Notes: generated by a model from the sequence alone, not told the origin. Shown: positions 1 through 32,000, counted from the first letter of the stretch. The stretch: 32,000 bases of DNA from Prochloron didemni P4-Papua_New_Guinea (GCA_000252485.1 JH610995.1:7369-39368); one strand, 5' to 3'. A program made the numbers and translations.

Positions 1-564
1 CTGGATTCCTAAACGTCGGAAAAAAGTCTTAATGGGTGATGTTAAATCTTGTTTGTCCGTTATTTTACATGAGGTGGCTACTGAAAATGGTTGGTTCATT
101 AAAGCTATTGAGATCGCTCCTGACCACGTTCACCTTTTAGTCGAACACGGCTCTCAAGTTGCCATTCATCAAATCATTAAGGCTTTTAAAGGACGCTCTT
201 CTCGCATTCTTCGTCAAGAATTCCCCCATCTATGCAAACTTCCTAGTTTGTGGACTCGCAGTTATTTTTATGACACGACAGGGAAAGTTAGTACGACAAA
301 AATTATGAACTATATTAACGACCCTCATCATTCCTAATGGCGAATAAATTCGCCGTGTCGCTTTAGAGCCCCGCTCTAAAGAGACGGGGCTACCAAGCGG
401 ACGTTTTTCTCGTGTCATTGTTCTTGAGCGCCAAAAAATTTGGCAAGAATATAGAGCGGGAGGGCATGACCTTCCCTCAGCTCGTCGAGTCTGACGAAAT
501 ACTGGGACTCTTCGCGAGAAGCCCACAGTAGCGAAAGCGGTATAGTGTGAAAGATGTTACTCAA
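1..564 (+). mobile_element. Partial IS200/IS605-type insertion sequence (tnpA plus structured right arm); right end inferred at TCAA 561-564
   Basis: tnpA is followed by hairpins: GGCGAAT-AA-ATTCGCC at 339-354; overlapping alternative stems 361-368/374-381 and 367-373/385-391; and a GNRA-capped subterminal hairpin at 524-549. A TCAA tetranucleotide lies 11 nt after that hairpin, as at IS608-type right ends. The boundary is inference. Confidence 0.5.
2..337 (+). CDS. tnpA: IS200/IS605-family Y1 (HUH) transposase TnpA, 5'-truncated by the window edge
   Basis: The frame is open from base 2 (WIPKRRKKVL precedes the track Met at 32). HUH motif in APDHVHLLVE. The C-terminal LWTRSYFYDTTG region is typical of IS200 TnpA. 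Stop at 335-337. Confidence 0.8.
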   Translation, partial: WIPKRRKKVLMGDVKSCLSVILHEVATENGWFIKAIEIAPDHVHLLVEHGSQVAIHQIIKAFKGRSSRILRQEFPHLCKLPSLWTRSYFYDTTGKVSTTKIMNYINDPHHS

Positions 565-595
565 CTGCTTTTAACCAATCACAAAAGATTAAACT

Positions 596-3517
596 ATGGA
601 CGACTTGTTATTTGGAACAATTGCTAACGATATGCTAGAACCCGGTCCCGGCGTTCTAGCGTTTGGCGGAGCTGGGATGGACTTAATTGATGCTGCGGCA
701 GGGGGAGGCTTAGGTAGTAGACTCTATGGCGGTAGCGGGAATGACGAAATCATCCTGGATATTGACGGTCGTGGCTTCGGTAGCGGTGGAAACGACAAAC
801 TAGAAAGCGCACCGTCAGAAGAAAACGCAGGGGGCAATCGCCTCTATGGCGGAGAGGGAGAAGACACTCTAACTGCAACCTACAATGATCGCCTATTTGG
901 AGGTAGCGGTAACGATATTCTGGATGTTACCGGCGATGGTAGCGAGAATAGATTATATGGTGGGGCTGGTGATGACACTCTAACTGCAGGTACGGGCGAT
1001 CGCCTGGTGGGACAAGATGGTGATGACTTGCTGATTGCTGCTGGGGGCAATAGTACTTTAACTGGCGGTGCGGGAGCGGATATTTTTGCCGCTGCTCCCG
1101 AATTCCCCCATGTTCCCAATATAATAACTGACTTCGAGAGTGGAAGTGACAAAATCCAGCTTGACAGTTTCGTCGTTGAGAACTTGACAGAGCTACTCAA
1201 TCAAGGAACCATTAATCCATTGGAAGAAGGAGATGGCACGGTCATTTCCATCGGCGATACCCAAGTGTTTGTCCTGTTAGGTATTGAAGCTGGTAGTCTG
1301 GTTGAAAATGACTTTATTTTCGCTGGCGGCAACAACACCATTGAAAATGCTACCGACTTGGGTGACTTGACCGATAGAGAAGTCAGCGACAGAGGAACGG
1401 TAAATGATGAGGATAGAATTGATTTCTACCAGTTCCAGGTTGGAGAAGAAAGCGAAGTTACAGTCACTCTAACGGGATTGACTGCTGATGCCAACTTGGC
1501 CCTAATTAACGACCTGAATGAAAATGGACAAGTAGACGATGGAGAAGCAATTGCTTTCTCTGCTTTAGAAGGAACTGCTGACGAAGAAATTTTCACCGTT
1601 CTGCAAGAGGGTAGTTACTTCATCCGGGTGCGACAACAGGATGGGGTTGGATTGACCCCTTACGATTTAACTGTCTCCGCTCAAGGTACGGACAGCACTC
1701 TGGCCACAGCCAATGACTTAGGGGATTTAACCAATAGTACGGTAGTAGAAACTGGCTCCGTGCGAACAGGAGACGGATTAGATTACTACAAGTTCTCTGT
1801 AACTCTAGATAGCACGGTAGAAATTAATCTAAACGGTCTGGAGGGGACTTTAACCCGCTTAGAACTGATTGAAGACATTAATGGAGATGAAGAAGTAGCC
1901 GTAGAAGAACAATTGGCTTCTGTTTTCCTCAATAGTGAAGATCTAGTAGATGGAATTAGCTCATCCATAGCTGTTGGGGAATACTTTGTCCTGGTAGAGC
2001 TAGAGCAAGGGGATACGGACTACCAATTAACTATTGATTCGCAATTCAGGGCAGCGGACAACTCGACCGCCACAGCAGTGGACTTGGGAGACATTACCGA
2101 TTCATCAGCAGCAGATAGCGACCTAGTCTACGATGGAGACCCACGAGACTTCTACCAGTTCCAGATTACAGAAGAAAGCGAAGTAACGGTTAATCTCACA
2201 GGCTTGACTGGAGATGCAAACCTGGCACTGATTAACGACCTCAATGACAATGGAGTATTTGATGCGGTCGAAGCAATTGCTTTCTCGGCTTTAGAAGGCA
2301 CTGCCCATGAGGAGATTTTCCAAGTTCTCGGTGCAGGTAACCACTTTATCCGAGTGCGGCAAGACGATGGTGAAGTTGCTCCAGGACTGGCCCGTTACGA
2401 TTTAAGCGTCGCAGCGGAAGGTACAGACAGCACTCTGGCCACAGCCAATGACTTAGGGAATTTAACCAATAACTCCGCAGTAGAAACAGACTCTCTCAGA
2501 ACAGGAGACGGATTAGATTACTACAAGTTCTCTGTCACTCTAGATAGCACAGTAGAAATTAATCTAAACGGTCTGGAGGGGACTTTAACCCGCTTAGAAC
2601 TGATTGAAGACATTAATGGAGATGGAGAAGTAGCCGTACAAGAACAATTGGCTTCTGTTTTCCTCAATAGTGAAGATCTAGTAGATGGAATTAGCTCATC
2701 CATAGCTGTTGGGGACTACTTTGTCCTGGTAGAGCTAGAGCAAGGGGATACGGACTACGAATTAACTATTGATTCGCAATTCAGGGCAGCGGACAACTCT
2801 CCAGCCACAGCAGTGGACTTGGGAGACATTACCAATTCATCAGCAGCAGATAGCGACCTAGTCTACGATGGAGACCCACGAGACTTCTACCAGTTCCAGA
2901 TTACAGAAGAAAGCGAAGTAACAGTTAATCTGACCGGTTTGACTGGAGATGCGAATCTAGCACTGATTCGGGACGACGACGGGGATGGAGAATTTGATGC
3001 GGTCGAAGCATTTGCTTTCTCCGCTTTAGAAGGTACTGCCCATGAGGAGATTTTCCAAGTTCTAGATGCAGGTAACTACTTTATCCGAGTGCGGCAAGAC
3101 GATGGTGAAGTTGCTCCAGGACTGGCCCGTTACGATTTAAGCGTCGCAGCGGAAGGTACAGACAGCACTCTAGCCACTGCTAATGACCTGGGTATTTTGA
3201 CTGGTTCTTTCGCACCAATCAATGACTCGGTCCGAATTGGAGACGGATTAGATTACTACAAGTTTGAAATAACTGAAAACAGCACGGTAGAAATTAATCT
3301 AAACGGTCTGGACGGGACTTTAACCAGGTTAGAACTGATTGAGGATATTAATGGAGATGGAGAAGTAGCCGTACAAGAAAAATTGGCTTCCGTTTTCCTC
3401 AATAGTGACAATCTAGTAGATGGAATTAGCCAACCCATAGCTGTTGGGGAATACTTTGTCCTGGTAGGGCTAGAGGAAGGGGATACGGACTACCAATTAA
3501 CTATCTCTCGATCCTAA
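596..3517 (+). CDS. Large secreted-type protein: N-terminal RTX (hemolysin-type Ca-binding GGxGxD) repeats plus six PPC (pre-peptidase C-terminal)-like domains
   Basis: 973-aa ORF. Nonapeptide-like motifs LYGGSGNDEI, LYGGEGEDTL, LFGGSGNDIL, LYGGAGDDTL. Then alternating domains with the D-x-DFYQF / DGLDYYKF ... G-YF-RV / YDL pattern of PPC domains. Confidence 0.8.
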   Translation: MDDLLFGTIANDMLEPGPGVLAFGGAGMDLIDAAAGGGLGSRLYGGSGNDEIILDIDGRGFGSGGNDKLESAPSEENAGGNRLYGGEGEDTLTATYNDRLFGGSGNDILDVTGDGSENRLYGGAGDDTLTAGTGDRLVGQDGDDLLIAAGGNSTLTGGAGADIFAAAPEFPHVPNIITDFESGSDKIQLDSFVVENLTELLNQGTINPLEEGDGTVISIGDTQVFVLLGIEAGSLVENDFIFAGGNNTIENATDLGDLTDREVSDRGTVNDEDRIDFYQFQVGEESEVTVTLTGLTADANLALINDLNENGQVDDGEAIAFSALEGTADEEIFTVLQEGSYFIRVRQQDGVGLTPYDLTVSAQGTDSTLATANDLGDLTNSTVVETGSVRTGDGLDYYKFSVTLDSTVEINLNGLEGTLTRLELIEDINGDEEVAVEEQLASVFLNSEDLVDGISSSIAVGEYFVLVELEQGDTDYQLTIDSQFRAADNSTATAVDLGDITDSSAADSDLVYDGDPRDFYQFQITEESEVTVNLTGLTGDANLALINDLNDNGVFDAVEAIAFSALEGTAHEEIFQVLGAGNHFIRVRQDDGEVAPGLARYDLSVAAEGTDSTLATANDLGNLTNNSAVETDSLRTGDGLDYYKFSVTLDSTVEINLNGLEGTLTRLELIEDINGDGEVAVQEQLASVFLNSEDLVDGISSSIAVGDYFVLVELEQGDTDYELTIDSQFRAADNSPATAVDLGDITNSSAADSDLVYDGDPRDFYQFQITEESEVTVNLTGLTGDANLALIRDDDGDGEFDAVEAFAFSALEGTAHEEIFQVLDAGNYFIRVRQDDGEVAPGLARYDLSVAAEGTDSTLATANDLGILTGSFAPINDSVRIGDGLDYYKFEITENSTVEINLNGLDGTLTRLELIEDINGDGEVAVQEKLASVFLNSDNLVDGISQPIAVGEYFVLVGLEEGDTDYQLTISRS
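1331..3514 (+). repeat. Intragenic tandem repeat, about 3 units of ~735 bp (each unit is two PPC-like domains)
   Basis: Antisense shadow ORFs at 1786, 2521 and 3256 are spaced exactly 735 nt apart. Long stretches of units 1-3 are identical at nucleotide level, e.g. gattactacaagttctctgt...gtagaaattaatctaaacggtctgga. Confidence 0.9.
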
Positions 3518-3588
3518 AAATTCCCACTGAAGATTGAGTGAAAGACAATCCTTCCTTTTCTATGAGAAAGATTGTTTTTCACAAGAAT

Positions 3589-3687
3589 AGGACTTACGCA
3601 AACAAACCTAGAAACCGGGTTTCTCGCCAGGATAAAACAGCAAAATCCAGATTTTTAGTTCAGAAACCCGGTTTCTGCGTAAGTCCT
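3589..3687 (+). repeat. Family A palindromic element (AGGACTTACGCA termini, inner GAAACCGGGTTTC hairpins)
   Basis: 12-bp perfect terminal inverted repeat AGGACTTACGCA/TGCGTAAGTCCT. Second copy at 20973-21070. Related inner palindromes at 18596-18661. Confidence 0.8.
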
Positions 3688-3800
3688 AAAGAAAAATAAT
3701 CAATTCAATTAATTTATTTAATAGGGGCGCAGGTTGGTGCGCCTCTACATTTTTCTGCCCTTCGGTGACCATTGGCTGCAACCAACAACAGTTGAATTTT

Positions 3801-3989
3801 ATATCAAATCTAAAAATGTTTGCTACAGATACAATAGTGTTATAAATAATTGTAGGTTGGGTCTCCCGATAGCGAAACCCAACATAACAACCCTTGCTGT
3901 TGGGTTTCGTTACCTCAACCCAACCTACGAGTTATAAACTATGATGTAACGCCACTATTTGTAGCAAATATTTTTGTATTTCATATTAT
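3801..3989 (+). mobile_element. Family B MITE-like element: imperfect inverted arms around a GTAGGTTGGG...CAACCCAACCTAC core
   Basis: Left arm atatcaaatctaaaaatgtttgctacagatacaatagtgttataa. The right arm is a degenerate inverted copy. Core at 3852-3930 recurs at 18815-18983 and 22771-22850. Arms recur at 18682-18734 and 18984-19035. Confidence 0.65.
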
Positions 3990-3992
3990 ATT

Positions 3993-4094
3993 CTCGATAG
4001 TCAAGGCTTACCCTGAAATTTAGGCAGCCCAGAGGGCTACCCCACGATTGACTTTCTACATATTTAGCCCCAAACAACTACTTTTGACCACACC
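3993..4094 (-). repeat. Family C dispersed repeat (short variant)
   Basis: Shares ...aggcagccc...ggctaccccac.attgactttctacatatt...caaacaactacttttgaccacacc with 25307-25432, and in reverse complement with 5652-5755 and 19673-19810. Confidence 0.8.
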
Positions 4095-4102
4095 GGCGAC
4101 CA

Positions 4103-5080
4103 TTAGGGCAAGCCTTGGATCAACCAGTTAACCAACTGCTGCCACTCAGAACAGTTACCCAGAGCATCTCCATCTAACTCGCTGCCCCAGTTGCGGGAAA
4201 ACTCAGTAAAATTTTCTACCCAACTAATAATTCTTTCCACTGGAGGAACACAACTATAATTACAAGCTTGCTGAAGATACTCCACCATCTCTGTCTTATG
4301 TCCAGTATAATATAAATACCAAGCAATCCAAACGAGAGTATCGTGACGCACCCGATTTTCAATTAACCGCAACCTTTCAGGAATTTCCGGTAATTGAAAG
4401 AAATTATCAATTGCGGCGGCAAGAGAACGAGCCTGGGGCAAACCCTTAAACATGGCGCTGCCTTCGTGTTGGCGATAGCAAACTGTCACTCGACGCAACC
4501 AACTACCTCGACAGCCTTGCAGAGCCAATCGCAGCACCATCTCCGTATCTTCTGCTGGCGGGAAGCGAGGGTCGAAACCCCCTACCTTTTCCAACCACTG
4601 CCGACGAAACATCATGGCTGAAGGAAGGACTGGTTTCCATTGCACCCAAGTTTCCAGGTTCAGTTGGGGAACGTCTTCCCAGGGACGAACATCCATGAGA
4701 TACTTACCCTGGGGATCCACGCGCCGCCAACCACTATGGACGATGCCCAAATCTGGTTGTGCCTGGAACCGAGCTACCTGTGCGGCTAGTTTGCCGGGAA
4801 GAAAGTAGTCATCTGCATCCAGAAAAGCGACGAACTCCCCCCGGGCCAGCTGGATGCCGTGATTGCGAGCCATGGATACGCCCTGATTTTCCTGATATAC
4901 GTAACGTATTTTGTTGCGGTAGGATTGCACTACTTTATCTGTGCTGTCGGTGGAACCGTCATCCACCACAATTATTTCCCCATCAATGCCAGTTTGGCTC
5001 AAAACACTGTCTACTGCCTGACAAAGATAGCGATCACAGTTATAGGTAGGAATAATGGTGGTTACTCTCGGTGCTGCCAT
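4103..5080 (-). CDS. Family 2 glycosyltransferase
   Basis: N-terminus VTTIIPTYNCDRYLCQAVDSVLSQT...EIIVVDDGSTDST and a later DADD motif (FLDADDYF), typical of GT-A/GT2. The ATG at 5080 is preferred over the TTG at 5098 used by the track. Confidence 0.85.
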   Translation of the reverse strand: MAAPRVTTIIPTYNCDRYLCQAVDSVLSQTGIDGEIIVVDDGSTDSTDKVVQSYRNKIRYVYQENQGVSMARNHGIQLARGEFVAFLDADDYFLPGKLAAQVARFQAQPDLGIVHSGWRRVDPQGKYLMDVRPWEDVPQLNLETWVQWKPVLPSAMMFRRQWLEKVGGFDPRFPPAEDTEMVLRLALQGCRGSWLRRVTVCYRQHEGSAMFKGLPQARSLAAAIDNFFQLPEIPERLRLIENRVRHDTLVWIAWYLYYTGHKTEMVEYLQQACNYSCVPPVERIISWVENFTEFSRNWGSELDGDALGNCSEWQQLVNWLIQGLP

Positions 5081-5101
5081 GATCTTAATTCTTATCAACC
5101 T

Positions 5102-5242
5102 CGACCGAATCTGAAAATTGACAACAAGCTAAAAACCAAGAGGGATAAGGCTTTTCTAGTGTCTGCCATTTTTCGGGTCAACATTCGTCACGAATTAAAT
5201 TTTGAATTTTGAATTTTGAATTTTGAATTCGACCGTCCGGAG
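5102..5242 (+). mobile_element. Family D 140-bp MITE-like element, copy 1 (contains a (TTTTGAA)n array)
   Basis: Near-identical to 19946-20085 and to the reverse complement of 26877-27016. Starts cgaccgaatctgaaaattgacaacaagctaaaaaccaagagg and ends (ttttgaa)n-ttcgac...ggag. Confidence 0.7.
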
Positions 5243-5245
5243 CTA

Positions 5246-5527
5246 TTAAGCTTTTTGGCGACGCACTCTGACTCGCTTTTCCGGGTCTTGTTTTTTCACC
5301 CAGGAAAGAAATTTCTTCATCTGGGGTTCATTTTGCAGTTTTTCCACAGTATTATAGCTTTGGGCTAGCTCTGTATTCTGAAAAAGGGTGTGGATCTGGC
5401 TATGACAAGGGGAGCAAATATTTGCTGTGGGTCCAGCAGCAGCTTTTTTCCGTTTGACAGCTTGTCTGGGAACGAGATGATGAACTGTTAACCGTTCCAT
5501 TTCCCTTCCACATAACTCACATTTCAT
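5246..5527 (-). CDS. Small HNH-type endonuclease-like protein
   Basis: MKCELCGREMERLTVHHLVPRQ...CSPCHSQIH gives the Cys pairs plus the H-H..P / H pattern of the HNH/His-Me finger. The ATG at 5527 is preferred; the upstream 30 codons of the track ORF run through AT-rich non-coding-looking sequence. Confidence 0.6.
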   Translation of the reverse strand: MKCELCGREMERLTVHHLVPRQAVKRKKAAAGPTANICSPCHSQIHTLFQNTELAQSYNTVEKLQNEPQMKKFLSWVKKQDPEKRVRVRRQKA

Positions 5528-5651
5528 TGCTAAAAAAAAGAAGTGGACTTGGGGTGGAGAATTTGTAACAAATAAATAATTAACATTAAGTAATCTAACA
5601 CAAAAATATTGATACAATTGTCCTCAACGATAGGATCGGTTATATTGGCTT

Positions 5652-5755
5652 AGTAGTTGTTTGGGGCTGAATATGTATTTATCAAAGTGGGGTAGCCCCC
5701 CTTCGACTACGCTCAGGGCAAGTCTGGGCTGCCTACTAATAGCTTTCAGGGTAAG
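5652..5755 (+). repeat. Family C dispersed repeat
   Basis: agtagttgtttggggctgaatatgtatttatcaa.gtggggtagccccccttcg...gggctgcctac matches 19673-19810. Confidence 0.8.
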
Positions 5756-5989
5756 TAGTTTGGTGTGATGCGTTCTCAACGCACCCTACTAATAGCTAAT
5801 TAGTTATCGATCATGGGTTATTAGTGACCTGTTACCAATTATAATTCAAAAAGAAGCGCTCCTACTTAATGTGATCGCGATCGCCTTTCGCGGCGCTTCG
5901 CGAGCACAGCATCTCCCTTAGACAGATCGCTGTTACTGACCAAAGTAGTTAATAGGATAATCAAACACATCTATTCTAAGGCGATATTG

Positions 5990-7039
5990 ATGATGATTCA
6001 ACAAATTGCTAAAGTCCATAATCCCATAAACGAACAACCCTGGTGGAATCGCCCTCTTTGGGGGGAAGCGATCGCCCTACAACAACCCTGGTGGAACCGC
6101 CCTCTTTGGGGTCAAGGAAACCTATTTGCCAATCTGAGCAAACCGGAAGTTCCCGAGAAGGCAATATTGCTTCACAATCAACAGTTGCAACAAGCAAGAG
6201 AGATAGCTGAAAAAGCAAAAGCATTAGATAGTCAAGAATTTAGTCACAATCAATTTTTGTTGTTTTTACGCATTGAAAATGATTTAAGAAAGGGTGTTGG
6301 TGAGTATCAAGATTTAGCTCCCATCGCTCAACTATTATGGACTTTGCTGGAAGTAAACAAGCTTTTCCAGGTTGCAGATAGACTTAAATCAAGCAATCAA
6401 AAGTTTGAACAAGAAGAATTATATCCACAGTTATATCAACTCTCCATCACCTTAAGGGAGCAAAATTTAACCAAACAAGAGATATTAACTACCATAGAAG
6501 AAAACTTTGGTGAACTTCTCGAGAATTTAGCAAACGAATGTGAACAAAATCTTTTATCCTCTCATCTTCTAACACCTTCAGAGATAACTAGCGATCGGTT
6601 TATTTCCCACATATTACCTTTCTTGGCTAAATATAACCTCCCTAACTATTCAACCTTGAAAAACATCAACGATCTTGTGGATAGTCTTTCCACAGAATAT
6701 CGGCAAGACCTCAATGCCTTGACTGTTTTGGTGGAGCTAAATTGCCAATTATTCGAGCAAATCGCGCCAATTCTGCCAATACCTGAAGGAAAAAATCCCC
6801 CGAAAACTTATGGGAGAATTATTCAATACATCGCTCTCAGAAACTACTATCAAGCTAGATCTCATCAATTTCAACGACTAATTCAAGTACTCGGCATTTG
6901 GCATGATTACTATAGAAGAGTTATTGAGATTCGCCAGCAATATAGCTGGATCCAATACAAGCAACCGCAAAAATTTCACCTAGAAATTCCTGGCTTAGAA
7001 CTTTATCAGAAATACCGTAGATTTTTGCTGAAAGAATAA
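5990..7039 (+). CDS. Hypothetical protein, helical and Q/L-rich, with a duplicated N-terminal QPWWNRPLWG motif
   Basis: Long ORF with coding-like composition. I recognise no family. The decapeptide QPWWNRPLWG occurs twice within the first 45 residues. Confidence 0.55.
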   Translation: MMIQQIAKVHNPINEQPWWNRPLWGEAIALQQPWWNRPLWGQGNLFANLSKPEVPEKAILLHNQQLQQAREIAEKAKALDSQEFSHNQFLLFLRIENDLRKGVGEYQDLAPIAQLLWTLLEVNKLFQVADRLKSSNQKFEQEELYPQLYQLSITLREQNLTKQEILTTIEENFGELLENLANECEQNLLSSHLLTPSEITSDRFISHILPFLAKYNLPNYSTLKNINDLVDSLSTEYRQDLNALTVLVELNCQLFEQIAPILPIPEGKNPPKTYGRIIQYIALRNYYQARSHQFQRLIQVLGIWHDYYRRVIEIRQQYSWIQYKQPQKFHLEIPGLELYQKYRRFLLKE

Positions 7040-7066
7040 ACTACTTCAATTTAGTCCATCTAATGT

Positions 7067-7088
7067 GGTGGGCAGTGCCGCACCCTAC
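7067..7088 (-). repeat. 22-nt palindromic motif GTAGGGTGCGGCACTGCCCACC (reverse orientation)
   Basis: Exact reverse complement of the motif at 28894-28915. Confidence 0.9.
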
Positions 7089-7171
7089 GAAAAAACTCTA
7101 TCAGTAGGGTACTACGCCAACACCACACTATCTATATTGATACTGCTTTTGACTATAGCGATAGATGCTGT

Positions 7172-7193
7172 GGTGGGCAGTGCCGCACCCTAC
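7172..7193 (-). repeat. 22-nt palindromic motif GTAGGGTGCGGCACTGCCCACC (reverse orientation)
   Basis: Same 22-mer as 7067-7088. Directly followed by a heptamer array. Confidence 0.9.
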
Positions 7194-7199
7194 TAAAAA

Positions 7200-7248
7200 A
7201 CTATCAACTATCCACTATCAACTATCCACTATCAACTATCCACTATCA
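7200..7248 (+). repeat. Heptanucleotide tandem array (ACTATCA/ACTATCC) x7
   Basis: Seven strictly alternating 7-nt units counted by hand. Ends 6 nt before the stop codon of the M48 peptidase gene. Confidence 0.95.
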
Positions 7249-7254
7249 ACTGCC

Positions 7255-8844
7255 TTATCTTCTTTGATTCCGTCTGCGATGGTAATCTTCGCTTTCTTGA
7301 TATTCTTCCATTAATTTCACCACCTTTTCTTGAATCTTGCTATGTTCCAAAACCCCTTCATAGGCATAGCGATCGTAACCATTGGTAACGATGAGATTTT
7401 CTAAATAACTCACTCGCTCCTCTGTATGAGGGTGAGTAGAAAGCCATGCAGGAGGACGAGAACGATTTTCATTTTCCGAGTTGAGAGTAACAGTGAGATT
7501 GCGCAATCCATCGGCAGCATAACCGCTAGCAGCCAAAATTTTCGTCCCAATCACATCCGCTTCCCTTTCCATATCCCTGCTGTACTTAAGAACGATGATA
7601 TTAGCAGCAGTACCGCCAAAAGGAATAAACTGGCCGAAGTTAGCAGTTAAATTGCCTTCCGTGACTAATTTAAAACCGTGAGAAAGGACAGCGTGAGATA
7701 TTTCATGAGCTAATAAACCCGCCAGTTCTGCTTCTGACTTAGTTTTGATTAGGGCCCCAGCATTGATGAATATTTTCCCTCCTGGAAGTGCGAAAGCATT
7801 GAGTTGGTCGTCCATAATCAGATGAAATTCGTATTCAAATTCATTGCGACCGGCAAAACTAGCTATTTTATTGCCCATTTCCCTCACATAGGCTAATACT
7901 TCTTCATCTTCAATGGTGGGTATCTGACGCTGAATCTGTTGGGAGAAAGCATCTCCCACGGCTGATTCGCCTTGAAGTAACAAGCTGGTAGTTTCAAGCG
8001 CTGAGAGAGTCCCGAATAAATTGCCAGTGACAGCGAAGTCAAGGATTCCCGTGAGCAAACTCCCGATGGCATTTCCTTTCAAGCGCGATCGCAAATTACT
8101 TTGGTACATTTGCAACTGGCGATGGGCTAACTGAGTAAATTCCTCAGCCTCGGGATGTTCTGGGTTGAGCAAAGCAAACTGACGGGCTAAAATTGAAGCT
8201 TCCAGCCATTTTTCTTGTTCTTCATAAATCTCTATAGTGCCTCGGAGCAACTCCGGTTCGTTGCGATACAGAGTAGTGGCCCGTTCTAAAACTTGTACCG
8301 CCTCTTCTGGTTTGTCATATGCTTTTAAGGCGCGAGCATAGCGCAAATGACCGGGAATGAATTCTGGATATTGCTCCACTAAAAATTTGAGGGGTATGAG
8401 GGTTTTGCTCTCTAACTGCTGCTCTAAACCCTCACCGGATATGCGCCAATAAACTGCTGCGCTGGGAGATAAGTCCTCTGCTTGGTAAAACGCCTCTGGC
8501 AGTGTGTCAACTTCGCTTTCTGCTGTAAAGGGTTCTTTCAGGGAGCGGTATAAGGAAGCTGCTTCAACCTTCTTGCCAGATAAGTAGAGTTGATCTGCTT
8601 CGATGTATTGCTCCTGTTCTGCATATCTGATAGGAGTTATTCTTTCCTCAGCAGCCAGTTCCTCATTCTTCTTTTCCGTATTTGTTTCCCCTCGATCTTC
8701 TTCCTCTTTTGTTTCTGTTTCCGCCTCTGAACTGGCTTCAACATATAAGAGAGCAGGTTGAGGGTCGGATTGGGCTGCAACTGCAGTCGTAGTTGATAAT
8801 AAGATAGCTAAAGCTATGGATAGTGAATGCCTTGGGAGTTTCAT
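7255..8844 (-). CDS. Secreted M48-family Zn metallopeptidase with an N-terminal TPR-like region
   Basis: Signal-peptide-like MKLPRHSLSIALAILLSTTTAVAAQ. HEISH (HExxH) in LLAHEISHAVLSHG with a downstream Glu (MEREADVIG). The helical repeat region is YRSL/YARAL-type. Confidence 0.8.
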   Translation of the reverse strand: MKLPRHSLSIALAILLSTTTAVAAQSDPQPALLYVEASSEAETETKEEEDRGETNTEKKNEELAAEERITPIRYAEQEQYIEADQLYLSGKKVEAASLYRSLKEPFTAESEVDTLPEAFYQAEDLSPSAAVYWRISGEGLEQQLESKTLIPLKFLVEQYPEFIPGHLRYARALKAYDKPEEAVQVLERATTLYRNEPELLRGTIEIYEEQEKWLEASILARQFALLNPEHPEAEEFTQLAHRQLQMYQSNLRSRLKGNAIGSLLTGILDFAVTGNLFGTLSALETTSLLLQGESAVGDAFSQQIQRQIPTIEDEEVLAYVREMGNKIASFAGRNEFEYEFHLIMDDQLNAFALPGGKIFINAGALIKTKSEAELAGLLAHEISHAVLSHGFKLVTEGNLTANFGQFIPFGGTAANIIVLKYSRDMEREADVIGTKILAASGYAADGLRNLTVTLNSENENRSRPPAWLSTHPHTEERVSYLENLIVTNGYDRYAYEGVLEHSKIQEKVVKLMEEYQESEDYHRRRNQRR

Positions 8845-9037
8845 TGTTCAAATTATTGTAGCTGCTACCACTATGATGAACTATCGCCACAACAGCATCC
8901 ACATTCATGCTGGTAGAAAGTATTTAATAATTCTTAATAAAGAAGATCGTTAAATAAGTTTAATCTAGTCAATTAGTGGACAATAAAGAATCTGCTGGAA
9001 GGCCCAATGCACAGAGAAGCTGTCAAGAAGCGATTGA

Positions 9038-9068
9038 CCACACTATAACGCGAAAGCGGTTAGTGTGG
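9038..9068 (+). repeat. Solitary copy of the IS200/IS605-type subterminal hairpin (8-bp stem CCACACTA/TAGTGTGG enclosing CGC-GAAA-GCG)
   Basis: Same architecture and partly the same sequence (gcgaaagcggt.tagtgtg..ag.atgt.ac) as 524-549 in the right arm of the tnpA element. A TCAA lies at 9085-9088. Confidence 0.5.
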
Positions 9069-9084
9069 GAGTATGTCACAGATT

Positions 9085-9681
9085 TCAAGATATTCCGAAT
9101 GAGAGAATTCCTAAAACTTTGCTTAAATTGTCAAGGGAATATTCTGTTAAATCGATATCTAAATTTCGAGCTTGCAGCCGCAAAAATTTCCAAATATTCC
9201 CTGTTGTGACAGCTCCATAAATAATCGGTATCTCATTGCCTTCTTGTTGATTAAATAAATGTGCTGCTAACATTAGAGATGCACACTGACCCAAACCTAA
9301 ATTAAGATTTTCTTTCTTGGCTTCTACAATAGCAAGAACTGGAGCTTGAATGTAAATTTGTTCGGGAGATAAACTAATCAGGAAATCAAAATTACCATTC
9401 AATCCTTGAGATGAATCCATATTAAATTCGTTGCCAGAAAACAAACTGATTGGTAAATTTGCCCTTCGTTTTATTTCTAGTAAAATAGGAGCAATAATCA
9501 TTCCCGAACGAGATTTTTCTGTATTAATTGCCAGAGCAATAGGAAGATTAAACTCGAGGGTATCTTTGAGAAATTGACTGGGTTCCTGTTCTGCAATATT
9601 ATTAAAAATATTGGGACTCTCATTGATAGAGAGCTGAAATTTTTCCTTGACTGCTTTTAAAGTAAAATCACTATAAGCCAT
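9085..9681 (-). CDS. Hypothetical protein with a PD-(D/E)xK nuclease-like motif
   Basis: FDFLIS...[13 protein letters not shown] fits a D...(D/E)xK core. Member of a family I recognise as common in cyanobacteria but uncharacterised. ATG at 9681 preferred over TTG at 9696. Lies 18 nt downstream of the Uma2 gene on the same strand. Confidence 0.5.
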
Positions 9682-9699
9682 ATCCCGAACCTTCAAAAG

Positions 9700-10275
9700 T
9701 TACCAAATGATTTTTAAATCGAGAACAAAACCTGGAAGGATATTCTCCCCCGATAAACTCTTCGGGTGATTTAAAACTTGCTTTTGTTTCCCAAGACGAT
9801 AAATCTCAACTTGACCTTGTTTGGGATTAATTAACCATCCTAGTTTTACTCCATTTGACCTATATTCTTTCATTTTCTCTTGAGTGTCTTTTAAGCGATC
9901 GCTGGGTGACATGAGTTCCAGGACAAAATCCGGCGCAAGAGGGGGAAATTTAGTTTTTTCTTCTAACGTTAATTTATCCCATCTGGATTGAGCTACCCAG
10001 GAAACATCTGGAGAACGCTCTGCACCATTGGGAAGACGGAAACAAGTTGAAGAATCAAAGCAAACTCCTAGTTTTGTTCGTTCGTTCCAAATACCTATCT
10101 TCAGAGCAAGATTAAAGTTGGTTTTACCTGTTTCTCCCCCTGTTGGCGACAGGATTATTATTTCTCCTTGAGCATTTCGTTCAAATTTAAGATCTGGATT
10201 TTGGCAACAAAATTGGTAAAACTTAGAGAGATCGAGTTGAAATAGTGGCTCTAATTTGAGAGTATAAGCATTCAT
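9700..10275 (-). CDS. Uma2-family (DUF820) putative endonuclease
   Basis: ...ILSPTGGETG...RSPDVSW...PDFVLELMSPSD...EY...GVKLGWLINP is the hallmark pattern of the Uma2/DUF820 restriction-endonuclease-like family. Paralogous to 28264-28839 and 29434-30009. Confidence 0.85.
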   Translation of the reverse strand: MNAYTLKLEPLFQLDLSKFYQFCCQNPDLKFERNAQGEIIILSPTGGETGKTNFNLALKIGIWNERTKLGVCFDSSTCFRLPNGAERSPDVSWVAQSRWDKLTLEEKTKFPPLAPDFVLELMSPSDRLKDTQEKMKEYRSNGVKLGWLINPKQGQVEIYRLGKQKQVLNHPKSLSGENILPGFVLDLKIIW

Positions 10276-10331
10276 GATTTTTCTAAGTCTCGCGCTCTAC
10301 GCAGCGCGAAGTAGGAACTATCTCTCTCTTT

Positions 10332-10367
10332 CTTCTCTCTGCGCCCTCTGCGCCTCTGCGGTTCATT
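10332..10367 (+). repeat. 36-bp dispersed repeat CTTCTCTCTGCGCCCTCTGCGCCTCTGCGGTTCATT (left copy)
   Basis: Identical over exactly 36 nt to 13389-13424, same orientation. The flanking bases differ on both sides. Confidence 0.95.
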
Positions 10368-10384
10368 CTTCTTTAATATCGCCA

Positions 10385-10550
10385 TCAGGCAACATCAATT
10401 TCTCCAGTACGTCTTTTAACAAGCTCGGTAAACGGCGCATAATCTTGCCTTTTTCCGTGCCAAACTACACCAGCATAGTCGGTATGATGGGGTTGGACTT
10501 TGATTGGGTATTCAAACCAATTGGTTATTTGTTTCTTGTTCAAGAGACAT
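10385..10550 (-). pseudogene. Truncated, possibly frameshifted remnant of a 4HBT/YbgC-type acyl-CoA thioesterase gene
   Basis: The minus strand reads ATG-SLEQETNNQLV-stop. The +1 frame continues NWFEYPIKVQPHHTDYAGVVWHG, a typical hotdog-thioesterase N-terminus, then loses similarity and stops at 10385 next to the 36-bp repeat. Only ~50 codons remain where ~140 are expected. Confidence 0.4.
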
Positions 10551-10611
10551 TTTAATAAAATATAGATCCATTATATCTCTTTTTTGTATAGCATGGGGTA
10601 AAGATTTCGAG

Positions 10612-12675
10612 CTAGACTGCCCCTGATATAGGCGGACATAGTGCTTTCCCAATTAGATAAACCATTTCATCCAAATCTTCAGTTGTGAATAAACGCTGAT
10701 TTTCTACTTCTGTCAATCCATTGTTAATGCCTTTAAAACCAGTATTCTGAAAAGTTGCTACCAATAAATCGTAATCAATTTCTTCATGAGGAGCACCCGA
10801 ATTAGCTTTTTGGTTGTAGAAATTAAGCATATCTTCGTAATCTTGACTGCTGGAAATTTGATAATCCTGTGTCAGGCTCTCAGGATTATTGCCCATAATA
10901 GCTTCACCAACTGCTCTAGCACAGCCACCAAATGCACCTAGAACAAACAAAGGCTTGTGGTGGTCGATTGCCAGTGCCGCTTCTTCAGCAATTCCAGGGA
11001 ATGCCCCCTTGTAGTCTGTAACCTTCCCACCAAGGATAATCCGAGCATCGATTCCCCTTGCCATTTTCTTTCGCATAGCAGTCAGACAACGGGCCCAAAC
11101 ATAACGATGCTCCCTGTTATTAGGCTCTAGATAAGTCTTTTTGTCAAGGCTAAAAGGCCGGTCCTGAAGGTCTTTAGGTAGAGAAATCGCCCAAATTGAA
11201 ACTTCATTTTTATGGCTAGCCCGCCACTTAACGGTTGCCTTAAGATGCAAAGGCCAGGCTAAGAAATTCTGTATCTTTTCTCCTCGTTCCGTGGTGTCCT
11301 CATTGTAAGCCTTGACCATTTCCACCAAATCTCGTGTAAAACCACCAGGACGTAGATCGCCGCCATAAGCAACACTAGCTCCTTGAGCCAGAAGATGGCG
11401 ACTAATTTCAATGAGTGCCCTTTGTTGATGAACAGCACTAAAGCCAAGTCGCTGTAAATCGGGACTATCAGAAATGGAAATCCCGATCACTTTATCAGAG
11501 AGTGGTTTTTGCTCTCGTTTTCCTGTCACTTGGGGCATAGGCTGGAAAGGAGTCCAAGCTTTAATTCCTGGATCCAGAGAGCTGAGTACCTCCATCTCGT
11601 CATCTCCTAAAGGGGGATCTGGATAGATTAAGAGAGTACATGGTTGTGGTTTGTCCCCTTGCCAAGATTGGACTTGATTTAATAATTCAGGAGCGAAAGG
11701 GATAACCCTGGCTTGCTCTGGGATTCTTCCAATCTTTTTTAAGGTTTCTACATAGCCAGGGAAGTAGCGATACCGCAGCACCTCAAGCAAAATCCTGGCA
11801 ATAATAGTGGGAATCGTCTCAGTCCCTCGCCAGCGCAATGTTGGCGTGTTGCCCAAATAGGGAAAGCTACGTTCCTCACCTCTGTTGAGGGCATTGATTA
11901 GCAGTATAGGAACTCCATATTTCTTAGCGGTTAAGATTTCCCAACGGCAAAAATAGCGGGTGGCATAGGCATCTGTCTGGCAGATTAACAGAGCAGAATC
12001 CTGAAGACCAGCTTTTATTTCCTCTCTAAAATCATAACCAGGTGCTATGTCCTTCGTATCAAAAAAGTTATCGAGTGTATTATCTTCGAGAAGCCATTCA
12101 CGAATTCCCTCAGCAAGTTGAAGCCCGTCTTGTTTGGCATGACTGAGGAAAAGTTGAACGGGAGGGGGTGCTTTTCCCTCCTCTACCTGCCCTTTTGATG
12201 TAATTTGTTGCAGTTGTCGGCAGCAGGAGTGTAGTACCTTTCTCAATAGAGTGTCCCGCTTGTTATCTATTTGGTAGATTCTGATAAAGTTAGTCTGGGC
12301 AATTTTATCACTCAAGTTATAGGCTGATTCAGTCAGTGCCACAGGGTAAAGGCGATGGTGGGGGGCTAACCGGGAGGCAGCATCCCAAAGGGATTCAATA
12401 TACTGCTCCCAACTGTCACTCATCACCATGTGGTCATCTATCAGGACAAACGTGGCGGAGTTGAGAGAGTCCTTCAAAATAATAGGTTTAGGACTGTTGG
12501 TTTCTGGTTGAAAGGGTGCTGAACGAAAATGAATCGGAATCCCAAGACCTCGCAACAGAGGATGTTCTGGATCTGCACAGATATGCTGAAAGAGGTACTT
12601 AGACAAAGGTTCTCCCGTAGGAGACTGGGGGTGCCAAATGAGGTAAATTCTAAAGTAGGGATGATATTGAGTCAT
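10612..12675 (-). CDS. Multidomain TIR + SLOG-like protein (N-terminal unassigned alpha/beta domain, canonical TIR, C-terminal SLOG/LOG-like Rossmannoid sensor domain)
   Basis: TIR: VQLFLSHAKQDG...FFDTKDIAPGYDFREEI...ALLICQTDAYATRYFCRWEILTAKKYGVPILLI, with Glu at codon 11938-11940. SLOG-like: KVIGISISDSPDLQRLGF...ASVAYGGDLRPGGFT...ARIILGGKV...LFVLGAFGGCARAVGEAI. ATG at 12675 preferred over TTG at 12699. Confidence 0.7.
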   Translation of the reverse strand: MTQYHPYFRIYLIWHPQSPTGEPLSKYLFQHICADPEHPLLRGLGIPIHFRSAPFQPETNSPKPIILKDSLNSATFVLIDDHMVMSDSWEQYIESLWDAASRLAPHHRLYPVALTESAYNLSDKIAQTNFIRIYQIDNKRDTLLRKVLHSCCRQLQQITSKGQVEEGKAPPPVQLFLSHAKQDGLQLAEGIREWLLEDNTLDNFFDTKDIAPGYDFREEIKAGLQDSALLICQTDAYATRYFCRWEILTAKKYGVPILLINALNRGEERSFPYLGNTPTLRWRGTETIPTIIARILLEVLRYRYFPGYVETLKKIGRIPEQARVIPFAPELLNQVQSWQGDKPQPCTLLIYPDPPLGDDEMEVLSSLDPGIKAWTPFQPMPQVTGKREQKPLSDKVIGISISDSPDLQRLGFSAVHQQRALIEISRHLLAQGASVAYGGDLRPGGFTRDLVEMVKAYNEDTTERGEKIQNFLAWPLHLKATVKWRASHKNEVSIWAISLPKDLQDRPFSLDKKTYLEPNNREHRYVWARCLTAMRKKMARGIDARIILGGKVTDYKGAFPGIAEEAALAIDHHKPLFVLGAFGGCARAVGEAIMGNNPESLTQDYQISSSQDYEDMLNFYNQKANSGAPHEEIDYDLLVATFQNTGFKGINNGLTEVENQRLFTTEDLDEMVYLIGKALCPPISGAV

Positions 12676-12783
12676 TAAGGGGCTAAGTTGGAGCAGCAAT
12701 AAAACTCTTTTATCATATTAACTCTCAATGGCCGAAATTTGTGCTAGTATTAAACCAAGTAACAGTTAATTTAACAATATTTT

Positions 12784-13281
12784 ATGGCAAGAAAGGTATT
12801 CGTCAGTTACTCACACAGATTAGAACAGCCAGAAGCAGATGACTTTCAAAAAATATTTGCTGATGAACGTGATGTTTTTATTGATAAGTCAATCCGAGAA
12901 GATATCGGTGACAAGAAAGCGTCAACTATAAAAGCAAAATTAAGCTCACTTATCAAGGATAGCTCTGTAACAGTGGTGCTTATCGGGAAAGAAACAGGTG
13001 GCAGAAGTTGGGTTGATTGGGAAATTTACCATAGTCTTAGAAAATCCGATGGAAACGCGAGAAACGGACTATTAGGGGTGAAAATTCCCAATAAAACTCA
13101 TTGGATTCCAGATAGGTTATTGGATAACATTCCTAATATGGGTTTAATTATTGACTGGCCGAGGGATTATAGAACTTTAGCAAATGCTATTGAGGAAGCA
13201 TACAATGCTGCAAAAACTGGTGTTCCAGATCTAAGTAAACCACTAAGAAAAAGAAATTCCTCTAAACAAAAGTTAACATAA
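12784..13281 (+). CDS. ThsB-like TIR-like domain protein (DUF1863 type)
   Basis: MARKVFVSYSH...SVTVVLIGKETGGRSWVDWEIYHSL...GLLGVKIP...IDWP matches my recollection of the ThsB/DUF1863 family consensus, including the W-x-W-E-I glutamate (codon 13021-13023). Confidence 0.7.
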   Translation: MARKVFVSYSHRLEQPEADDFQKIFADERDVFIDKSIREDIGDKKASTIKAKLSSLIKDSSVTVVLIGKETGGRSWVDWEIYHSLRKSDGNARNGLLGVKIPNKTHWIPDRLLDNIPNMGLIIDWPRDYRTLANAIEEAYNAAKTGVPDLSKPLRKRNSSKQKLT

Positions 13282-13388
13282 TTGAGTTTAATAGTAAATT
13301 CTCAACTTTGAGGGTAGGGTAGGCAATCAGGAATTTACTCTTCATAAAGGATACCAAACGTTGTCCCAATTGCCCACCCTACGAACTA

Positions 13389-13424
13389 CTTCTCTCTGCG
13401 CCCTCTGCGCCTCTGCGGTTCATT
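13389..13424 (+). repeat. 36-bp dispersed repeat (right copy)
   Basis: Identical to 10332-10367. Confidence 0.95.
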
Positions 13425-13465
13425 ATCCAGGGATACAGGGGCAGGAATACCCCGCCCGTGAAAAA

Positions 13466-15472
13466 TTATCCCAACAACTCTTTTGCTTTAGCCAATACGT
13501 TCTCTACAGTGTAGCCGAACCGCTCCAAAGCAAGACCTCCAGGAGCAGAAACCCCAAAACGGTCAATACTAATAGTTGCTCCTTCAGTCCCGATATAACG
13601 ATGCCAACCAAAGCTGCTACCAGCTTCTACAACTAACCGCTTAGTAACTGCTTTTGGCAACACTGACTCTTGATAAGCCTGGTCCTGCATCTCGAATAAA
13701 TCGCAGCTGGGCATGGAAACCACCCGAACCTTCTTGCCTTCACCCCGCAACTTTTCCCCAGCTTCAACACAGAGTTGGGTTTCGCTACCAGTACCGATGA
13801 GAATGATTTCCGGAGTACCTTCGCTATCGCTGAGAATGTAACCCCCTTTGGTAGTTCCTTCAATGCTGCTGCCAGCCAAGTTAGGCAAACCTTGGCGAGA
13901 TAATGCTAATACACTAGGAGTCTTGGTCAACTCGATCGCCGCCTTATAAGCCCCAGAAGTCTCATTCCCATCAGCAGGACGAAGCACCACTAAATTAGGA
14001 ATGGCCCGTAAACTAGGAATATGCTCGATGGGTTGGTGAGTAGGACCGTCTTCCCCCAGAGCTACCGAGTCGTGAGTCATGACCCAAATAACCCGAGCTT
14101 GAGAGAGAGCAGAAAGACGAATAGCACCCCGCATGTAGTCGGTAAATACCAGGAAAGTAGCGCCGTAGGGAATCAAACCGGAATTATGCAGAGCAATACC
14201 GTTGCAAATTGCTCCCATGCCGTGTTCCCGTACCCCGAAGCGGAGGTTGCGATTTTCGTAGCTACCGCGCTGGAAATCACCGCAGCATTTCAACAAGGTT
14301 TTATTAGAGGGAGCCAAGTCAGCAGAACCACCGATTAATTCTGGCAATACTGGGGCTATGGCGTTCAAGGTTGCTCCGGACTGATTGCGAGTAGCATCTT
14401 TTTTCGATTCCGGAGTATAAGTAGGCAAGCAAGAATCCCAGCCTTCCGGCAATTTACCGCTCAACATCCGCTCTAAGAGAGCAGCATCTTCGGGGTATTT
14501 GGTTTTATACTGAGCAAAAAGCTCATTCCATTCAGCTTCGTAGCTCGCACCCCTGTCTACTGCCTTGCGGAAATAGTTCAGAGCATCTTCAGGAACCTCA
14601 AATGGGGCATAGTTCCAACCGAGATTGTCTCTGGTAGCCTGCACTTCAGCCCCACCGAGAGCCGCACCGTGAACGTCATGGCTGTTGGCTTTATTGGGGG
14701 AACCAAAACCGATTGTAGTGGTAACCTTAATTAAAGAAGGTTTATCGGTGACTGCCTTGGCTGCCTCAATTGCTTTAGCAATGGCTTCTAAATCTTGATT
14801 GCCATTTTCCACGTGCTGAACGTGCCAGCCGTAGGCTTCAAAACGCTTGCCTACATCTTCGGTAAAAGATATCTTGGTGGAACCGTCAATGGAGATATGG
14901 TTATCGTCGTAGAGAGCGATTAGTTTGCCCAATCCCAGATGTCCTCCCAGAGAGCAAGCTTCTCCGGATACTCCTTCCATGTTACAACCATCCCCGAGGA
15001 TGACGTAAGTGTAGTGATCTACTAGCTTGCAGTCTGGTTTATTGAACTTGGCAGCCAAATGGGCTTCTGCCATGGCCAAACCCACACCATTGGCAATACC
15101 TTGTCCTAGAGGACCAGTGGTAACTTCAACCCCTTTGGTGACGAAATTTTCTGGATGACCGGGGGTTTGGGACTCCCACTGGCGGAACTGCTTGAGATCA
15201 TCAATTGTTACGGAGTCGTAGCCAGTCAAATAAAGCAAGGCGTACTGTAACATGCAGCCGTGACCTGCTGACAGGACAAAGCGATCGCGGTTAAACCAGT
15301 TGGGATTTTTCGGGTTGTAGCGCATGAAGCGATTCCAGAGGACAAAGGCCATAGGCGCAGCGCCCATAGGAAGTCCTGGATGACCGGAATTAGCTTTTTC
15401 AACTGCATCAATCGCTAGAAAGCGAATTGAATTAATGCAAACTTCTTCGAGTGACTGGGTGGCAACAACCAT
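13466..15472 (-). CDS. tkt: Transketolase
   Basis: 668 aa. [30 protein letters not shown] (ThDP motif) and ...[14 protein letters not shown] are unmistakable transketolase signatures. Confidence 0.97.
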
Positions 15473-15636
15473 AATTTTTCGATATTTATAGTTTGTGAGT
15501 TTTTGTTTGTTTCTATTGGATGGCAGTGGGTTGCCGCAAGATTATTTTCAATCTTCTCACTCTTTGCGATCGATAGGCAACTTCTCGAATCTCTAACCTC
15601 TGAGCCAACTGTATAAAGGCGATCCGGCAAAGCCTG

Positions 15637-15722
15637 GGCGTACAGCCTTGGACTGCCCTTCGACTTCGCGGTCCCTGAGCGTAGCCGAAGGGCAGGGACC
15701 GCGCAGCCGAAGTCTGTACGCC
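15637..15722. repeat. GC-rich long palindromic element in the fabF-tkt spacer
   Basis: Outer stem GGCGTACAG/CTGTACGCC; inner arms ...CGCGGTCCCTG / CAGGGACCGCG.... Related GC-rich modules are nested in other repeats at 5695-5735, 18844-18934, 19730-19775 and 25345-25378. Confidence 0.75.
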
Positions 15723-15744
15723 CCTACAACAAGCAGCAACTGTT

Positions 15745-16995
15745 TCAAACGTATTTTCTGAATGCCAAAGTAACGTTATGGCCGCCAAATCCGAAAGAAT
15801 TAGAGAGAGCTACTTCTACCTTGAGAGGGCGACTTTCATTAGGCACGTAATCTAAATCGCAATCTGGATCGGGATTGGTTAAATTAATTGTGGGTGGAAC
15901 CCGGTCATTCACCAGGGCCATTACCGTAGCCACTGCCTCTATGCCTCCAGAACCTCCTAAAAGGTGTCCTGTCATAGACTTAGTGGAGCTAATAGCAACC
16001 TTATAAGCACTTTCTCCCAAAGCTTTTTTGATTGCCTTTGTTTCGGTAGAATCGTTGGCAGGGGTACTGGTTCCGTGAGCATTGATATAACTCACTTGTT
16101 CCGGTGTCAAGCCAGCATCTTGCAAAGCCAGCTCAATTGCTCTCGTGGCTCCCACACCTCCTGGCACTGGTTGAGTCATGTGGTAGGCATCGCAAGTCAT
16201 GCCATAGCCAACGATTTCCCCATAAATCCTCGCCCCACGCTCTAGAGCCGATTCCAGTTCTTCTATCAATAAAATTCCCGTACCTTCTCCAATCACAAAA
16301 CCATCGCGATCGCGATCAAACGGACGACTAGCGGTAGCGGGGTCTTGATTGCGAGTGGAAAGTGCCTTGGCGGAGGCAAAACCTGCTACAGATAAGGGAG
16401 TAATGGGGGATTCCGTCCCTCCACAAATAGCTGCTTTCACATCTCCTCTCTGAACCCAGCGAAAGGCATCCCCAATAGCATTAGAACCAGCGGCACAGGC
16501 TGTTACCGTACAAGTGTTTGGTCCTTTAGCTCCTGTATGAATTGCCGTCAGTCCTGCTGCCATATTAGAAATCATCATTGGTACGGTGAATGGGCTGCAT
16601 TTCCTCGGGCCGCGAGAAAGCAAAATAGCCTTTTGCTCCTCCATTACTTTGAGTCCCCCCACCCCACTCCCGATAATTATCCCCACCTGTTCTGCATTCA
16701 GGTCATTAATTTCAAATTTAGCGTCCGCAAGGGCTTGTTTGCTAGCTGCTACCGCAAATTGGGCAAACCGATCCATCTTCTTGCCCTCTTTTCGAGGCAG
16801 ATATTCGTAGGGGTCGAACCCCTTAACTTCCCCGCCAAAGCGACAGGCATGTTGGGAGGCATCGAATAAAGTAATATCCGCGATCCCATTGCGTCCGCTG
16901 CACAATCCTGCCCAATATTCAGCGAGGTTATTTCCAATGGGGGTAATGGCACCGAGACCCGTTACCACAACCCGTTTTAGTTGCAAAGAAACCAT
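15745..16995 (-). CDS. fabF: 3-oxoacyl-ACP synthase II
   Basis: 416 aa. RVVVTGLG..TP.G, the active-site region TACAAGSNAIGDA, HGTSTP and the C-terminal SNSFGFGGHN. Confidence 0.95.
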   Translation of the reverse strand: MVSLQLKRVVVTGLGAITPIGNNLAEYWAGLCSGRNGIADITLFDASQHACRFGGEVKGFDPYEYLPRKEGKKMDRFAQFAVAASKQALADAKFEINDLNAEQVGIIIGSGVGGLKVMEEQKAILLSRGPRKCSPFTVPMMISNMAAGLTAIHTGAKGPNTCTVTACAAGSNAIGDAFRWVQRGDVKAAICGGTESPITPLSVAGFASAKALSTRNQDPATASRPFDRDRDGFVIGEGTGILLIEELESALERGARIYGEIVGYGMTCDAYHMTQPVPGGVGATRAIELALQDAGLTPEQVSYINAHGTSTPANDSTETKAIKKALGESAYKVAISSTKSMTGHLLGGSGGIEAVATVMALVNDRVPPTINLTNPDPDCDLDYVPNESRPLKVEVALSNSFGFGGHNVTLAFRKYV

Positions 16996-17059
16996 GATTC
17001 TCGTAAGCTAAAGCTTGATGCCCCATATATGGAGCAAATAATCTTTGGGAACTTAATCT

Positions 17060-17317
17060 TTAAGCAGCAGCATCATCTTCTTCAAGTTTGCTGCTGATAT
17101 AGTCTACAGCCGCTTGAACCGTGGCAATTTTTTCTGCTGCCTCGTCCGGAATTTCTATATCAAATTCTTCTTCTAAAGCCATCACCAGTTCTACCGTATC
17201 CAGGGAATCAGCTCCCAGATCGCCAGCAAAGTTAGCTTCTGGAGTGATTTCTTTCTCATCAACCTCTAGTTGTTCGGCAACTACGTTTTTGACTCTGGTA
17301 AAAATTTCTTCTTTCAT
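17060..17317 (-). CDS. acpP: Acyl carrier protein
   Basis: 85 aa with the phosphopantetheine-attachment motif [19 protein letters not shown]. Confidence 0.95.
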
Positions 17318-17504
17318 GAAAATAATTAAATTTTTTTCCGCTGGATACCCTATCCTAATTAGTTAGATAGGGAGGAAACGGGGCGGATTTTACCGGTTCC
17401 TTGGTTTTAGTTATATGCTCCGGGAACGAGCAGCATTATTCATAATAACGGAAAGCGCGACTTTCAAATCAATCCATTATTGTCTAATCTAATTAATACG
17501 GAAA

Positions 17505-18419
17505 ATGGTAGTTGACCTGGCCTCGAAAACCCTTCGTTACGCTTATTTTCCCGGTTGTGTTGCTCAAGGGGCTTGTAGAGAGCTTTACTTATCTACGGCA
17601 GCATTAACTCAAGCACTGGGAATTGAATTAATCGAATTGAAAAAGGCTGCTTGCTGCGGTTCCGGCACTTTTAAGGAAGATTCCCAGCTTTTAGAGGATA
17701 CGGTCAATGCTCGCAATATTGCTTTGGCTGAGTCTCTCAATCTTCCTCTCTTAACTCACTGCAGCACTTGTCAGGGAGTTATCGGTCATGTGGACGAGCG
17801 GTTAAAAGCAGCTAAAAATTCTGACCCCGATTATTTCCAGCAGGTTAATGGCTTGTTAGGGAAAGAGCATTGCTCTCCTTATCAAGGCAGTACGGAAGTT
17901 AAACACTTGCTCTGGGCAATTGTAGCTGATTACGGACTGGATAAGCTCTCGGAAAAAGTAAAGCGGAAACTGACGGGATTGAATTGCGCCGCATTTTACG
18001 GTTGTTATTTGCTGAGAGCCCAAACTAATTTAGCCTATGACGATCCTTTTGCACCGGAGTCCATGGAGAACCTGTTTCGTACTGTAGGAGCAACTCCCAT
18101 TTACTATGGAGGAAGGACTCAATGTTGCGGTTGGCCAATTTCTAGCTACGGCACTGAAGCATCTTTTAAAATGGCGGGGAAGCGCATAGAAGAGGCAATA
18201 GCTGCTGGGGCTGATTGTTTGGTCACTCCCTGTCCTCTTTGCCATCTAAACCTGGATTCTCGCCAACCGGAAGTGGAGAAGGCCATGGGTCGTTCTTTGG
18301 GTTTGCCGGTGCTGCATTTACCTCAGTTGATTGGTTTGGCTTTGGGTTTGGAACCGAAGCAACTGGGTTTGGAACGGCATGTTGTTTCTACTAAACCTGT
18401 TTTGCGAAAAGTAGTCTAA
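17505..18419 (+). CDS. HdrB-like cysteine-rich (2x CCG) domain protein; possibly the type-E succinate dehydrogenase SdhE-like subunit
   Basis: Two CCG modules: FPGC...ACCGSG...HCSTC and FYGC...QCCGWP...PCPLCH. The functional assignment beyond the family is inference. Confidence 0.7.
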   Translation: MVVDLASKTLRYAYFPGCVAQGACRELYLSTAALTQALGIELIELKKAACCGSGTFKEDSQLLEDTVNARNIALAESLNLPLLTHCSTCQGVIGHVDERLKAAKNSDPDYFQQVNGLLGKEHCSPYQGSTEVKHLLWAIVADYGLDKLSEKVKRKLTGLNCAAFYGCYLLRAQTNLAYDDPFAPESMENLFRTVGATPIYYGGRTQCCGWPISSYGTEASFKMAGKRIEEAIAAGADCLVTPCPLCHLNLDSRQPEVEKAMGRSLGLPVLHLPQLIGLALGLEPKQLGLERHVVSTKPVLRKVV

Positions 18420-18593
18420 AACTATGATTTTTCTGATTTAACTATATCTAATCATAGTAGATCATAGTCTAGGTTGTGGTTTCATGACTCGTTTAAAAGT
18501 CAAGCTTCTTGACCCGAAGTTATATGAATTACAAAAATTTTTGCTACAAATAGTTTATTGCATCGTAGTATAGATTGAGGTTATTCCGTAGGT

Positions 18594-19035
18594 TGAGAAA
18601 CCGGGTTTCTTTCCAAAATTTTAGCATTAATCCTTAAAATAATAGAAGAAACCCGGTTTCTTGGCTAGTGCCGCTGGACTACAATTGTTTATAACACTAT
18701 TGTATCTGTAGCAAACATTTTTAGATTTGATATTAATTAATAATCCGATAAAAAGACCGGAGGTTTCTAAGTAGTTAATGGCTTGGGCTAAGTGGACATC
18801 TTCTAGTTTTTTTTCGTAGGTTGGGTCTCCCGATAGCGAAACCCTTCGGCTACCCTTCGACTACGCGGTCCCTGCACTTCGACTTCGCTCAGTGACCGCG
18901 TAGCCGAAGGGCAGGGCAAGCGCTCAGGGCAACGCCCAACAGCACCAAGTTGTGTTGGGTTTCGTTACCTCAACCCAACCTACAATTGCTTATAACACTA
19001 TTGTATCTGTAGCAAACATTTTCAGATTTGATATT
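18594..19035. repeat. Composite/nested repeat cluster (family A-like palindromes, solo family B arm, family B core interrupted by a GC-rich module, second arm)
   Basis: 18596-18661: GAAACCGGGTTTC ... GAAACCCGGTTTC. 18682-18734 and 18984-19035: direct copies of the family B arm. Core 18815-18983 equals 3852-3930 except for a ~90-nt GC-rich insert at ~18844-18934. Confidence 0.75.
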
Positions 19036-19065
19036 AGTTATATTTTACTTGGGTATTCCGTCAAT

Positions 19066-19156
19066 AATTGTTAATTGTTAATTGTTAATTGTTAATTGTT
19101 CATTGTTCATTGTTCATTGTTTATTGTTAATTGTTCATTGTTCATTGTTCATTGCT
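19066..19156 (+). repeat. Heptanucleotide tandem array (AATTGTT/CATTGTT) x13
   Basis: 13 consecutive 7-nt units counted by hand. The array overlaps the last 22 nt of dtd, including its stop codon. Confidence 0.95.
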
Positions 19157-19605
19157 ATAGCTTCTCGTTCTAACAACAGGGTAACAGGACCGTCATTCTC
19201 AATACTCACTCCCATCATAGCACCAAATTTTCCAGTTTCTACCCGCAGATTACTTTGGCGTAATTTAGTAATAAAACTATTATAAAGAACTTCAGCGGCT
19301 TCAGGTTGAGCAGAACCGCTAAAAGATGGACGACGACCTTTACGACAGTCACCGTAGAGAGTAAATTGACTGACTACAAGCAATTCTCCTTTAATATCTT
19401 GGACTGATTTTTGCCAGGGAGTATTATCTTCTTCTCCAGGAAATAACCTCAATTGCAAGCATTTTCGCACCATCCAATCAATTTCTATTTCCGTATCTGT
19501 AGGAGCAATTCCCACTAGTAGGTTTAATCCCCTGCCAATTTTACCGATAACTTCTCCATTAACTACAACTTGAGAAGATTTGACTCTTTGGATAACAATG
19601 CGCAT
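19135..19605 (-). CDS. dtd: D-aminoacyl-tRNA deacylase
   Basis: MRIVIQRV...LLVGI...[18 protein letters not shown]...FGA.M.V...NDGPVT is the canonical Dtd pattern. Confidence 0.93.
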
Positions 19606-19610
19606 GTTTG

Positions 19611-19672
19611 GTTGTTGGTTGTTGGTTGTTGGTTGTTGGTTGTTGGTTGTTAGTTGTTAGTTGTTTGTTGTT
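19611..19672 (+). repeat. Heptanucleotide tandem array (GGTTGTT, degenerating to AGTTGTT), ~9 units
   Basis: Starts 5 nt upstream of the dtd start codon. On the dtd strand it reads (AACAACC)n. Confidence 0.95.
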
Positions 19673-19810
19673 GGGGTGTGGTTACAAGTAGTTGTTTGAG
19701 GCTGAATATCTATTTATCAATCGTGGGGTAGCCCCCCTTCGGCTCCGCGGTCCCTGCCCTTCGGCAAGTCTGGGCTGCCTACCAATCGCCGGTAAGCCAC
19801 GACTATTGAG
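19673..19810 (+). repeat. Family C dispersed repeat (long variant with GC-rich module)
   Basis: ggggtgtggttacaagtagttgtttgaggctgaatat...gtggggtagccccccttcgg...gggctgcctacc...gactattgag is the reverse complement of 25307-25432. Confidence 0.8.
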
Positions 19811-19835
19811 AAAATCAAGATAATTAATTAATCAC

Positions 19836-19945
19836 TATAGCGTTTCTTAGACTCATGAGGTACATCTATGATACTGGTCTATTAACGTGTTTAGTATTGA
19901 GTAAGAGCAACCAACCGGTTGGTGTATAACTATCAACTGTCCACT
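19836..19945 (+). repeat. Family E dispersed repeat, copy 1 (3' end interrupted by family D)
   Basis: tatagcgtttcttag.ctcatgaggtacatctatg...cgtgtttagtattgagt...gtataactatcaactgtccact matches 22936-23049 and partly 25432-25480. Confidence 0.8.
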
Positions 19946-20085
19946 CGACCGAATCTGAAAATTGACAACAAGCTAAAAACCAAGAGGAATAAGGCGAGTA
20001 TAGTTTCTGGCATTTTTTGCGGAGACATTCGCCAATTGTTAAATTTTGAATTTTGAATTTTGAATTTTGAATTCGACGGAAGGAG
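19946..20085 (+). mobile_element. Family D 140-bp MITE-like element, copy 2, inserted in a family E repeat with a 16-bp flanking duplication
   Basis: Flanked by CTATCAACTGTCCACT at 19930-19945 and 20086-20101. The uninterrupted site, with a single copy, is at 23028-23043. Confidence 0.7.
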
Positions 20086-20926
20086 CTATCAACTGTCCAC
20101 TGCTATAGTTATTTCTTGCCTGTTCAATAACTTCAAGTGTTTGCTCCAGCAATCCTTGATTGGAAGCAGCTAATACTTGAGTGGACTTACTTGTTAATTT
20201 GTTGCCAGACCAATCCGTAATAACAGCACCAGTACCTTCAATAATGGGGATAATGGCACAAAAATCATAATACTGCATTTCCGATTCCAGGATAACCATT
20301 GGCATGGAACTCCAGCCAGAAGCAAGAGAAGCATAGTTATAACAATCTCCCCCAAAGGCAGTGCGCTGGCAAACTTCTTGACATTTTTTTGCTATCTTTT
20401 TCTCTTCCTCTGTGATAAACATTAGAGGAGTTGTAGATACCAGACAAGCTTCTTCTAGCTTACTATTGGATTCTCCAGAATATGGATTGACAATTGGTTT
20501 GTTATTAAACAAAGTTGTTTGTCCTGGCACTCCAAGCCAAAGTTCTTCAATAATTGGTTGGTTGAGGATTCCTAAAATAGGCTGGTTACTTTCCAGATTA
20601 ACTAAACCAATGAGGGTTCCAAATATAGGAAGTCCTCTGACAAAAGAGGAGGTTCCATCCATAGGATCGAGAACCCAATATCGACCGTTTTTAGATGGTA
20701 CGTTTTCTCCTTCCTCTCGAATAATTCCATCTTCCGGTGCTTCTTTTAAAAGAACTTGCACCATAGCATTTTCTGCTTCTCTATCCGCGATTGTAGCAAT
20801 AGCAGAAACTTCTCCTTCCTTGGTTTCAGTTTCCAGATTAGGCTGCCTAAAGTATTGGCGAATTATTTCTCCAGATACTTGAGCTAATCGCTCTGCTAGA
20901 TTTATACTGGCTGTTAAATCATTCAT
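20039..20926 (-). CDS. Inositol monophosphatase-family phosphatase, possibly histidinol-phosphate phosphatase (HisN type)
   Basis: IMPase motifs ADREAE, WVLDPMDGTSSFVRGLP and DF.A..PIIEG.G..ITDW.G. The HisN call is only inferred from adjacency to hisC/hisD/hisB and from a monofunctional hisB. The last 23 codons (20039-20107) lie inside repeats. Confidence 0.75.
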   Translation of the reverse strand: MNDLTASINLAERLAQVSGEIIRQYFRQPNLETETKEGEVSAIATIADREAENAMVQVLLKEAPEDGIIREEGENVPSKNGRYWVLDPMDGTSSFVRGLPIFGTLIGLVNLESNQPILGILNQPIIEELWLGVPGQTTLFNNKPIVNPYSGESNSKLEEACLVSTTPLMFITEEEKKIAKKCQEVCQRTAFGGDCYNYASLASGWSSMPMVILESEMQYYDFCAIIPIIEGTGAVITDWSGNKLTSKSTQVLAASNQGLLEQTLEVIEQARNNYSSGQLIAPSVEFKIQNSKFKI

Positions 20927-20972
20927 TATCTATAGCGTTTTTTTGAATAGCGGGTGTGACCAAGAGTAGTTC

Positions 20973-21070
20973 AGGACTTACGCAAACAAACCTAGAAACC
21001 GGGTTTCTCACCGGGATAAAATGGCAAAACCCAGAGTTTTTGTTCAGAAACCCGGCGAATGCTAAGTCCT
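20973..21070 (+). repeat. Family A palindromic element, copy 2 (degenerate right arm)
   Basis: aggacttacgcaaacaaacctagaaaccgggtttctc.cc.ggataaaa..gcaaaa.ccaga aligns with 3589-3687. Confidence 0.8.
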
Positions 21071-21090
21071 GTAGTTGATAGAGTTTTTTA

Positions 21091-21111
21091 GTAGGGTGGG
21101 CATTGCCCACC
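21091..21111 (+). repeat. 21-nt palindromic motif GTAGGGTGGGCATTGCCCACC
   Basis: Exact copies at 27062-27082 and 27829-27849. Confidence 0.9.
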
Positions 21112-21198
21112 ACACCATCTATCGCTAACCTAAATCAACTTTTCACCGGTGAGGGCGCATGCCTGAGAGGAGTCCAGGTGTGCGCCCACTACAGCAGC

Positions 21199-22245
21199 TT
21201 ATTGTTTTACTTTGATGTCTTTAATAGTTGCCAGAAGACGATCTATTTCTGAATCTGTTCCCACGGTAATCCTGACGTAATTGGTAATTCTAGTTTTGTT
21301 AAAATAACGAACTAAGACACCTTTATCTTTTAATTGGGCGTACAGTTCCGATGCTGGCATCCATTGGGGAGAAGCTAAGACAAAGTTTCCCTCAGAATCA
21401 AAGACAAAACAATCTAACTCTCGCAAAGAAGTAATTAAGCGTTTTCTGGTTTGACGGATTTTAGCCCAGATTTCTTGGAACTTATCTTGAGATTGAAAAG
21501 CAGCAGTTGCTAAAGCTTGGGCAAGACGATCTACATTGTAGGAATCTCGAACTTTATTCATCTGCTGGATTAAGGATTTAGAGGCAATACCAAAACCCAC
21601 TCTCGCACCAGCTAAACTATAAGCTTTGGACATGGTGCGAACGATAATAACATTGTCATATTTTTTGAGTAAATGCAAGCGATCGCAGTCCGAGAAATTG
21701 ACATAAGCTTCGTCGATTACCACAACTCCTGTAGCCTTAGCACAGGTTTCTTCTAAATATTGGCTATTGATATGTTGACCCACAGGAGGGTTTGGTGAAG
21801 CGAAGAAAATCAGCTTGGCTTCCGGACAAACTATAGATTCCTCTAGTTCAAACTTAGCATTTGTGGGAATTCTGATAATAGAAGAACCATGAACCAAGGC
21901 CAATGTTTCGTAAAGGGAATAGGTCACATCCAAAAAAGCAATTTTTTCTACCGGTTCAACAAAAGTTCGGATGGCAATATTGAGGATGTCATCGGAACCA
22001 TTCCCCACAATAATTTGTTCTGATGATACGCCAAAAACTTGAGCCGCAGTTTCTCGCAGCTTAGTACAAACTGGATCGGGATAGAGGTTGACTTTGGCTA
22101 ATTCATTCTGGATGACATCTAATAGTTCAAAAGGAGGTGCATAGGGATTTTCGTTGGTATTTAGTTTGATGAAGTTATTGGTTTGCGGTTGTTCCCCAGG
22201 GACGTATTCTGGAGTCTGGATTACACATTCTCGAGTTAAGACCAT
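21199..22245 (-). CDS. hisC: Histidinol-phosphate aminotransferase
   Basis: IKLNTNENPY, ...GNGSDD.L, and the PLP-lysine region RTMSKAYSLAGARVGF. ATG at 22245 preferred over the TTG at 22302 used by the track. Confidence 0.9.
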   Translation of the reverse strand: MVLTRECVIQTPEYVPGEQPQTNNFIKLNTNENPYAPPFELLDVIQNELAKVNLYPDPVCTKLRETAAQVFGVSSEQIIVGNGSDDILNIAIRTFVEPVEKIAFLDVTYSLYETLALVHGSSIIRIPTNAKFELEESIVCPEAKLIFFASPNPPVGQHINSQYLEETCAKATGVVVIDEAYVNFSDCDRLHLLKKYDNVIIVRTMSKAYSLAGARVGFGIASKSLIQQMNKVRDSYNVDRLAQALATAAFQSQDKFQEIWAKIRQTRKRLITSLRELDCFVFDSEGNFVLASPQWMPASELYAQLKDKGVLVRYFNKTRITNYVRITVGTDSEIDRLLATIKDIKVKQ

Positions 22246-22770
22246 TTTTACTTTTTTATTAGATTTACTGGGCAGCGATGGAGTTAAACTGCAAATATCC
22301 AATTATACTGTCTTTGCTTCTTTTTTCTCTAGCCAGTAGGGAAAAACTTTCAGCAGTTTGGTTAATATACCTCATTTTTGGAAAAAGCGATAGGGAAAAC
22401 CAATATCAAGATACCAGGCTTTTCGTAAAAAAATTTAAAACACCGTCTCACTGGTCACTGGTGTGGTCAAAAGTAGTTGTTTCCGGCTGAATATATCTTC
22501 TGGGATTAATTATTATATTGCGATCGCTAAGAGCGGCGCTTCGCGATCGCCATGTTGTTTTCCACTACCTAAATAAATCCAATAATTATTTTTACCGATC
22601 GCGATCGGGTTATGCTAGGAGTAAAATTTATAAATCTCATTGTTAATGTATTATAGAACGTTGCGGTGCGTTCGCAACGCACCCTACGGGGGAAAAAAGG
22701 GAAAAGCCTATAACGACGAACCAAGAACACCAAAATACCAATGTCTACGGAGGCAATATTTATCCAGGGA

Positions 22771-22850
22771 GTAGGTTGGATTTCGCTTATCGCTCTACCC
22801 AACATAAACTTACTGGCTGTTGGGTTTCGTTGCCTCAACCCAACCTACGA
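22771..22850 (+). repeat. Family B core repeat (GTAGGTTGG...CAACCCAACCTACGA), solo copy
   Basis: Aligns with 3852-3930. The track ORF 22569-22838 is a translation of this and neighbouring repeats. Confidence 0.8.
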
Positions 22851-22935
22851 TCTGACCTTTGCCCGAGAGATACCGTGACATAGGGACAACAACGTAAACT
22901 TTTATATGATATTATATTCTTCCATGAAAAAAATT

Positions 22936-23049
22936 TATAGGGTTTCTTGGTCATGAGGTACATCTATGTATCCGGCCTATGAACGTGTTTAGTATTGAGT
23001 TCCAGCAACCGACAGGTTGCTGTATAACTATCAACTGTCCACTGCTATA
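22936..23049 (+). repeat. Family E dispersed repeat, copy 2 (intact; the 'empty site' for family D)
   Basis: ...gtataactatcaactgtccactgctata is uninterrupted here. Lies 100 nt upstream of the methyltransferase gene. Confidence 0.8.
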
Positions 23050-23151
23050 TCTATTTAGGGGATATAGGTCAAAAATTTGTTTCCTAAAATAAAACTCTTA
23101 ATTGTTAATTGTTCCTTATTCATTGTTATAGGTTGGGAGGAATGAAGAACC

Positions 23152-24330
23152 TTGATTAACAAAACATTGGTGGATTTATTTGCTGGATCTGGAGGGTTAT
23201 CTTGTGGCTTAAAAATGGCAGGATTTCAACCTATTTTAGCTAACGAACTGGTTCCAGCTTATGGGAAAACCTATGAGTATAATCATTCTAATACCGATTT
23301 GATTATTGGTGACCTTCGTGAAGTTGGTGCAACTAATTTGAGGAAAAGATTAGGTGTTATGAAGGGAGAGGTGGATTTATTGGCTGGGGGTCCACCGTGC
23401 CAAGGTTTTTCCATTAATGCTCCCATTCGCTCCTTAGATGATAAGCGCAATTATTTATTTAAAGAATATATCAGAATAGGGAAGGAATTATTGCCGAAAG
23501 CAATTCTCATTGAGAATGTTCCTGGGATTATTTCTTTGGGTCAAGGTACTGTAGTAAAACAAATATATCAAGAAATTGAACAATTAGGTTATTCCATCCA
23601 ACATAAAATCCTCTTTTCCGGGCATTATGGAGTGCCGCAAATGCGTTTTAGGACTATATTTATAGCTTTAAAAGGGGAAGACAAGGTAATTGAATTTCCC
23701 CAGCCTGATTATAATGCTAAGGCTATTGCTAATTTTACCGGAGCCAAGGAACTTTGTTTAAAGATTTTGCCATCTTGCGAGGAGAAACTTAAACCTCAAA
23801 CTTCAGTTTGGGATGCTATTTCCGATTTGCCAGCAATAGAGTCTGGGTCGAAGAATGACAAAATAAAATATGCTTATTCCCAACCTCAGAGTGAATACCA
23901 AGCAATGTTGAGAAATGGTAGGGACTATGTCTACAATCATAGTTGTAATAAGCTGGGGAAAATTAATCTCGAGCGTCTAAAACATATTCCCCAAGGTGGT
24001 AGTTGGCGAGATATTCCTTTTGAGTTGCTACCTGCAGGATTAAAGCGAGCTAAAAGGAGCGACCACACGAAAAGATATGGAAGACTTCATCCCGATGGAC
24101 TTTGTTCCACAATTCTTACAAAGTGCGATCCTCATTGGGGTAGTTTTTTTCATCCCACCCAAGATAGAGTTATTTCCGTAAGGGAAGCAGCTCGGATTCA
24201 GTCATTCCCAGATGATTATTATTTTACTGGTTCTCTTACTCAGCAATACGAACAAGTAGGGAATGCCGTTCCACCTTTAATGGCTCGGGAAATTGGGAAA
24301 ACAATAATTAGTCTCTTGGAGCAGGTATGA
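23152..24330 (+). CDS. DNA (cytosine-5)-methyltransferase (type II R-M modification subunit)
   Basis: All canonical m5C motifs are present: I DLFAGSGG, IV GGPPCQGFS, VI ENVPG, VIII QMRFRTIFI, IX REAARIQSFPDDY, X GNAVPPLMA. TTG start at 23152 with GGGAGGA 8-9 nt upstream. Confidence 0.93.
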   Translation: MINKTLVDLFAGSGGLSCGLKMAGFQPILANELVPAYGKTYEYNHSNTDLIIGDLREVGATNLRKRLGVMKGEVDLLAGGPPCQGFSINAPIRSLDDKRNYLFKEYIRIGKELLPKAILIENVPGIISLGQGTVVKQIYQEIEQLGYSIQHKILFSGHYGVPQMRFRTIFIALKGEDKVIEFPQPDYNAKAIANFTGAKELCLKILPSCEEKLKPQTSVWDAISDLPAIESGSKNDKIKYAYSQPQSEYQAMLRNGRDYVYNHSCNKLGKINLERLKHIPQGGSWRDIPFELLPAGLKRAKRSDHTKRYGRLHPDGLCSTILTKCDPHWGSFFHPTQDRVISVREAARIQSFPDDYYFTGSLTQQYEQVGNAVPPLMAREIGKTIISLLEQV

Positions 24331-25232
24331 GGAAGAAAAAAGATTTGGTTGAAGTATTTGGCTATGCTCCTGATGACTTATCAAAAGAGGCTAGGTCGTT
24401 GTGGAATATAGGTGGTTGTCCGTTTGTAAATAAGGCTTGTATTAAAATAAACCATGATAGAACTATTACTTACGGCACTTGTTCCGTAACATCCCCTTAT
24501 GGAGATATAATAATTTGCCCGAACCGTTTATATGAAAATGATTACAGCACCATTAACCGTGTCGCTAAAGATGCTTTTGGCAATATTCCATTTTTATTGT
24601 TCGATGAATATATTAAGAAGCGAGGAAATATTGAAGAATGTGTTGTAGCTTTGGGTAAAAACTCTGGTAAAGAAGTGCAGCTGGGTCGTCATTTATCTAT
24701 GGATTGGGTATTGGCTCGAATTGTTGATACAGAACTAATTGAATATGTGGGAATTGAAATTCAAAGTATCGATATTACTGGCAATTATCGGGATGCTTGG
24801 CATGGATATAATAATTTGCCTAATACTAAGGTTTTAGCATGGTCAATTCCATCTTCTAATCATGGTTTGAACTGGGCTAATGTTCATAAGCGTCTTATTC
24901 CTCAACTAATACGAAAGGGTATAATTTATTCGCGGTCCAAGCTGGTGAAAAAAGGATTGTATTTTATTCTTCCTGAAATTGTTTTTAATAAATTTGAAGA
25001 AGTTCTGGGAAAGGATATTCCCACAGCGAATAATGCTAATCACGAAACTTTGACAGTTTTAACCTATAAATTGGGGGATAATGTACCATCGGGACAACAG
25101 CGTAAACTTGTAGCAGTTCGTAAATTGCGTTTTACTCTGGAAGAGTTTTCTAATCGTTTCATATCTGGTCCAAATCTTCCCAGTGGAGAAGAGCTGGATG
25201 AAGCGGTTAAAAGAGTAATTGGGGCTGTATAA
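24327..25232 (+). CDS. Putative type II restriction endonuclease, NotI-like family
   Basis: ATGA overlap with the methyltransferase stop. N-terminal Cys cluster GGCPF..KAC...GTCSV...ICPNR and the core VGIEIQSIDITGNY resemble, from memory, NotI (CPF...C.K...C.V...CPNR; LEIQTMDFHGSY). The family call is unverified. Confidence 0.6.
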   Translation: MRKKKDLVEVFGYAPDDLSKEARSLWNIGGCPFVNKACIKINHDRTITYGTCSVTSPYGDIIICPNRLYENDYSTINRVAKDAFGNIPFLLFDEYIKKRGNIEECVVALGKNSGKEVQLGRHLSMDWVLARIVDTELIEYVGIEIQSIDITGNYRDAWHGYNNLPNTKVLAWSIPSSNHGLNWANVHKRLIPQLIRKGIIYSRSKLVKKGLYFILPEIVFNKFEEVLGKDIPTANNANHETLTVLTYKLGDNVPSGQQRKLVAVRKLRFTLEEFSNRFISGPNLPSGEELDEAVKRVIGAV

Positions 25233-25306
25233 TGTTTTTAGGTTAGCCGAGTTGGCTTATAATGGCTGATGATGATGCCCTATCTCCTGGTTATTGAGAA
25301 ATTTTA

Positions 25307-25432
25307 TCAATAGTCGCGGCTTAACCTGAAAGTTAGGCAGCCCAGACTTGCCCAGAGGGTCGCCGAAGGGGGGCTACCCCACAATTGACTTTCTACATAT
25401 TCACACCCAAACAACTACTTTTGACCACACCC
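25307..25432 (-). repeat. Family C dispersed repeat (long variant)
   Basis: tcaatagtcgcggcttaacctgaaagttaggcagcccagacttgccc...ggggggctaccccac.attgactttctacatattc.cacccaaacaactacttttgaccacaccc. Confidence 0.8.
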
Positions 25433-25480
25433 GTGTTTAGTATTGAGTAAGAGCAACCAACCGATTACAGTATAACTATC
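25432..25480 (+). repeat. Family E dispersed repeat, partial copy 3
   Basis: cgtgtttagtattgagtaagagcaaccaaccgatt.cagtataactatc matches 19889-19934. Same orientation as copy 2, so the R-M pair is bracketed by direct copies. Confidence 0.75.
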
Positions 25481-25540
25481 CACTATCCACTATCCACTAT
25501 CAACTATCAACTATCAACTATCAACTATCCACTATCCACT
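25475..25540 (+). repeat. Heptanucleotide tandem array (ACTATCC x3, ACTATCA x4, ACTATCC x2)
   Basis: Nine units counted by hand. Ends 18 nt before the hisD ATG; a GGAGG at 25550-25554 lies between. Confidence 0.95.
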
Positions 25541-25558
25541 AAATCCACCGGAGGACCA

Positions 25559-26851
25559 ATGATAGAAATAAGCAAATATTCCCAAACCAATCCACGTTTT
25601 CAAGAGATTTTAAACCGGAGTGTAGAAGTTGATACCAAAACTATTGCCACAGTATCGGAAATTATTGAAGATGTGAGAGTAAATGGGGATAAAGCTCTAT
25701 TTAGCTACATGAGTAAGTTTGATGGAGTAGACTACTCCCAAAAATCACCAAAGTTGACAGCTAGTGAAATTGAAGCAGCAGTTAAATCTACCGAACCCAA
25801 GTATTTAGAGGCAGTAAAAAGTGCTTGTGAAAATCTGAAGAAATATCATGAAAAACAAGTTCCCAAAAACTACCATGTGGCCATGGAGGATGGGGCCAAA
25901 CTAGAACGTCACTATTTCCCTATCGAGTCCATTGGGATTTCCGTTCCAGCAGGGGTAGCCCCCCTAGCATCTTCTCTCTATATGAACCTGATTCCAGCTT
26001 TAGTGGCAGGAGTTTCTCGCATCGCAGTAATTAGTGCCCCTCGCTCGGGAACAGTTCAAAAGGAAATTGTCGCTATTGCAGCACATTTTGGCGTGAAAGA
26101 AATCTATGGTATTTCTGGGGCTCAAGGAGTAGCCGCTCTTGCCTATGGAACGGAGACAGTACCCCGGGTGGATAAGATAGTAGGACCGGGAAATATTTGG
26201 GTATCTACAGCCAAAAAACTTCTTTACGGAACGGTGGGAATTGACTTTTTGGCTGGACCTTCAGAAGTGGTTATCTTTGCCGATGAATCGGTTAATCCGG
26301 AACATATTGCGATCGATTTGTTAGCCCAGGCAGAACACGGTACTGGGCTAGAAGCAGCTATTGCTTTTGTTTCTTCTGAAGAGAAGGCACAAGAAATTAA
26401 AAGTTGTTTGAACAAAATAGTTGAACGAAATGAGTTAGAAAGTTCCGTGGGGCAATCTCTCAAAACCTACGGCAATATTTTTCTAGTAGATAGTTGGTCA
26501 GATGCAGTAGAAGGCTGCGAATTGATAGCGCCGGAACATGTAGAATTAGCTTGTGAAAATGCAGAAGAAATAGCACCTCAATTGAGGAAATACGGGGCCT
26601 TATTTATTGGGGAATATACCCCAGAAGCAGTGGGAGATTATTATGCGGGAACTAATCATGTTTTGCCAACCCAAGGAACGGCAAGGTTTTCTTCTGGTTT
26701 GACTGTTAATGACTTCATGAGATCTTCTGCTACAGTACGCTACGATCGCGAAATTTTGAAGCAGAATGCAGAGAAAATAGCAGTGTTAGCGGAAGTAGAA
26801 AAGATGAAAGCTCATAGACTCTCGGTGTTGATGAGAACTGGTAAGGAGTAG
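25559..26851 (+). CDS. hisD: Histidinol dehydrogenase
   Basis: 430 aa. ...VPAG.APL.SS..M..IPA.VAGV..I...SP, GPGN.WV..AK, QAEHG and APEH.EL are HisD hallmarks. Confidence 0.93.
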
Positions 26852-26876
26852 AAATATAGGAGTTGACAGTTGATAG

Positions 26877-27016
26877 CTCCTGAGGTCGAATTCAAAATTC
26901 AAAATTCAAAATTCAAAATTTAATTCGTGGCGAATGTCTCCGCAAAAAATGGCAGAAACTAGAAAAGCCTTATTCCTCTTGGGTTTTAGCTTGTTGTCAA
27001 TTTCAAGATTCGGTCG
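26877..27016 (-). mobile_element. Family D 140-bp MITE-like element, copy 3 (reverse orientation)
   Basis: Reverse complement aligns end to end with 19946-20085. In element orientation the flanks are ...ACTGTCCACT and CTATCAACTGTCAACT. Confidence 0.7.
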
Positions 27017-27061
27017 AGTGGACAGTGGGTGTGTTCAAAAGTAGTCGAAGAAAGTTTTTTC

Positions 27062-27082
27062 GTAGGGTGGGCATTGCCCACC
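27062..27082 (+). repeat. 21-nt palindromic motif GTAGGGTGGGCATTGCCCACC
   Basis: Exact copy of 21091-21111. Confidence 0.9.
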
Positions 27083-27128
27083 ACGGCATCTATCGCTGTA
27101 GTCAAAAGCAGTTGACCGAATATTATCT

Positions 27129-27773
27129 CTACAAAACACCTTTAGAACTAGGAATAGCACTAGCACGACGGGGATCTATTTCTACCGCCATACGCATTGC
27201 TCTAGCAAATGCCTTAAAAGTTGCTTCAATGATATGATGAGAATTAATCCCATCCAATTGCCTAATATGTAGAGTCATTTTACTATTGTTGGCTACCGCT
27301 ACGAAGAATTCTCGCACCAGCTGAGTATCGTAACTGCCAACCCGCTGGGTGGGAATCTCCAAACCGTAGCTGAGATGGGGTCGCCCGGAAAAGTCCAGGG
27401 ATACTTGAACGAGGGCTTCGTCTAAAGGAGCGATGAAATGACCGAAGCGAACGATACCCTTGCGATCGCCCAATGCTTTGGCCAAAGCTTGCCCTAGAGT
27501 AATGCCCACATCTTCATTACTGTGGTGGTCGTCAATTTCCAAATCCCCAGTTGCCTTGATATCCAAGTCAATCAGTCCGTGGGAGGAGATTTGGTGGAGC
27601 ATGTGGTCCAAAAAAGGAATCCCGGTGGCAGCGCTACAATGACCCCCACCATCCAGGTTGAGGGAAACTCGTACATCTGTTTCCTTAGTAGTGCGCTGGA
27701 TTGAAGCAGTTCGGGTTAGTAAAGACTGCTCTAAGTTTAGAGAGTTGGGGACTTGTAGCTCTTTGGTCTGCAT
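27129..27773 (-). CDS. hisB: Imidazoleglycerol-phosphate dehydratase (monofunctional)
   Basis: [23 protein letters not shown]...HG..DL...A.GDL.ID.HH..ED.GI.LG and SSKG.L are IGPD signatures. ATG at 27773 preferred; the 28 extra N-terminal codons of the track ORF are a translated heptamer array plus palindromic motif. Confidence 0.92.
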
Positions 27774-27849
27774 GGTTGTTTGTTGTTTGTTATTTGTTGT
27801 TTGTTGTTGGTTGTTTGTTGTTTGATTTGTAGGGTGGGCATTGCCCACC
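27774..27849 (+). repeat. Composite repeat: degenerate (TTGTTTG/TTGGTTG) heptamer array plus 21-nt palindromic motif
   Basis: The array starts at the base adjacent to the hisB start codon. The motif is at 27829-27849. Confidence 0.9.
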
Positions 27850-27913
27850 ATTCCCATATTTAAACTTATAAGCTATTCCGTGTTAATATAAAGCAAGAGC
27901 GTCTTAAAATTTC

Positions 27914-28213
27914 ATGAACAATTCGAGCCAAAAAGAAATTGCCGTGAGCCTTCTGATTTCCGGTAAAGTACAAAGAGTTGGCTATCGTTTCTCCACCCAA
28001 CTTCAAGCGCGGCAATTAGGTCTTAGGGGTTGGGTGCGTAATCTTGCTGACAGTAGAGTAGAAGCAGTGTTTGAAGGGGACAGCCCCCTAGTGGAACAGA
28101 TGGTTAAATGGTGTCATCTGGGACCATCTGCGGCAGTGGTGGAGAATGTTCGTGTTGAGGAAATAGAGTCTCAAGCACTGCAAAAATTTGAGATCAGGTC
28201 TTCACACCCTTAA
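27914..28213 (+). CDS. acyP: Acylphosphatase, copy 1 (variant loop VQRVGYR)
   Basis: 99 aa. ISGKVQRVGYRFS...GWVRN..D..VE is the acylphosphatase signature, but with Arg (AGA, 27974-27976) where the consensus V-Q-G-V has Gly. Confidence 0.85.
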   Translation: MNNSSQKEIAVSLLISGKVQRVGYRFSTQLQARQLGLRGWVRNLADSRVEAVFEGDSPLVEQMVKWCHLGPSAAVVENVRVEEIESQALQKFEIRSSHP

Positions 28214-28263
28214 AACCGAAGCTTTATGTTAATCTGGCGGTAAAAATGGAGGAAAAAAATTCA

Positions 28264-28839
28264 ATGAATTCTTACACTATCAAGCTCGAGCCTATTGTCC
28301 AGTTAGACCAAGATAAATTCTATCAACTTTGTCGGCAAAATCCAGATATCAAATTAGAAAGTAACAATCGAGGAGCAATAATCATCATGTCCCCTACAGG
28401 AGGAGAAACAGGTAACCGCAATGCGGAAATTATTGCCGATTTTGGTATTTGGAACCGACAGGCTAAATTAGGTAAAGTATTTGACTCCTCTACTTGTTTC
28501 CGATTCCCCAATGGTGCAAATCGTTCTCCAGATGTTTCTTGGATTCAACAAGCAAGATGGGATAAATTAACTATCGACCAAAAGGAAAAATTTCCGCCCA
28601 TAGTACCAGATTTTGTTCTGGAATTGATGTCTCCCAGCGATAGCTTAAAAGAGATTCGGGAGAAAATGGAAGAATATAGAGACAGTGGAGTGAAACTGGG
28701 TTGGTTAATTAATCCCAAAAAACGAACTGTCGAAATTTATAGACCCGGACAAGAAAAAGAAACTAAAAAAAATCCTGGTAGCTTATCCGGGGAAGATATT
28801 TTACCAGGTTTTGTTCTGGACTTGGCAGTTATTTGGTAA
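28264..28839 (+). CDS. Uma2-family (DUF820) putative endonuclease, tandem copy 1
   Basis: Same hallmarks as 9700-10275. The ATG at 28264 (MNSYTIK) is preferred because the upstream extension of the track ORF is out of frame in the sister copy. Confidence 0.85.
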   Translation: MNSYTIKLEPIVQLDQDKFYQLCRQNPDIKLESNNRGAIIIMSPTGGETGNRNAEIIADFGIWNRQAKLGKVFDSSTCFRFPNGANRSPDVSWIQQARWDKLTIDQKEKFPPIVPDFVLELMSPSDSLKEIREKMEEYRDSGVKLGWLINPKKRTVEIYRPGQEKETKKNPGSLSGEDILPGFVLDLAVIW

Positions 28840-28850
28840 TAATTTTCAAG

Positions 28851-28915
28851 TTGGTTGTTGGTTGTTGGTTGTTGGTTGTTTGTTGTTTGATTTGTAGGGT
28901 GCGGCACTGCCCACC
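28851..28915 (+). repeat. Composite repeat: (TTGGTTG)n heptamer array plus 22-nt palindromic motif
   Basis: ttggttgttggttgttggttgttggttgtttgttgtttgatttGTAGGGTGCGGCACTGCCCACC. Confidence 0.9.
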
Positions 28916-29008
28916 ATTTCCACATTTTTACTTATAAGCTACAGACTGAAGAGACTAAAATTATAATTTATCGTAATCTAACGGTTCTCCGTCTGAGTTA
29001 TTTGACTT

Positions 29009-29030
29009 GTAGGGTGCGGCACTGCCCACC
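29009..29030 (+). repeat. 22-nt palindromic motif GTAGGGTGCGGCACTGCCCACC
   Basis: Exact copy. Followed by attcaaa..tcgttattaacaagaaaa, as at 30106-30127. Confidence 0.9.
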
Positions 29031-29081
29031 ATTCAAATATCGTTATTAACAAGAAAATACCCAAGAGTATCTTAAAATTTT

Positions 29082-29381
29082 ATGAACAATTCCAGCAAAA
29101 AAGAAATTGCCGTGAGCCTTCTGATTTCCGGTAAAGTACAAGGAGTTGGCTATCGCTTCTCCACCCAACTTCAAGCGCGGCAATTAGGTCTTAGGGGTTG
29201 GGTGCGTAATCTTGCTGACAGTAGAGTAGAAGCAGTGTTTGAAGGGGACAGCCCCCTAGTGGAACAGATGGTTAAATGGTGTCATCTGGGACCATCTGCG
29301 GCAGTGGTGGAGAATGTTCGTGTTGAGGAAATAGAGTCTCAAGCACTGCAAAAATTCGAGATCAGGTCTTCATATCCTTAA
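29082..29381 (+). CDS. acyP: Acylphosphatase, copy 2 (consensus loop VQGVGYR)
   Basis: Differs from copy 1 at about 7 nucleotides by manual alignment. Codon 29142-29144 is GGA (Gly). Confidence 0.88.
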   Translation: MNNSSKKEIAVSLLISGKVQGVGYRFSTQLQARQLGLRGWVRNLADSRVEAVFEGDSPLVEQMVKWCHLGPSAAVVENVRVEEIESQALQKFEIRSSYP

Positions 29382-29433
29382 AACTGAAGCTTTATGTTAA
29401 TCTGGAGGGAAAAATGGAGGGAAAAAAATCTCA

Positions 29434-30009
29434 ATGAATTCTTATACTATCAAGCTCGAGCCGATTGTCCAGTTAGACCAAGATAAATTCTATCAACTTT
29501 GTCGGCAAAATCCAGATATCAAATTAGAAAGTAATAGTCGAGGAGCAATAATCATCATGTCCCCTACAGGAGGAGAAACAGGTAACCGCAATGCGGATTT
29601 AACAGGACAATTTTGGCTCTGGAACCGGCAGAATCAGCTAGGGAAAGTATTTGATTCTTCTACCTGTTTCCGATTCCCCAATGGTGCAAATCGTTCTCCA
29701 GATGTTTCTTGGATTCAACAAGCAAGATGGGATAAATTAACTATCGACCAAAAGGAAAAATTTCCGCCCATAGTACCAGATTTTGTTCTGGAATTGATGT
29801 CTCCCAGCGATAGCTTAAAAGAGATTCGGGAGAAAATGGAAGAATATAGAGACAGTGGAGTGAAACTGGGTTGGTTAATTAATCCCAAAAAACGAACTGT
29901 GGAAGTTTATAGACCCGGACAAGAAAAAGAAACTAAAAAAAATCCTGGTAGTTTATCCGGTGAAGATATCTTACCAGGTTTTGTGTTGGATTTGCAAGTT
30001 ATTTGGTAA
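29434..30009 (+). CDS. Uma2-family (DUF820) putative endonuclease, tandem copy 2
   Basis: Near-identical to 28264-28839 except for a 46-nt patch (29598-29643). Confidence 0.85.
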   Translation: MNSYTIKLEPIVQLDQDKFYQLCRQNPDIKLESNSRGAIIIMSPTGGETGNRNADLTGQFWLWNRQNQLGKVFDSSTCFRFPNGANRSPDVSWIQQARWDKLTIDQKEKFPPIVPDFVLELMSPSDSLKEIREKMEEYRDSGVKLGWLINPKKRTVEVYRPGQEKETKKNPGSLSGEDILPGFVLDLQVIW

Positions 30010-30020
30010 TGGTTTTAAAG

Positions 30021-30127
30021 TTGGTTGTTGGTTGTTGGTTGTTTGTTGTTGGTTGTTTGTTGTTGGTTGTTTGTTGTTGGTTGTTTGTTATTTGTTTCTA
30101 GGTTTGTAGGGTGCGGCACTGCCCACC
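30021..30127 (+). repeat. Composite repeat: long (TTGGTTG/TTTGTTG)n heptamer array plus 22-nt palindromic motif
   Basis: The array runs 30021 to ~30096. The motif is at 30106-30127. Confidence 0.9.
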
Positions 30128-30193
30128 ATTCAAACGTCGTTATTAACAAGAAAACTTTCAATTGTCAATTCTCATTATTTATTGTTATACTGA

Positions 30194-30215
30194 GTAGGGT
30201 GCGGCACTGCCCACC
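30194..30215 (+). repeat. 22-nt palindromic motif GTAGGGTGCGGCACTGCCCACC
   Basis: Exact copy. Confidence 0.9.
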
Positions 30216-30635
30216 ACAGCTTCCCTGAGCTATAGTCAAAAGCAGTATCAATAATCTCCTGACGGACTGTAGTTACAGGATTCTGAAAAAACTAGACTCT
30301 TCTACCCAACTGGTTTTGACCACACCCCTCCAGATAGCTTATCAGCCCCTGACGGGGGCTCATTATCTCCAAGTCCCGTCAGTCTTTAGTTAAGTTTTAT
30401 TACAAAAAACCGAATAATTAGGTTTCAAGCCCAAAATTTAGATATCTTTTTTTTGAAAAAATAGATAACTGATGAGGGAACGATGAAAAATAACAACCAG
30501 CAAATATTTTCCACCAGTGATTTCATCGTAAAACCTATTATAGTTCAATACATGGTATATTAATGAAATTCGAGAATAAAGCTAGTCTTGCAATTGTAAA
30601 ACCAGCAGTGTCATAGTACACAGACCTAGTTGATT

Positions 30636-32000
30636 ATGGAAGATTTTTTTGCAGAAGAAATAGGACTGATTTTTGGCAGCAACCATGCCTTGCTATTAGA
30701 GATTGGTGGGGGCAAATTGGTGTTTGGCGGTGCGGGGGCAGATATTATTGGTGCAGCCGCTCTGGGTACTGGGTCTAGTTATCGGGTTTACGGCGGTACC
30801 GGTGATGACGAGCTAATCGGGAAAGAATGGGACCGCCTTTTTGGGGGAGAAGGAAATGACACCCTGGACGCATCAGCGGGAAGTGGAAACAATCGTCTCT
30901 ATGGGGGCGAAGGTAATGATGGAATTCTAGGCGGCAGTAATGACCGCCTTTTTGGAGGCATGGGTGACGATACTTTAGATTCTACTAATGGCGAGGAAAA
31001 CAGACTTTATGGTGGCGAGGGGGATGACTGGCTCTTGGGGGGCAAGAGGGATTATTTGGTTGGAGGTCTTGGGGATGATACTTTATCAGGAATGGGAAAT
31101 AGCACTCTCCAGGGAGGAGAAGGCCATGACCAATTTTGGATTACCTCAGTCGAACCACCAAACTCCCCCAATTATATTAAAGATTTCCGTTCAGGCGAAG
31201 ATACTATTGGAATTGATGTAGAGCAAGTAGACAGCTTCTCCGACTTAAATCTGGTCCAAAGGCATTACTGGACTCATATTCGCCTAGGAACAGATACCAT
31301 AGCCATAGTTTGGGGCAGCGGACTAGATGAAGATGATATCATCTTTGCCCACCATCAGGATGTAACGGCACCGATTCTCGACGCGGAATTGCTCAACGAC
31401 ACAGGTAAAAGTGCAGAGGACGGCGTTACCTCGGATGGTACGGTGGTTGGGAAAGTGACAGATGATGGGGACATTGTCAGTTTGACTGCCCAGTTCCTAT
31501 GGAATGAAATAGAAATTGAATTGAAAGAAGATGGTAGTTTCAGCTTGAACCACCAAGATTTAGAGCAACTTTATGGCAGTAATTTAGCAGATGGGCGGCG
31601 CAGTTTTACCCTATGGGCAAAAGATGCAGCGGGCAATATTAGTGAACAAACAATTTCCTTCGTTCTCGACACCACACCAGCAGATATTTCCCTAGATTTG
31701 AAGAATGACACAGGAGCAGACAGCACCGATACCGTTACGACAGATCCTGGCATTATAGTAAACTTGACTGATAGTTCACAGATAGTTTCCATAACCTACG
31801 GATTTGGCAGCACCCCAGTAGAAAGTTTTGCGGAGCTAACCGCTTTTGTTCAAGCAGATGGCAGTTTCAGCTTAAACAGGGAACAGCTTGAAGACATTAA
31901 CCAGGCTAGTTTATCAGATGGCGCTCACAGTTTAACCCTATTAGTAGAAGATGCAGCAGGTAATAATACTCAGGAAACTTTTTCCTTTATTCTAGATAAT
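30636..32000 (+). CDS. RTX-repeat protein with Ig-like adhesin-type repeats, 3'-truncated by the window edge (not in the ORF track because it has no stop)
   Basis: I translated from the ATG at 30636 to base 32000 (455 codons) and found no stop. VYGGTGDDELIG, LFGGEGNDTLD, LYGGEGNDGILG, LFGGMGDDTLD and LYGGEGDDWLLG are RTX nonapeptides. Then come repeats beginning D.TAP/DTTPA...L.NDTG.S..D..T.D and ending AGN...T.SF.LD. Confidence 0.8.
   Translation, partial: MEDFFAEEIGLIFGSNHALLLEIGGGKLVFGGAGADIIGAAALGTGSSYRVYGGTGDDELIGKEWDRLFGGEGNDTLDASAGSGNNRLYGGEGNDGILGGSNDRLFGGMGDDTLDSTNGEENRLYGGEGDDWLLGGKRDYLVGGLGDDTLSGMGNSTLQGGEGHDQFWITSVEPPNSPNYIKDFRSGEDTIGIDVEQVDSFSDLNLVQRHYWTHIRLGTDTIAIVWGSGLDEDDIIFAHHQDVTAPILDAELLNDTGKSAEDGVTSDGTVVGKVTDDGDIVSLTAQFLWNEIEIELKEDGSFSLNHQDLEQLYGSNLADGRRSFTLWAKDAAGNISEQTISFVLDTTPADISLDLKNDTGADSTDTVTTDPGIIVNLTDSSQIVSITYGFGSTPVESFAELTAFVQADGSFSLNREQLEDINQASLSDGAHSLTLLVEDAAGNNTQETFSFILDN

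Follow-up and report, generated by a model that had tools for sequence, protein, structure and literature searches.

The window (the whole 32,000-nt stretch of DNA analysed here, from Prochloron didemni P4-Papua_New_Guinea, GCA_000252485.1 JH610995.1:7369-39368) contains two divergent genes, one for a TIR protein of 165 residues, which is the only separate TIR gene in the window, and the other for a 687-residue protein in which a degenerate TIR-like domain, a TIR domain of the catalytic type, a conserved linker and a SLOG domain follow one another (Table 1). The frame of the large gene can be extended to a TTG start (10612-12699 on the minus strand, 695 aa); however, alignment of homologues favours the ATG at 12675, and with this start both ORFs, the length of 687 aa and the 108-bp spacer reported in an earlier note on this DNA are upheld. 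A single σ70-like match lies near the spacer (minus strand, 12806-12779), and the number of such matches was not above the shuffled expectation.

Table 1. Features of the TIR gene pair; positions are counted from the first letter of the window and residues from the ATG of the large gene.
Feature	Position	Strand	Basis
PseudoTIR-TIR-SLOG gene (687 aa, ThsJ-like predicted effector)	10612..12675, stop codon included	-	ORF; Pfam; homologues; structure model
Degenerate TIR-like (flavodoxin-like) domain, residues 1-165	12181..12675	-	Domain model and fold search
Catalytic-type TIR domain, residues 170-262	11890..12168	-	Pfam TIR_2; invariant residues; PDB profile search; Foldseek
Conserved linker, residues 263-391, with long helix 288-314 and low-confidence hinge at ~381-390	11503..11889	-	Model secondary structure; pLDDT profile
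SLOG cluster2 domain and C-terminal helices, residues 392-687; predicted ligand sensor	10612..11502	-	Pfam LD_cluster2; fold matches
Spacer of 108 bp, presumed shared promoter region	12676..12783		Divergent start codons on either side
ThsB-type TIR gene (165 aa; predicted infection sensor and signal synthase)	12784..13281	+	ORF; Pfam ThsB_TIR; PADLOC
36-nt direct repeat, left copy	10332..10367	+	Perfect repeat, brackets gene pair
36-nt direct repeat, right copy	13389..13424	+	Perfect repeat, brackets gene pair

The small protein matched the Pfam family ThsB_TIR (PF08937) with an E-value of 8.7e-20 and 71.4 bits (cutoff 21.2), as well as several PADLOC ThsB models, the best at 1e-15. Its Glu80 (codon 13021-13023) has a counterpart in at least 90% of 74 TIR proteins encoded beside homologues of the large gene. 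The membership of the ThsB/DUF1863 family and the glutamate named in the earlier note therefore stand, whereas the motif around this residue, given there as W-x-W-E-I, in fact reads W-x-x-W-E-I.

The structure model of the large protein is of good quality (pLDDT 86, pTM 0.88), and full-length homologues were found across many phyla, of which 26 with 37-75% identity were aligned. In the central TIR domain, TIR_2 was matched over residues 176-252 (E 8.6e-10, 39.6 bits against a cutoff of 28). Glu246, with its codon at 11938-11940, is invariant in the alignment, as are Phe176, Ser178, Asp206, Gly213 and Cys243; it is the residue that the earlier note had called E254, in the numbering of the 695-aa ORF, and regarded as a retained catalytic glutamate. 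A PDB profile search returned the TIR domains of TcpB, PdTIR, AbTir, Cat1 and Roq1, while Foldseek searches with the model returned those of SARM1, SPARTA and RPP1, and TIR-STING was also matched in the fold search. The TIR fold and the conserved glutamate that opens helix C are what is required of a catalytic, NAD+-cleaving TIR, and such an activity is predicted for this domain. The linker that follows is conserved as well, with Glu267, Arg269, Phe271, Pro272, Tyr273, Asn276, Pro278, Tyr351 and Pro354 invariant among the same homologues.

Residues 1-165 had been left without a domain assignment in the earlier note, and they form a separate TIR-like domain in the models. The model of this part alone (pLDDT 90) found its best fold matches in the TIR domains of AbTir, SPARTA TIR-APAZ and PdTIR (probability 0.93-1.00, TM 0.46-0.58), followed by WrbA flavodoxins. 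The Pfam search gave no match for these residues, and hhalign against the TIR of the family itself gave no sequence signal at all; a TIR that can be detected by sequence is thereby ruled out here, the likeness being confined to the fold search. In the alignment of 26 homologues, the position after the invariant Trp89 is variable and the conserved glutamate is absent from it. By alignment and model, this region is a separate degenerate TIR-like domain that lacks the marks of a catalytic TIR.

The C-terminal part was matched almost over the full length of LD_cluster2, the SLOG cluster2 profile (PF18163; residues 392-662, profile positions 2-264 of 264), with an E-value of 2.4e-105 and 352.3 bits (cutoff 25.3). 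The SLOG domain proposed in the earlier note is thus borne out; its extent, put there at ~200 residues, is nearer 295. Invariant among the 26 homologues are Ser400, Ser402, Tyr437-Gly439, Arg535, Arg545, Gly549, Gly550, Pro560, Gly561, Glu564, Glu565, Gly583 and Gly584. No solved structure was matched by the sequence of this domain, and Foldseek with the modelled C-terminus returned the ADPR-binding region of TRPM2 and ThsA (6lhx). The profile and structure searches suggested in the earlier note therefore both came out in its favour, with TIR_2, LD_cluster2 and ThsB_TIR all above their cutoffs. Relatives of the large protein carry the JGI label 'SLOG cluster2/TIR domain'. The source of LD_cluster2 is said to be the 2015 SLOG survey of Burroughs et al., reportedly a computational catalogue only, with neither experiments nor an assignment to a Thoeris type.

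The family of the large protein comprises at least 889 diverse representative clusters. Gene neighbourhoods were compared in 38 non-redundant homologue clusters with at least 1 kb of usable sequence on both flanks, and a separate TIR gene was found within 1 kb in 31 of them. Counted within 3 kb, seven clusters have no TIR gene, nine have one, ten have two, six have three and six have four. Among the 74 TIR neighbours, the Pfam domains were TIR_2 (50), ThsB_TIR (48) and TIR (24), and a relative of the small TIR of the window itself is present in 14 of the 38 clusters. The linkage of the TIR-SLOG gene to separate TIR genes is conserved across phyla and is not due to chance. The gene pair as such is retained in Prochloron, Paraprochloron and Microcystis, so that the neighbourhood conservation asked for in the earlier note is present, and relatives of the large gene from Bacillus and from soil lie in operons with several TIR genes. 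An alternative shared partner was sought in the seven clusters without a TIR neighbour, and none was common to them. An unknown protein family recurs in five of the homologous loci.

The large gene also occurs in divided and in extended forms. In Microcystis, an in-frame stop in the hinge divides the orthologue, leaving the pseudoTIR-TIR part and the SLOG as two proteins, and in another relative (L004) the gene is interrupted by a frame change. In one homologue (P0412), a TIR, a STAND NTPase and the pseudoTIR-TIR-SLOG module are joined in one polypeptide, and elsewhere the module is fused to patatin phospholipase, a trypsin-like protease or metallophosphoesterases.

The combination of a separate TIR with a TIR-SLOG protein has a described counterpart. 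Type IX Thoeris consists of ThsB and a 'TIR and SLOG' effector named ThsJ (Yirmiya et al., Dec 2025, bioRxiv 10.64898/2025.12.03.692087, Table S2); in that work the type IX system of Bacillus cereus VD021 protected B. subtilis against phage SP82G and its ThsB made 3'cADPR, no type IX toxicity followed when 3'cADPR was supplied in the medium, and a type IX system from P. macerans gave no defence in B. subtilis. The two loci were located through their ThsB sequences. As in type IX Thoeris, a separate ThsB gene adjoins the effector gene in the window, and the effector has the order N-terminal region, TIR with catalytic glutamate, linker and SLOG. The window pair has the type IX architecture. The earlier note had proposed a ThsB-type TIR adjoining a SLOG effector in which a TIR replaces SIR2, and this is sustained by the domain matches, the model and the conserved adjacency; its claim that a fusion of this kind beside a ThsB-like gene had yet to be characterised is overtaken by the work of Yirmiya et al. 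(bioRxiv 10.64898/2025.12.03.692087).

The likeness does not appear to extend to orthology. The ThsJ family and the window family are collinear over 485 columns in hhalign (probability 99.3%, E 4e-20) at 19% identity, and the BLASTP matches were short, one of 58 aa within the SLOG and one of 87 aa within the TIR. Both published ThsJ proteins, from VD021 and P. macerans, have 623 aa and match TIR_2 and LD_cluster2/3, with LD_cluster3 the best, whereas the window protein has 687 aa, belongs to LD_cluster2 and carries neither the LD_cluster3 nor the ThcA signature of the two; orthology with the validated ThsJ was ruled out on the grounds of this separate 623-aa family and the low profile identity, and the window effector appears to be a remote homologue only. 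The closest reference to the small protein is the type IX ThsB of P. macerans (34% identity, E 3e-10), whereas VD021 ThsB is a 258-aa protein with a canonical TIR rather than one of the ThsB_TIR (DUF1863) type to which the window protein belongs. In addition, the genes are divergent in the window but co-directional in type IX Thoeris. ThsB was discarded as a marker of Thoeris type, since plasmid-borne relatives of the VD021-type and type III-type ThsB adjoin Macro or SIR2 effectors.

Other systems share parts of this arrangement. Type I Thoeris likewise has a ThsB_TIR partner with the catalytic glutamate, and its ThsA (6lhx) likewise ends in a SLOG sensor of similar fold. However, ThsA carries SIR2 where the window effector has a TIR and a pseudo-TIR, and no SIR2 was found in the large protein by Pfam, nor was it matched by the PADLOC ThsA models; the SLOG of ThsA is of the STALD type, whereas that of the window is cluster2 (STALD 14.7 bits, cutoff 24). 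In TIR-SAVED of CBASS, the CARF-TIR protein Cat1, TIR-STING and SARM1, a nucleotide-sensor domain is fused to a TIR, as in the window, and activity needs ligand-driven assembly. The sensors of those NADases are SAVED, CARF, STING and ARM instead of SLOG, and the signal presumed for the window pair would come from another TIR rather than from a CD-NTase or Cas10, as in those ligand-activated TIR effectors.

The reading that we favour, with a probability of about 0.6, is that the pair is a two-gene Thoeris-type TIR-signalling module directed against phages, a minimal and divergent cyanobacterial form of the type IX architecture. Support for such a module comes from the domain identities, the fold, the conservation of residues, the linkage to TIR genes across phyla, the remote homology to ThsJ and the single polypeptide of P0412, in which a TIR is joined to the module. 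By analogy with ThsB of types I and IX, the 165-aa protein would sense infection and convert NAD+ to a signal of the cyclic-ADPR type. This signal would then bind the conserved pocket of the SLOG cluster2 domain, as suggested by ThsA and by the invariant Gly-rich, Arg and Glu-Glu motifs. Binding would cause oligomerisation, in which the central TIRs could form composite active sites around Glu246 in the manner of SARM1, SPARTA, TIR-SAVED and Cat1, and the dead N-terminal TIR-like domain would probably help to bring them together. The assembled TIRs would destroy NAD+, and the infected cell would be arrested, with the internal TIR presumably acting as the NADase effector. Type I Thoeris would share this course, in which a signal bound by the SLOG leads through oligomerisation to the loss of NAD+.

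Of the competing explanations, the one that survives best, though we consider it unlikely, keeps the pair as a system of the same general kind and makes the large protein a ligand-gated switch or amplifier rather than simply an NADase that kills the cell. In one version, occupation of the SLOG would lead its own TIR to make more signal, a second signal or a toxic nucleotide, in a feed-forward manner; in another, the SLOG itself would act on the product of ThsB like a LOG N-glycosidase. That type IX ThsB makes 3'cADPR and yet 3'cADPR triggers no toxicity speaks for a switch or amplifier, and even for the validated system it makes the simple chain from signal through SLOG to NADase less than certain. 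The seven of 38 clusters in which a TIR-SLOG gene stands alone, with no common partner, would be explained by a self-contained producer and sensor. Furthermore, nucleotide-processing neighbours (MazG_C, Nmad2 and a UDG-superfamily gene) lie at the soil loci, and the module also occurs joined to independent enzymes of the effector type, namely patatin, trypsin-like protease and metallophosphoesterase, so that the internal TIR need not be the killing domain. However, defence proteins often carry several effector domains, which makes these fusions compatible with an NADase role, partners of the stand-alone genes may lie at other genomic sites, and the TIR is closest in structure to effector TIRs that consume NAD+ (SARM1, SPARTA, RPP1). 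In favour of an enzymatic SLOG is the invariant Pro560-Gly561...Glu564-Glu565 in this domain, which we take to resemble the motif PGGxGTxxE by which LOG enzymes catalyse their reaction; against it, no Thoeris system is known in which catalysis by the SLOG has been shown directly.

A more speculative proposal, which we hold to be doubtful, is that the ~690-aa pseudoTIR-TIR-SLOG (cluster2) family is an unnamed Thoeris type of its own. Its effector might respond to a signal that is made by a TIR but is not 3'cADPR, or its own TIR might amplify or convert the signal instead of just depleting NAD+, while the dead N-terminal TIR might offer a surface for docking or templating; the module would then be a portable ligand-gated switch that is also joined to patatin, protease, phosphoesterase and STAND domains.

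It is improbable that the pair has no anti-phage function here and is instead a relic, a repeat-borne cassette or a part of NAD+/ADPR-based stress, dormancy or symbiosis signalling in this cyanobacterial symbiont. The surroundings do point that way. The neighbours in the window are genes for transketolase, FabF, an M48 peptidase, Uma2 and a PD-DExK protein; with these housekeeping surroundings and no recognised defence genes adjoining the pair, the window does not form a defence island. The pair is also bracketed by a repeat family: the 19-nt core of the 36-nt repeat has two matches in the window against none expected, the same core flanks the pair in the Prochloron and Paraprochloron loci, and relatives carry several longer copies of the element (64-222 nt) on both flanks, by which a simple target-site duplication was ruled out. 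In addition, the large gene is broken in relatives, by the frame change in L004 and the in-frame stop in Microcystis, and the defence context of the homologous loci is scattered only. On the other hand, both ORFs of the window are intact with their catalytic and pocket residues all conserved, the TIR linkage has been maintained across phyla, some homologous loci lie beside RM, Lamassu, AbiL, Wadjet and CBASS components, and the architecture equals that of an experimentally protective system.

Type III Thoeris is reported to combine several TIR proteins (ThcB1-4) with the SLOG effector ThcA (van den Berg et al., 2024). It resembles the window in this combination of TIR proteins with a SLOG protein, and the split Microcystis orthologue follows the same logic as ThcB4 with ThcA; however, ThcA is described as a stand-alone SLOG of ~184 residues from another subfamily, and there are several ThcB TIRs instead of one. 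Membership of type III, to which the multi-TIR operons of the Bacillus and soil relatives might also point, is very improbable and is ruled out at the level of the NCBIfam sequence models, because the large protein had no match to ThcA (NF058525, cutoff 110 bits) at E<=1 and matched ThcB4 (NF058526) weakly and in the TIR core only (E 4.4e-10, 39 bits against a cutoff of 220), whereas the validated ThsJ does match ThcA (9e-24, 84 bits) and ThcB4 (3.5e-19), and because the window has a single ThsB gene with a fused effector.

The window pair is real, but with the publication of type IX Thoeris in December 2025 its kind of system is no longer new, and the pair opens no new category. The class of 'TIR and SLOG' effectors is far broader than the two tested Bacillales proteins, with at least 889 diverse clusters in a family apart from theirs, and on the favoured reading a cyanobacterial (Prochloron-like) symbiont would join the carriers of TIR-to-TIR signalling immunity. 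Since 3'cADPR is made but is insufficient for type IX, a compact two-gene member of a second family would be useful for finding the ligand and the activation mechanism, and the window pair suits such a comparison, with clearly delimited domains, a degenerate TIR next to one of the catalytic type, and a large gene that occurs naturally in both split and fused forms.

The divergent gene pair at 10612-13281 is probably a Thoeris system whose predicted TIR-SLOG effector belongs to a second, much larger effector family. Both open reading frames proposed in the earlier note are present, as are the two putative catalytic glutamates at the codons it gave. Alignment with 25 homologues favours the ATG at 12675 as the start of the larger gene, yielding a protein of 687 residues and preserving the proposed 108-bp spacer. 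Glu246 of this protein (E254 when counted along the longer reading frame) is invariant in 26 sequences of 37-75% identity, and Glu80 of the small TIR protein is kept in at least 90% of 74 TIR neighbours. Profile HMM searches returned the predicted families, namely TIR_2 and SLOG cluster2 for the large protein and ThsB_TIR for the small one (Pfam), the latter also matching several PADLOC ThsB models. The Prochloron and Paraprochloron genomes share synteny with the window at 92-93% protein identity.

Features of the window and of homologous loci
Feature	Position	Strand	Remarks
PPC/RTX protein, 973 aa	596-3517	+	Three PPC pre-peptidase C-terminal domains, RTX calcium-binding repeats
Putative endonuclease of the Uma2 family (E 9e-48), PD-DExK protein	9085-10275	minus	Directly downstream of TIR-SLOG gene
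36-nt direct repeat	10332-10367 and 13389-13424		Two copies
Short ORF MNKKQITNWFEYPIKVQPHHTDYAGVVWHGKRQDYAPFTELVKRRTGEIDVA	10385-10543	minus	Beside left repeat copy
Large ORF, longest form	10612-12699	minus	Start TTG
TIR_2 domain	Residues 176-252 of large protein		Pfam, E 8.6e-10
SLOG cluster2 (PF18163)	Residues 392-662 of large protein		Pfam, entire profile, E 2.4e-105, 352 bits
ThsB-type gene, 165 aa	12784-13281	+	ThsB_TIR (PF08937), E 8.7e-20
C-5 cytosine DNA methylase (E 3e-65), then overlapping 301-aa ORF	23152-25232	+
Recurrent neighbour family without Pfam match	L005 8120-8593; L017 2001-2930; L067 511-1131; L095 4285-4917; L096 6991-9546
MazG_C/UDG/Nmad2 company	L027, L037, L038, L039, L040 and related loci		Soil metagenomes

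An AlphaFold model of the large protein, built from the family alignment, was confident (pLDDT 86, pTM 0.88). Foldseek searches of the PDB matched it to TIR NADases and TIR assemblies (SARM1, SPARTA TIR-APAZ and RPP1), and its C-terminal part to the ADPR-binding region of TRPM2 and to ThsA (6lhx), in line with the SLOG assignment of the earlier note; a sequence search of solved structures gave no match for the SLOG part. Residues 1-165 have no Pfam match. Modelled on their own (pLDDT 90), they most resemble the TIR domains of AbTir, SPARTA, PdTIR and MAL (TM about 0.5-0.58), with the flavodoxin-like WrbA ranking lower. Since this region is TIR-like in fold, with no conserved Glu past the invariant W89 in the homologue alignment and no signal in a profile comparison with the family's real TIR, the layout is pseudoTIR, TIR, helical linker and SLOG. 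The invariant SLOG motifs in the homologue alignment (S400/S402, Y437-G438-G439, R535, R545, G549-G550, P560-G561, E564-E565 and G583-G584) fit a predicted conserved ligand pocket.

TIR-signalling systems were surveyed by Yirmiya et al. (bioRxiv 10.64898/2025.12.03.692087), who named seven new Thoeris types, including type IX, in which the effector ThsJ is listed as 'TIR and SLOG' (Table S2). The type IX pair of B. cereus VD021 protected B. subtilis against SP82G, and the P. macerans 8244 system gave no protection. Type IX ThsB produces 3'cADPR upon infection; when supplied in the medium, 3'cADPR had no toxic effect on cells with the system, and the authors left the trigger open. As summarized in that preprint, type III Thoeris (van den Berg et al. 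2024) consists of several TIR proteins and a SLOG effector, and its signalling is described there as unknown. The literature searched yielded nothing further on type IX.

The VD021 locus was located through its ThsB (P0143, 100% identity) and the contig was then read. Its ThsJ has 623 residues, with TIR_2 (147-235), LD_cluster3 (4e-19) and LD_cluster2 (4e-14); the P. macerans effector, at 44% identity, is another member of this 623-aa family. Because VD021 ThsJ matches both type III models, the SLOG model ThcA (9e-24) and the TIR model ThcB4 (3.5e-19, residues 37-285), it looks in sequence like a fusion of both type III parts. BLASTP between the window's large protein and ThsJ gave short matches only (SLOG, 58 aa, E 4e-8; TIR, 87 aa, E 0.004); a profile-profile alignment ran collinearly across 485 columns (99.3% probability, E 4e-20, 19% identity); the large protein does not match the ThcA model and reaches only 39 bits on ThcB4 (cutoff 220). 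By these sequence comparisons it is therefore a remote ThsJ homologue that shares its architecture, in a family of its own, which Pfam and JGI already catalogue as 'SLOG cluster2/TIR'. Among reference proteins, the small TIR comes closest to the type IX ThsB of P. macerans (34% identity, E 3e-10), a closeness that cannot assign the type alone because ThsB families occur across more than one Thoeris type.

The large-protein family (889 representative clusters at E<=1e-30) is conserved at full length in Cyanobacteria, Bacillota, Pseudomonadota, Acidobacteria and many metagenomes, and the divergent pair is retained in Prochloron, Paraprochloron and Microcystis. For the linkage survey, flanking ORFs were called at 80 metagenome loci and at genome loci, TIR neighbours were found with iterated HMMs, and collapsing at 85% identity left 58 clusters, 38 of them flanked on each side by 1 kb or more. 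The expected neighbourhood conservation was observed, as 31 of the 38 (82%) have a separate TIR gene no more than 1 kb away; within 3 kb, none, one, two, three and four TIR genes occurred in 7, 9, 10, 6 and 6 clusters, respectively. Pfam confirmed these calls (TIR_2 50/74, ThsB_TIR 48/74, TIR 24/74), and certain long neighbours bear STAND/WD40 or FGE-sulfatase domains. Relatives of the window's own small TIR are present in 14/38 clusters, and the seven clusters without a TIR neighbour share no alternative partner. Known defence genes (RM, LmuB, AbiL, JetA, CBASS phospholipase and Macro ThsA) are only scattered near some loci.

An unannotated family without significant Pfam match recurs beside TIR-SLOG genes at five loci, among them those of the otherwise 'orphan' Methylomonas gene and of a version fused to patatin. 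In one soil clade, MazG_C, UDG-superfamily and Nmad2 genes, none of which occurs in the window, recur alongside TIR-SLOG and its 2-4 small TIR genes; this company suggests larger islands centred on nucleotides.

Within the window, the two-gene module lies exactly between two perfect copies of a 36-nt direct repeat, CTTCTCTCTGCGCCCTCTGCGCCTCTGCGGTTCATT, where chance would predict none. Its core also brackets the pair in the Prochloron and Paraprochloron loci in several copies of 64-222 nt, which exclude a simple target duplication; the repeat is thus a multiplied intergenic element. The adjacent short ORF looks like an N-terminal fragment of an acyl-CoA thioesterase, and related sequence belongs to a duplicated flank element in locus L002. 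The Uma2 and PD-DExK genes, the latter matching a PADLOC 'CAS-associated' model (8.6e-48), are syntenic in Prochloron and Paraprochloron and were not found alongside the family elsewhere. The methylase and the 301-aa ORF, which has no Pfam match, are probably a type II restriction-modification pair, and the 973-aa protein is probably secreted or surface-located.

The module also occurs in split and fused forms. In the TIR-SLOG orthologue of Microcystis sp. T1-4 (L003 3140-3400), an in-frame stop lies precisely in the low-confidence hinge before SLOG, with an ATG seven codons beyond; the database entry for the 398-aa pseudoTIR-TIR product (P0027) comprises 16 member sequences. The interruption may be either a functional split, comparable to type III ThcB4 and ThcA, or an inherited nonsense mutation. 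At locus L004 the gene is disrupted by a frame change. Conversely, the module forms the C-terminus of much longer proteins (P0404, P0412, P0417, P0430, P0438, P0451 and P0492) with N-terminal patatin phospholipase, trypsin-like protease, calcineurin-like phosphoesterase (metallophosphoesterase) or nSTAND1 NTPase additions. P0412, which carries an extra TIR, nSTAND1 and the module in a single polypeptide, reads as producer and receiver joined and supports functional coupling.

The best-supported reading of the pair is a Thoeris-type relay. The ThsB-type TIR would sense infection and make a cyclic-ADPR-type signal, which would bind the SLOG pocket; assembly would then unite the TIRs, perhaps aided by the dead N-terminal TIR, and the assembled TIRs would deplete NAD+. 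Beyond the domain assignments, we infer these steps from Thoeris types I and IX and other ligand-gated TIR NADases. That the module acts as a switch or amplifier rather than a mere killer is kept alive by the type IX 3'cADPR results, by the stand-alone TIR-SLOG genes and by the enzymatic and STAND fusions. The substance of the earlier interpretation, a TIR-SLOG effector beside a ThsB-type TIR, stands; its statement that no such pairing had been characterized is outdated, because type IX (ThsB and ThsJ) has been published. The remaining value of the finding lies in how this class of TIR-SLOG effectors is activated.
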